A program made the position numbers and the translations under genes. The notes beneath the pieces are model-generated. The model worked only from the letters and a program-made list of their open reading frames with translations. It did not search any database and was not told where the DNA came from. Positions 1 through 64,000 of a stretch of DNA of 64,000 nucleotides are shown here, in pieces. Source of the DNA: Alphaproteobacteria bacterium UBA3768 (GTDB lineage: Bacteria > Pseudomonadota > Alphaproteobacteria > CAAHEQ01 > UBA3637); assembly GCA_002372315.1 (NCBI GenBank), contig DFFU01000004.1:29785-93784 (forward strand), given 5' to 3'. Every line of letters starts with the position of its first letter. Within the stretch, counting starts at the first letter, position 1.

Positions 1-8901: not shown

Positions 8902-9591
8902 TTAAAATAATTGTTGAACATGGTTTAAGATGTTTTTGATAAATTCCTGGCAAGCGGGTGAGATATATTGGTGCCATAATCCTAATCCAGACCAGCCTTT
9001 TAAAGCAAATCCCCATAAATAGCCGATCAGCAATAAATTAGATCCAGGGATAAAGAGCATTGAAAAAAGGTATCCTGCCTTTTTAAAATCTGTTTGTTCA
9101 GAATGGATTTGAGTAAAGTTTGCCGCAATATGAAAACCAACTATTACACCAAAACCGATGATATACCATTGTTCAAATTGGCCATGTCGTCCCAAAAGTA
9201 GATCTATCAACATCCAAAGCAGGGGAAAAGTGGGGAAAAAGTAGGGGGCAATAGTAATCAACCAGTTGCCTTTCCCCTCATAGGTAAATGAGCCTCCCTT
9301 ATCTTGCTCAATGCTCATACCTTTGGGTTTATGAAAAGTCAAAATGGCAGCCAACATATGTGTTGCCTCATGCCCAAATATTGTCAGTGCACTACCGCTT
9401 AGTCCAGGAACTAAGGACCATAAAAAGACTGTTCCTATCACGGGCAGTAAAAAATAAACAGCCAAGTCCACCGAGAATGTATGCGAAATAAAAGACAAAA
9501 GAGCCTTAAATAATGGAAAACAAAAAAAAGCGCATAAAGTTGCTAATGGATATTTGATAATTTTTAAAAACCAATTGATGGCATCTTGCAT
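8902..9591 (-). CDS. polytopic membrane protein with an HExxH motif (peptidase M50B-like putative zinc metallopeptidase)
   Basis: multiple TM helices; FGHEATHML motif; start at ATG 9591 with AAGGAG RBS. Confidence 0.5.
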   Translation of the reverse strand: MQDAINWFLKIIKYPLATLCAFFCFPLFKALLSFISHTFSVDLAVYFLLPVIGTVFLWSLVPGLSGSALTIFGHEATHMLAAILTFHKPKGMSIEQDKGGSFTYEGKGNWLITIAPYFFPTFPLLWMLIDLLLGRHGQFEQWYIIGFGVIVGFHIAANFTQIHSEQTDFKKAGYLFSMLFIPGSNLLLIGYLWGFALKGWSGLGLWHQYISPACQEFIKNILNHVQQLF

Positions 9592-9649
9592 TTTACTCTC
9601 CTTTTGTGCTAGAATAAACCGAATTTTTAAAAAAAGCAAAGGATTTTTT

Positions 9650-10759
9650 ATGTTGTTGGGAACAGTGTTTGGATTATTAATCTTGGTTTTAATCTTATGC
9701 GTTGTTGTGTTGATAAAATTATCACATTTGAATCGACCTATTCAAAGTCAAAATAATTTAACTGATTTGGCACAATTAATGCATACAGATGCCAAAGATT
9801 TACGCACAGAATTGGGACAAAATTTATTAAATTTTAATGAAACAATTCGTAAAGTTTTAGAGGAACGCTTAGAAAATATGCGTGCCACTGTGGATGAAAA
9901 ATTGCAAGGAACATTGAATAAACGAATCAGTGAATCTTTTTCCTTGGTTTCAGAACGTTTGGAACAGGTTCATAAAGGACTAGGAGAAATGCAAAGTTTG
10001 GCCACTGACGTTGGTGGATTAAAAAGAGTTTTGACCAATGTAAAATCACGTGGTACATGGGGGGAAGTTCAATTAGGAGCTTTATTGGAACAAATTTTAA
10101 CACCTGAACAATTTGTCAAAAATGCCCATATTAAGGAGGGGGCTGAAGTCGTGGAATTTGCGGTAAAACTGCCCGATGGTGATGTATTGATTCCGATTGA
10201 TTCCAAATTCCCAATAGAGGATTATGAGCGTTTAATGAGTGCCGCAGAAAGTGGACAACCGGAAATGGTTGAGCAGGCGGCATCAGAATTGGAAAAAAGT
10301 ATTAAGGTCCAAGCTAAAAAAATTCAAGAAAAATACATAATGCCACCAAAAACAACTGATTTTGCAATTATGTTTTTGCCGACAGAAGGACTTTACGCTG
10401 AGGTTATGAAACGTGCTGGTTTGGTATCCACTATTCAAAATAAAAATCGTGTTTGTATTGCTGGTCCAAGTACTTTAGGTGCATTTTTGAACAGCTTACA
10501 AATGGGCTTTAGAACTTTGGCTATCCAAAAGAGATCAGGGGAGGTATGGCAAGTTTTGAATGCAGTGAGGGGAGAATTTGAAAAGTATGCACAATGGGTG
10601 GAAAAAGTAAAAAAGAATGTTGAACAAACATCAAAAGTATTGGATGAAGCTGAAACGAGGACAAGGGCTGTTAATCGCCGATTACGGGGAGTTGAAAATT
10701 ACCTACAAAAAGATTCAGATTCAAAGCTTAATGATGTGTCACATCAGATGATAGAATAA
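9650..10759 (+). CDS. rmuC: DNA recombination protein RmuC
   Basis: N-terminal TM anchor, long coiled-coil, C-terminal RmuC-like domain; ATG 9650 with AAAGGA RBS (the ORF track starts at an upstream TTG). Confidence 0.75.
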   Translation: MLLGTVFGLLILVLILCVVVLIKLSHLNRPIQSQNNLTDLAQLMHTDAKDLRTELGQNLLNFNETIRKVLEERLENMRATVDEKLQGTLNKRISESFSLVSERLEQVHKGLGEMQSLATDVGGLKRVLTNVKSRGTWGEVQLGALLEQILTPEQFVKNAHIKEGAEVVEFAVKLPDGDVLIPIDSKFPIEDYERLMSAAESGQPEMVEQAASELEKSIKVQAKKIQEKYIMPPKTTDFAIMFLPTEGLYAEVMKRAGLVSTIQNKNRVCIAGPSTLGAFLNSLQMGFRTLAIQKRSGEVWQVLNAVRGEFEKYAQWVEKVKKNVEQTSKVLDEAETRTRAVNRRLRGVENYLQKDSDSKLNDVSHQMIE

Positions 10760-10785
10760 CAGCAGGAAAAAATTCCCGCTGTTTT

Positions 10786-11979
10786 TTATTTAAAACTATT
10801 GAAGGTATGACAAACAGGGCAAACCGCATGCCATGTGGGCGATTTATAATCACATGTTTCACAATGCCATGCCGTTTCATCTTCTTCTGTTTCTGGAGCC
10901 TTCGCCTCCCATTCGCGTGCTTGATCTTCATGCTGCCATGCATCTCTTTCAACACGGGCTTGCATCAAAGCAACCTGTTTGGTTAAAGAGTATGTCTGTA
11001 AATATTCATCCAAATACTTTTTTGCTTCAACAGGCATTTGAGTGTTCAAATATACATCAGCCATTGCTAATAATGATAGTCTTTCATGTGGATTAGATGA
11101 TACCAAATCCTTAATGGCGTGTTGTTGTCCTTTTGCATCTTGGGAAACTAGCAATTCTTTATAGGCAACATAAATGGGCCAACAAGGTGTTTTTTCCCAT
11201 AACCTTTTGAAAATTTTGCCAGCTTTTTTAGTGTTGGCCCTTGCGTAGCCAATAACGATTGCTGGATTTGTTGGATCCAATTTATATGCTGCACTTACAT
11301 CACCTTTGGAAAACAGGCAGGCAGCAAAGCGTTTATTGTAATCCTCTTTTGTTAAAATGCGTTTCATATTTTTTAAATATATCACGGCATTATCCCAATC
11401 ATTTTCTTGTACACATAATTGAAAATAGGCCTGCAGTGCCCATGATGTTTTCTTCTTTTTTTCTGGCATGCTGTCCAACAAAGTACGCATCTGCTGTAAA
11501 TCTCCACCAGTATTTGCAGCACGAAACAATCCGCGAATTCCCCCCATTGTCGTTTGTGGAAATTCCGTCATTTTGGCAAAGGCTTCTTCATCAGGCAATA
11601 ATAAACAACGAATCATCCAGTATATGTAATCATTAGATCCATACAGGCGCTGACTTTTCTTCAAAATATCTGGAAATGCTTCCACCTCTTGATTTGTTAA
11701 AGCTAACAAGACGGTCAATAACAAATCATGCTTTTTCTGTTCAACAACGATTTTATGATGCTTACGCCAACGCTTGAACAGATAAAAAGGATAAAGAATA
11801 AGATGCCAAAAAAATAGTACAGCAAAAAATATACCTACAAAAGTAAAAATGGAACCATAAATACGGTAATGTGTAAATTGTAACGTCAACATTGTCTCCG
11901 GATTTTGAATAAAGAACCCTAAAGCAAATGTGATTGCCGATAAAAGAAAGTATTTAATCATTTTCAGCTCCTTTTTCAA
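10786..11979 (-). CDS. HemY N-terminal domain/TPR protein with a C-terminal Cys4 zinc ribbon (alphaproteobacterial 'hemY'-like)
   Basis: two N-terminal TM helices, TPR-like body, C-terminal CETC...CPVC. Confidence 0.55.
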   Translation of the reverse strand: MKKELKMIKYFLLSAITFALGFFIQNPETMLTLQFTHYRIYGSIFTFVGIFFAVLFFWHLILYPFYLFKRWRKHHKIVVEQKKHDLLLTVLLALTNQEVEAFPDILKKSQRLYGSNDYIYWMIRCLLLPDEEAFAKMTEFPQTTMGGIRGLFRAANTGGDLQQMRTLLDSMPEKKKKTSWALQAYFQLCVQENDWDNAVIYLKNMKRILTKEDYNKRFAACLFSKGDVSAAYKLDPTNPAIVIGYARANTKKAGKIFKRLWEKTPCWPIYVAYKELLVSQDAKGQQHAIKDLVSSNPHERLSLLAMADVYLNTQMPVEAKKYLDEYLQTYSLTKQVALMQARVERDAWQHEDQAREWEAKAPETEEDETAWHCETCDYKSPTWHAVCPVCHTFNSFK

Positions 11980-12607
11980 AAGAATTTAAATTTTCCAACT
12001 GCTCTTTAAATTGAACTATTCTGTCAGCAATTTTTTGTGTTTGTTTCAAACTATTTTTCCAATTATCAGGCATTTGTTCCAGTAATTTAATAATTTGGGT
12101 TGGTTGCTGATCTATGATAGCTTGCTCAATTTGATCCAAAACAGCTCTTGGTGTATTACCTGAGGCATTCATATCTTGAACATCAAACAGCAAATCTGGC
12201 AATACTTTCAAGTATTCTGTATACGAAACTTTGTTATTTCGTACTTGATTGAATAATAAGTATTTCTTTTCTTTTCTGAATGTATTTAAAAGATTATCCC
12301 ATGGTAAAGAACTTTTAGATACGCAAAAATTTTTTAAATTTTGATATAATTCAGTATAATCCGAACGATCTTCTAATTCTTTAATAAGATCTTGACAATC
12401 TTTGCCATTTAAAAAATCATCCCACGTATAAGATGATAATTTACCTTTTACCTCCACCACAGGCTGTACGGAAGACTCTGTTTTAGCCTCTTGCACAGTA
12501 GTATTTTGTTGCTGCTCTGCCGGCATATCCTGTGCAACAGTTGGTGTGAAATAACAGCAACATCCACAAATGATTGCCAATTTTCCTACGTTTTTTATAT
12601 TTAGCAT
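11954..12607 (-). CDS. hypothetical secreted protein or lipoprotein
   Basis: N-terminal signal-like sequence with a Cys cluster (IICGCCCY); in operon position upstream of the hemY-like gene. Confidence 0.45.
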   Translation of the reverse strand: MLNIKNVGKLAIICGCCCYFTPTVAQDMPAEQQQNTTVQEAKTESSVQPVVEVKGKLSSYTWDDFLNGKDCQDLIKELEDRSDYTELYQNLKNFCVSKSSLPWDNLLNTFRKEKKYLLFNQVRNNKVSYTEYLKVLPDLLFDVQDMNASGNTPRAVLDQIEQAIIDQQPTQIIKLLEQMPDNWKNSLKQTQKIADRIVQFKEQLENLNSFEKGAEND

Positions 12608-12627
12608 TTTCCCCCCTTAATTTTTAA

Positions 12628-14109
12628 TTATTCTTCATCATTTTGATACACTGAAAAATATTTTTGAATAGCTGTATTGTTGATTTTTACATGAAAGTCA
12701 GCAGCATAACTTTGTTGAAGTGCATTCAACAGGTCTGCTGTATACATTCTTCGTGCACTATCCTTTTCTTGTTGTGAAAGCGTTGTTGTATTTTGAATGA
12801 TCTGATTAACCACAATAATCCATGTACCATTTTGGTAGGGATAAGATTGTACATTTTGATAACCTTGTTTTTGGGCAAATAATGAGGGTAACAGCTCAAT
12901 AGGTACATGTTTAGAATTTGTTTGTTCAACTGTTTCCCACATGGGGTAATATTTTCCCCAACTTTGCGATTGACTTATTTGTCCTGTCACTTTCTTGACC
13001 AATTCTGGTAATTTTTCTTTGCGTTGTTCTGTTGACCATAACTCTATAACTTGATTTTTCACTGTGTTATATGGTTTGGGTGAAATAGGCGTAATTTTTT
13101 CAACTTCAGCCACTAAGAAACCATTAGAATATTCCACAATACTAGATGATTCTTTTTCGGATAAAGTAAAAATTTCTTGTAAAATTGGATTTTCAGTTAA
13201 CCTGTTATCTGCTATATTCCCATTTTTATTGCGACCGCTGATATCTATGGTTAAAGTTACGGGCAAAGGCAATTGCAACCTTTGGGCGGCCTCTTTCAAA
13301 GGAATACCTTCACCTAATAAATCCTCTAGGCTCTGAATGCTTTGATACATCAAATCATATGCTTTATCTTTTTCTCCTTTAAAGTTGTTGGGTAATATGG
13401 ATAAAAGCTGAATTGTGCGATATTCTGGATTCATAAATTCTTCTTGATATGCCTCATAATATTCCTTTAATGTTGTTTCATCTGGATGATCAATTTGAAT
13501 ATCTTTTAGTGCTAAAAAGACAGCCGTAATTTCTCTTTTTTCTTTTTGACTGTTGGCCATCAAGTCGATAAGTTGTCCATTGTCAGGTTCGATTTTTGAT
13601 AAAGCATGTGATAAATGTTGTTGTGTGAGTTCTTGTTTTAACTTTTCAGATAGTTGTGTCTGATTCATTTTCAATTGGCTCATATATGCATAAAATAAAT
13701 TTGTATCAAAAGTACCTAAGTTATTTTGAAATAACGGATATCTTTCAACATACTTTCGAACGGCTTCATCAGAGGCTGTTAACCCAATCCTATCAGCAAT
13801 TTTTTGCGTAATTTTTTCTTGAACTAACTGTTGAATAACCTGATTCAATAGGCCCATTTGTATGGCTTTTGAGGTTGAAATATTTTGTCCAGTTAAAGTT
13901 GAAATTTTATAGCGTTCTTGATTAAGTTGATTATTAATTTGATCAATGGAAATTACATCTGAACCAACTGTAATGGCCTCATGATCCTTTACAGAAAAAC
14001 TATTGGATAAACCTCCAAGTCCCCAAAAAACCATCATGCTGATGGCTAAAGAAGCACAAATTATTTTTGCAACCCAGCTATTTCCAATCTTGTTAAAGAA
14101 CGTAATCAT
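12628..14109 (-). CDS. PpiD/SurA-like periplasmic chaperone
   Basis: N-terminal membrane anchor then a SurA-N-like chaperone domain; start at ATG 14109 with AAAGGA RBS. Confidence 0.6.
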   Translation of the reverse strand: MITFFNKIGNSWVAKIICASLAISMMVFWGLGGLSNSFSVKDHEAITVGSDVISIDQINNQLNQERYKISTLTGQNISTSKAIQMGLLNQVIQQLVQEKITQKIADRIGLTASDEAVRKYVERYPLFQNNLGTFDTNLFYAYMSQLKMNQTQLSEKLKQELTQQHLSHALSKIEPDNGQLIDLMANSQKEKREITAVFLALKDIQIDHPDETTLKEYYEAYQEEFMNPEYRTIQLLSILPNNFKGEKDKAYDLMYQSIQSLEDLLGEGIPLKEAAQRLQLPLPVTLTIDISGRNKNGNIADNRLTENPILQEIFTLSEKESSSIVEYSNGFLVAEVEKITPISPKPYNTVKNQVIELWSTEQRKEKLPELVKKVTGQISQSQSWGKYYPMWETVEQTNSKHVPIELLPSLFAQKQGYQNVQSYPYQNGTWIIVVNQIIQNTTTLSQQEKDSARRMYTADLLNALQQSYAADFHVKINNTAIQKYFSVYQNDEE

Positions 14110-14234
14110 GTGAATATCCTTTCTATCACGACTTATCTTAAACAAAAATAAGTGAAAAAGCAAGCACTTTTTATTTTTCTTGATTTTTTGTCAAAGCTGT
14201 GGTATGAATGTTCAAAAATTTTTGGGGGGGGAAG

Positions 14235-16430
14235 ATGGCAAATTTATCAGCTTATGAGATTAAAGTTTTACAGTGTGGTCAATTAAAAGGGGATCCTTTT
14301 TCTGTTTTAGGTATGCATGAGGGCAGTGCTGGTGAAGGATTAGTTATTCGGACTGTTCAACCGCAAGCCAAAGAGGTATTTGTTTTGAATGAAAATGGAG
14401 AAAATTTAGGACAAATGAATCGTGTGGGGCAGGGGATATTTCAATTGGATCTTGTTGATAAAAAAGAGTTTTTCCCCTATCAATTCAAAATTAAACTCTA
14501 TGATGATAAGACCTATGAAGTGGAGGATCCTTATCGTTTTTGGCCTGTATTATCGGATTTGGATCTGTATTTATATGGGGAAGGCCAACATTGGCAAATA
14601 TACGAAAAATTAGGGGCGCATTTGATAAAGCATCAAGGAGTGGATGGTGTTTTTTTTGCTGTATGGGCACCTAATGCCTCTCGTGTAAGTGTTGTGGGCA
14701 ATTTTAACGGATGGGATGGTCGACGCCATTTGATGCGTCCACGTGGTAGCAGTGGTATTTGGGAACTGTTTATCCCCGGCCTTAAAGAATGGGATATTTA
14801 TAAATATGAGCTTTTGGATAAAGAAGGGCGCTTGCTGCCACTAAAATCTGATCCCTTTGCGTTCGCATCGGAATTGCGTCCAAAATCAGGGAGTTTGGTC
14901 TATGATAATTCCACTTATCAATGGCATGATGAAAGTTGGATGAAAAAACGTTCCGAAAACATTCAATCACGCGATAAGCCAATCAGTATTTATGAGGTCC
15001 ATTTGGGGTCTTGGAAACGTAAAAATGATAATCAATATATGAGCTATTTAGATTTAGCAAAAGAATTACCTGAGTATGTTAAACAAATGGGATATACACA
15101 TGTGGAATTCTTGCCTGTATCCGAGTTTCCTTTTGATGGTAGTTGGGGATATCAGGTGATTGGTATGTATGCACCGACCAGTCGTTATGGAACACCCGGA
15201 GATTTTAAATATTTAATTGATTGCTTACATCAAGCAGGAATAGGGGTTATTATAGATTGGGTCCCAGGACATTTTCCTAAAGATGCTTTTGGACTAATCA
15301 ATTTTGATGGGACAGCTCTTTATGAACACGCAGATCCGCGCAAAGGTGAGCACAAAGATTGGGGAACAAAAATTTATAATTATGGGCGTAATGAAGTTTC
15401 CAACTTTTTATTGGCGAATGCGCTTTATTGGTTACGTATATTTCATGTGGATGGTTTGCGTGTTGATGCTGTTGCCAGCATGCTTTATTTGGATTATTCT
15501 CGTAAGCGTGGAGAGTGGATTCCCAATCAATATGGAGGGCATGAAAACTTGGAAGCTATTCAATTTTTACGTCGTCTAAACGAACTTGTTTATGGGGAAA
15601 ATTCTGGTGCCATTACTATTGCAGAAGAATCAACTGCATGGCCGATGGTGTCTCGCCCCGTTTATGTAGGGGGGCTGGGTTTTGGATACAAATGGAATAT
15701 GGGATGGATGCACGATACTTTAAATTATATGTCCCAAAATCCAATTTACCGTAAATTCCATCAAAATGAATTGACTTTCAGTTTTTTGTATGCTTTCACG
15801 GAAAACTTTGTTTTGCCCCTGTCGCATGATGAGGTAGTACATGGGAAAGGTACTATTTTGAATCGTATGCCCGGTGATGAATGGCAAAAATTTGCGAATT
15901 TGCGTGCCTATTATGGTTATATGTATATGCACCCGGGAAAGAAACTTTTGTTTATGGGACAAGAATGGGGGGCAACGAAAGAGTGGAACTATATGACTGG
16001 ATTGCAATGGGATTTATTACAATATCCAGTCCATAGCGGTGTTCAAAAACTGGTTAAAGATTTGAATCATTTTTATAAAACACATCCTGAACTTTATGAA
16101 TTAGATGAGGAAGGGGCTGGTTTTGAATGGATTAATGGTTCTGATACTGAAAATTCATGCCTGACTTTTATGCGAAAAAATAAAAAGGGGGATACACTAG
16201 TGGTGGCCATGAATTTAACACCAGTTCCGCGTTATGATTATAAAATTGGCGTTAATCAATCGGGAAGGTATTGTGAAGTTTTAAATACTGATTTGTCTGT
16301 TTATGGAGGTAGCAATGTACATAATTTGGATGAAATTCAATCCATAGAGCCTGGTTGGGACTTTAAAAAATATCAGATCAGAGTTGTATTACCACCACTT
16401 TCCATGGTGTGTTTTCAATTAAAAAAGTAG
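14235..16430 (+). CDS. glgB: 1,4-alpha-glucan branching enzyme
   Basis: GH13 catalytic motifs (DWVPGHF, GLRVDAV, EESTAW, LPLSHDEVVH) and the characteristic GlgB N-terminal region. Confidence 0.9.
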   Translation: MANLSAYEIKVLQCGQLKGDPFSVLGMHEGSAGEGLVIRTVQPQAKEVFVLNENGENLGQMNRVGQGIFQLDLVDKKEFFPYQFKIKLYDDKTYEVEDPYRFWPVLSDLDLYLYGEGQHWQIYEKLGAHLIKHQGVDGVFFAVWAPNASRVSVVGNFNGWDGRRHLMRPRGSSGIWELFIPGLKEWDIYKYELLDKEGRLLPLKSDPFAFASELRPKSGSLVYDNSTYQWHDESWMKKRSENIQSRDKPISIYEVHLGSWKRKNDNQYMSYLDLAKELPEYVKQMGYTHVEFLPVSEFPFDGSWGYQVIGMYAPTSRYGTPGDFKYLIDCLHQAGIGVIIDWVPGHFPKDAFGLINFDGTALYEHADPRKGEHKDWGTKIYNYGRNEVSNFLLANALYWLRIFHVDGLRVDAVASMLYLDYSRKRGEWIPNQYGGHENLEAIQFLRRLNELVYGENSGAITIAEESTAWPMVSRPVYVGGLGFGYKWNMGWMHDTLNYMSQNPIYRKFHQNELTFSFLYAFTENFVLPLSHDEVVHGKGTILNRMPGDEWQKFANLRAYYGYMYMHPGKKLLFMGQEWGATKEWNYMTGLQWDLLQYPVHSGVQKLVKDLNHFYKTHPELYELDEEGAGFEWINGSDTENSCLTFMRKNKKGDTLVVAMNLTPVPRYDYKIGVNQSGRYCEVLNTDLSVYGGSNVHNLDEIQSIEPGWDFKKYQIRVVLPPLSMVCFQLKK

Positions 16431-17189
16431 TTATTCAAATGTATAGCCATCAAATGACAATTTTGTAATCAAAAGCTGACGACAAAGTCCTGTTTTTCGT
16501 CCTCCAGCTAATTGCTTTGAAATTTGTCCTGGTGTAATGGCTGATTCAAAGCGTTGATAGCTTAATTTCCCTGTGCCATTCCAATACATTAAATATCCTT
16601 CAATATGGGCAATATCACCCGCTTTTAAAATATCAATACCTCTCTGAATATTAAGATTTGCGGCAACAGAATGATTGTTATTGATGTCAGAATGAGCATC
16701 TTTAAAGATTTCTTTGTTACAAGTTTGGTAACCTGTATAGGTTGTCCATAATAATCTGTATTCGTGTTCAAAGGAAAAACATTGAGGGTTTTGTCCACTT
16801 AATCCTGTAGCTGTTGATATATCTTGAGGAACAACAGCATCATAAAGGGCTGCACCTTCATGGGAACGATACCAAGTTCCCAAGCTGGAGTAACGATCTA
16901 TATACACAATGCGCGTCGTTGTTTCAAAACGCTTAATAGTCTGAACCTCAATATTGTACCCATTGATATTTAAGGGAATAACTTTTTGTTCGGGGATATC
17001 TATAAAAGAATCATGTTCGCTGATTTGTAAGATTTGCTTGTTTGGTTTGCCATAAAGTTTTTGATAAATTGGTCTTTTTAAAAAACAATTACTTACATAA
17101 AAAAACAATATTCCTCCGGCTATTGCTTTTAACATAAAGCCAGGTGATATTTGACAAAGTATCCAAATTTGTCTTAAATATTTCAACAT
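16431..17189 (-). CDS. hypothetical membrane-anchored protein between glgB and glgX
   Basis: ORF with one N-terminal hydrophobic segment; no recognisable family. Confidence 0.45.
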   Translation of the reverse strand: MLKYLRQIWILCQISPGFMLKAIAGGILFFYVSNCFLKRPIYQKLYGKPNKQILQISEHDSFIDIPEQKVIPLNINGYNIEVQTIKRFETTTRIVYIDRYSSLGTWYRSHEGAALYDAVVPQDISTATGLSGQNPQCFSFEHEYRLLWTTYTGYQTCNKEIFKDAHSDINNNHSVAANLNIQRGIDILKAGDIAHIEGYLMYWNGTGKLSYQRFESAITPGQISKQLAGGRKTGLCRQLLITKLSFDGYTFE

Positions 17190-17279
17190 AAGATTGTATT
17201 ATCAGAAAAAATGATTAAAAAGCAAGATTTTCTTTGCAAAATTTAAAAAAATAAATTATATTTATGCGTGGGAGATAAA

Positions 17280-19319
17280 ATGAATTTAGAGGTTTTACCT
17301 GGATTGCCATATCCCTTAGGGGCAAATTACGATGGAAAAGGTGTTAATTTCGCCTTGTTTTCTGCACATGCAACCCGTGTTCAATTGTGCCTCTTTGATG
17401 CAAATGGTCAAAATGAAAGACGCATTGATTTACCCCGTTACACGGATGAGGTTTGGCATGGTTACATTAAAAGTTTGCAGTGGGGACAAAGATATGCTTA
17501 TCGGGTTTATGGACCCTATGAACCGGAAAAAGGGTTACGCTTTAATCCGAATAAATTATTGTTGGATCCTTATGCTAAAAAATTGACAGGTCCTATTATG
17601 GCGCATAATTCTCAATTGGGGTATAATTTGAAATCAGACAAGGCCGACTTATCGTACTCTAAATTGAATGACGCAAATTATGTACCAAAATGTGTTGTTG
17701 TGGATGATAATTATTTCCAGTGGAAAGATTCACAAAAACCAAAGCACAATTGGGATGAGGAAGTAATTTACGAAACGCATGTAAAGGGGTTTACTGCTTT
17801 AAATCCAGATGTTGATAAAGCATTTCGTGGTACTTTTAAGGGACTTTCTCAACCTAAAGTGATTGAGTACTTAAAATCGTTACAAATTTCGGCGGTTGAA
17901 CTGTTACCCATTGCAACGTTTATGACACCAGGGCATTTGACACAAAAGAGATTAACAAATTATTGGGGATACGATCCAGTTTTGTTCATGTGCCCATATA
18001 CCCCTTACATGTTTAATGGCAGTACATCAGAATTAAAAATGGCTGTGCATACCTTGCACGAAGCGGGGATAGAAGTTATTTTAGATGTTGTTTTTAATCA
18101 CACAGCAGAAGGAAATCAGTTGGGACCAACACTTTGCTATCGAGGGATAGATAATACGGTTTATTATCGTATTAATTCCGAAAATCCGCGTTATTATAAC
18201 GATACAACAGGGTGTGGCGCCAGCTTTAACCTTGGACATCCTAGAGTTTTGCAGTTGGTGATGGATTCACTCAGGTATTGGGCGGATAATATGCAAATTG
18301 ATGGCTTTCGTTTTGATTTGGCAACGACTTTGGCGCGTGATGATGCCAATACCTTTACACAAAACAGTGATTTTTTGGGAGTTGTGCAGCAAGATCCTGT
18401 TTTGCAGCGTTTGAAATTGATTGCTGAACCATGGGACTTGGGAAATGGCGGTTATCAAGTAGGTGGTTTTCGTCCAGGATGGGCTGAGTGGAATGATAAA
18501 TTCCGTGATACAGTACGTCGTTTTTGGAGAGGAGATGAAGGCCAAGCATCTGATTTTGCAAAACGCATAACAGCCTCATCTGATTTGTATCAGCGTAATG
18601 GGCGTAAACCTTGGGAATCTATTAATTTTATAACAGCGCATGATGGTTTTTCATTGGCAGATCTTGTTTCTTATAACCAAAAACATAATGAGGCCAACAA
18701 GGAAAATAACCATGATGGTGCGGATAACAATTATTCTTGGAACAGTTCTGTGGAAGGAAAAACAAACGATAAATCAATTTTAAAAAATCGTGAGCAAAGA
18801 GCACGTTCCATGATGGCATCACTTTTACTATCTTTTGGTACGCCAATGCTTAGGGCTGGCGATGAAATACTACAATCACACAATGGTAATAATAATCTTT
18901 ATGCTCAGGATAATGCGCTTTCTTGGATTGATTGGACTCACCTTGCACCAGCAGGTGGCAGGATGCTAGATTTTGTGCGACAATTGATGTCTTTTCGCCG
19001 GGCTCATCCAATTATGTCTTACTTCGACTTTTTTAAACCCGAAACATTTGAATGGTTTAAACCGAATGGAGAATTGATGAAAACTGAAGATTGGGCAAAC
19101 TATGTGCGTAGTCTTTCATATCGCATTCGCCAAAAATCGGGTGATTTATTCTTTATATTTAATGCCTACTGTGAGGATATTCAATGGATTTTACCACAAA
19201 CTAGGCGTGGTTATCATTGGCAGATTTCCTTAAATAGTTCACTGCAAGATATTGAAAATATTGATGAAAAAATTATTGTTCCAGCATGGAGTGTGCTTGT
19301 TTTTGAAGAAGTAAAATAA
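17280..19319 (+). CDS. glgX: glycogen debranching enzyme GlgX (GH13)
   Basis: GH13 motifs (DVVFNHT, GFRFDLA, EPWD) and the GlgX-type N-terminal domain; ATG 17280 with GGAGA RBS. Confidence 0.85.
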   Translation: MNLEVLPGLPYPLGANYDGKGVNFALFSAHATRVQLCLFDANGQNERRIDLPRYTDEVWHGYIKSLQWGQRYAYRVYGPYEPEKGLRFNPNKLLLDPYAKKLTGPIMAHNSQLGYNLKSDKADLSYSKLNDANYVPKCVVVDDNYFQWKDSQKPKHNWDEEVIYETHVKGFTALNPDVDKAFRGTFKGLSQPKVIEYLKSLQISAVELLPIATFMTPGHLTQKRLTNYWGYDPVLFMCPYTPYMFNGSTSELKMAVHTLHEAGIEVILDVVFNHTAEGNQLGPTLCYRGIDNTVYYRINSENPRYYNDTTGCGASFNLGHPRVLQLVMDSLRYWADNMQIDGFRFDLATTLARDDANTFTQNSDFLGVVQQDPVLQRLKLIAEPWDLGNGGYQVGGFRPGWAEWNDKFRDTVRRFWRGDEGQASDFAKRITASSDLYQRNGRKPWESINFITAHDGFSLADLVSYNQKHNEANKENNHDGADNNYSWNSSVEGKTNDKSILKNREQRARSMMASLLLSFGTPMLRAGDEILQSHNGNNNLYAQDNALSWIDWTHLAPAGGRMLDFVRQLMSFRRAHPIMSYFDFFKPETFEWFKPNGELMKTEDWANYVRSLSYRIRQKSGDLFFIFNAYCEDIQWILPQTRRGYHWQISLNSSLQDIENIDEKIIVPAWSVLVFEEVK

Positions 19320-19344
19320 AAATTAAAAAAAATATAAAAAATGA

Positions 19345-19373
19345 TTGACATTTTAAAATACTTCGCATATAAT
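19345..19373 (+). promoter_or_regulatory. consensus sigma70 promoter (TTGACA-N17-TATAAT) driving tRNA-Lys
   Basis: perfect consensus hexamers; -10 ends 10 nt before the tRNA 5' end. Confidence 0.55.
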
Positions 19374-19383
19374 ATCCCCCATT

Positions 19384-19459
19384 GAGTGCGTAGCTCAGCT
19401 GGTAGAGCACCTGACTTTTAATCAGGTGGCCGAGGGTTCGAATCCCTCCGCGCTCACCA
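19384..19459 (+). tRNA. tRNA-Lys (anticodon TTT)
   Basis: cloverleaf with acceptor stem GAGTGCG/CGCGCTC, anticodon loop CT-TTT-AA, T-arm GGTTCGAATCC, encoded CCA. Confidence 0.9.
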
Positions 19460-19468
19460 TTTTGAACA

Positions 19469-19495
19469 AGTCGCCTGAAAAGGCGACTTTTTCTT
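19469..19495 (+). terminator. rho-independent terminator after tRNA-Lys
   Basis: GTCGCC-TGAAAA-GGCGAC hairpin followed by TTTTTCTTTT. Confidence 0.6.
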
Positions 19496-19660
19496 TTATT
19501 TACAAGCTTTTAAGCTGGTTCGATTGGAACAAAGCCAAAAAGTGCCTCTTTTCATCAACAATCGAACTCATCATCTTGAAAGTGCTTGATTTTATTACAT
19601 TTCACATTTTTAGCGCTTTTTGACAGCCTCTGAAACACTCGAACTTTTAGAGGTGATTTT

Positions 19661-20221
19661 TTAAATCTTTTTTGTCTTTTTCAAAAAATTTAAAAATCCT
19701 TTGATATAAGGTTCTGGAACGTTGAAAGGTATTTGTATACTCTTACCATATAACTTAAAACTCATTCCTGTTTTATGATTTTTAATATAAGCTTGCGTAA
19801 GATCTAAAGTATAAATTTCCTCTGTAATAGCTTGACCATAAACCACTGTTTTTACATCTGAGCTATATCTTTCTAGTGGAAATTTTTTCCCTTCTGAATC
19901 ATAGGCGTATTCAAAAAATGACCAACCATGATTGTTGAGATATTGGAAAATTAGTGAAATTTTTGTGTTAGAGTTTTTGGTTTCCGATAGAAAACGGTAA
20001 TTGATTGATTTATTGCTATCGAAGAGCTTATGCTCTGCACCTTCAGTCGTCCAACTGGAAGATACCCATTCAGCTTTACAAGTTGTTGTTTTTGAAAAAT
20101 TATCCTCTTCGCATAAAATGGTATTTTCTGCACTTTCTTCATTTGTAAGATAATCTGGAATCGTGCTTGTGCATCCAACAAGAACAAACGATAAGATGAG
20201 TGATGTTAGATATTTTTTCAT
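19661..20221 (-). CDS. hypothetical lipoprotein
   Basis: MKKYLTSLILSFVLVGC lipobox; AAGGAG RBS before ATG 20221. Confidence 0.5.
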   Translation of the reverse strand: MKKYLTSLILSFVLVGCTSTIPDYLTNEESAENTILCEEDNFSKTTTCKAEWVSSSWTTEGAEHKLFDSNKSINYRFLSETKNSNTKISLIFQYLNNHGWSFFEYAYDSEGKKFPLERYSSDVKTVVYGQAITEEIYTLDLTQAYIKNHKTGMSFKLYGKSIQIPFNVPEPYIKGFLNFLKKTKKI

Positions 20222-20402
20222 ATTTGCTCCTTTTTGCCTAAATATTATCTTATAGCAGGATAAAATGCAATATATTTTGTTATGATAATAAAAAAATTTC
20301 GAATTATCTATAATGATGCCCAAAAAGAACAGAATGTCGCTTTATATTGACTTTTGGACAAAAATAAGCTATAAAAAACTACATAACAATAAGAGGAAAC
20401 AA

Positions 20403-20552
20403 ATGGACAAAAACGAGTATTTAGAAAAATGTATGTCAGTTGCTAATGTGTTAGCCAAAATTATCAATGGGATGGATGTATCTCGTGAAGAACGATTGAA
20501 GGCGTTTTTAGACGCTGTTGAAGTTTTGAATTACGAAAAATCACTCAAATAG
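20403..20552 (+). CDS. small hypothetical protein (doubtful)
   Basis: short ORF in an AT-rich intergenic stretch with an imperfect hairpin downstream. Confidence 0.2.
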   Translation: MDKNEYLEKCMSVANVLAKIINGMDVSREERLKAFLDAVEVLNYEKSLK

Positions 20553-20725
20553 CTCGCGTTCGGCAAGATACCCCTCACCATCTCAAAAGCCTTATTTTTC
20601 AGGCTTTTCATAAAAAGACTCCTGTTAAACACAAGGGGTCTTTTAATTTTACGAAATCTAATAAAATCAATAACTTACAAAATCAAGACATACTCAAAAA
20701 AGCCATTATCGCAGATACCCTCAAA

Positions 20726-20749
20726 AAGTGTGATGCAAAGTGTGATGCA
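20726..20749. repeat. perfect 12-bp tandem duplication (AAGTGTGATGCA x2) in an intergenic region
   Basis: read directly in the sequence. Confidence 0.4.
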
Positions 20750-20870
20750 TTTTGGAAAAATTCTCAACTTTTTTCACCGAAATTTCATATTTGGCTTCGT
20801 AAAAATGTATTCTATATTGTTTTCAACAAAATGGATACGCGCAATTAAAATTTACATTTTCACCAATAAA

Positions 20871-20897
20871 AAAGGACTTGCTAAACAGAAGTCCTTT
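20871..20897. terminator. bidirectional hairpin terminator (AAAGGACTT-loop-AAGTCCTTT) downstream of the amidase gene
   Basis: 9-bp perfect stem flanked by A-run and T-run. Confidence 0.5.
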
Positions 20898-20913
20898 TGG
20901 TATTTTTAATCGT

Positions 20914-21798
20914 CTAACGCATTTTGGTGCGAGACATTTGATAAATTTTTGCAACTTCTTGCAGGCGTTGAACCTCTGATGGAGTTACAGAGATTTTTTG
21001 TGGTAACAATTTGGCCATGTTTTCGCTGTAATTTTCCATAAATTTAAGCGTTGCTTTTTCATCAGATCCAGTTGCTTCATATTTTAAAGCATCAGGCATA
21101 AAACGACGTTTAAAAGCTTGCATTGTCGCGGGCATATTTTCAGTGTCATATCCAATTATTTGTAATAATTCTTTCGGATTAGAGGAGGGAACTCGTTCGT
21201 TTCCTTTTTCTGGATACAATCCAATACCTTCTTTTGACAATTCCATCCATGGGAATAAACGACCAGGATCCGCTTTACCCACAGGATTGATGTCGCTGTG
21301 TCCAATGACGTTGTGTGGTGGAATATGGTGACGTGCAATGATACTATTACATAAAGGAATTAAACTGTTCATCGCGGCATCTGTATAATGTGTGGCTGCC
21401 CCAAATGTTGGATTTTCAATTTCAATTCCGATGGAATGGGCATTCATATTGTTTTCCCGACCGCCAACTTTATCCCAAAAGGCGGGGTAGGCGTGATAGG
21501 CACGTTTACTTTCGTCCACACATTGCAAAATGGTACCATCTTTATGAATCACATAGTGAGCACTTAATCCGCGTCTGTCTAAAACATTTTCAATATCTGG
21601 TTCACACGAACAATGTAAAACCAAATGATCAATTTCAATGGGGGCACCGGTGCCTTTATTAATTCTCTCATTAAAATGATCAATTTTCTTTTCAGGATCA
21701 TTGATTAAAGGGTGTTGAATGATTTGAATACCACGCATAAATAGATCGTCAGCAGGAACATTCATTTGATGATTTAAATGAAAAAAAGACGAAAACAT
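20914..21798 (-). CDS. N-acetylmuramoyl-L-alanine amidase, AmpD/Amidase_2 (PGRP-like) family, with a C-terminal extension
   Basis: Amidase_2-like core (DHLVLHCS...AYHA) and an additional C-terminal domain. Confidence 0.7.
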   Translation of the reverse strand: MFSSFFHLNHQMNVPADDLFMRGIQIIQHPLINDPEKKIDHFNERINKGTGAPIEIDHLVLHCSCEPDIENVLDRRGLSAHYVIHKDGTILQCVDESKRAYHAYPAFWDKVGGRENNMNAHSIGIEIENPTFGAATHYTDAAMNSLIPLCNSIIARHHIPPHNVIGHSDINPVGKADPGRLFPWMELSKEGIGLYPEKGNERVPSSNPKELLQIIGYDTENMPATMQAFKRRFMPDALKYEATGSDEKATLKFMENYSENMAKLLPQKISVTPSEVQRLQEVAKIYQMSRTKMR

Positions 21799-21827
21799 AA
21801 AATACTCCTTTTTAATCTGTAGGAAGT

Positions 21828-21856
21828 ATTATAGCATAAAAACACACTTTTGTCAA
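21828..21856 (-). promoter_or_regulatory. consensus sigma70 promoter (TTGACA-N17-TATAAT on the minus strand) for the amidase gene; its -35 is one arm of the palindrome TTGTCAA-TAAATG-TTGACAA (21850-21869)
   Basis: read directly in the sequence; AAAGGAG RBS precedes ATG 21798. Confidence 0.5.
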
Positions 21857-21890
21857 TAAATGTTGACAAAATATTTTTCAAAGAAGTTCT

Positions 21891-22685
21891 TTATTTTCCA
21901 AGTCCATTTAGATTTGTCATTATTGCTGCTGCAACAATATCTTTTGTGGCTCCTTTGGCTAATTTTCCTGCCGTCTTACCAACAATTCCATCACCAAGAA
22001 CTTTTTCTGTTCCTTTTTGAGCAACTGAACCTACAACATCACCTGCTGTATCAGCAACGGCTTTTTCAACATTATGTATTCCTTTTGAAGCATCAGTTGC
22101 AGTTTTTACCCACGTATTATTCAAACCTTTTGATAAAGCATCACTTCCTTTATTTGATGCATCCTCTATTGTATTTGTTAGATTTGGCATTTGAGGGATG
22201 TTTGGGGGAGAATAGAGGCTTTCTTGTTCTGAGTTTTTGGCCTTTTGATTTTCATTTTTGGAATCATTCGTGTCTTGAAATTCGCTTTGTGCAGAATTTT
22301 CTCCATGAATTTCCATCTCATGAGCCACTTCATCGATTCTGTCTTCCAATTTACCAGCAGTTACACTCAATTGTTCCGAACCTAAACCAGCATGAACCAA
22401 ATCATCTGAAAGATTGTGATGTTTGGCTAGTTTTTCCTGAAAATCCTTAACAGTTTTTAAATTTGTATCCCTTTTTTCTTTAGTAATTTTATGGGGATCC
22501 TGTGTCATAATGGCATCATAAACTTCTAATATTTCACGCGCTTCATTAGCCGCTTGCGTAGCACTTTTTCCCGTGATATCTTCAATACTTTTCTGGGCGA
22601 TTTGTTTTTGAGCATTTTCTTTGCTGATACCTTTTTCCTTTTGTAATTTTGTAATTTTTTCTTTTCTTTTAGAGTTTTCTGACAT
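21891..22685 (-). CDS. hypothetical hydrophilic Lys/Glu/Ala-rich protein with no signal peptide
   Basis: AAGGAG RBS 6 nt before ATG 22685; low-complexity composition and a Gly/Lys-rich C-terminus. Confidence 0.5.
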   Translation of the reverse strand: MSENSKRKEKITKLQKEKGISKENAQKQIAQKSIEDITGKSATQAANEAREILEVYDAIMTQDPHKITKEKRDTNLKTVKDFQEKLAKHHNLSDDLVHAGLGSEQLSVTAGKLEDRIDEVAHEMEIHGENSAQSEFQDTNDSKNENQKAKNSEQESLYSPPNIPQMPNLTNTIEDASNKGSDALSKGLNNTWVKTATDASKGIHNVEKAVADTAGDVVGSVAQKGTEKVLGDGIVGKTAGKLAKGATKDIVAAAIMTNLNGLGK

Positions 22686-22755
22686 GAGCTTCTCCTTTAT
22701 TTTTACCAAAATCTATATGTATGTAAGCAGAATAAAATTAAAAAGTCAATAATTT

Positions 22756-25377
22756 TTAATGAGCATCACGCCAATTATGACCAATACCAACCTCGGCGAC
22801 TAAGGGGACAGAAAGATGAATCACTTTTTCCATATTTTCTTTGATTATTCTTTGGGCTTTTTCAATATCTTTTTCTGCCACTTCAAAAATCAGTTCATCA
22901 TGCACTTGTAAGAGCATTGTGATATCTAAGCCAGAATCCTTTATAATTTTGTTGATACGAATCATGGCCATTTTGATGATATCAGCGGCACCTCCTTGAA
23001 TAGGCGCATTTATAGCAGATCGATGTGCAAATTGACGTGTCGCAGTGTTATTAAGGCCTGTAATATAAATTCTTCGTCCTAGTGGTGTCTGAACATAGCC
23101 ATGGGTATCCACAAATTGAATGGTGTGTTCCATATACCTTTTTATCTCAGGATATTGGCTAAAGTATGATTCAATATAACGATTAGCTTCAGTACGAGAT
23201 ATTCCTAAATTCCTAGCTAATCCAAAAGCTGAAATACCATAAATGATTCCAAAATTGACTGCTTTGGCTTGACGACGTTGATCTGGGGTAATTTCATTTA
23301 AAGGAACACCGAGGATCTGACTGGCAGTACGTGCATGAATATCTTCACCATGAATAAAAGATTCTTTTAATTTATGAACATTGGCAACATCCGCCATCAA
23401 TCTCAATTCAATTTGGGAATAATCCGCAGAAAGTAGTTGATAACCAGATTTGGCGACAAAGGCTTGGCGAATATTTTTACCATCTTCAGATCGTATAGGA
23501 ATGTTTTGTAAATTGGGGTTAGCTGAGGCTAAACGCCCAGTATTTGTATTTGTTAAAAAATAGGTCGTATGAATACGTGCATCTGATTGATTTCTTTGTA
23601 ATAAATCATCAATATAGGTTGATTTTAATTTTGTCAAAGCACGATATTTTAAGATTAACTTTACCAATTCATCATCATTTTCTTCGGCCAATTTTTCCAA
23701 GACTTTGACATCTGTAATCCAATGTCCTGAACTTCCTTTTTTACCGCCAGCTAATCCCCTTTGTTCAAATAAAATAACACCTAATTGGGCAGGAGAATTA
23801 ATATTGAAATCATTATTTGTAATAGAATGGATTTTATCGGATAACTCATTAATTTTTTGTGTTAGGATTTTATCCAAATTTTTTAGTTGTTCTGTATCTG
23901 TTAAAATACCTTCTTTTTCCATTTGAAATAGAATGGGAATCAGTGGAAGATCAATATTTTTATATATTTCCCACAGTCTCATTTCTTCTAATTTATTACG
24001 CAGAATAGGGGTAAGTTGGATTAGAATTGATGAAAAATATTCTTCTTTAAACTCTGACAAATGGCAATAATGCTGAATAATTTCGGATGGACTATTATTG
24101 CTCAGTCCATCCAAGTTATAGGCCATTAATTGAACATCATGATAGGGTTGAGACACAGACAGCCCCAAATTATCTAATAGATGCATGTTTGACTTTATGT
24201 CAAAAGCATACTTTACAATGGGAAGATTAAATAATTTTTGAATGGCTTTTAAGGTTTTTATATCTATGGTTTCTTTTGTAAAACCAAATAAATCTGAAGA
24301 TCTTTGTGATTGTAATGACAAGTGAAAAAGTTGGTTTGTTTGGTACGATACATATAAATCAGTCAACTGATTATTTTGAGATTTAAGTGAAAAAGCAAAG
24401 CTTTTTTCGTCCATACAACATGAAATAATATTTTGAATTTCTTGTTCATTATTTATTTCTTGAATTGAAGCATCGGACGTAACAGGAACATTTGTTTGAA
24501 GAATAGATTGCGTAAATTTAGTATTTAATTTTTTTATTAAACTTGGAAAATTATTTTCTTGTAAAAAGGGTATGAGCTTATTGTGATCAATCTGTTGCCG
24601 ATTAAAATCAGATAATTGCCAGTAAACAGGGACATGTTGGTCTAAGGAAACCAATTTCTTAGAAATGAAAACTTTTTCTTTATCTTGTATTAGTTTTTCT
24701 CTCTGTTTTTCAGATTTAATTTCATCTAAATGTGTGTATAGATTTTCAATGGTTCCAAAACGTTGAATAAGTGTCGCGGCAGTTTTAGGACCAATCCCAC
24801 TGGCCCCAGGAACATTATCGGTGCTATCGCCCATCAAGGATTGAACCTCTATAACTTTACTCGGCAAAACACCAAATTTGTTGATAACATCTTGTTCTAA
24901 CAGGTCCTTTTTTTTCATCGGATCATGTAAAACAACACCTTCTTGGATTAATTGCATGAGATCTTTATCTGCAGAAATAACACGTACATTTTGATGGTTT
25001 TCATGGGCGATACGAACATAAGTGGCAATAAGATCATCTGCTTCATAGCCTTCCATCTCAATCCACTTTACATTGAGTGCATCACAAGATGCTCGAATCA
25101 GTGAAAACTGGGGAATAAGCTCTGTTGGTGTGTCTAAGCGATTTGCTTTATATTCTGGATAAATTTTATTTCTAAAATTTTCTCTTTTGGCATCGAATAC
25201 AACAACAATTTGTTGACATGCACTGTCTTGCAATAAGTTCATCATCATAGATGTAAAACCATAAACCGCATTCGTGGGGACACCATCATCACGGTGCATT
25301 AGGGGGAGCGCATAAAATGCCCGAAAAATATATCCAGAACCATCAATCAAACAAAGTGTTGGATTGGGGACGGACAT
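22756..25377 (-). CDS. polA: DNA polymerase I
   Basis: 5'-3' exonuclease N-terminus (LIDGSGYIFRAFYA) and family A polymerase motifs (RRQAKAVNFGIIYG; LLQVHDELIFE). Confidence 0.9.
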   Translation of the reverse strand: MSVPNPTLCLIDGSGYIFRAFYALPLMHRDDGVPTNAVYGFTSMMMNLLQDSACQQIVVVFDAKRENFRNKIYPEYKANRLDTPTELIPQFSLIRASCDALNVKWIEMEGYEADDLIATYVRIAHENHQNVRVISADKDLMQLIQEGVVLHDPMKKKDLLEQDVINKFGVLPSKVIEVQSLMGDSTDNVPGASGIGPKTAATLIQRFGTIENLYTHLDEIKSEKQREKLIQDKEKVFISKKLVSLDQHVPVYWQLSDFNRQQIDHNKLIPFLQENNFPSLIKKLNTKFTQSILQTNVPVTSDASIQEINNEQEIQNIISCCMDEKSFAFSLKSQNNQLTDLYVSYQTNQLFHLSLQSQRSSDLFGFTKETIDIKTLKAIQKLFNLPIVKYAFDIKSNMHLLDNLGLSVSQPYHDVQLMAYNLDGLSNNSPSEIIQHYCHLSEFKEEYFSSILIQLTPILRNKLEEMRLWEIYKNIDLPLIPILFQMEKEGILTDTEQLKNLDKILTQKINELSDKIHSITNNDFNINSPAQLGVILFEQRGLAGGKKGSSGHWITDVKVLEKLAEENDDELVKLILKYRALTKLKSTYIDDLLQRNQSDARIHTTYFLTNTNTGRLASANPNLQNIPIRSEDGKNIRQAFVAKSGYQLLSADYSQIELRLMADVANVHKLKESFIHGEDIHARTASQILGVPLNEITPDQRRQAKAVNFGIIYGISAFGLARNLGISRTEANRYIESYFSQYPEIKRYMEHTIQFVDTHGYVQTPLGRRIYITGLNNTATRQFAHRSAINAPIQGGAADIIKMAMIRINKIIKDSGLDITMLLQVHDELIFEVAEKDIEKAQRIIKENMEKVIHLSVPLVAEVGIGHNWRDAH

Positions 25378-25378
25378 T

Positions 25379-25753
25379 CTATTTTGTCTCTTTTTCTTCA
25401 GTTGACATATTGGCATATGCTTCTTGGCAGTGTTTTTGACAGTATGGTTTTCCTGTCACAGTTTGCTTTCCACAGAAACAAAAATCCTCATCCTTTGGAT
25501 CACCAATCGGCCAACGACAGGTCGTTAATTTCAAATCCATTAATCCTATTTTTTCTAAAACTTTTTGTGGGATCTTTTTTTGTTTAACGTTCTCTAATTT
25601 AATGGGGGAGGGACGAACTTTCAAATTTAACCGATGTACTTTTCCAATGATAGAATTCTTTGACATCCCCAAAAATTTTGCAATCTCAGCCGTTGGCTTA
25701 CCTGATTGCCACATTTTTTTTAATTTTTTTATTTTATCTTCCGTCCACACCAT
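25379..25753 (-). CDS. gcrA: cell-cycle transcriptional regulator GcrA
   Basis: MVWTEDKIKKLKKMWQSGKPTAEIAKFLG..IGKVHRLNL N-terminal signature and conserved C-terminal Cys/His region. Confidence 0.8.
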   Translation of the reverse strand: MVWTEDKIKKLKKMWQSGKPTAEIAKFLGMSKNSIIGKVHRLNLKVRPSPIKLENVKQKKIPQKVLEKIGLMDLKLTTCRWPIGDPKDEDFCFCGKQTVTGKPYCQKHCQEAYANMSTEEKETK

Positions 25754-25776
25754 GAAAACTCCTTTTCTTTCTTGGT

Positions 25777-25805
25777 AGTATAATCTAAAAAAATATTTTT
25801 GTCAA
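25777..25805 (-). promoter_or_regulatory. consensus sigma70 promoter (TTGACA-N17-TATACT, minus strand) for gcrA
   Basis: read directly in the sequence; AAGGAG RBS before the gcrA ATG. Confidence 0.5.
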
Positions 25806-26596
25806 TCAGAATAAATTTCAGAATTTAGCATTACTTCAAATCCACTTTTTTTGAATATGTATGGTATCAATGAAAAATAGTTTCTTACCAAATCACTTTC
25901 ACGACTTATAGATGGATTTTCCCCATTTTTATATTGTCGGTATATTTGGGCAATTTTATCTGTATATTCTGCAAAACTTTGTGCGGAGAGATAGCCTTCT
26001 TTTTTTAACTTTTCGCTAACTTGATCAGGATGATTTATCACGAGTTGAGTCATGTATATCTCAGAATTTTTTTTCAAGGATTCTTTTTGTTGTGGGGATA
26101 AAGAAGCGTATATTATATCTAGACCGTTTTTAAATTGAATCAATGATTCTGAAGGAACAAGGACATCGCCGTTCATAGGATTTTTTTTAAGAAAATTGGT
26201 AAAAAGTTGATGAGGATTGCCTTCTGAAGTCTCTGTATTCTTTTCACCCCACATCTCTGGTGCTAAAAAGTAGTAAAATTGGGCAGGTAAATATTCCAAT
26301 AACTCTGGATCATTTTGGAATCTCTTGGCAATGCGCGTTGGGCGTTTTCCCTTCCATACTAAAACATCTGGATGTGTTTTGATTTTTTTGGGAATAGATT
26401 GTTTCTCTGACAGCATGGGAAATATATATTGACGTTGTTCAAATGGAGTTTGCAATAAGAATTCCAATAGTTCATCTTGATGTTTTACTAGTTCTTGGCG
26501 ATGTTGTTTAGCACGTTCTCCAATATCTATTTCTTGGGCAAAAATTTTGTTTGAAAAAGCCAAAACAGTCATGAATAAAAAAAGTATTTTTCTCAT
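25802..26596 (-). CDS. hypothetical secreted protein (signal peptide)
   Basis: MRKILFLFMTVLAFSNKIFAQE signal; overlaps the upstream ORF by 4 nt. Confidence 0.5.
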   Translation of the reverse strand: MRKILFLFMTVLAFSNKIFAQEIDIGERAKQHRQELVKHQDELLEFLLQTPFEQRQYIFPMLSEKQSIPKKIKTHPDVLVWKGKRPTRIAKRFQNDPELLEYLPAQFYYFLAPEMWGEKNTETSEGNPHQLFTNFLKKNPMNGDVLVPSESLIQFKNGLDIIYASLSPQQKESLKKNSEIYMTQLVINHPDQVSEKLKKEGYLSAQSFAEYTDKIAQIYRQYKNGENPSISRESDLVRNYFSLIPYIFKKSGFEVMLNSEIYSD

Positions 26597-27837
26597 TGTT
26601 CCTCCTTATTTTTATGCATTTTATGAACTAACGCTTGTCTGGGATACAGAATATACATGTCGGTACAAATGATACAAATAACTATTAACAAAAATAATGC
26701 CATCAAATAATAAAAGGGTAAAAATATTTGGAAAATGTATGATGATAAAAAGGTAAGAAACAACAGAAAAATAGAGCCAATTGTAATTTCGCCACAACGA
26801 TAAAACCAGCAGATAATTGGGTTTGTTGATATTTTTTTAAAGCGTTTGAGTAAACGTGATAAGTCTAAAAAATAAATTTCAAGAGCTGATAAAATAAAGT
26901 AAATAAGTATAATGGTAAATGAGATACAAAAAAGGATTTCTTTCGTCATAGAAAATGGAATATTATTTTGATAAGGGGCTAAATCGTTTTGTTCTCCGGA
27001 TAGCTGAATTTGTGTAAAAGCTGGTAGAATATGATTGTTTTTAAAAAAGATATTGCCTTGTTCGTCTGTATTGAAATCAAAATTTTGGGGGATTTCTAAA
27101 TTGTTATTTCCCAATAAAAATTGAGGATTTTTAACACCTGTTTTTCCGTTTAAAATTATACCTGAAAAATTGTCTATTACTAAAGGCCACGAATTGGAAA
27201 TCAATGGTAAAATAAAATTTTTGTCGTGTTTATAATACAGTACGTAATTCAATAAAATTTTGTGTAATCCAGGCTTTAAAGATTCAAAATTAAGTTGTGT
27301 ATTTTCCTTGTTTAAACTTATGTATTTCCCATCAATTTGGATGCTCATAAAAGAAATATTTTGTTGAGAAAATAAGGGCCAAGATCTCAAGAGAGGCATA
27401 TCTTCTGTGATAACAAATTGGATACTTTCTTGAATGCTTACTGAATCATTATCCATCGGTTGGATAATAAAATTCCAATCAGAGGTGTGATTGACATATT
27501 TTATCTCTTTTGTATGTCCAAAAAAATTTGTTGTGATAATACCTCTTTCCCTTGTTGAATCGTCTGGAAAAGAAGAGGTGTCATCTAAGTGTGGAACATA
27601 AGAATTATTGGGGATTTCCATTGAACCAAACAATTTAATTTTCATTTCATCCATCCAAGTCTCAGGTTGTGGTTTATCGGAAATACCTTGGATATACACT
27701 AAAGCCCCCCCCTTAAAATTTTTGGGTTTATTATTAAAAACAAGGTTGGGATTATTTTCTGAAAAAGTATCAATCGTTACTTCTTGGGCAAGAACTGGAA
27801 AAATAATTAAGCCAAAAATAATCAATAATTTCTTCAT
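26593..27837 (-). CDS. hypothetical protein: signal peptide, ~300-aa periplasmic domain, C-terminal polytopic TM region
   Basis: hydropathy read from the translation; overlaps the nth start by 4 nt. Confidence 0.5.
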   Translation of the reverse strand: MKKLLIIFGLIIFPVLAQEVTIDTFSENNPNLVFNNKPKNFKGGALVYIQGISDKPQPETWMDEMKIKLFGSMEIPNNSYVPHLDDTSSFPDDSTRERGIITTNFFGHTKEIKYVNHTSDWNFIIQPMDNDSVSIQESIQFVITEDMPLLRSWPLFSQQNISFMSIQIDGKYISLNKENTQLNFESLKPGLHKILLNYVLYYKHDKNFILPLISNSWPLVIDNFSGIILNGKTGVKNPQFLLGNNNLEIPQNFDFNTDEQGNIFFKNNHILPAFTQIQLSGEQNDLAPYQNNIPFSMTKEILFCISFTIILIYFILSALEIYFLDLSRLLKRFKKISTNPIICWFYRCGEITIGSIFLLFLTFLSSYIFQIFLPFYYLMALFLLIVICIICTDMYILYPRQALVHKMHKNKEEQ

Positions 27838-28478
27838 TTTTTGATCTTTTCATCTGATAAACAAACATTATATACAGGGCAATCAAAGCACTTTGGCTTT
27901 CTTGCAGTACAAATGTAACGTCCCAATAATACCATGGCTAACGCAAAAGTTGGTTTATATTTTGGTGGAACTATTTTTTCTAATTTATTTTGAACTTCGT
28001 GTGGCGTTTTCCCTGTACAAAATTTTAAGCGATGAGCCAAACGAAAAACATGAGTATCAACACCAATATAGGGGGCTTTATAGGCTACATTTAAAAAAAC
28101 ACTTGCTGTTTTTCGTCCAATTCCTGGTAACCCCGTTAATGTTTTAAAATCAGTTGGTATTTTTCCATTATAGTCATGAACTATTTTATCGGCTAAATTA
28201 ACAATGGACTTTGTTTTATTATTAAAGTAGTTGACTGATCTGACCAAAGGGGTAATTCCTTCAATTCCTAATCTTAAAGTCTTTTCGGGAGTATTGGCAA
28301 CTGCAAACAGATGAGGGGTTGTATTATTGACGTTTTTATCAGTTGATTGTGCGGATAAAATAATAGCCATCATCAATTCCCACTCGTTTGACCAATTAAG
28401 TTCGCACTTTGGGTGAGGATATGCTTGATTTAATGCTTCTATAAATTGTATACATTGTTTTTCGTTCATTAAAGACAT
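27834..28478 (-). CDS. nth: endonuclease III
   Basis: HhH-GPD motif (LPGIGRKTASV) and C-terminal 4Fe-4S Cys cluster (C..C..C..C). Confidence 0.85.
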   Translation of the reverse strand: MSLMNEKQCIQFIEALNQAYPHPKCELNWSNEWELMMAIILSAQSTDKNVNNTTPHLFAVANTPEKTLRLGIEGITPLVRSVNYFNNKTKSIVNLADKIVHDYNGKIPTDFKTLTGLPGIGRKTASVFLNVAYKAPYIGVDTHVFRLAHRLKFCTGKTPHEVQNKLEKIVPPKYKPTFALAMVLLGRYICTARKPKCFDCPVYNVCLSDEKIKK

Positions 28479-28721
28479 CTAATTTTCCTCATCCAATGAT
28501 TCAATGTTGATAGGCTGTCCTTGTTTATTTAAGGTTAATTTTTCAACTTTCATCTGTGCTTCGACTAATTTTTTTTCACACAGCTTTTTCAATTGAATGC
28601 CCTCTTCATAAACTTTAACAGCATCTTCCAATTTAGTTTGCCCCGATTCTAGTTGAGCAACAATTTTTTCTAATTTTTCAAGCGCCTCCTCAAAGGAGAG
28701 TTCCTTTATTTTTTCTGACAT
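28479..28721 (-). CDS. xseB: exodeoxyribonuclease VII small subunit
   Basis: 80-aa protein with the typical XseB sequence (FEEALEKLEKIV..LE.G...LE). Confidence 0.8.
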   Translation of the reverse strand: MSEKIKELSFEEALEKLEKIVAQLESGQTKLEDAVKVYEEGIQLKKLCEKKLVEAQMKVEKLTLNKQGQPINIESLDEEN

Positions 28722-29119
28722 TTTTTACTCCTTTTTGTTGCACACTTTTTTTGACATCCTTCTGATTTAGTATGCTCAGAACAACAATGCTCCTGTGAAG
28801 TATGTTCACAGCAACAACAGTGAAGGTTATGAAGTGCAGATTTTGGATGAGGTTTAGTCTTCAACTCTAATTCTTTTGTAGCGAGTTGATTCATTAAATC
28901 CCACATCATCTCACGTGTATCCGATAACATTTGAATAGCTGTTATTTCTGATGCTTGAGCCTCTAGTTCATCTAATAATTTTTCCATTTTATCTTGTAAT
29001 TTAAAAGCTTTTTGTCCTAAAATTTGCATCTCTTCCCATAATAACTTTGGGTTATTTGCAACCTTTACCATCATTTTTAAATTATGAATGTGGTGGGCCA
29101 ACTCTGTTTCTTTTGTCAT
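28706..29119 (-). CDS. hypothetical protein with a Cys/His-rich C-terminal tail (CCCCEH..HCCSEH..C..C); putative metal-binding
   Basis: ORF overlapping the xseB start by 16 nt; helical N-terminal part, metal-ligand-rich basic tail. Confidence 0.45.
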   Translation of the reverse strand: MTKETELAHHIHNLKMMVKVANNPKLLWEEMQILGQKAFKLQDKMEKLLDELEAQASEITAIQMLSDTREMMWDLMNQLATKELELKTKPHPKSALHNLHCCCCEHTSQEHCCSEHTKSEGCQKKCATKRSKKCQKK

Positions 29120-29152
29120 TTTACTCTCCTTTTTAAGCAGTATAAAACAAAT

Positions 29153-29839
29153 TTATTTATTTTTCAATAAATAATTTCGTCCATTGGGCATAGGACCATT
29201 TAATACGTTTTTTTGTAAAAAATATCCCGTGAGTTTAAGGCCATTTTTTAAATCAGTTTCATCCGCTTGAGAATTTTGCCATAAAAAGTTAGGTAATTTT
29301 AAAAGTTTATCTTGATAGGGGAGTCCTTTTTCAAAACTGACAGCTCGGCCAGATTTCGGGGAAATAAAAGCCAAATTTTGTTTATTACCACCACCTGCAC
29401 ATTCTGATAAATCCAATCCAAAACCTAATTCACTCAGTAAATTAAGTTCAAAAAGAATATAATTCTTTACATAAAGTTCGCTTTCTAACGTATTGATTAA
29501 ATTAAAAACAATTTTGTATAAATTTTCATACGATTGACGTTCTGGTAGGGTGCGATTTAAAATTTCACAAATGCTTTCTAAACAACTGAGACGTCCCCAA
29601 TCATCCAAATAAAATCCAGCAAGGGATTTTAAATTTTCCAAGTAAAATGTACCCAGTTGATCGGATAATCTGGCTTTCCATCGGGCGTTAACAATATCTC
29701 CTTGTTGTGGTGACTTCTTACCTTTATAAAGTCCCAAATATCGCCCATTATTTTTTGTAAATAGTGAAACGACAAAGGATTTTTCTCCCAATTTTCTACT
29801 GGCTAAAACAATGGCATTTTCATACTTGATTTCAGACAT
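29153..29839 (-). CDS. recO: DNA repair protein RecO
   Basis: RecO N-terminal OB-fold signature; conserved era-recO adjacency. Confidence 0.8.
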   Translation of the reverse strand: MSEIKYENAIVLASRKLGEKSFVVSLFTKNNGRYLGLYKGKKSPQQGDIVNARWKARLSDQLGTFYLENLKSLAGFYLDDWGRLSCLESICEILNRTLPERQSYENLYKIVFNLINTLESELYVKNYILFELNLLSELGFGLDLSECAGGGNKQNLAFISPKSGRAVSFEKGLPYQDKLLKLPNFLWQNSQADETDLKNGLKLTGYFLQKNVLNGPMPNGRNYLLKNK

Positions 29840-30713
29840 TAAAATTTAGTCCCCAAGGATTATATTGTTGAATGTCATCATCCCAATTTTCACGAACCTT
29901 GACGAATAAAAATAAATTGACCTTTTTGCCTAATTGTTTTGTCATTTCCAAACGTGCAGCTTGCCCAATTTTTTTGATCATTTGACCATTTTTACCCAAA
30001 ATTATTGATTTATGTGCCAACCGTGAAACAATGATATTTTGTTCAATGCGAATAGATTGAGATTGTTCTTTAAATAAAACAGGTTCAACAGCCAGTTGAT
30101 AGGGAAGTTCTTGACGCAAATACAAAAATAATTTTTCACGTGTTATTTCAGCACAAAAAAGTCGATCTGGCAAATCTGTAAGTTCGTCATCAGAAAACAG
30201 CCAATGTCCATTTGGTGCGTGATCCAGTAAATAATCTTTTAATTCTTTGACGTTTTCCCCAGTGGTTGCTGATATGCAAAAAACAGATGTAATATTTTTA
30301 TATTGATTCAGATTTTCTAATTGTGCGATTAAAGTATTTTTTTGAACTAAATCTACTTTATTTAAGACAAAAATAACAGGTTTATTTATTTTTTTCAGTA
30401 TTTGTGAATCTTGTTCTGTCAGGCCTTTTTTGGCATCAACAACCAACATTTGTAAATCGGCATCTTCCGATTCTGTCCAAGCACAATCAATCATTGCCCG
30501 ATCTAAACGGCGGTGAGGGGTAAAAATTCCTGGGGTATCAACCAAAACCAATTGTGTTTCTTTTTCCGTTAAAACTCCACGCACACGTGAACGTGTTGTT
30601 TGAACTTTTGGGGAAACAATACTGATTTTTTGTCCCACTAAGCGGTTGATGAGTGTGGATTTTCCCACGTTCGTTTGTCCAATAATCGCCACAAATGCAA
30701 ATTTATGTGTCAT
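29832..30713 (-). CDS. era: GTPase Era
   Basis: G1-G4 motifs (GQTNVGKST, DTPG, NKVD) and C-terminal KH domain. Confidence 0.9.
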   Translation of the reverse strand: MTHKFAFVAIIGQTNVGKSTLINRLVGQKISIVSPKVQTTRSRVRGVLTEKETQLVLVDTPGIFTPHRRLDRAMIDCAWTESEDADLQMLVVDAKKGLTEQDSQILKKINKPVIFVLNKVDLVQKNTLIAQLENLNQYKNITSVFCISATTGENVKELKDYLLDHAPNGHWLFSDDELTDLPDRLFCAEITREKLFLYLRQELPYQLAVEPVLFKEQSQSIRIEQNIIVSRLAHKSIILGKNGQMIKKIGQAARLEMTKQLGKKVNLFLFVKVRENWDDDIQQYNPWGLNFNV

Positions 30714-31338
30714 GTTGTATTTCTTGTAATAATAAATAGGCTGCTTCTTGTTCTGCTTTTTTTATGGAGCCTCCCTTGGCCATTTTAACATAGGGACCTG
30801 ATTCTACTTTCACTGTAAATTCAGGAGCGTGCGATTGACCATGTTGTTCAACAAGAGTGTAGATGGGTAAAACACCAAAGTTTTTTTGTGAATATTCTTG
30901 CAGGGCAGACTTCGAATCCTGTGGTGCGTGATCATAGGAAAGCATCAAAGGTTCCCAAATGGGTTGAACAAATTCTTTAGCAACCTCTAGTCCTTGATCC
31001 AAATAGAGAGCTCCTATGATGGATTCACAAACATCAGATAAAATAGATTTATTATGGCGAATACAGTGTGCGGCCTTTTCGGAAAAAGCCTCTAGCTTCC
31101 AACTTTTGGCGATTTTTGCCAATGTTTTGCCACAGGTAAGTGCCACAAAGCGTTTTGCTAATAATCCTTCTGCTTCATTTGGATAGGCGTTGTACAGCAT
31201 CTCGGCAACAATAATGCCTAACACCCTGTCTCCTAAAAATTCTAATCGCTCATAGCCCGCTTTCTGTCCGGCTAAGGCCAAATGAGTTGCTTGATCAAAT
31301 AAATCCTGATTTTTAAACAATGTGCGAATTTGCTCCAT
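30703..31338 (-). CDS. rnc: ribonuclease III
   Basis: RNase III signature ERLEFLGDRVLG and C-terminal dsRBD. Confidence 0.9.
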   Translation of the reverse strand: MEQIRTLFKNQDLFDQATHLALAGQKAGYERLEFLGDRVLGIIVAEMLYNAYPNEAEGLLAKRFVALTCGKTLAKIAKSWKLEAFSEKAAHCIRHNKSILSDVCESIIGALYLDQGLEVAKEFVQPIWEPLMLSYDHAPQDSKSALQEYSQKNFGVLPIYTLVEQHGQSHAPEFTVKVESGPYVKMAKGGSIKKAEQEAAYLLLQEIQHDT

Positions 31339-31349
31339 TGAAAAGCCTC

Positions 31350-32309
31350 CTATTTAATCTCGTTGAAAAAACGTTCAAAACGTAAAAATTCTTTCCAACG
31401 CCAAAATTGAAAAAACCAACCATCCCCGTTTGTTGAATAAAATAGTATGCGTGCCTTTCCTTCTAAATTTTCTGCAGGAACCAATCCAAAATAACGGCTG
31501 TCTGCTGAATTATCACGGTTGTCGCCCATCACGAAATAGAATCCTTCGGGAACGCTAATGGGAGAAGTATTATCATAATTTGCATTATCGCTGAGCTCAT
31601 AGATATCATGTACAACCCCATTGGGCAGTGTTTCTGTGTAGCGGACGTACAATTGTTCGCCCACCTCAGTTGTCCAAGATTCACGTGATTTTTCTTCACG
31701 AGGAACGATTTGATTGTTAATGTATAAACGACCATCGCGCATTTGAATAGTATCTCCTGGTAACCCAATTAAACGTTTGATATAATCAGTGTTGTTTTCA
31801 GGTGGTTTTTTAAAGATAACAATATCACCACGTTTGGGCTGATTAAAAAATATGCGACCTTTCGGAATTAAAGGAATTGACAAGGGGAAAGAATGTTTTG
31901 AATAGCCATAATCAAATTTTGTAATAAAAAGATAATCGCCAATTAATAGGGTCGGGACCATTGAACTGGATGGGATATTATAGGGTTCAAAAAATAGGGA
32001 ACGAATAGCCAATGCAGCCAAAATAGCCCAAAAAAAACCAGTCCATCCATCTTTTTTCTTTTTGTCGCTTTGGATGAGTTGTCGATTGAGTTCTTCAATT
32101 TTAAGCTGATGTTCTTTTTCCATTTTGCTTTGTTCGGTATCAAAAGGAGTTGAATCTTTTGATGTCAAAATTTCAGAAAGGGGAGTAGAAACGTTTTGCT
32201 GTGGGGAGGAGGGTGCTTCTTGAGTTCCCTGTATTGGGGTCGGGGTATCCTGTTGAGTGTTTATTGTATCGGGAAAGTCTTTTTGTGTTGTATTTTGATT
32301 TTCTTCCAT
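31350..32309 (-). CDS. lepB: signal peptidase I with a long low-complexity N-terminal cytoplasmic extension
   Basis: S26 motifs (SSMVPTL, GDNRDNSADSR); conserved lepB-rnc-era order. Confidence 0.85.
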   Translation of the reverse strand: MEENQNTTQKDFPDTINTQQDTPTPIQGTQEAPSSPQQNVSTPLSEILTSKDSTPFDTEQSKMEKEHQLKIEELNRQLIQSDKKKKDGWTGFFWAILAALAIRSLFFEPYNIPSSSMVPTLLIGDYLFITKFDYGYSKHSFPLSIPLIPKGRIFFNQPKRGDIVIFKKPPENNTDYIKRLIGLPGDTIQMRDGRLYINNQIVPREEKSRESWTTEVGEQLYVRYTETLPNGVVHDIYELSDNANYDNTSPISVPEGFYFVMGDNRDNSADSRYFGLVPAENLEGKARILFYSTNGDGWFFQFWRWKEFLRFERFFNEIK

Positions 32310-32461
32310 TTTAAATCCTTTCTATTGACTGAACAATTTAGCATAAAATAAAAACCTTGTCCAGTAAAATTAAAAAGATTTTAAAAAATAAAGAAAATGT
32401 TTGACTTTAAGTTTGAAAAAATGTATCCTTATTCGTATATAAATAACTGAAAGGAATAATA

Positions 32462-33940
32462 ATGGCAAGTGAAGAAAATTTGGGACATGAACAAAGACAA
32501 ATACGCTTAGACAAATTAAGGAAACTGGAAGAAAAAGGCATTAATCCTTATCCTCATGACTTCAAACCGAATGCGACAAGTGTTTCTTTGTCTCAAAAGT
32601 ATGCCAATTTATTGCCTGACACCCAAACTGAAGATGTTGTTATTGTGGCAGGACGTGTGCGTGCGATTCGTAATTCCGGTATGTTTATGGATATTTATGA
32701 TGCGACTGGTAAGGTTCAAATTTACACTTCAAAGGAACATTCTGAATCAGCTGTTTTGGAAATGCTGGATATGATAGATATTGGGGATGTCATTGGTATA
32801 GAAGGTACTGTACGTCGTACAAAGCGGGGGGAATTATCAGTAAATACACAAAAAATTACAATGTTAGCAAAGGCGTTGTTACCTTTACCAGAAAAATTTC
32901 ATGGTTTAACCGATACAGATACAAAATATCGCCATCGTGAGTTGGATATGATAATGACGCCTGAAACAATTCAGACGTTTATTAAACGTAGTAAGATATA
33001 TGAATCCATTCGTCAATTATTAATTAAAAAAGGCTGTTTAGAGGTAGAAACTCCTATATTGCAGGCTGTAAAAGGAGGTGCAGCTGCAAAGCCCTTTATT
33101 ACACATCATAATACACTGGATATGGATTTGTTTTTACGTGTAGCACCTGAATTATTTTTAAAACGATTGATTGTAGGGGGATTGCCAGGTGTCTTTGAAT
33201 TTGCAAAAGATTTCCGTAATGAAGGGATGGATACAAGTCATAATCCTGAATTTACTTGTTTAGAGATGTATTTGCCCTATACAGATTATAACGATATGGC
33301 TGATTTATTTGAAGAGATTGTACGTAAGGCTTGTCAGGATGTAAATGGTACATTACAAATTGAATATGATGGTAAGAAATTTGATTTATCCAAGCCTTTT
33401 GAACGGGTGACTATGAATGATATGATTAAAAAGTATGTAGGGGTCGACTTTATGGCAATTCAATCGGATGATGAAGCTCGCAAAACGGCAGATAAATTGG
33501 GGGTTCATGTTGAACAAGATGATGATTGGGGACATTGCATGGCGGCAGTTTTTGAAGAAAAATGTGAAGAACATTTAATTCAGCCAACAATTGTAATGGA
33601 TCATCCAAAATCTATGAATCCCTTATGTAAAACGCATCGTGATGAACCACGTTTGGTGGAACAATTTGAACCCTATATTAATGGCAAGGAAATGGGTAAT
33701 GCTTATACGGAACTGACAAATCCATTGGATCAACGTGAACGTTTTGAGGAGCAGGTCGCCGCCCGTGAAGCTGGTGATGAAGAAGCCGATATGATGGATG
33801 ATGATTTTGTGGAGGCTTTGGAACATGGTTTACCACCCACGGGGGGGATGGGTATCGGTATGGATAGGTTGGTGATGTTTTTAACTGGTAACACATCTAT
33901 TCGTGATGTGATTGCTTTCCCCACAATGCGTAAAAAATAA
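32462..33940 (+). CDS. lysS: lysine--tRNA ligase (class II)
   Basis: N-terminal OB anticodon-binding domain and class II motifs 1-3 (GGMGIGMDRLVM). Confidence 0.9.
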   Translation: MASEENLGHEQRQIRLDKLRKLEEKGINPYPHDFKPNATSVSLSQKYANLLPDTQTEDVVIVAGRVRAIRNSGMFMDIYDATGKVQIYTSKEHSESAVLEMLDMIDIGDVIGIEGTVRRTKRGELSVNTQKITMLAKALLPLPEKFHGLTDTDTKYRHRELDMIMTPETIQTFIKRSKIYESIRQLLIKKGCLEVETPILQAVKGGAAAKPFITHHNTLDMDLFLRVAPELFLKRLIVGGLPGVFEFAKDFRNEGMDTSHNPEFTCLEMYLPYTDYNDMADLFEEIVRKACQDVNGTLQIEYDGKKFDLSKPFERVTMNDMIKKYVGVDFMAIQSDDEARKTADKLGVHVEQDDDWGHCMAAVFEEKCEEHLIQPTIVMDHPKSMNPLCKTHRDEPRLVEQFEPYINGKEMGNAYTELTNPLDQRERFEEQVAAREAGDEEADMMDDDFVEALEHGLPPTGGMGIGMDRLVMFLTGNTSIRDVIAFPTMRKK

Positions 33941-33950
33941 GGAGGAAAAA

Positions 33951-34205
33951 ATGAAAGAACTTTTTCAAAATTTAATGAATTTAGATAAGCCTGTTTTAAC
34001 GGAAAAATTGGCCCCAATGTTATCACCTTTTGCCCGATTGATTTATGTTATTGGTTTGGTGATTATAACAATAGCAACTTTGGCGAGTTTAATTCTTTTA
34101 TTTAAATTTGAAATATCAGCATTCCTAGTTTCACTGTTAGGAATTTGTGCTGAATTTGCTCTTGTTCGTATGTTTTGTGAGTATTTGGTGTCTGCAAAAA
34201 AGTAA
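33951..34205 (+). CDS. small hypothetical membrane protein
   Basis: AAGGAGG RBS before ATG 33951; two hydrophobic helices. Confidence 0.4.
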   Translation: MKELFQNLMNLDKPVLTEKLAPMLSPFARLIYVIGLVIITIATLASLILLFKFEISAFLVSLLGICAEFALVRMFCEYLVSAKK

Positions 34206-34211
34206 TAAAGA

Positions 34212-34288
<77 letters not shown>

Positions 34289-34305
34289 AAATTTTATAGG
34301 CAAAT

Positions 34306-34749
34306 ATGATTTGTCAAAGTATACAAGCGACAGCGGTTTGTTTTAAAAAAAAAGCGATTTTGATTCAAGGACCTTCAGGTGTTGGAAAAACTGCTTTAGC
34401 CCTGAGGATTATAGATCGTGGTGGAACGTTATTAGGTGATGATCTTGTTGATGTTTTTGTAAAAAAAGATACTCTCTATTGTAAAGGAAAGCAGAGATTA
34501 AAGGGGGTTGTTGAAATAAAAGGCTTAGGATTAGTCTGTGGTCTTAAAACGGCAAAAGCGTGCCCTGTTTTATGTGTGATTCGTCTTCATAATAAAAAAA
34601 CAGATAGACTTCCTTCAGCCCACTACATAACGTTATGTAACAAAAAAATTCCTGTTTTTGATTTTTATGCTTGCGAAATGAACGATATTCAAGTATTATA
34701 TGTTGTGGATATTTTAAAAGGACGTTATTCACTTTTAAAGGAGATGTAG
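34306..34749 (+). CDS. hprK: HPr kinase/phosphorylase C-terminal domain protein (truncated alphaproteobacterial HprK)
   Basis: Walker A GPSGVGKT and the HprK core; ~147 aa as in alphaproteobacterial short HprK. Confidence 0.75.
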   Translation: MICQSIQATAVCFKKKAILIQGPSGVGKTALALRIIDRGGTLLGDDLVDVFVKKDTLYCKGKQRLKGVVEIKGLGLVCGLKTAKACPVLCVIRLHNKKTDRLPSAHYITLCNKKIPVFDFYACEMNDIQVLYVVDILKGRYSLLKEM

Positions 34750-35169
34750 ATGTTGGGAGTTGTATTGGTTGCACACAATAATTTAGCTGAATCAATGAAA
34801 TCTGTGGCCGAGCATGTTGTCGGTCCTTTACCTGATTTGATGTGTGTTTCGGTCAAACCAGATGACGACATTGAACTTAAAAGAAATGAAATAGCCCAAA
34901 AAATAGAACAAGCTGATAGGGGGAAAGGGGTTGTGTTATTAACAGATATGTTTGGGGGAACACCCTCTAATTTGGCGATATCTTTGATGCAAGAAGGTAA
35001 AGTAGAGGTTATTTCTGGGATGAATGTTCCGATGTTGGTTAAATTATTAAGGATACGCAAAAAAGCGTTGTCTGAGGTGATTCAAGAATCTGCAGAATCT
35101 GGTAAACACTACATAATGGTGGCATCTAATTTTTTGGGGAAGAAAAATGACAGTAAAAACAACAGTTAA
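34750..35169 (+). CDS. PTS EIIA component, mannose family (ManX-like)
   Basis: N-terminal MLGVVLVAHNNLAESM EIIA-Man signature with a conserved His. Confidence 0.75.
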   Translation: MLGVVLVAHNNLAESMKSVAEHVVGPLPDLMCVSVKPDDDIELKRNEIAQKIEQADRGKGVVLLTDMFGGTPSNLAISLMQEGKVEVISGMNVPMLVKLLRIRKKALSEVIQESAESGKHYIMVASNFLGKKNDSKNNS

Positions 35170-35422
35170 AATTCAAAATGTGCGTGGATTACATGCGCGT
35201 GCAACGGCGGCTTTTGTGAAATTAGCGGATACATATTCCGATGAAATATATGTTACAAATTCAGAAGGGTTACGTGTTTCTGGAAAATCAATTATGGGGC
35301 TTTTAATGCTAGGAGCCCCTATGGGGTCTACTTTAACTCTTGAAGTTGAAGGTGAGGGAGGAAGCGAGATTTGTGATAAATTGGTGGATTTAGTCAATAA
35401 TAAATTTGGGGAAGAAATATGA
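35147..35422 (+). CDS. HPr/NPr phosphocarrier protein
   Basis: 91-aa protein with the active-site His region (NVRGLHARATAAFV) and regulatory Ser region (GKSIMGLLMLGA). Confidence 0.75.
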   Translation: MTVKTTVKIQNVRGLHARATAAFVKLADTYSDEIYVTNSEGLRVSGKSIMGLLMLGAPMGSTLTLEVEGEGGSEICDKLVDLVNNKFGEEI

Positions 35423-35904
35423 ACGAAACAAGAAAAAAAACACTTGTCGGATTTCTATTATGCACCTTATTGGGAATATGGTTTGTTATGGCCCATAACA
35501 CTTCTATGAAAGAGCAAAAAAAAGATGATTTTCTTCTTTATGCTTATTTTTCTAAAACGGATGGTTTGAATGTGGGAGCGCCTGTTCGTATGTCTGGTTT
35601 GCCAGTCGGACATGTTTTTTCCTTGGATTTTGGGGATAATTTTTTGGTTCGTTCTACCCTTTCTTTTGATAAAAAATTAAATTTACCAATAGATTCATCC
35701 GTTTCTATTGAAACAGATGGTATTTTGGGTTCGAAGCATATCGAATTAATTCCTGGAGCAGATGAAGAAGTATTTCATTCTGGGGACAATATTGCCTATA
35801 CCCAAGATGCTTTACTGTTAGATGAATTATTAAATAAACTGAATGCCTATATGGCAAATAAAAAGGCCAACAAAGGAGTTAACCATGAAGAAGAATCCAA
35901 TTGA
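35419..35904 (+). CDS. MlaD-like MCE-domain protein
   Basis: N-terminal TM anchor and MCE domain. Confidence 0.65.
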   Translation: MNETRKKTLVGFLLCTLLGIWFVMAHNTSMKEQKKDDFLLYAYFSKTDGLNVGAPVRMSGLPVGHVFSLDFGDNFLVRSTLSFDKKLNLPIDSSVSIETDGILGSKHIELIPGADEEVFHSGDNIAYTQDALLLDELLNKLNAYMANKKANKGVNHEEESN

Positions 35905-36328
35905 AACAATTTTAGGTTTTTGTGTTTTAATTTTTGCGATTGTTTTTACAATTTATGTGGCAACAAAAGTTGATACGCATCAGGTTGAGGGCTACCATAT
36001 TTTGGCAAATTTCTCAAAAGTAGGGGGACTTCAGGTTGGTTCTGATGTGATGATTTCTGGGATTAAGGTTGGTTCAGTTTTGAAAACAGAGCTAAATAAT
36101 GAGGATTATACTGCAGATGTGACTTTAAGTATTAATTCAAAGATTAATTTACCTATCGATACAGTGGCTGGAATCTCAGATGCGGGTTTGATGGGAGATA
36201 AGTATGTGCGTTTAGAACCAGGGAAGAGCCGTGCGATTTTAAAAGATGGTGATAAAATTTTGAATACAAAAAATTATAAATCTTTGGAAGATAATGTTTC
36301 TGAATTTATATTTTTATCAACAAAGTAG
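35885..36328 (+). CDS. second MlaD-like MCE-domain protein
   Basis: AAAGGAG RBS before ATG 35885; TM anchor plus MCE domain; weak paralog of the preceding gene. Confidence 0.6.
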   Translation: MKKNPIETILGFCVLIFAIVFTIYVATKVDTHQVEGYHILANFSKVGGLQVGSDVMISGIKVGSVLKTELNNEDYTADVTLSINSKINLPIDTVAGISDAGLMGDKYVRLEPGKSRAILKDGDKILNTKNYKSLEDNVSEFIFLSTK

Positions 36329-36334
36329 GCAGAT

Positions 36335-36745
36335 ATGAAAAAAATAATATTTCTTTTATTATGGTGGATTGCGCCAGTAATGGCAGCAACGGTATCAGCT
36401 GATCGTGTGGTTCTACAAGGTATGGATAAGGTTACAGGTCGCGTGAGGGAATTATCTTTTCCTGTGGGTAGTAGTATGGATTTTGATGAATTGACAATTA
36501 TGGTTGATAAATGTATGACAAAAACACCGGAAGAAACACCAGAAAATGCCGCTTTTTTGAGAATATCACAACATGGTAAAGAGATTTTCTCTGGGTGGAT
36601 GTTCTCTTCTAACCCTGCTATATCGGCAATGGAAGATCCTGTTTATGATGTATGGGTTGTTGAATGCGCAAATGAATCACCTGCGTTAATTGAATCCATA
36701 ACTGATGAGATTGAACAAATCACAGAATCAGAGGTTGAAGATTAA
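36335..36745 (+). CDS. DUF2155-like periplasmic protein (commonly follows MCE proteins in alphaproteobacteria)
   Basis: signal peptide and a conserved LQGMDKVTGR-type region. Confidence 0.5.
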   Translation: MKKIIFLLLWWIAPVMAATVSADRVVLQGMDKVTGRVRELSFPVGSSMDFDELTIMVDKCMTKTPEETPENAAFLRISQHGKEIFSGWMFSSNPAISAMEDPVYDVWVVECANESPALIESITDEIEQITESEVED

Positions 36746-36809
36746 ACAAATAAGCATCGCAATATTAGGTTAAACCACAAAACACTGTTTATTGTGGTTA
36801 TTACGAAAA

Positions 36810-37652
36810 TCAATTAAAAAAAGCCAATAACTGAATCAGTTTTTCGCGTAAATCTTTACGGTGAACAACCTGATCTATCATACCATGGTTTAATAAATAT
36901 TCTGATTTTTGAAAATCTGGTGGTAATGTTTCATGAATAGTTTGTTCAATGACTCTGGATCCAGCAAAACCAATAATAGCACCAGGTTCAGCTAAAGTTA
37001 TATCAGATAACATTGCAAAAGAAGCAGTAACACCGCCAGTTGTTGGATTCGTCAAAACCGTTATATAGGGGATTTTTTTCTTTTTTAATTCTTGTACAGC
37101 AATGGTTGTGCGTACCATTTGCATTAACGAAAGAATCCCTTCTTGCATACGCGCACCACCGCTTGCAGGCAATAAAATCAATGAGGCTTTTTGAATTTCT
37201 GCCAATTTTGCAGCTGTTATAATACCTTGACCAACAGCTGTTCCCATTGACCCACCCATAAAATCAAAATTAAAGACAGCCATTACAACCCTCTTACCGC
37301 CAATTGTCCCATGTGCAACAGAAATAGCTTCTTCTTGTTTTGTTTTTTTGCGTGCTTCTTTTAATCTATCTGTGTATTTTTTTACATCATGAAAGTGCAG
37401 AGGATCTTCTGAAACTTTAGGCAGTTGAATTAAGTTATATTGAGAATTATCAAAAAGTAATTCAAAACGTTCATGGGTGGGCAAACGAAAATGGTATTCA
37501 CAATGCGGACAAACAAAATGCGATTTTGTCATTTCACTATGAAACAACATTGCCCCGCATTTAGAACACCTGTCCCAAAAATTATCAGGAATATCTTTAC
37601 TAAGTCCTACTTTTTTTACTGTCGGACGAGATAAATTGGAAATCCAACTCAT
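36810..37652 (-). CDS. accD: acetyl-CoA carboxylase carboxyltransferase beta subunit
   Basis: N-terminal C4 zinc ribbon (CSKC..CPHC) and carboxyltransferase domain. Confidence 0.9.
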   Translation of the reverse strand: MSWISNLSRPTVKKVGLSKDIPDNFWDRCSKCGAMLFHSEMTKSHFVCPHCEYHFRLPTHERFELLFDNSQYNLIQLPKVSEDPLHFHDVKKYTDRLKEARKKTKQEEAISVAHGTIGGKRVVMAVFNFDFMGGSMGTAVGQGIITAAKLAEIQKASLILLPASGGARMQEGILSLMQMVRTTIAVQELKKKKIPYITVLTNPTTGGVTASFAMLSDITLAEPGAIIGFAGSRVIEQTIHETLPPDFQKSEYLLNHGMIDQVVHRKDLREKLIQLLAFFN

Positions 37653-37933
37653 TTTTTACCATTTATAGCATTTACAATTGCTTTTCCAGCTTTAAAGTAT
37701 GGAATCCTTTTTTCTGGAACAAAAACTTGCTCACCTGTTTTTGGATTACGTCCCATGCGCGATTTTCGTGTTCTCATTGAAAAAATTCCAAAATTTCTAA
37801 GCTCAACACGTCCTCCTTCTAATAAGGTTTGAATAATTTCATCAAAAATAGTTTCAACGACAACCTTAGCATTTTGGGTGCTCAGGTGCATTTCTTGGGC
37901 TAAACGTGTAATCAATTCAGATTTAATCATCAT
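37649..37933 (-). CDS. ihfB: integration host factor beta subunit (HU/IHF family)
   Basis: 94-aa DNA-binding protein with the IHF-beta signature (GRNPKTGE). Confidence 0.8.
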   Translation of the reverse strand: MMIKSELITRLAQEMHLSTQNAKVVVETIFDEIIQTLLEGGRVELRNFGIFSMRTRKSRMGRNPKTGEQVFVPEKRIPYFKAGKAIVNAINGKK

Positions 37934-37957
37934 ATACTCCTTTGTTATAAAAATAGT

Positions 37958-38869
37958 CTACGCATTTTTAACAGATTTGTCAAGTGGGGTTTTTATCTTA
38001 CTAATAGCCTCAGCCCCAGAAACAATATCAATCAGTTCATCTGTAATTTGATTTTGTCGCATTTGTTGATAAAGCAACTCTAACTCATTGAGCTTTTCAT
38101 CAATATTCTTTTCTGCTTGTTGCATATGTATCATACGAGTATAATGTTCTGATGCTAAAGAAGCTGTTAGAGCATGGGTTACAGATAGGGTAAAATATTC
38201 ATGTATGAAAGCAGAAAAAAGTTCTTTATAATCAGCAGTTACCAAAGGCAAAGATCTGCCAGTCCATTTCTTTGTTTTTAAATTTTCAAGTATTCCTTTT
38301 TGAAAAGGAATCAACTGTTCTGCTTGAACTTTTAATCCAGTTGCTTGACGTGAAGTGTAAAAGAGCCAGACTGAATCAAAACCTTCATGAGAAACAGAAT
38401 GGTGAATTTTTGCTAAAATAACATTGGATAAAGGTGAAATTTCTTTGATGGTATTAGAATTGTTATAACAGGCCAATTTAGGCGTTTCTTTTGGAAAATT
38501 AAAATGCGCTAAGCGTTTGCCGACTGTAATAACTTTGATCTGACTTTGAGGAAATTGATCGTATAAAGTATCTTGCATTTTTTTGATGACATCACGATTA
38601 AAACGACCTACTAATCCATTATCTGATCCTATAACGATGGCAAGTACTTTGTTCTTTTGTTTTGATATCTCAGGAACTTCAAATTGAAAATTTTCTTGAA
38701 CAAAAAGACCTTGAAAAGCCAAATATAAATTTTCATTGCATTGCTTTAAAGATTTTAACGCTTTTTCAAATTGTCCCACAGAAACAGATGACAACATTTT
38801 CATTGTGCTGACGATACCGCGCAGGTCATTTGTTGTTTTAATGCGTTTATTTAATATTTCTTGACTCAT
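37958..38869 (-). CDS. atpG: ATP synthase gamma subunit (N-ATPase-type operon)
   Basis: gamma-subunit N- and C-terminal helices; overlaps atpA by 4 nt. Confidence 0.85.
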   Translation of the reverse strand: MSQEILNKRIKTTNDLRGIVSTMKMLSSVSVGQFEKALKSLKQCNENLYLAFQGLFVQENFQFEVPEISKQKNKVLAIVIGSDNGLVGRFNRDVIKKMQDTLYDQFPQSQIKVITVGKRLAHFNFPKETPKLACYNNSNTIKEISPLSNVILAKIHHSVSHEGFDSVWLFYTSRQATGLKVQAEQLIPFQKGILENLKTKKWTGRSLPLVTADYKELFSAFIHEYFTLSVTHALTASLASEHYTRMIHMQQAEKNIDEKLNELELLYQQMRQNQITDELIDIVSGAEAISKIKTPLDKSVKNA

Positions 38870-40392
38870 TCCTTGGAAACCAATCCTTTTTTTATCAGGG
38901 CGTGTTCAAATGTCTTTAACAGAAGTTCTTTATCTTTTTCATTCAATTTTTCTTTTTTTTCTGTCCAAGCTGTTATCATGTGTGAAAAATTATTTTTTAA
39001 AATTTGATCAATCAACTCTTGTGCAGTGGATATTTTTTCTTCAGTAACATTATCCAGTAATCCATTATTCAATGCTAAAAAAATACCTATTTGGGTGCTT
39101 GCATCAAATAAAAGGTATTGACGTTGTTGCAAAACGGAACGTATTGTGCGTCCACGTTTTAAGCGTGCTAGCGTATCCCCTTCCATTTGGACTCCAAATT
39201 TGGAAAAAGATTCCAATTCTTCAAATTGAGAATAGAAAAGTTTTAATGGGGCTACCAAGGAACGATAAGCTGGTAATTGTGCACTACTTCCCACACGAGA
39301 TACTGAACGACCAGTATCAATAGCAGGCATTTGCCCTTTTTGATATAATGCGTTTGATAGGTATATTTGTCCGTCTGTGATTGAAATAACATTTGTAGGA
39401 ATATAGGCCGAAATATTTCCTGCTTCTGTGGCCACAATGGGGAGAGCCGTTAAAGATCCACCACCAAATTTAGGGCGCAAATGAGTAGCGCGTTCCAATA
39501 AACGTGAATGTAAATAAAAAATATCACCTGGATAGGCCTCGCGTCCAGGTGGCGTACGTAACAATAATGACATTTGTCGATAAGCTCTTGCATGTGCTGT
39601 CAAATCATCATAAACAACTAAAACATCTTTTCCTTTACTCATAAAATATTCACCAATAGAGGTGGCTGCGTAGGGGGCGATGTATTGTAAACCAGCTTCA
39701 TCTTCACCACTAGCGATAACAACAACACTGTTTTTCAACATATCGTACTCATTTAATGTATTGATGACACGTGCAGTATCACTTAAGCGTTGACCAATGG
39801 CACAATATATGCAAATTACTCCAGAATTCTTTTGATTTAAAATGGTATCAACAGCAATAGCGGTTTTCCCAGTTTGTCTGTCGCCCAATATCAATTCACG
39901 TTGGCCACGACCAATTGGTGTAAAACAGTCAATGGCCTTTATACCAGTTTGTAGAGGGGTATTTACAGGTAAGCGTGCCATAATGGGAGGGGCCTCACGC
40001 TCAATAGGAAGGGTTTGTTTTGTGGCCAATATTCCTTTGTTATCCAACGGTTGTCCCAATGGATTGATAACGCGACCAAGCAATTCATTGCCAACAGGAA
40101 TATCTAAAACTTTATGTGTTTGGGTGGCTCTATCACCCGCTTTGAGTGTATCAGCGTTTGTTAAAAAAATGACACCCGCTCCTTCATTGGATAAACTGTG
40201 AACCATACCAATGACACCATTTTTAAAACTTAATAGTTCATTGATTTTTGCATGGGTTAACCCAGAAACAATAGCTGTTCCAGCCGATAATGATTCAATG
40301 GAATTAACTTCCTTTATGCGTAATTGAAAAGAAGATTTGTTTAGTGCTTTGCTAACATTTTTTCGCGCGGCTTTGGCAATATTTTTTTGCAT
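38866..40392 (-). CDS. atpA: ATP synthase alpha subunit (N-ATPase-type operon)
   Basis: Walker A GDRQTGKT and conserved alpha-subunit motifs. Confidence 0.9.
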   Translation of the reverse strand: MQKNIAKAARKNVSKALNKSSFQLRIKEVNSIESLSAGTAIVSGLTHAKINELLSFKNGVIGMVHSLSNEGAGVIFLTNADTLKAGDRATQTHKVLDIPVGNELLGRVINPLGQPLDNKGILATKQTLPIEREAPPIMARLPVNTPLQTGIKAIDCFTPIGRGQRELILGDRQTGKTAIAVDTILNQKNSGVICIYCAIGQRLSDTARVINTLNEYDMLKNSVVVIASGEDEAGLQYIAPYAATSIGEYFMSKGKDVLVVYDDLTAHARAYRQMSLLLRTPPGREAYPGDIFYLHSRLLERATHLRPKFGGGSLTALPIVATEAGNISAYIPTNVISITDGQIYLSNALYQKGQMPAIDTGRSVSRVGSSAQLPAYRSLVAPLKLFYSQFEELESFSKFGVQMEGDTLARLKRGRTIRSVLQQRQYLLFDASTQIGIFLALNNGLLDNVTEEKISTAQELIDQILKNNFSHMITAWTEKKEKLNEKDKELLLKTFEHALIKKGLVSKE

Positions 40393-40400
40393 TGGCTCTC

Positions 40401-41168
40401 CTATTCTTCATGACTTAAAAGGTTGTCTAAAGCTTGTTGCATTTCATCCAAATAATTTTTTATTGTCCAATCAATGGCAATATCTTGAATGCGAATTTCA
40501 ACTCCCATAACTAAAGAGGGAGCAACATTATATTGAATTTTTGTTTTGGGCGAAATTTGCAAATAAGAACGTAAAAAACGATTCATATCCCTGCGGTGTT
40601 TTTCATCTAAAGTTTTTGATGAATTTATATAAATAACTTTTTGATTTAAAAGTACTTTATTTAGTTCATTCTTTTCAGATTGTTTTAATTTTATTAATTT
40701 TTCATAAAACAAATTTAAAACACGTTCAATAGGGGTTGCTCCCGTTAAATCAGTGATGATGCGTCCAGCTATTTTCATAAAATCATGACTGATAAATTGT
40801 TCCAATTCTGTTTTTAAATTCTCGTTTTGTAACTTTATTTGTTCATTCAGTTGATGCTTTAATTGATTGGCTTCTTTTTTGATTTTTATCAAGTTATCTT
40901 TACGATTTTGAGCCAATTCTTTTGCAAGATCATTTCGTTGACTTTGTAAAGATTTTTCCAAAGCATTTTTTTCTATCTGCAAAGTTTGAAATTCAGATTC
41001 AGCTTGACGGTGTAGGTTGTTTGCTGATTCAATTTTTTCATTTATTTCAGACTGTCGTTTAGCAATAACATTAGTAATCGGTGCATATAAGAAGTGTTTT
41101 AGCAACCACACTAAAACGAGCAGGTTAATAATTTCTGCAAAAAAAGTAATCCAATCAATTTGCATCAA
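40401..41168 (-). CDS. atpF: ATP synthase b subunit with a C-terminal region resembling the delta (OSCP) C-terminal domain (b-delta-like fusion)
   Basis: N-terminal TM plus long coiled-coil (b-like); the last ~100 aa end in VMGVEIRIQDIAIDWTIKNYLDEMQQAL, resembling the delta C-terminal IGG..V..GD..ID.S....L..L motif; no separate atpH in the operon. Confidence 0.7.
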   Translation of the reverse strand: MMQIDWITFFAEIINLLVLVWLLKHFLYAPITNVIAKRQSEINEKIESANNLHRQAESEFQTLQIEKNALEKSLQSQRNDLAKELAQNRKDNLIKIKKEANQLKHQLNEQIKLQNENLKTELEQFISHDFMKIAGRIITDLTGATPIERVLNLFYEKLIKLKQSEKNELNKVLLNQKVIYINSSKTLDEKHRRDMNRFLRSYLQISPKTKIQYNVAPSLVMGVEIRIQDIAIDWTIKNYLDEMQQALDNLLSHEE

Positions 41169-41174
41169 AATCCT

Positions 41175-41453
41175 TTATTTGCTAGCGTGTTCAATAACAT
41201 AATTCCAAAATGGGTTGGCATACAAAATCAAAATCGTAATCACAAAAGCATAAATAGCGGTTGATTCTATCATTGCCATTGACACAAACAATGTGCGTGT
41301 AATGTTAGATGATTCATCAGGTTGCTGTGCCATTGAACGTAAAGCATTTGCCGCTACATTGGCTTCCCCAAGTGCCGGTCCAATACCACCAATTGCAATG
41401 CACAAAGCTGCCGCAATAATTGACATCGCTCCAATTAAAGTAATCGCATCCAT
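41175..41453 (-). CDS. atpE: ATP synthase c subunit with Na+-binding-type ligand set
   Basis: hairpin c subunit; helix 2 ESTAIYAFVITILILYANPF closely matches the Na+-binding c-ring signature (ES/ET..Y); Glu in helix 1 (GPALGE). Confidence 0.8.
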   Translation of the reverse strand: MDAITLIGAMSIIAAALCIAIGGIGPALGEANVAANALRSMAQQPDESSNITRTLFVSMAMIESTAIYAFVITILILYANPFWNYVIEHASK

Positions 41454-41456
41454 ATT

Positions 41457-42152
41457 CTATACTCCTTTTGTATCGGTTGATTGACTAGACTCTTTCGGGG
41501 CGACCGCCGATACATAAACAATCGCCAAGAGTGCAAAAATATATGCTTGAATCGTACCAGTTAAAAGACCAAGCATTTGCATGGGTAAAGGTACAATAAA
41601 CGGGGCTAAAGTAATTAAAACACTGCTGATGACAACACCACTCAGCATATTTCCATATAAACGAAAAGCTAAGGAAAAGGTGGAAGAAAAATCACTGACA
41701 ATATTCATGGGTAACATAATGGGGGTAGGTTCAATAAATTTTTTTAAATATCCTTTCAATCCAGCATTTTTAATACCATAATAAGGAATTGCAAAAAATA
41801 CGCAACAAGCAAATGCCGTTGTTGTTGTTAAACTGGCTGTGGGTACCCTGAACCAAGGAATGATACTGAGTAAATTTGACATTGCAATAAATAAAAAGAA
41901 AGTACCGATAATAGGCAAATATTTAACGGGATTATCATTAGCAACATCTTTTATTTGTTTTTGAATACTCATCACAATCATTTCCATGATTATCTGTGTT
42001 TTACTGATTTCCCCATGTGTCTTTAAGTGATAAGTCAGCCATAAAGAAATACTCACTAAAACCAACATAACAATCCATGTATAAAATATGGTTGCATTGA
42101 TGGGCAGGGGGCCCAAGTGAAAAATAATCAGCTGATCAATATTTTCTAACAT
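41457..42152 (-). CDS. atpB: ATP synthase a subunit
   Basis: polytopic protein with the essential Arg in an RLYGN motif. Confidence 0.8.
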   Translation of the reverse strand: MLENIDQLIIFHLGPLPINATIFYTWIVMLVLVSISLWLTYHLKTHGEISKTQIIMEMIVMSIQKQIKDVANDNPVKYLPIIGTFFLFIAMSNLLSIIPWFRVPTASLTTTTAFACCVFFAIPYYGIKNAGLKGYLKKFIEPTPIMLPMNIVSDFSSTFSLAFRLYGNMLSGVVISSVLITLAPFIVPLPMQMLGLLTGTIQAYIFALLAIVYVSAVAPKESSQSTDTKGV

Positions 42153-42439
42153 GTTTTCCCCTTATTGTTTAAAAAAGGAACCAATATCGATCTTGTTCCT
42201 ACAAAACCAACAAACAACCATAAAAATAAAGTAGGATTTTTTAAAATCAATAATATTGCAACAATCGCAAACAAGGTCAAACGCATAATGGACGACAAAA
42301 ATAAAAACAGTCCTTTATTTTTTATTTTGGGTAAGTTTTGGGTGGTATACCACAGCAATGTAAAGTAGATTAGGCTTAAGATAATGCCAGATATAACAGC
42401 AATTCCTATCATGTTCGCAGAAAGATTTATATCAATCAT
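42146..42439 (-). CDS. atpR: N-ATPase-associated small membrane protein AtpR-like
   Basis: ~97-aa three-helix membrane protein with a conserved Arg in the last helix; position between atpQ and atpB as in N-ATPase operons. Confidence 0.5.
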   Translation of the reverse strand: MIDINLSANMIGIAVISGIILSLIYFTLLWYTTQNLPKIKNKGLFLFLSSIMRLTLFAIVAILLILKNPTLFLWLFVGFVGTRSILVPFLNNKGKTC

Positions 42440-42729
42440 TTTTCTTTCCTTTCTGAAGTTGATAGGATTTTTTGAGCCATATTGTGGCATTAATAAAACC
42501 AATAACAAAACCAACAATAATCAAATTAAATGACCATGAAAAATTAGTGGGATGATATTTATCCAATAGGCATCCGATAAAAATCCCCAGTACAACAGGA
42601 ATAGCAATTTGCCAGCCATATATACTTAAAATAGCCACATTATAATTGATTTTAATCTGACTGCGTCTTTGGCGCTTATTTGCCTTTTGAATTAATTGGT
42701 TGGCTGTTTTATTCAATTGCCTTTGAAAA

Positions 42730-42737
<8 letters not shown>
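42432..42737 (-). CDS. atpQ: N-ATPase-associated small membrane protein AtpQ/AtpI-like
   Basis: 101-aa two-helix membrane protein placed between atpC and atpR. Confidence 0.5.
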
Positions 42738-44558
<1,821 letters not shown>

Positions 44559-44580
44559 TCAAGCGAAAAAAATATCTAAA

Positions 44581-44609
44581 TTGACAAAAAGAGCTTTTGG
44601 GTGTATAAT
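44581..44609 (+). promoter_or_regulatory. consensus sigma70 promoter (TTGACA-N17-TATAAT) for nadK
   Basis: read directly in the sequence; -10 ends 20 nt before ATG 44629, which has a GGAGAGGG RBS. Confidence 0.5.
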
Positions 44610-44628
44610 ATTGTACACAGGAGAGGGA

Positions 44629-45357
44629 ATGAAACTACATTTTACTTTTGGTAAAGATAGTGCAAAAGACGCATTTGAATCATGTGTGCGACTGTATGGA
44701 CAGAGTCTGTTACACTCTGCATCAGCACACGTTGTTTTGGGGGGAGATGGAACGACATTGGATGCCCTGCGCTCTCAGGCAGAGCAGGGGGTTGATATAC
44801 CTATTTTTGCGCTTAATTATGGAACATTGGGATGGCTGACAAATCATAAAGATTGGGAGGATTTGCCTGATCGAATTTTAAGGTCTAAACAACTTCCTAT
44901 TACGCCTTTAAAAGCGGATATTACCACTTTTTTAAATGGAAAAAAAATCACGGCTTATGCTTTTAATGAATTTTCTTTCTTTCGTGGTCCTTCTATGCAG
45001 GCTGTGGATTTAAACGTTGTAACACCACAATGGCAACAAAATGTGCGAGGAGATGGTGTTATAGTATCAACCCCTTTAGGATCAAATGCTTATCTGAAAT
45101 CAGCAGGGGGACCACAATTAATGCCAGGTGCTAGTGTGATGGCTATTCAAACAAATAATGCATTGCACCCATTTTCCAAAATTATCTCATCGGATGAAGC
45201 AGTCGGTTTTTCTGTCCATCAACATGAAAAAAGGCCGGTCCGAATTGAATGTGATTCTAAATTGGCAATAGATAATGTTTCACATGCCGTTGTAAGGGTG
45301 GCAAAAAATCGTGTTCAAACCCTTTTATTTGATAGAATAGAAAGAAAAAGAGATTAA
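44629..45357 (+). CDS. nadK: NAD+ kinase
   Basis: GGDGT and NEFS motifs; start at internal ATG 44629 downstream of the promoter. Confidence 0.8.
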   Translation: MKLHFTFGKDSAKDAFESCVRLYGQSLLHSASAHVVLGGDGTTLDALRSQAEQGVDIPIFALNYGTLGWLTNHKDWEDLPDRILRSKQLPITPLKADITTFLNGKKITAYAFNEFSFFRGPSMQAVDLNVVTPQWQQNVRGDGVIVSTPLGSNAYLKSAGGPQLMPGASVMAIQTNNALHPFSKIISSDEAVGFSVHQHEKRPVRIECDSKLAIDNVSHAVVRVAKNRVQTLLFDRIERKRD

Positions 45358-45455
45358 CTTTTTCAGCTTTTATAAAAAAATACTTGCAATTCAATTTTAA
45401 ATTGTTTACACTGACGACATATGGGGGATTGTGCCCAATATGAAAGGGAAGAAAA

Positions 45456-46379
45456 ATGCAAAAAAGTTTTTTATTTTCAACGATTTTATCTATAATAGCT
45501 GCTTTTTATGCCATGCCTTCTGAGGCATCATATTGTGCATGTGCTGGTCGTTGTTCAGCAGGTGCAAGTTGTAATTGTTCAACTGGCGCTTGTACAATTC
45601 CAGCCAGATATGCCTATGGTTATGTGGATACAGCAGCTCCTGTTGCGTATATCCCTCAGGCACAACCTGTGTATCGTGCTGCAACTCCTTATCGCACAAC
45701 AGAGCCAACGCGGAAATATGCACCATTGCGTGCGGCACCGTATATGGCAGTGCGTGTTGGTATAGCCTCATTGGAAGGGGATGTAAAATATCATTCCAGT
45801 GTATCAAATACACCACACGAAGGTGGAAATTGGCAAAAAGATTTTGATGATGATGTTTTCTTTGGCTCATTAGCATTTGGTATGAAAAAAAATAATTGGC
45901 GTGCTGAATTGGAAGGGAGCTATTATACAGAAGCAGATAAAAGTATTGCTTTTTCATCCGCAAGTTTATATGGTTTTAATCCATTTAAGGCAAAATTGCA
46001 GGTAAGTACTTTGTTGCTCAATATTTTTTATGATATTCCAACAAATTCACGCTTTACACCGTTCATTGGTGCAGGTGTTGGGCTTTCTCGTATCAAGGGT
46101 AAATATGAAACAGTGGATACAGATGGACCTCATACTGAAAGCCACAACAAGACGAATTTAACATGGCAGATTGGGGCGGGAATTTCATATGCCCTCACAG
46201 GCACTGTAAATTTGGATTTGGCATATCGTTATACACATTATGGAAAAGCTAAATTACAATCTTATAGCGGATGTGATGTTGACGCTTCTGGTGGATTGGG
46301 TGATTATGTTTCTGATCATACGGAAGTTAAGGATTTAACATCTCATTCATTGTCTGCAGGGATCAGGTTTAGCTTTTAA
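45456..46379 (+). CDS. outer-membrane beta-barrel protein (Omp25/OmpA-like porin family) with a Cys-rich N-terminal extension
   Basis: signal peptide; Cys cluster CACAGRCSAGASCNCSTGAC; alternating amphipathic beta-strands; C-terminal aromatic ...IRFSF. Confidence 0.6.
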   Translation: MQKSFLFSTILSIIAAFYAMPSEASYCACAGRCSAGASCNCSTGACTIPARYAYGYVDTAAPVAYIPQAQPVYRAATPYRTTEPTRKYAPLRAAPYMAVRVGIASLEGDVKYHSSVSNTPHEGGNWQKDFDDDVFFGSLAFGMKKNNWRAELEGSYYTEADKSIAFSSASLYGFNPFKAKLQVSTLLLNIFYDIPTNSRFTPFIGAGVGLSRIKGKYETVDTDGPHTESHNKTNLTWQIGAGISYALTGTVNLDLAYRYTHYGKAKLQSYSGCDVDASGGLGDYVSDHTEVKDLTSHSLSAGIRFSF

Positions 46380-46405
46380 TTATTTTGATATGAAAGTGAA
46401 CTAGA

Positions 46406-46885
46406 ATGGATAAAAAAGATAGAAATTCTTTATTGATGGCTGCTGGTGGCGCAGCTATAGCTGGTGCTTCAATGTTGGTGGGCCAATCTCTTGCAGGTGT
46501 GGAAGTAACAAATGATATTTTGGAAGCTGCAAAAATTATTTTAGGTTTTATTCCGGGCGCATCTGCTGTTGTTTCTGCGATAGGTTTTGTTCAATTGGCC
46601 GTTAAATATGGTGGTAAAGCATATCAATTATTAAAGCAAAAATTTCAAGAAAAATATCATATTAGTGAAAAAGAAGCAGATAAAATGTTAAAATCACTGT
46701 CTAATGATACAAACTCTGCATCCAAGACAACCACCAAAGAAAGGGGGATGACAGATGTTATGAAAAAAGCCTATAACCGTGGCGCGCCAATAAATAATCA
46801 ATCGCGACGCTCAGCCCGAAATCCATCATTACCCCATCAATTGAATGGTAAGCTATTTTCTTCTGAAAAACAATCCATTCGCTGA
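46406..46885 (+). CDS. hypothetical protein with a Gly/Ala-rich N-terminal hydrophobic region
   Basis: ORF only; convergent with ettA. Confidence 0.4.
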   Translation: MDKKDRNSLLMAAGGAAIAGASMLVGQSLAGVEVTNDILEAAKIILGFIPGASAVVSAIGFVQLAVKYGGKAYQLLKQKFQEKYHISEKEADKMLKSLSNDTNSASKTTTKERGMTDVMKKAYNRGAPINNQSRRSARNPSLPHQLNGKLFSSEKQSIR

Positions 46886-46893
46886 TTGTCTTT

Positions 46894-48570
46894 TTACTTT
46901 CTTTCAATCGGTTTATATTTGATGCGATGTGGAGTGTCAGCATCAATGCCTAAACGACGTTTACGATCTGCTTCATATTCAGCGTAGTTGCCTTCAAACC
47001 AAACAACCTGGCTGTCGCCTTCGAAAGCGAGGATATGCGTTGCCAACCTATCCAAAAACCATCGATCATGGCTGGTAATAACAGCGCATCCAGGAAAGTC
47101 CATCAAGGCTTCTTCCAATGCCCGCAAAGTATCCACATCCAAATCATTGGTCGGTTCATCCAATAATAAGACATTGGCGCCGGACTTTAACATTTTGGCC
47201 ATATGAACGCGATTGCGTTCCCCGCCGGAGAGCATCCCAATTTTCTTCTGTTGATCGGCTCCTTTAAAATTGAATTGAGCCACATATGCACGACTGGAAA
47301 TTTCGCGTTTTCCCAAGGTTAGCATATCATTACCACCCGAAATTTCCTGCCATACTGTGTTATTGTCATTCAAGGAATCTCGACTTTGATCTACATACCC
47401 CAACTTTACTGTTTCTCCCACACGGAATGTGCCTGCATCAGGTGTTTCTTGACCCGTAATAATGCGCATCAAAGTTGTTTTTCCTGCACCATTGGGACCA
47501 ATGACGCCGACGATACCACCGGCGGGCAGGTTAAAACTTAAATTATCAAATAACAACTTATCGCCGAAAGCTTTGCGTAAATTATCTGCTTTTAAAACTA
47601 AATCTCCCAAACGGGGACCGGCCGGAATAACAATCTGTGCAACGTCAGGTACTTTTTCATTGGATTTTTTTAGAAGTTCTTCATAGGCTGTGATACGTGC
47701 TTTAGACTTTGCCTGACGTGCTTTGGGGCTAGATCTCACCCATTCTAACTCTTCCTTCAAAGTTTTTTGACGTTTATCCTCGGCATTTTGTTCAATTTCT
47801 AATCGTTTTTCTTTTGCTTCCAACCATTTTGTATAGTTGCCTTCATAAGGAATACCTTCACCCCGATCCATTTCCAAAATCCACCCCGTTACATTATCCA
47901 AAAAATAACGATCATGTGTAATCATCACAACAGTATTGGGAAAATTTTTCAAATAAACTTGAAGCCATGCAACAGATTCTGCATCCAAATGGTTGGTAGG
48001 TTCATCCAACAACAGCATATCTGGTTTGGACAACAACAGGCGACACAAAGCGACCCGTCTTTTTTCTCCCCCAGATAATTTCGTCACATCAGCTTCAGCA
48101 GGTGGGCAACGCAAAGCATCCATTGCGATTTCTACATTTCTTTCAAAATCCCAACCGCCCACTGCATCAATTTTTTCTTGCAGTTCGGCTTGCTCGGCCA
48201 ATAACTTATCCATATCGGCTTCGGGGTCAGCAAAGGCATTGTTCACTTCTTCCCAGCGTTTCATGAGATCGCGAATTTCACCCACACCATCCATAATGTT
48301 TTCAATGACATTTTTGGATGGATCTAGCTGTGGTTCTTGGGGAAGATAGCCCACTTTTACGCCTTCGGCAGGCCAAGCTTCGCCTGTAAAATTATCATCT
48401 AATCCTGCCATAATTTTCATCAATGTTGATTTACCTGCACCATTTGGCCCAATGACACCAATTTTTGCACCAGGAAAAAAACTCAACCAAATATGCTTTA
48501 AAACCTCTTTTCCCCCAGGAAAAGTTTTACATAAATCTTTCATCACATAAATATACTGATAAGCGGGCAT
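46894..48570 (-). CDS. ettA: ABC-F family translation-throttle ATPase EttA
   Basis: two ABC ATPase cassettes with inter-domain linker; ~555 aa typical of EttA. Confidence 0.85.
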
Positions 48571-48649
48571 CTTTGAATCCTTTGTTAAAGTTGAAAATTA
48601 GGGGATATTCTATCCAAAAAAGCCCCAAAAGTCAAGATTAAAATCTCTG

Positions 48650-48811
48650 TTAAAACGATCGGATATCGCCATTTTTAATGGTCCAAATTCTTTCAAAAAT
48701 TTTATCAGCTTGTCTTTTCTTTTTGGGATCATCAACAATCTTGTTCCATTTTCTTAAGAGTTGACAGACTTCTTTTTGTTCTTTGGACATGGTTTCTGTT
48801 CTTTTTCTCAT
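48650..48811 (-). CDS. possible 53-aa small ORF translationally coupled (ATGA overlap) to the fucosyltransferase gene
   Basis: minus-strand translation MRKRTETMSKEQKEVCQLLRKWNKIVDDPKKKRQADKIFERIWTIKNGDIRSF; start codon overlaps the fucT stop. Confidence 0.25.
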   Translation of the reverse strand: MRKRTETMSKEQKEVCQLLRKWNKIVDDPKKKRQADKIFERIWTIKNGDIRSF

Positions 48812-49791
48812 CGATACTTTCCGTCCTTATCTATTTTTTTGTGAAAATATCTTAAAATAAAATATTTTAGTATCAATTTGATATCACGCCATTTCAAAGT
48901 TCGATAATCAAAATCTTGATAAGGTTTAAAGTAAAAACGACGTTTGGCTTTATCAATGGGTTGTGAAAATATGTGGTCAAAAAATTCAAAGATTTTTTCG
49001 TCCGAATATTTTTCAAAAGTATCTGTCGTAAAGGTGGGTTCTTGCATTATCGACCAATAAAGTTCATCATTGGTATCAATCTCCTTCACACGAGCTATCA
49101 AAGTATCCATGTCAGGATAATCATGAGCATTGATAAACGCTTTTGGGTTAAAATCTTGGACAGCCAAAGTATCACCATAATAAATAGGAATACATCCACT
49201 GGCAAAAGCTTCCAGCAATTTTTCAGTTGTGTAGCCTGGTGTGTAAGTATTTTCAGCACATAAGCAAAACTTATATCCTTTTTGAAATTTCAGTTTATCC
49301 GGAACAGGTCCTCCCACTGAATTGCGCCACTTTCCACCTGAAGCCACTGTTTTATATGCAGAAAGAGCTTCAAACATTTTTTCACGCATACCATCTGTTT
49401 GGGTTGAATTGGAAATCACTGTTGCACAAAAAGAACGATTTAGAGCCTCTTCTTTGGAAAACATAGTTGTTTTTTCTTCGGCCAATTTCATGATGCCTTT
49501 TGAATATGCCCAAAGGGGAAGTCGCATATATCTATCATCGAAAGAAAGTGTAGCAAAACCAATGGCATAATCGCAATAGTTAAAGTTTGGGATTATGTTT
49601 TCGCCCGTCATAAAAATGCGAATACAATCATAGTTATGGTGCTCATTATCAGCGGGTGTATAAAAAACATAATCTGGGTTGTCTGAAACCTGTAAATCAT
49701 ATTTGCTTTCCAATAATTTTTTAAAAGGAAAAGCATCGGGGGTAAATTTTTCCCCAAATCCACAAAACTTAATTTTAATGGTTTGTGCCAT
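48808..49791 (-). CDS. alpha-1,3-fucosyltransferase, glycosyltransferase family 10
   Basis: GT10 signature FCLCAENTYTPGYTTEKLLEAFASGCIPIYYGD (consensus FxLxFENSxxxxYxTEK...IPIYxG). Confidence 0.8.
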   Translation of the reverse strand: MAQTIKIKFCGFGEKFTPDAFPFKKLLESKYDLQVSDNPDYVFYTPADNEHHNYDCIRIFMTGENIIPNFNYCDYAIGFATLSFDDRYMRLPLWAYSKGIMKLAEEKTTMFSKEEALNRSFCATVISNSTQTDGMREKMFEALSAYKTVASGGKWRNSVGGPVPDKLKFQKGYKFCLCAENTYTPGYTTEKLLEAFASGCIPIYYGDTLAVQDFNPKAFINAHDYPDMDTLIARVKEIDTNDELYWSIMQEPTFTTDTFEKYSDEKIFEFFDHIFSQPIDKAKRRFYFKPYQDFDYRTLKWRDIKLILKYFILRYFHKKIDKDGKYR

Positions 49792-50702
49792 TATTTAACT
49801 CCTTTATTTAAATACTGCCAACGCTTATTGGTTGATATATCCCAAATAATCATTCTGTTATTAAAAAGTAAGGAACCATGTACAATGGTTTCATTTAAAT
49901 TAATAGTTTTGTCTAAAGCATATTTGCTATATTTAATGGCAATGTCAGTTAGTTGTTGTTGCGTTCTTTGAATAGCTAGATCAATTTTAGAAAAATCAAA
50001 AAGAGGATGTTTGTCTTTTTTCAAAAATTCAGTCAATGCTTTTTCATCTACAAAACTTTTTTTTAAAGGTTCATTTTCATCTAACTCTTTTTTAAATTTT
50101 TGAACCCATTCGCTTATTTTTGTTTTTTGATATTCTTTAAGAGTGGAGCTATCACGGATGGCTGTGTGTTTAATGTTCAAAGAGGGATCGATTGAAAGAA
50201 AATCCAAAGGTGATAATTTACCCCATTTAATACTGCTAGCATCTGTAGCAGGATAGATTTCTATTTGAGGTAGAGAATTTTTATACCATATGCCAAAACT
50301 GTATATCCAATCCAATCGATTGGATGGATATTTCCCTTGAACCACTTCATGAACAACGCAGTTATAGCCTTGATCATGGCGTTCATGTATGTAATCAGCA
50401 CATTTTTGTAGATTTTTATCTAACCCGATATTTGAAAAGGCGATAGCTTCAACTGGTGTTGTTTCAGATTTTTTTTCACATCTAACAACGAGGTTTGAAA
50501 TTTTATATTCCGTTATAATTGATTTCAAGGAAGAAGTTATATCTTTTTTCGTTAAATCTTCTTGTTCCCCCAAAAAGAGATTAATCAAAAAATAAGAAGT
50601 ATCTTTGAAAATATCATATAAACGATATAGAGAATCGAACTTCTCACATCCCGTAAAATGGGGACATTTTTTTTCAATCTCTTTTTGGAAAATATAGGGC
50701 AT
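49791..50702 (-). CDS. hypothetical protein co-transcribed with the GT10 fucosyltransferase (TAATG stop-start overlap)
   Basis: 303-aa ORF; begins immediately after the dut stop; no recognisable family. Confidence 0.5.
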   Translation of the reverse strand: MPYIFQKEIEKKCPHFTGCEKFDSLYRLYDIFKDTSYFLINLFLGEQEDLTKKDITSSLKSIITEYKISNLVVRCEKKSETTPVEAIAFSNIGLDKNLQKCADYIHERHDQGYNCVVHEVVQGKYPSNRLDWIYSFGIWYKNSLPQIEIYPATDASSIKWGKLSPLDFLSIDPSLNIKHTAIRDSSTLKEYQKTKISEWVQKFKKELDENEPLKKSFVDEKALTEFLKKDKHPLFDFSKIDLAIQRTQQQLTDIAIKYSKYALDKTINLNETIVHGSLLFNNRMIIWDISTNKRWQYLNKGVK

Positions 50703-51164
50703 TTAATTTTTCCCTGTTGAGCCTAAACCACCAACACCTCGCGTTGTATCGTTGGTATCAATTTTATCGACTTCAACTATTTGAGGACGGATAATAGGAC
50801 AAACAATTGCCTGACAAATTCTATCGCCAGGATTGACCACAAAATCAGTGGGCCCCCAATTACTTAAAATTGTGATAAATTCACCCCTGAAACCATAATC
50901 ATAAGTGCCAATGGAATTGACCAAGCCAATACCATTTCTGGCGGCCAATCCTGAACGGGGTCTGGTTTGAATTTCATAAGCATTATCTTCTGATTCTAAT
51001 TTTAATTTAACACCGTTGGGAATCAGGGCATGAGTGCCAGCTTTCACAACCATTGGTTCTTTAATGGCAGCGCGCAAGTCAAAACCTGAATCATCTGCAT
51101 GTTTATAGGCTAAAGGCCCCCAATTTTTATCGTAATTTTCCAAATATTCAACGATTAATCGCAT
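50703..51164 (-). CDS. dut: dUTP diphosphatase
   Basis: all five dUTPase motifs (SGFDLRA, RSGLA, GTYDYGFRGE, RICQ, RGVGGLGSTG). Confidence 0.85.
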   Translation of the reverse strand: MRLIVEYLENYDKNWGPLAYKHADDSGFDLRAAIKEPMVVKAGTHALIPNGVKLKLESEDNAYEIQTRPRSGLAARNGIGLVNSIGTYDYGFRGEFITILSNWGPTDFVVNPGDRICQAIVCPIIRPQIVEVDKIDTNDTTRGVGGLGSTGKN

Positions 51165-51292
51165 AGTGTTTTCCTTCCTGTTAATGACACATGGAATGTA
51201 GCATAAAACACCTTCTTTTGCAAATAAAATTTTTCCTTGACAAATTTGCCTAAAAAGAGTATCAAAATAACGTTTTTAAAAAAGGAGAAAAA

Positions 51293-52477
51293 ATGTTTAA
51301 AACACTTGATAATTTTGATTTTTCTGGAAAGACTGTTTTTATTCGTGCGGATTTGAATGTGCCCACCAAAGATGGTCAAATTTCTGATACAACACGTATT
51401 GATCGTTTTGTGCCGACTTTAAAGTATGTGATTGAACACGGTGGTAAGGCTGTGGTGGCCAGCCACTTTGGTCGTCCCAAAGGACAAAAAAATTCTGAAT
51501 TTTCAATGGCCTTCTTGGCTCCTGCTTTGGAAAAAGCCAGTGGCTTGAAAGTTAAATTTATTGACGATTGTGTGGGGGAAGTGCGCGATACAGCCGTTCG
51601 CTCTATGCAAAATGGGGATGTGATTTTACTGGAAAACTTACGCTTTTATGTGGGGGAAGAAGCCAATGACCGTGAATTTGCCGAACAATTGGCTCATGGT
51701 ATGGATATTTACATTAATGATGCCTTTTCAACAGCGCATCGCGCACATGCTTCGACCGAAGGAATGGCCCACTTGTTGCCACATGGGGCAGGGCGTTTGA
51801 TGCAAGAAGAATTGGAAGCTTTAGATAAAGCTTTGGGTAATCCTGTCCATCCGGCTGTTGCTTTAGTGGGGGGCAGTAAAGTTTCCACGAAACTAGATTT
51901 ACTGGGTAACTTGGTCAAAAAAGTGGATTATTTATTGATTGGTGGCGGTATGGCGCATACTTTCTTAGCTGCTCAAGGAATTCCAATGGGCGAAGGTTCA
52001 TTGGTTGAACCAGACATGATTGATACAGCTAAAAATATCTTGGCCAATGCCGGCAATTGCAAAATCGTTTTGCCAACAGATTTAGTGTGGGCGGATGCCT
52101 TTGGTGAAGGTCAAGAAGCACACACATCTGATGCCGATAAAGTCCCAGCTGGTAAAGTGTTGATGGATATTGGTGAAAAATCTGTTCAGGCTTTTTGTGA
52201 TGTGATCAAAAATGCCAAGACTTTGATTTGGAATGGTCCAGTGGGTTGTTTTGAAATCAAACCTTTTGACAAAGGAACAAATGAAATTGCCAAAGTGGTG
52301 GCTGAGCAGACAAAAGCTGGATTGTTGACCTCTGTCGCTGGTGGTGGAGACACTGTTTCTGCCCTTAAAAAGGCTGGTGTTAAGTCCGATATGACCTATG
52401 TATCAGCGGCGGGTGGTGCTTTTTTGGAATGGATGGAAGGAAAAACACTTCCTGGTGTTGCCATCTTGGAAAAATAA
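51293..52477 (+). CDS. pgk: phosphoglycerate kinase
   Basis: PGK N- and C-domain signatures (RADLNVP; GGGD..S). Confidence 0.9.
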   Translation: MFKTLDNFDFSGKTVFIRADLNVPTKDGQISDTTRIDRFVPTLKYVIEHGGKAVVASHFGRPKGQKNSEFSMAFLAPALEKASGLKVKFIDDCVGEVRDTAVRSMQNGDVILLENLRFYVGEEANDREFAEQLAHGMDIYINDAFSTAHRAHASTEGMAHLLPHGAGRLMQEELEALDKALGNPVHPAVALVGGSKVSTKLDLLGNLVKKVDYLLIGGGMAHTFLAAQGIPMGEGSLVEPDMIDTAKNILANAGNCKIVLPTDLVWADAFGEGQEAHTSDADKVPAGKVLMDIGEKSVQAFCDVIKNAKTLIWNGPVGCFEIKPFDKGTNEIAKVVAEQTKAGLLTSVAGGGDTVSALKKAGVKSDMTYVSAAGGAFLEWMEGKTLPGVAILEK

Positions 52478-52493
52478 GTTAAACTGATTTAAA

Positions 52494-52522
52494 GCACCGT
52501 CATTTTTAGGCGGTGTTTTTTT
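52494..52522 (+). terminator. rho-independent terminator after pgk
   Basis: CACCG...CGGTG hairpin followed by T7. Confidence 0.5.
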
Positions 52523-52589
52523 ATAAAAAATATCTTGACAGTTTTAAACATATTATTGTACAGTGTTTATGTAAAACAAAGGAGAAAAA

Positions 52590-53009
52590 ATGAAAAAAAT
52601 ATTTTATACTCTAGCTTTATGCTTGCTTTTAACTGGTTGTTATACTCAGCGTTTTCCTATTTCAGCAAGAAATGTTTCATATGAACCTACACATTCGGAA
52701 ATGAAAATTTTCTTATTATGGGGATTAGCATTGCAACCGCAATATACTGACCCTGCACAAATTTGTGGTGGTTTAAATAATGTTGCAGCCGTAGAAAGCA
52801 AGATGTCATTTTTAGATGGTGTTGTTAGTTTCTTTACATTTGGTATTATTTCACCTCAAACATCCAATGTGTATTGTTTGAATAATGGAGGTTATCAAAC
52901 AAGATATCAACAAATGCCGACCAGTTTTGTATATCCAAATGGGCAAAATCAAAACTATCAGCCACAGTATAATGGCCAGTATCAAGGTGGATATACTCAA
53001 CAAAGGTAA
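52590..53009 (+). CDS. Bor/Iss family lipoprotein with a Gln/Tyr-rich C-terminal extension
   Basis: lipobox LLLTGC; central ICGG.NNV...FGIISP..VYC region aligns with the Bor signature (ICGG.NVV...LGIYTP..VYC). Confidence 0.6.
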   Translation: MKKIFYTLALCLLLTGCYTQRFPISARNVSYEPTHSEMKIFLLWGLALQPQYTDPAQICGGLNNVAAVESKMSFLDGVVSFFTFGIISPQTSNVYCLNNGGYQTRYQQMPTSFVYPNGQNQNYQPQYNGQYQGGYTQQR

Positions 53010-53012
53010 AAA

Positions 53013-53050
53013 TAAAAAAACTCCTTATTACCTGATAAGGAGTTTTTTTT
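53013..53050. terminator. bidirectional hairpin terminator (CTCCTTAT-loop-ATAAGGAG, flanked by A- and T-runs) between convergent genes
   Basis: read directly in the sequence. Confidence 0.5.
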
Positions 53051-53058
53051 ATGCCTCT

Positions 53059-53508
53059 TTATTGAATATTATCTTTACCAATATTTCGTCTTAAAAGTTT
53101 CAAGCCTATTTGATGGAAAGTTTTATTGCTACTAAAACAAAAATCTTTTAATACAACAGGGTGAATCCCGTGTTCAATTAAATCTAATGCCGTTTTATAA
53201 ACACAAGCATCTGTATCAAATCCGCACAGATGAATTTCAGAAAAATTTTTCATTTCAGGTAAATATGAAGAATACCCGTTTTTATTAAAAATAATGGCTT
53301 TTTTTGCGGGGTTAAACGCTAAAGATTCATCAGCATAACCATTCCAATTTATTAGTTTTAGTAATGGACTGTTGCGATTTTTAAACTGGGAAATAAAAAC
53401 ATATTTATATTCAGCTTGAAGTTTTTCAATTTTTTGTGGAAGTTTGCTTTTTCCAACAGCTGATTTTTGAACATCAATAATTAGTAAGGCTGTTTTTTTT
53501 GTTGTCAT
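53059..53508 (-). CDS. isochorismatase-family cysteine hydrolase
   Basis: LLIIDVQ Asp motif and the catalytic Cys in GFDTDACV. Confidence 0.7.
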   Translation of the reverse strand: MTTKKTALLIIDVQKSAVGKSKLPQKIEKLQAEYKYVFISQFKNRNSPLLKLINWNGYADESLAFNPAKKAIIFNKNGYSSYLPEMKNFSEIHLCGFDTDACVYKTALDLIEHGIHPVVLKDFCFSSNKTFHQIGLKLLRRNIGKDNIQ

Positions 53509-53509
53509 A

Positions 53510-54595
53510 TTATTTCTCTGGATAAACAATTGTTCCACAAGGGGCTGCTGTATCCGATCCAGTGCATGAGGGCAGGGAAACAGGTAATCCCATCGCACAT
53601 CTTGCGCCCAAAAATCCATAACCAATTGCATTTAAATGTTCTGAAAAATGCAGTACATCATCAGCAACATAAATATTTTGTAATCGTTGTTGCAATGCAA
53701 GCATCAATGTTGAATTTTTACGTCCTGTTCCAATAAACATCCAATGTTCAATTGGAAATTCAAAAAATTTTGTACAAGCAATTATTTGTTCTACCATGAA
53801 TTGAGTTAAGGTAGCGCAGCCATCTTCCAATGAAAGACCTTCCACTTGTTCCAAAAGAGTATCAAAATCATTTCTATGGATGGCCTTGGGTGGTTTTTTT
53901 GATAAGAAAGGATTTTCCATTAATACTTTTAAAACTTTTTTATCTACCTGACCTCGGGCAGCCAATAAACCTTCTTCATCTTGCGATTGTTGGCTGTGTC
54001 GTGTCATCCATTTTTCAAGTAGTGCAAAACCAACGCCAATATCGCAAGCTCCTAATTCACCATCTGGACCGATGTAGGTGAGTTTCAAAACGCCCCCCAA
54101 TCCAACAATGCCCAGAGGTTTATTTAAATTTTTTGTCACCGCTTGCCAAAAAACAGATAAAAGAGGTGAGCCTGTTCCACCAAGATTTAAATCCGATTGG
54201 ACGTAATGGCCAATGACCGGAAGATTAAAATGATGAGCAATTTTTTGTAAATTACCTAGCTCAATAGCATTTTTATCCTCCGTAGAAAGACGCGCAAAAA
54301 TTCCAGATATGCTAATATAGTCAATCTTTTCATCATGCCATTTTTCTAAAGCCTCATTTAAAAGAGAAATAAAAAAATTACTCACATCTTCATCCATTTG
54401 AATAATCGCATCGGCATTAGAAAGTGTTTGATTATTAATATTCCAAAGTCGTTCCTTCAGTGCTTCATCAAAGGGGCGACTGAATGTTTGTGGAATTTCA
54501 AAAATATCCAAACCATCTGTTTTAACTAGTGCAAAGGTCACGTTTTGAACGGTACTTTCTGAATATAACGATAGGATTGTATTTTGTTTTAACAT
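53510..54595 (-). CDS. anmK: anhydro-N-acetylmuramic acid kinase
   Basis: AnmK/ASKHA fold motifs; ~360 aa. Confidence 0.8.
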   Translation of the reverse strand: MLKQNTILSLYSESTVQNVTFALVKTDGLDIFEIPQTFSRPFDEALKERLWNINNQTLSNADAIIQMDEDVSNFFISLLNEALEKWHDEKIDYISISGIFARLSTEDKNAIELGNLQKIAHHFNLPVIGHYVQSDLNLGGTGSPLLSVFWQAVTKNLNKPLGIVGLGGVLKLTYIGPDGELGACDIGVGFALLEKWMTRHSQQSQDEEGLLAARGQVDKKVLKVLMENPFLSKKPPKAIHRNDFDTLLEQVEGLSLEDGCATLTQFMVEQIIACTKFFEFPIEHWMFIGTGRKNSTLMLALQQRLQNIYVADDVLHFSEHLNAIGYGFLGARCAMGLPVSLPSCTGSDTAAPCGTIVYPEK

Positions 54596-55317
54596 TCTTT
54601 TGAATTCCATTTTGTGGGAAGTTTTTCTTGTTCAGATTCAATTGTATCTTTCAGTTTTTTTAAAAAGGCACGTTTTTCCATTCCCGGTTGAATAGGGGGC
54701 AAAAAATGAACTTGTACAGTACCTGGATACTTCATGATCTTATTTTTGGGCCAAAAAACACCTGTGTTTAATGCTACAGGGACAACAGGGACTTTACAAT
54801 GATCGTACAAAAAGGCAACACCTGGATGATATTCAGGTGATATTTCCTCTGGTTTCGTACGTGTTCCTTCAGGAAAAATAACTAAATTTAACCCTTTATT
54901 CAAATTTTTTTGTGCTTTTGATAGCATGATGCGCATTGTTTTGGCACCACCTGCGCGATCAATAGGAACACATCCCGTTTTAAGGGCATATAAACCAGCC
55001 AAAGGGATACACATCAGGGACCTTTTAAAAATATAAAAAACATTGGGAACCATTGTATGAAATAGTAAAGTTTCCATAGCAGATTGGTGCTTTGAAGCAA
55101 CAATATATCCTTGTTTTTTGGGCAAATTTTCTAAGCCAGTAACTACAATTTTAATGCCAACAAACTTCAAAGACCAACGGACGCTTTTTGTCCAAAGAAT
55201 GGGCACTATATACGCTTGTTTGTAATTCATTAACAAAACTGGAAGCATTATCACAAAATAAAATAAACTGATTCCCCATAATATTGGTAAAAATAGTATA
55301 GATTTAATTTTCTGCAT
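54589..55317 (-). CDS. plsC: 1-acyl-sn-glycerol-3-phosphate acyltransferase
   Basis: HxxxxD-type motif (HQSAME) and FPEGTRT motif. Confidence 0.8.
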   Translation of the reverse strand: MQKIKSILFLPILWGISLFYFVIMLPVLLMNYKQAYIVPILWTKSVRWSLKFVGIKIVVTGLENLPKKQGYIVASKHQSAMETLLFHTMVPNVFYIFKRSLMCIPLAGLYALKTGCVPIDRAGGAKTMRIMLSKAQKNLNKGLNLVIFPEGTRTKPEEISPEYHPGVAFLYDHCKVPVVPVALNTGVFWPKNKIMKYPGTVQVHFLPPIQPGMEKRAFLKKLKDTIESEQEKLPTKWNSKEC

Positions 55318-55320
55318 CTT

Positions 55321-55902
55321 TTATCCTTTGATTAAATTTTTAACAAATGTAGCAATAAATTTATGATATTCTATAAACAGGTGCCAAGCATATTTTGTAT
55401 GAAGCCACTCAGTTGATTCATTGAAATCTTTTGGAAAAATAGAGTGTGGAATTATTTTAATATTGGACTTAATCCCTTTCATCTCCAATAAACTGCGAGG
55501 CATATGATAAAAGCTAGTGACTAAAATGATGGATTTTACATTATGGTCCTGAGTCCATTGATTAATCTCCAGCGCATTTGTATGAGTATTTTGAGCCATG
55601 TATCCTAAATGAATTAGATTATATAAATCTTGCTCTTTAGAACCGAGTATATCCTGTACTTTTACGTCTTGATTTACTCCAGAAATAAAAAGTCTGTCTG
55701 CCCATTTTAATTCTAGTAATTTAACACCAGCCTGTATTCGATGGTCTTTTCCTCCTGTTAAAACAATGACAGCGTCTGTCTTTTGTAAAGGTATATATTT
55801 TAATGAAATAGTTACTAAGCAAAATAATAAAAACATTATAAGCCACACAGAAACTGAAATGGTAAATGTATATGAAATAAAAATGCGTTTAAAAAAATTC
55901 AT
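55321..55902 (-). CDS. DUF218 (YdcF/SanA/ElyC family) membrane-anchored protein
   Basis: N-terminal TM then a DUF218-like region (VIVLTGG...). Confidence 0.55.
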   Translation of the reverse strand: MNFFKRIFISYTFTISVSVWLIMFLLFCLVTISLKYIPLQKTDAVIVLTGGKDHRIQAGVKLLELKWADRLFISGVNQDVKVQDILGSKEQDLYNLIHLGYMAQNTHTNALEINQWTQDHNVKSIILVTSFYHMPRSLLEMKGIKSNIKIIPHSIFPKDFNESTEWLHTKYAWHLFIEYHKFIATFVKNLIKG

Positions 55903-56792
55903 TAGATAAATCTTTTCAAATATCCTAAAACAGATTTAAAAGTTGTTATAAAAGCAATAAAACTCATCAATAGTGGGTATCCTGCCAAAAAGAGCCATTG
56001 TTCCATATAAATACCTGTTGTAAAAATGCTATCTGACATACCTTCAAAACAATAAATTAACGCCACTAAAATTGGTGCAGCACAACAAAATCCTAAAAAA
56101 CCACCAATGAGAGAACGCTTCAGGCTACGCCAAGCATATTTTGTCGTGATATAAAAGTCCTTTGCGCCCATCATATGGACCAATCGAATAATTGGTTCTT
56201 GAATTTTTAAACTTGCTCGGGTAGTATAACTAACGGTAAAAACAACAGTAAAAATAATTAAAATCAAAATAATTCCAATCAATTGTAAAATACGATGAGA
56301 TAATTTTACCAATTGCGTCAACCAAATTCTATGACTGTCCAAGGATGCATTAGGTACCTGAATACTCAGATCCATCTTAAGTTGTTCTAAAAAAGGAGGA
56401 TTTTTAGGATCAATAGCAACATCAATTAACTTTGGTAAGGGTAAGTCCATCAAATTGACATCAGCTCCTATCCATGGTGCCATCAGTTCACCCATTTGAT
56501 TTTCATCCAAAACATTTGCTTCGCGTACACCGGGGGTTGTGCGAATGATAGAGAGGGCTTTTTCTATGTCTTCATTAACAGCTTCTGCACGAAAAACGCC
56601 ATTATCGTCATAGGTATTTATTTGAATTGTTAAAGATTCAGATACACCCTGTTGCCAGCGATTAAGACAATTATATACGAATAATCCGCTACCACACAAT
56701 AATGTCCCAATAAATACCATCAATAGGAAAATCCATGGGAAATAGAAACGCGTTGTTTCATCAGCAAACAAGAAAGCATTTTTATTGGCCAT
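55902..56792 (-). CDS. ftsX: cell division ABC transporter permease FtsX
   Basis: four-TM FtsX-like topology with a large periplasmic loop; adjacent to ftsE. Confidence 0.75.
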   Translation of the reverse strand: MANKNAFLFADETTRFYFPWIFLLMVFIGTLLCGSGLFVYNCLNRWQQGVSESLTIQINTYDDNGVFRAEAVNEDIEKALSIIRTTPGVREANVLDENQMGELMAPWIGADVNLMDLPLPKLIDVAIDPKNPPFLEQLKMDLSIQVPNASLDSHRIWLTQLVKLSHRILQLIGIILILIIFTVVFTVSYTTRASLKIQEPIIRLVHMMGAKDFYITTKYAWRSLKRSLIGGFLGFCCAAPILVALIYCFEGMSDSIFTTGIYMEQWLFLAGYPLLMSFIAFITTFKSVLGYLKRFI

Positions 56793-57522
56793 TTTTTTCT
56801 CCTTTTGTTAGTTTTGAAATATCAGAATTTCTTGGAATTGTCAAATGTACTTGTCCACCATGTAAATGGAGTCTTGGAAATCCAAATTTTTGGATAAGTC
56901 CTTCGTTGTGTGTTGCAACAACAATCGTAGTCCCCAACTTATTGAGTTCCAAAAATAAATAAAGTAATCGCTGAGCCATAGCATCATCCACATTTCCGGT
57001 CGGTTCGTCAGCTAAAAGTAAAGAAGGTTTATGAATGACAGCACGAGCAATTGCAACGCGTTGCTGTTCACCACCTGATAATTCTTCTGGATAGGCACGC
57101 ATTTGTTTTTCCAAGCCAACCCAAGCCAAAAGTTCCGTAACGTGTTTGCGGATATCGCTTTCTTTTTCCCCAATAATGCGTAAGGGAAGAGCAACATTAT
57201 CAAACGCATTTAAATGATTAAGCAAGCGATAATCTTGAAAAACAACCCCGATTTGACGACGAATTTGAGCTTTTTCTGAACGTTTTAAAGAGTCAACAGT
57301 TTGACCAAACAAGCGTACGCGCCCTTTTGTTGGCAGATGATCCATATACAAAAGACTAAGTAAAGAAGTTTTGCCTGCGCCACTTTCACCCGTGAGAAAA
57401 TGAAAAGAACCAGGTGCCAATGAAAAATGTAAATCCTTTAAAACATCCGTTCCAATTTTATAACGAAAAGAAACACCGTTAAATTCAGCAATAACGGGTG
57501 AAATACTTTCATTTGGTGTCAT
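56782..57522 (-). CDS. ftsE: cell division ATP-binding protein FtsE
   Basis: Walker A/B, LSGGEQQR signature; start at ATG 57522 with AAGGGAG RBS. Confidence 0.85.
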   Translation of the reverse strand: MTPNESISPVIAEFNGVSFRYKIGTDVLKDLHFSLAPGSFHFLTGESGAGKTSLLSLLYMDHLPTKGRVRLFGQTVDSLKRSEKAQIRRQIGVVFQDYRLLNHLNAFDNVALPLRIIGEKESDIRKHVTELLAWVGLEKQMRAYPEELSGGEQQRVAIARAVIHKPSLLLADEPTGNVDDAMAQRLLYLFLELNKLGTTIVVATHNEGLIQKFGFPRLHLHGGQVHLTIPRNSDISKLTKGEKNGQ

Positions 57523-57611
57523 TTTTTTGCTCCCTTTTTTAAAAATTGTTGCAACTTTTTTCAAAAAATGTATATACTATGTACACTATTTTTGAGAAAA
57601 GGGAAAGAAAA

Positions 57612-58379
57612 ATGTTTGTTATTTGTCCAAAATGTTCTGCTAAATACCGGATTCCGAGTGAAATTACGCTGCAAGAAGGGCAAAAAATGCAATGTTCAGC
57701 TTGTAAGCATATTTTTGTTTATGAACAAATAAAAAACGAATCGTTTGAAACGGAAGTTGAAATTCCTAAAGATCCCGTGTTGCCTTCAGGAAATGTAGTA
57801 ATTAAAGAGGAAAATATTCTTATCAAAAAATCTTTACCAGAAGTATTTAAACCAGTACAACCAATGTCGGTATCACAAGGTTCAAAAGTTTTTGTATGCG
57901 TATTTATTTTTATCCTTGTGTTATTTTTGTGTATGGCAATGTGGTTTGTTCGTGATATACTTAAGACAGATTACACGTCATTTAATTCAGATAACCACAT
58001 ACCAAGAGTTGGAACCGTTCCTAATTTGCCAGATTCAAAAGAAATTGAAATTCCTTTGTTTGAAAATGGAATTTCCGAAAGTAAAACCTCTAGCATAGAA
58101 GGTCTTGATAATTTTTTACACTTTCATTCAGTGCGTTTTCACAAGCAGGCAGAATCATTGTTGATTGAAGGTATTATACAAAATGATGCTAATTTTTCAC
58201 AAAAATTACCTGAACGCATATATGCGACAGGTTACAATCAGCACGGCAAAGAGTTATTTCAAAAAGAGATTTTCTTATCCAATGATATTATTGAGCCTTA
58301 TGGGCAAAAGGCATTTTTTGGAACATATTCACCGGCGCCCAACGGTGTACAATGGATAGAGGTTTCATGCAAAAAGTAA
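57612..58379 (+). CDS. zinc-ribbon (MJ0042-type) N-terminal domain membrane protein
   Basis: MFVICPKCSAKY...CSACKH ribbon, then a TM helix and C-terminal domain. Confidence 0.5.
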   Translation: MFVICPKCSAKYRIPSEITLQEGQKMQCSACKHIFVYEQIKNESFETEVEIPKDPVLPSGNVVIKEENILIKKSLPEVFKPVQPMSVSQGSKVFVCVFIFILVLFLCMAMWFVRDILKTDYTSFNSDNHIPRVGTVPNLPDSKEIEIPLFENGISESKTSSIEGLDNFLHFHSVRFHKQAESLLIEGIIQNDANFSQKLPERIYATGYNQHGKELFQKEIFLSNDIIEPYGQKAFFGTYSPAPNGVQWIEVSCKK

Positions 58380-59098
58380 TTTTTCTTTTGATTCTAGGAA
58401 TGTCTTTTACTTGTAAGGCTGCTTGTCCCTTAGCAGATTCCTTTTTTGAAAAAGGTAGAACAGATATTGCGGTAGGTTTTTTAAATAGTTGTGCGCTGAA
58501 TTATAATGATGATGAATCGCAAATGAAATTAGCCAAAGCATATGCAGATGGCGATTATAATTTGACTGTAAATCCCAGATATTCTCTTTATTATTATCAA
58601 TTGGCAGCAGAAACAGGTAATGCAGAAGCACAACTGGCTTTGGCGCAAGCTCTCATCAAAGCAGATAAAACGTCCGAAAGTCGTAAAGATTTGCTTGATT
58701 ATCGTTCTAAATTAAAAGTAACCTCTGATGAGACTGATAAAAATACTTTTAATGGAGATTTTATTCATCCATATGCTCTTTTGATGTTAGCAAGTGAATC
58801 CCCCAGCAAAAAATGGTATTATCCAAGTTTAGTGCGTAATGCGCCACCAAAAGCAGTTTCTCTATTTAAAAGTTATAAGATAAGTGACGAAAAGAAAAAA
58901 ATAGCCTTGAGACAGGCATCTCAATTTAAAACACGAAAATTATTACAAACCGCGAAAGAGATTATGCCATCTGATGAGTATCAAACAATGGAAAAGAAGT
59001 TAAAAAATCCTCAAACACAAAATCAAGCACTGGATGAGCTGAAAATAAAAATGCAAGAATATATTGAACAAAAAAATAACATGCGGAAAACAAAATGA
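58367..59098 (+). CDS. Sel1/TPR-like repeat secreted protein
   Basis: signal peptide; Sel1-like AKAYADGDY...GNAEAQLALAQAL repeats. Confidence 0.5.
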   Translation: MQKVIFLLILGMSFTCKAACPLADSFFEKGRTDIAVGFLNSCALNYNDDESQMKLAKAYADGDYNLTVNPRYSLYYYQLAAETGNAEAQLALAQALIKADKTSESRKDLLDYRSKLKVTSDETDKNTFNGDFIHPYALLMLASESPSKKWYYPSLVRNAPPKAVSLFKSYKISDEKKKIALRQASQFKTRKLLQTAKEIMPSDEYQTMEKKLKNPQTQNQALDELKIKMQEYIEQKNNMRKTK

Positions 59099-60399
59099 AA
59101 AAAAAATTATATATAAAAACTTTTGGCTGTCAAATGAACGTGTACGATTCTGCACGGATGCGTGATGCATTGATGGTTTTAGGGTACGCTGAAACAGATA
59201 AACCAGAATTTGCAGACGTGATTTTAATAAACACTTGTCACATTCGTGAAAAAGCGAGCGAAAAGCTTTTTTCTGAACTGGGGCGTCTGGGGCAAATCAA
59301 AAAGAAAAACGCCCTGATTGTTGTCGCGGGATGCGTAGTTCAGGCAGACGGTGCTGAAATTTTACGTCGTAGTCCTTTAATTGATATTGCTTTGGGGCCA
59401 CAAAGCTATCACGAACTTCCCAAAATTTTAACCGAATATAATCGTCAAAAGGGACGTGCGATCAGGGCTGAATTTCCTGCTGAATCTAAATTTGATTTTT
59501 TACCCCGACCACAAAAAAGTTCAGCCAATGCGTTTTTGGCGATTCAAGAAGGATGTGATAATTTTTGTTCTTATTGTGTGGTACCTTATACACGTGGATG
59601 TGAATATTCTCGTCCATCAACTGAGATTTTAAAGGAAGCTAAAGAATTGGTTAAATTGGGTGCAAAAGAGATCATGCTATTGGGACAGAATGTGAATTCT
59701 TGGCATGGTGACCAGGGTAGGGACTTGGGGGATTTAATTCGTGATATGGCCAAAATTCGTGGGTTAAAGCGAATTCGTTATACAACATCCTATCCCAGTA
59801 AAATGACGCAAAATCTTATCAATACACATGCTGATACGAAAAAGTTGATGCCATATATTCATTTGCCAATTCAGTCAGGATCTGATAGAATTTTGAAAGC
59901 CATGAATCGACAATACACAGTGGCAGAATATGAAAAAATAATCGCGCAATTTCGTGCTGTACGCCCCGATATTGCCATTTCATCGGATTTTATTGTAGGC
60001 TTTCCAGGGGAAACAGAGGGAGATTTTGAACAAACCTTGGCATTAGTTGAACGCGTGAAATACGCTAGTTCTTTTTCTTTTAAATTTAGTGCGCGTCCTG
60101 GTACACCGGCTAGTTTGATGAAAAATCAAATTCCAGAGGATATAAAGACAAAACGTTTGATGAAACTTCAAAAACTGCTACAATCTCAGCAACGCGCCTT
60201 TAATGAAGCAACTGTTGATAAGGAATTGGATGTTTTGTTAATCGAACGTGGAAAAGAAAATGGACAGTTGTTGGGATATAGTCCCTATATGCAGGGAACG
60301 GTTGTAAAAGCGCCTCTGAATATGTTGGGTGAAATCGTCCGCGTTAAAATTATTGGTGCTTCTGCGACCGCTATCACAGGTAAGATTATTACTCAATAG
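59095..60399 (+). CDS. miaB: tRNA-i6A37 methylthiotransferase
   Basis: MTTase N-domain, radical SAM CxxxCxxC (CSYC), C-terminal TRAM domain. Confidence 0.9.
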   Translation: MKKKLYIKTFGCQMNVYDSARMRDALMVLGYAETDKPEFADVILINTCHIREKASEKLFSELGRLGQIKKKNALIVVAGCVVQADGAEILRRSPLIDIALGPQSYHELPKILTEYNRQKGRAIRAEFPAESKFDFLPRPQKSSANAFLAIQEGCDNFCSYCVVPYTRGCEYSRPSTEILKEAKELVKLGAKEIMLLGQNVNSWHGDQGRDLGDLIRDMAKIRGLKRIRYTTSYPSKMTQNLINTHADTKKLMPYIHLPIQSGSDRILKAMNRQYTVAEYEKIIAQFRAVRPDIAISSDFIVGFPGETEGDFEQTLALVERVKYASSFSFKFSARPGTPASLMKNQIPEDIKTKRLMKLQKLLQSQQRAFNEATVDKELDVLLIERGKENGQLLGYSPYMQGTVVKAPLNMLGEIVRVKIIGASATAITGKIITQ

Positions 60400-60410
60400 G
60401 GATAAATAAT

Positions 60411-61691
60411 ATGCCTTTAAAAAAGGAATTTAACTCTACTTCAAAAAAATTGATGCGAGTGATGGCTTTAGCTTCTTTACTACAAGGTTGTTGTATATCT
60501 ACTCCCACGCCAAAAATAAGATTTCCTGAATTTCCCGATAAAGAGCAAAAAAGTTTAGTACTAGATAATTTGACACCTGATGAAGAAAAATACATTTATT
60601 CTTTTATGCAGGATTACGCACAAAAAAGTCCATCAGCTAAAAAATTATTAGAAGAACTAGCTTGTCAAAATGCACATTTAAATTTTTTTAACTCAGAGTT
60701 AGGGGCTGGAGGCATTTTTCATGCGGGATTATCTGATGAAAATAATTTGGGATTAAACAGAGGTATAAAAGAAAAAGGTATTTCTTTAGCGGATACTTTT
60801 TTTCATGAAGCCGAACACGTTGTTCATTTAAAACAATCCCATAAAAACGGAATTAATGCGCACAGCTTTTCTTCATTAAATGATGTTTATATATACGCAA
60901 CTTTATTGGAGGCCTTAGCCTATCGTAAAGCGGCGCTTTGTTGCGGAGAATATGCCCACAAATTATCACCAAAACAAATACTAAAAAATGCAGATGATGT
61001 TTTTAAAAAACGATTACATACAGGTAGTAAATATATGGAAGAACGTTTAACCTATGAACGTGATGCAATTGTGATGGCAAATTCTGAAACAAATACCTTA
61101 CCCAATCAGATTTATTATAAAAAAAAGCCAGATTGGAATAAAATCGTTTCTATTTTAAGTCGTGATGAAGTAAAAAAAATGCCTTTACTACCTCAGCCAA
61201 CCTTATTATTTTTGTCTGCTTGCCTATACCGAGAATTGGAAAAAAATCCTAATGCAGAATCATTGAATGATTTAGATATATCGTGCGTTTTAACCAATCG
61301 TTCTGCATTACAAAAAAATGAAAAAGAAATCAAAGCAATGGTGTCTAATTTATTGATAGAGGTATATGACTTATGCCAAAAATCTGATAAACCTCTTTCA
61401 GATAAGATGATGTATGCTTTTTTATATACTATTGGATGGCCCAACAAACAGCAACAGGAACAAATAGAACGGAAAATAATAGATTTTGAAACTATTCGTG
61501 ATGAAAATTTGGCCAAATTTAAAACAGGGGAATTATTTGATCGAGCAATTTTATTACTTAATAGTAAGGAAATACAAGATCATCAGATTCCTAAATTTGA
61601 AATTTACCCAAAAGTCTTAAAATTTGAAAAAATGATTTTGCTTCCTGAGATAGGACAACAAAAAATAAATGCAAAACAATCAACCAGATAA
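60411..61691 (+). CDS. hypothetical lipoprotein with a zincin-like HEAEH motif, paralog 1
   Basis: lipobox LLQGC; FFHEAEHVVH..SH.NGI...F.SL.D.YI....LEALAYRK conserved with the downstream paralog. Confidence 0.55.
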   Translation: MPLKKEFNSTSKKLMRVMALASLLQGCCISTPTPKIRFPEFPDKEQKSLVLDNLTPDEEKYIYSFMQDYAQKSPSAKKLLEELACQNAHLNFFNSELGAGGIFHAGLSDENNLGLNRGIKEKGISLADTFFHEAEHVVHLKQSHKNGINAHSFSSLNDVYIYATLLEALAYRKAALCCGEYAHKLSPKQILKNADDVFKKRLHTGSKYMEERLTYERDAIVMANSETNTLPNQIYYKKKPDWNKIVSILSRDEVKKMPLLPQPTLLFLSACLYRELEKNPNAESLNDLDISCVLTNRSALQKNEKEIKAMVSNLLIEVYDLCQKSDKPLSDKMMYAFLYTIGWPNKQQQEQIERKIIDFETIRDENLAKFKTGELFDRAILLLNSKEIQDHQIPKFEIYPKVLKFEKMILLPEIGQQKINAKQSTR

Positions 61692-61738
61692 AATCTTATG
61701 ACAGACAAAATTAAAAAAACGATCAATAGGAGTATTTA

Positions 61739-63160
61739 ATGAATAAAAAAATATCAGATTATTATATTCAATCATACGTTCCAAAAGAAAAATCGTCTCT
61801 TAAGAAAAAATTAAAAATATTATCCTTGTGGGGATTGGGAATAGGAAGTGCTTTTTGGGGATCACAGGTAGCTATTAATAAAATATTTAAAGAAAAAAAT
61901 TCTACAGTCGTAGATATTCAAGAAGGCAAAATAGATTATCAATCATTGATTACTCAAACAACAGATGAAGAGGACAAAAATACTTTATTGCAGCTTATAA
62001 AATGGGCGGAAGAGATTCCATCGGGTAGAAACGTACTAAATGCGTTAAAAAAACACAAAACCCAGCTTTTTATGCTGAATTTAGTTGGTGATGAATATGG
62101 CGTTTCTTTTCCTGATTTATCAGGAGTTTGTCTAAATTCAGCTTTGCTCAATCAGGATGAAAATAGGTATTTGGCGTTTGCCGCATTTATTCATGAAGCT
62201 GAACACATTCGTGTGATGGGGCTATCGCATCAAAACGGGATAGGTTTAACCAGTTTCCAATCCTTAGATGACCAATATATTTTTGGAACGATAAATGAAT
62301 CTCTGGCTGTACGTAAGAGTGTACAGGCTGTTCAAGAACTGATAAAAAAACACCCTGATTGGCCTTATGCGAAAAAATGGCAAGATTTATTGAATAGGGA
62401 ATATGCTACAAAGGGAAATTTAAAGCACATTGCTGATTTAGCTTTTGAAAAGCGAATGGAAAATTTGACGGGACTAGGGGCTTCCTTACATTATGAAACA
62501 CATATTCCACAAATCAAGGAAGAAATTCAAAATCAAAGAAAATTTCCTAAAAATCCTGATTGGAACCAAATTATCAAAATGATAACAGATAATGAGGTTA
62601 AAAGTGTATCTGTATTTCCTGTACCAAGTTTCTATATGGCACGAAGTATGATTTTCAACGAAATGGCAAAGCAAGAGGAAAATATTGGAAATTATACCCC
62701 TAAATTAAAAGACTTGGATTTAAGTTGTATTATTAAGAATAAAGCTAGCATGCTCAAAAAAGGTGATTTTTGTGATTGCATCTGTCGGGACATTGCCTAT
62801 ATGGCTGAGGAAATATATCAATATCACAAAAACGATAAAGATATAAAAGAATGGTTTTCTGAGTTACAAAAATTGATGCCCAAAAAACAAATTGAAAAAA
62901 TAAAAAGCCCAAACAAGAATAATTTAAAATGGAATGATAAAGAATTAAATGATTTTTTATCCAAGCAAGACAATTTTGAATATTTAAAGAAAGCCCAAAA
63001 GTTATTATCTAGTGATAAGTTAAAAGTCGTAACTTCTAGTGAAGCAGCTTATTTTTACCTTCGCCAAAGACAAAATCTTTTTAAAATTTATGATGAACTC
63101 TTTTTTGAAAATGAAAATAGACAATTAATTTCACGAAAAAGGTCATCTGAGAATCATTAA
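61739..63160 (+). CDS. hypothetical protein with a zincin-like HEAEH motif, paralog 2
   Basis: N-terminal hydrophobic segment; FIHEAEHIRV..SHQNGI...F.SLDD.YI....NESLAVRK; further shared blocks (NPDWN.I; L.DLD.SC). Confidence 0.55.
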   Translation: MNKKISDYYIQSYVPKEKSSLKKKLKILSLWGLGIGSAFWGSQVAINKIFKEKNSTVVDIQEGKIDYQSLITQTTDEEDKNTLLQLIKWAEEIPSGRNVLNALKKHKTQLFMLNLVGDEYGVSFPDLSGVCLNSALLNQDENRYLAFAAFIHEAEHIRVMGLSHQNGIGLTSFQSLDDQYIFGTINESLAVRKSVQAVQELIKKHPDWPYAKKWQDLLNREYATKGNLKHIADLAFEKRMENLTGLGASLHYETHIPQIKEEIQNQRKFPKNPDWNQIIKMITDNEVKSVSVFPVPSFYMARSMIFNEMAKQEENIGNYTPKLKDLDLSCIIKNKASMLKKGDFCDCICRDIAYMAEEIYQYHKNDKDIKEWFSELQKLMPKKQIEKIKSPNKNNLKWNDKELNDFLSKQDNFEYLKKAQKLLSSDKLKVVTSSEAAYFYLRQRQNLFKIYDELFFENENRQLISRKRSSENH

Positions 63161-63226
63161 AAACAATACTTGATTTTATTTGAAAACTAAGATATAGTTG
63201 AAATCAAGCAAAAGAAAGGATAAGCA

Positions 63227-63898
63227 ATGAGTGAAGATTTAACCCTAAAAACAAAATTAAAACACATTAATCCGCGCACTGCCAATCAAAGTGCTTTTAT
63301 TGAAGCAATGAATACCCATGATTTGACTTTTGGTATGGGGCCAGCAGGTACAGGAAAAACTTATTTGGCTGTGGCAAAAGCTGTGGCAGAAATGGAAGCC
63401 AAGAAAGTGGATAAAATTATATTGACGCGTCCAGCAGTAGAGGCTGGGGAAAACTTGGGATTTTTGCCTGGTGATTTAAAAGAAAAGATAGACCCGTATT
63501 TACGCCCACTTTATGATGCCCTTTATGAAATGTTGCCTCGTGATATAGTAGATAAAAAGATCCAAAATGGTGAAATTGAAATTGCGCCTTTGGCATATAT
63601 GCGGGGGCGGACTTTATCCCATGCGGTTGTCATTTTGGATGAAGCGCAAAACACAACTCCAATGCAAATGAAAATGTTTTTAACTCGTCTGGGTGAGGGA
63701 TCAAAAATGGTCGTTAATGGTGATTTGACCCAAACAGATTTGCCACGAGGAATGGAATCTGGATTAAAAGAAGCAGAACGTGTTTTGTCTAAAATAACTG
63801 AGGTGGCTTTCATCCAATTTGATGACCATGATGTCGTACGCCATGGTCTGGTATCCAAGATTGTAAATGCTTATGCGAAAGATAAAGAATGCAAGTAG
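63227..63898 (+). CDS. phoH: PhoH-like ATPase (core domain only)
   Basis: Walker A GPAGTGKT and PhoH core motifs; normally adjacent to miaB. Confidence 0.8.
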
Positions 63899-64000
63899 AC
63901 ATACAAGTACAAAAATTTTGTTATTATCTGCGTATATGGTGTTTAAAATCCTTTTGTAAAAAAGTCATTCAAAATGCATGGATGGGGGATGAAAAAGCCG

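What the first reader, a model, noticed from the sequence alone, without database searches (positions are those of the whole stretch)
48650..51164. GT10 alpha-1,3-fucosyltransferase translationally coupled to an unknown gene and to dut
ORF 48808-49791 carries the diagnostic GT10 motif (FCLCAENTYTPGYTTEKLLEAFASGCIPIYYGD), the family of eukaryotic and Helicobacter Lewis-antigen fucosyltransferases. Its start overlaps the stop of a 303-aa unknown ORF (TAATG), which in turn begins 1 nt after dut, so all three appear co-transcribed. A possible 53-aa ORF overlaps the fucT stop (ATGA). GT10 enzymes are rare in alphaproteobacteria. In a host-associated organism a fucosyltransferase could decorate LPS or proteins with host-like fucosylated glycans (molecular mimicry), or the gene may be horizontally acquired. 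The operon partner of unknown function may be an accessory or acceptor-specificity factor.
Basis: partly seen in the sequence, partly recalled or inferred. Interest (0 to 1): 0.6.

Follow-up and report, generated by a model that had tools for sequence, protein, structure and literature searches.

The report
Fucosyltransferase plus orphan ATP-grasp gene after dut
A rumen/gut alphaproteobacterium keeps an ordinary, inherited Helicobacter-type fucosyltransferase gene between two housekeeping genes, and the unknown gene next to it is not its helper but an independently mobile, sequence-orphan gene whose protein is predicted to fold like an ATP-dependent ligase.

Summary
On the minus strand lie dut (50703-51164), a 303-aa ORF "X" (49791-50702), a GT10 fucosyltransferase (48808-49791) and a 53-aa ORF (48650-48811), joined TAA|ATG, TAATG and ATGA.

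The GT10 is a clear family member: both Pfam domains, H. pylori FucT E 5e-40, model TM 0.74, and all six donor/catalytic residues invariant. It was not recently acquired. Every relative of at least 48% identity with enough flank sits in the same dut–GT10–ettA slot, whatever the outer flanks, and its codon usage is typical of the window.

X is not a GT10 accessory. GT10 occurs without X and X without GT10. A 1.06-kb tract (3' third of dut plus all of X) is 99.3% identical to a genome otherwise 10-19% diverged, and it ends exactly at the X stop codon.

X has no sequence relatives outside its clade among 1.84 billion representatives. Its confident model matches only ATP-grasp enzymes, best the tubulin-tyrosine-ligase family, at low TM (0.3-0.4).

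The 53-aa ORF has no homologue and lies in a window-specific insertion. ettA has its own conserved promoter. No GDP-fucose genes lie in the window.

Verdict: an ordinary GT10, plus a moderately interesting orphan ATP-grasp-like cassette coupled to dut.

The parts
50703..51164 (-). dut, dUTP diphosphatase (153 aa), first gene of the unit
   Evidence: NCBIfam NF001862 equivalog 130.4 bits (cut-off 103) and Pfam dUTPase 2e-16. Present at the head of the slot in every related locus.
49791..50702 (-). X, 303-aa orphan protein with a predicted ATP-grasp (tubulin-tyrosine-ligase-like) fold. Its ATG follows the dut TAA directly.
   Evidence: No Pfam, NCBIfam, PDB-sequence, PADLOC or PHROGs hit. Only 19 homologues among 5.8e9 proteins, and only its own clade among 1.84e9 representatives. 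AF2 pLDDT 88.7, pTM 0.84. Foldseek top 50 PDB hits are all ATP-grasp enzymes, best TTL at E 3.7e-5, TM 0.30-0.41. BFVD top hits are the TTL family. dN/dS 0.15-0.19.
48808..49791 (-). GT10 fucosyltransferase (327 aa): GT-B catalytic body 1-282, low-confidence linker 288-297, basic/aromatic C-terminal helix 296-317
   Evidence: PF18025 and PF00852. HpFucT E 5.4e-40. Model pLDDT 89.2, best match 2nzw at TM 0.74 and 30% identity. E64, R136, N181, Y187, E190 and K191 are invariant in 34 homologues and align to HpFucT E95, R195, N240, Y246, E249 and K250.
48650..48811 (-). 53-aa ORF inside a roughly 160-185-nt insertion unique to this genome; probably not a functional gene
   Evidence: No tblastn match in any related locus. 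Its DNA is absent from L001, L002, L005 and L006, where GT10 or X abuts the ettA promoter. The only database hit is itself.
48607..48635 (-). Conserved sigma-70-type promoter of ettA (TTGACT, 17 nt, TAGAAT)
   Evidence: Promoter scan, 10 of 12 matches. The 62-66-nt element is 80-85% identical upstream of ettA in L001, L002, L005, L006 and L008. In L007, L098 and L019 the same element lies upstream of GT10 instead.
46894..48570 (-). ettA (ABC-F translation factor), conserved right-hand border of the slot
   Evidence: ABC_tran, ABC_tran_Xtn, ABC_tran architecture in the syntenic loci. 87-98% amino-acid identity across all related loci.
49788..50851 (-). Recent recombination tract (3' third of dut plus all of X) shared with the L002 genome
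   Evidence: 7 mismatches in about 1,060 bp (99.3%), against 81-91% identity in the flanks (pgk, the 5' two-thirds of dut and ettA) and 77-86% across GT10. The right end lies at the X stop / GT10 start. dS of X is 0.029, against 1.23 for GT10 and 1.9 for ettA.

Best explanation
The locus is a conserved housekeeping gene pair (dut upstream, ettA downstream) of an uncultured rumen/gut alphaproteobacterial lineage. The gap between the two genes carries cargo.

Cargo 1, ancestral to the lineage, is a Helicobacter-type GT10 enzyme with a complete donor-binding and catalytic site. It most likely takes GDP-L-fucose in the cytoplasm and adds alpha-1,3/4-linked fucose to a cell-envelope glycan precursor (LPS/LOS or another surface polysaccharide). 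It evolves about ten times faster than ettA, but under purifying selection.

Cargo 2, gained later in one sub-clade, is X. It is a cytoplasmic 35-kDa protein with no sequence relatives and a predicted, highly derived ATP-grasp (TTL-like) fold. It is inserted exactly at the dut stop codon, so its translation is coupled to dut. It most likely acts as an ATP-dependent carboxylate-amine (peptide-type) ligase on an unknown substrate.

X and GT10 are gained, lost and exchanged independently, so X is not a GT10 specificity factor. The 53-aa ORF is a by-product of a strain-specific insertion. ettA is transcribed from its own promoter.

Shown: gene identities, synteny, independent occurrence, the recombination tract, purifying selection and the fold predictions. 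Inferred: the donor, acceptor and linkage of GT10, any enzymatic activity of X, and co-transcription.
For: GT10 membership and intact site.

Ancestral synteny: dut-GT10-ettA is found with outer flanks pgk (L001, L011), ruvAB (L009), rpsD/rpoA (L098) and yajC-secDF (L102), and in the metagenome loci L016-L020. The 74 loci with GT10 at 47% identity or less have neither dut nor ettA nearby. Composition is typical of the window.

GDP-fucose as the family's donor: a 46%-identical homologue sits directly after gmd/fcl-like genes, with PMM, ManC, PMI and a flippase in the same cluster.

Independence of X and GT10. Recombination tract and dS contrast. A possible X deletion scar in L019.

X fold. X as a sequence orphan. 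Zero-spacing dut/X junction in the window, L002, L006, L007, L098, L100 and L102.

Conserved ettA promoter. orf53 unsupported.
Against: No GDP-fucose synthesis or salvage gene and no polysaccharide gene lies in the 64-kb window, and the rest of the genome could not be read, so donor supply and acceptor are unverified.

A glycosyltransferase embedded in a dut/ettA operon, rather than a glycan cluster, is unusual and unexplained.

The ATP-grasp assignment of X rests on one AF2 model built from a shallow alignment (19 sequences, all at least 51% identical) and on low TM-scores (0.30-0.41). No profile method links X to any ATP-grasp family. The canonical Lys, ExR and ExN motifs can only be mapped by eye to R74, S127-N-R129 and D289-I-S291, so X could be inactive or do different chemistry.

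The GT10 C-terminal helix has a low hydrophobic moment (0.09), so a membrane anchor like that of HpFucT is not demonstrated.
Confidence: 0.6

Rival explanations
1. One reading: GT10 was horizontally acquired by a host-associated bacterium to display host-like fucosylated glycans, and X is its accessory or acceptor-specificity factor in one operon.
For: Head-to-tail overlaps of dut, X and GT10. X and GT10 are adjacent in at least seven contigs. The relatives come from rumen and gut samples.
Against: GT10 is syntenic across the whole lineage and compositionally native. X occurs without GT10 and GT10 without X. The recombination tract transfers X alone. X and GT10 identities to the window do not co-vary: X 99% with GT10 84%; X 62% with GT10 74%; X 61% with GT10 49%.
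Confidence: 0.08
2. X and GT10 are two separate, mix-and-match decorating enzymes of the same surface glycan: fucose addition by GT10, and amino-acid or amide ligation to a sugar carboxylate by X. Both are kept variable by phage or host pressure.
For: Both evolve much faster than the flanks while under purifying selection. Presence and absence are polymorphic in one slot that also takes other insertions: orf53 DNA in the window and a 317-aa ORF in L006. ATP-grasp ligases acting on O-antigen and teichuronopeptides are noted in PMC4431377.
Against: There is no glycan-cluster context. X is tied to dut rather than to GT10. Nothing here points to a sugar substrate.
Confidence: 0.17
3. X belongs functionally with dut or is a conflict gene (anti-phage or toxin-like protein modifier). 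It is a ligase that modifies a protein or nucleotide, is expressed in fixed ratio with dUTPase, and spreads by recombination because it is under strong episodic selection.
For: X starts at the dut stop codon in seven independent contigs. The transferred tract includes the dut 3' end. A recent inter-species sweep is evident. Divergent ATP-grasp clades are proposed as conflict-system protein ligases in PMC4431377.
Against: No PADLOC or PHROGs match. There is no adjacent immunity or partner gene. In L008, X is separated from the intact dut and is frameshifted.
Confidence: 0.15
4. X is not an enzyme. The ATP-grasp resemblance is an over-interpretation of a predicted model, and X is a structural or regulatory protein of unknown kind.
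For: TM-scores are only 0.30-0.41 with rmsd 9-15 Å. The classical Gly-rich loop, Lys and ExN are not recognisable. hhalign against recalled DdlB and RimK sequences gave probability below 0.1%.
Against: All 50 top PDB hits and the top BFVD hits belong to the one superfamily, at probability 0.95-1.0. The most conserved block of X (residues 113-165, 30 invariant positions) falls on the predicted central beta-sheet, where ATP-grasp enzymes bind nucleotide.
Confidence: 0.2

Closest known systems
Helicobacter pylori alpha-1,3-fucosyltransferase FucT/FutA (PDB 2NZW, 2NZX, 2NZY, 5ZOI; CAZy GT10)
   Same: Same two Pfam domains (FucT_N plus Glyco_transf_10). 30% identity, TM 0.74. The catalytic Glu (E95 in HpFucT, E64 here) and the donor-binding R, N, Y, E and K are conserved. 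No transmembrane segment. A C-terminal basic helix follows the catalytic body.
   Different: About 100 residues shorter. No DDLRxNY heptad repeats. One C-terminal helix rather than two, with a low hydrophobic moment. No poly-C phase-variation tract. Encoded between dut and ettA, not in an LPS context. Acceptor and linkage are unknown.
GT10 genes of gut bacteria inside polysaccharide clusters (for example P0111 in L013/L014)
   Same: 46% identity, the same length class (about 315 aa) and the same domains.
   Different: Those sit directly after gmd/fcl-like genes and next to a flippase, PMM, ManC and PMI. The window gene has no glycan or GDP-fucose genes within 64 kb.
Tubulin tyrosine ligase / TTLL family and other peptide-bond-forming ATP-grasp ligases (Ddl, RimK, Pby1, CDC123/R2K clade)
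   Same: Best and exclusive structural neighbours of the X model. Similar size. A conserved Arg-containing strand (S127-N-R129) and an acidic-x-polar final strand (D289-I-S291) lie where ExR and ExN would be expected (by-eye mapping; motif definitions from PMC4431377).
   Different: No detectable sequence or profile similarity. TM is only 0.3-0.4. An 80-residue helical insertion spans residues 185-264. There is no Gly-rich loop and Lys is replaced by Arg. Distribution is limited to one small clade.

Membership tests
CAZy GT10 / Pfam PF00852 + PF18025 (alpha-1,3/4-fucosyltransferases) | Significant match to the GT10 C-terminal catalytic domain model above gathering score | tested here: met
   PF00852 63.5 bits against cut-off 23.9, E 2.7e-17
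CAZy GT10 / Pfam PF00852 + PF18025 (alpha-1,3/4-fucosyltransferases) | Bacterial FucT N-terminal (acceptor-side) domain | tested here: met
   PF18025 99.3 bits against cut-off 27.2, E 1.8e-28, covering 1-89 of 91 model positions
CAZy GT10 / Pfam PF00852 + PF18025 (alpha-1,3/4-fucosyltransferases) | Catalytic base Glu and GDP-fucose-binding residues of HpFucT (E95, R195, N240, Y246, E249, K250) | tested here: met
   E64, R136, N181, Y187, E190 and K191 align to these residues and are invariant in 34 homologues. The roles of E95 and E249 are taken from PMC4202792; those of the other four from recalled knowledge of Sun et al. 2007.
CAZy GT10 / Pfam PF00852 + PF18025 (alpha-1,3/4-fucosyltransferases) | GT-B fold closest to solved GT10 structures | tested here: met
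   Model pLDDT 89.2. 2nzw TM 0.74, E 5.7e-22, followed by plant FUT13, human FUT9 and Arabidopsis FUT11.
CAZy GT10 / Pfam PF00852 + PF18025 (alpha-1,3/4-fucosyltransferases) | GDP-L-fucose available in the cell (gmd/fcl or fkp) | not testable with these tools
   None among the 30 window ORFs scanned besides the four of the locus. A 46% homologue is adjacent to gmd/fcl-like genes.
CAZy GT10 / Pfam PF00852 + PF18025 (alpha-1,3/4-fucosyltransferases) | Fucosyl transfer with alpha-1,3 or alpha-1,4 linkage to a defined acceptor | not testable with these tools
   Needs an enzyme assay.
H. pylori FucT subtype | Heptad repeats plus two amphipathic C-terminal membrane-anchoring helices | tested here: not met
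   The protein ends at residue 327 with one helix (296-317) after a short linker, and no repeat region. The hydrophobic moment of that helix is 0.09.
ATP-grasp superfamily (for X) | ATP-grasp three-dimensional fold | tested here: met
   AF2 pLDDT 88.7. All top 50 PDB Foldseek hits are ATP-grasp enzymes, best E 3.7e-5, probability 0.95-1.0, and the BFVD top hits agree. Caveat: TM is 0.30-0.41, and this is a predicted model from a shallow alignment.
ATP-grasp superfamily (for X) | Sequence or profile match to any curated ATP-grasp family (for example PF03133 TTL, PF08443 RimK, PF07478 Ddl_C, PF07065 D123) | tested here: not met
   No Pfam or NCBIfam hit for any of the 19 members, even at E <= 10. 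The profile against PDB sequences gave nothing. hhalign against recalled DdlB and RimK gave probability below 0.1%.
ATP-grasp superfamily (for X) | Nucleotide- and Mg-binding motifs (Lys in the RAGNYA strand, ExR, ExN in the final strand; PMC4431377) | tested here: inconclusive
   Only a by-eye mapping onto conserved residues R74, S127-N128-R129 and D289-I-S291. No structural superposition output was available.
ATP-grasp superfamily (for X) | ATP-dependent ligase activity through an acyl-phosphate intermediate | not testable with these tools
   Needs biochemistry.
dUTPase (Dut, homotrimeric type) | Equivalog-level model match | tested here: met
   NF001862 130.4 bits against cut-off 103, and TIGR00576 108.7 against 102.55
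Horizontally acquired island | Atypical composition and absence from the syntenic site in relatives | tested here: not met
   GT10 z-scores: GC -0.30, GC3 +0.20, codon likelihood +1.0. X z-scores: -1.55, -0.92, +0.9. GT10 is present at the same site throughout the lineage. X alone shows recent exchange, by homologous recombination within the lineage.

The most novel reading that the evidence does not exclude
X founds a new, extremely derived family of TTL-like ATP-grasp ligases confined to rumen/gut alphaproteobacteria. It is a self-contained cassette translationally coupled to dUTPase. It post-translationally tags a protein, or ligates an amino acid to a nucleotide or envelope precursor, and it has recently swept between species because it confers a strong selective advantage such as phage resistance. 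The conserved dut-GT10-ettA operon would then mark a previously unrecognised link between nucleotide hygiene, translation control and envelope fucosylation.
Probability: 0.15. Interest if true: 0.7.

Novelty: new variant of a known kind. Interest (0 to 1): 0.4.

Why it matters
The GT10 gene itself adds little. It is one more bacterial Helicobacter-type fucosyltransferase, inherited vertically, so the mimicry-by-HGT story should be dropped.

Two things are worth keeping. First, a fucosyltransferase is fixed inside a dut/ettA housekeeping operon across a whole uncultured lineage. That is an unusual home for a glycan gene. It also offers a compact set of diverged, natural GT10 variants (48-91% identity) for enzyme discovery, for example fucosylated oligosaccharide synthesis.

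Second, X is a protein family invisible to every sequence method, yet confidently predicted to be an ATP-grasp enzyme nearest the tubulin-tyrosine-ligase group. It carries a clean population-genetic signature of recent inter-species transfer. If it is active, it is a new branch of peptide-ligase chemistry in gut bacteria with an unknown target.

Tried and rejected
- Sequence searches for X found nothing: Pfam and NCBIfam on the window protein, Pfam on all 19 members at E <= 10, PDB by sequence and by profile, PADLOC and PHROGs. The profile search of 1.84e9 representatives returned only its own clade plus one spurious repetitive protein, P0147.
tblastn found no Ddl or RimK in the held loci from which to build real templates.
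- I looked for GDP-fucose genes in the window by Pfam-scanning 30 further ORFs and found none.
- I tested whether orf53 is a conserved gene: no tblastn hit in loci, no database homologue, no family match. Rejected as a supported gene.
- I considered phase variation through homopolymer tracts. X has three A8 runs and L008 is frameshifted at an A-run, but the tracts are not conserved among alleles, and GT10 has no tract of 8 or more. Not supported.
- I considered an amphipathic membrane anchor for GT10. The hydrophobic moment is low, so this is left as a weak inference.
- Rfam and tRNA scans found nothing in the region.
- I considered ettA as part of the same transcript. Read-through cannot be excluded, but a conserved promoter sits directly upstream of ettA.
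Full report
**1. What is in the sequence**

On the minus strand the ORF list gives four head-to-tail ORFs followed by ettA:
- dut, 50703-51164, 153 aa
- a 303-aa ORF, here called X, 49791-50702
- a 327-aa ORF, 48808-49791
- a 53-aa ORF, 48650-48811
- ettA, 46894-48570

The quoted motif is present at residues 175-207. No Rfam family or tRNA lies in the region, and no convincing terminator lies between dut and ettA.

**2. The GT10 gene**

The 327-aa protein matches Pfam FucT_N (1.8e-28) and Glyco_transf_10 (2.7e-17), both well above gathering score. It matches H. pylori alpha-1,3-fucosyltransferase chains at E 5e-40.

From that alignment, HpFucT E95, R195, N240, Y246, E249 and K250 correspond to E64, R136, N181, Y187, E190 and K191. 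All six are invariant in an alignment of 34 homologues spanning 39-91% identity. E95 and E249 are described as the catalytic base and the oxonium-stabilising residue, with inactive mutants, in PMC4202792.

An AF2 model (pLDDT 89.2) shows a GT-B body (1-282), a low-confidence linker (288-297) and one C-terminal helix (296-317). Its best structural match is 2NZW (TM 0.74, 30% identity), followed by plant and human GT10 enzymes.

Unlike HpFucT it has no heptad repeats and only one tail helix. That helix is basic and aromatic but has a low hydrophobic moment (0.09), so membrane anchoring is only an inference. Neither this protein nor X has a transmembrane-like segment.

**3. Ancestral, not acquired**

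The contig of origin is ENA ERZ12302850 NODE_34 (195 kb), also held at NCBI. Identical X copies occur in SRR873606 and in GCA_001684375.1. Species-representative genomes that carry X are all uncultured Alphaproteobacteria MAGs, one of them named as a rumen co-assembly.

Mapping the window proteins onto all fetched loci gives a consistent picture:
- Every GT10 of at least 48% identity with enough flank lies between dut and ettA.
- This holds even where the outer flanks differ: pgk in L001 and L011, ruvAB in L009, rpsD and rplQ/rpoA in L098, yajC-secDF in L102.
- In contrast, 74 metagenome loci with GT10 at 47% identity or less have neither gene nearby.
- One such distant homologue (46%) sits in a classical polysaccharide cluster directly after gmd/fcl-like genes, with PMM, ManC, PMI and a flippase in the same cluster. 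This supports GDP-fucose as the family's donor.

GC, GC3 and codon usage of GT10 and X are within the window's normal range.

GT10 is nevertheless fast-evolving. Its dN is 0.09-0.45, against 0.02-0.05 for ettA over the same comparisons, with dN/dS of 0.08-0.14, which indicates purifying selection.

A conserved promoter-like element (TTGACT, 17 nt, TAGAAT, window 48635-48607) precedes ettA in the window and in L001, L002, L005, L006 and L008. In L007, L098 and L019 the same element lies upstream of a 49%-identical GT10 that then abuts ettA. So GT10 rides with dut in some genomes and with ettA in others.

**4. X is independent of GT10**

The slot is polymorphic:

| Arrangement | Loci |
|---|---|
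| dut-X-GT10-ettA | window, L002, L006, L007/L098, L102 |
| dut-GT10-ettA, no X | L001, L009, L011, L016-L020 |
| dut-X-ettA, no GT10 | L005, L100/L101 |
| rearranged, with a dut fragment, a frameshifted X and an intact dut | L008 |

L019 keeps about 38 nt resembling the 5' end of X (ATG changed to ATA) straight after the dut stop. This looks like a deletion scar, but it is only suggestive.

Identities of X and GT10 to the window do not co-vary: 99% with 84%, 62% with 74%, 61% with 49%.

The most telling comparison is with L002. The flanking pgk, 5' dut and ettA are 81-91% identical at the nucleotide level and GT10 is 77-86%. Yet window 50851-49788, the 3' third of dut plus all of X, has 7 mismatches in about 1,060 bp, and the tract ends at the X stop / GT10 start. 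Correspondingly, dS is 0.029 for X against 1.23 for GT10 and 1.9 for ettA.

X was therefore recently exchanged between diverged genomes as a unit that excludes GT10. This contradicts the idea that X is a GT10 accessory or specificity factor.

**5. What X is**

X is a real gene: dN/dS is 0.15-0.19, with a block of 30 invariant residues between positions 113 and 165.

It has no sequence-detectable relatives. There is no Pfam, NCBIfam, PADLOC or PHROGs match and no PDB match by sequence or profile. Only 19 homologues exist among 5.8e9 proteins. A profile search of 1.84e9 cluster representatives found only its own clade (the one outside hit, P0147, is a spurious repeat protein).

The AF2 model is confident (pLDDT 88.7, pTM 0.84). 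Foldseek against the PDB returns only ATP-grasp enzymes in the top 50: tubulin tyrosine ligase best (E 3.7e-5), then TTLL6, D-Ala-D-Ala ligases, Pby1, synapsin and rifampin phosphotransferase. Against BFVD the top hits are giant-virus TTL-family proteins. TM-scores are low (0.30-0.41), partly because of an 80-residue helical insertion at 185-264.

Using the motif definitions in PMC4431377, I can place by eye:
- R74 where the nucleotide-binding Lys is expected
- the invariant S127-N-R129 where ExR is expected
- D289-I-S291 where ExN is expected

This mapping is not a test. hhalign against recalled DdlB and RimK sequences gave nothing.

I therefore hold "ATP-grasp fold" at moderate confidence and "active ligase" as inference. 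X starts at the dut stop codon with zero spacing in seven independent contigs, so its expression is probably coupled to dut.

**6. The 53-aa ORF**

It has no tblastn match in any related locus. Its DNA is part of a roughly 160-185-nt insertion absent from L001, L002, L005 and L006, where the preceding gene runs straight into the ettA promoter. Its only hit among 5.8e9 proteins is itself. It is not supported as a gene. The same site carries a different insertion in L006, a 317-aa ORF between duplicated promoter copies, so this spot tolerates insertions.

**7. GDP-fucose supply**

Pfam scans of 30 further window ORFs found no gmd, fcl, manC or fkp. The rest of the genome could not be read, so this stays open.

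**8. Verdict**

The GT10 identification is correct and the enzyme looks active, but it is an ordinary, vertically inherited member of a known family in an unusual housekeeping operon. HGT and an accessory role for the partner are not supported.

The partner is the more interesting object: an orphan, TTL-like ATP-grasp candidate that behaves as a mobile cassette attached to dut. Its substrate and function are unknown.

My leading view, at about 0.6 overall, is GT10 as an envelope-glycan fucosyltransferase and X as an independent cytoplasmic ATP-dependent ligase. Rivals are set out in the rival-explanations section:
- X and GT10 as mix-and-match decorators of one glycan
- X as a dut-linked or conflict gene
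- X as a non-enzyme

Interest is moderate (0.4).

Noticed in passing
window 3226-4608 (+): A 460-aa protein with a strong Pfam Mucin2_WxxW domain match (1.4e-26). This is a domain typical of animal mucins, here in a rumen/gut alphaproteobacterium.
   Followed up: no
window 52590-53009 (+): A 139-aa lipoprotein-like ORF listed with PF06291 Lambda_Bor in the precomputed Pfam hits. It is absent between pgk and the isochorismatase gene in the related contig L002, so it is a strain-specific accessory gene.
   Followed up: partly
L006 11877-13459: A 317-aa repeat-rich ORF (12115-13068, minus strand; no Pfam-independent family hit in PADLOC or PHROGs) is inserted between two copies of the ettA promoter element. 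The site just upstream of the ettA promoter takes insertions in different genomes.
   Followed up: partly
L008 3693-5517: A rearranged slot: an 81-aa dut fragment, an 83-bp duplicate (96%) of the pgk 5' end, X frameshifted at an A-run, then an intact dut. It could be a real pseudogenisation or a MAG assembly artefact.
   Followed up: partly
window 49791-50702 (-), X coding sequence: Three A8 homopolymer runs in 912 bp, against 0.39 per kb in the whole window. They are identical in L002 but not conserved in other X alleles, so there is no evidence for programmed phase variation.
   Followed up: yes
L019 763-830: Directly after the dut stop lie about 38 nt resembling the first codons of X with ATG changed to ATA, followed by the promoter element. 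This looks like a scar of X deletion.
   Followed up: partly
window 37958-44513 (-): The ATP synthase genes lie in the order beta, epsilon, two small ORFs, a, b/delta-like, alpha, gamma; no c-subunit ORF of 110 aa or more was listed. The syntenic L001 genes carry Pfam ATPase_gene1 and AtpR. From recalled knowledge, this is the layout of N-type ATPase operons.
   Followed up: no
L007/L098/L019 versus window 48607-48635: The same conserved promoter element lies downstream of GT10 in the window-type genomes but upstream of GT10 in genomes with the 49%-identical GT10 type. So GT10 is attached to the dut transcript in some genomes and to the ettA transcript in others.
   Followed up: yes
window 44470-45357 (+) versus 43125-44513 (-): The NAD-kinase-like ORF as listed (295 aa) overlaps the atpD start by 44 nt. 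Orthologues in L001 and L002 are called at 247-249 aa, so the true start is probably further downstream. It is only 49-53% identical to those orthologues, although the flanking genes are above 90%.
   Followed up: no
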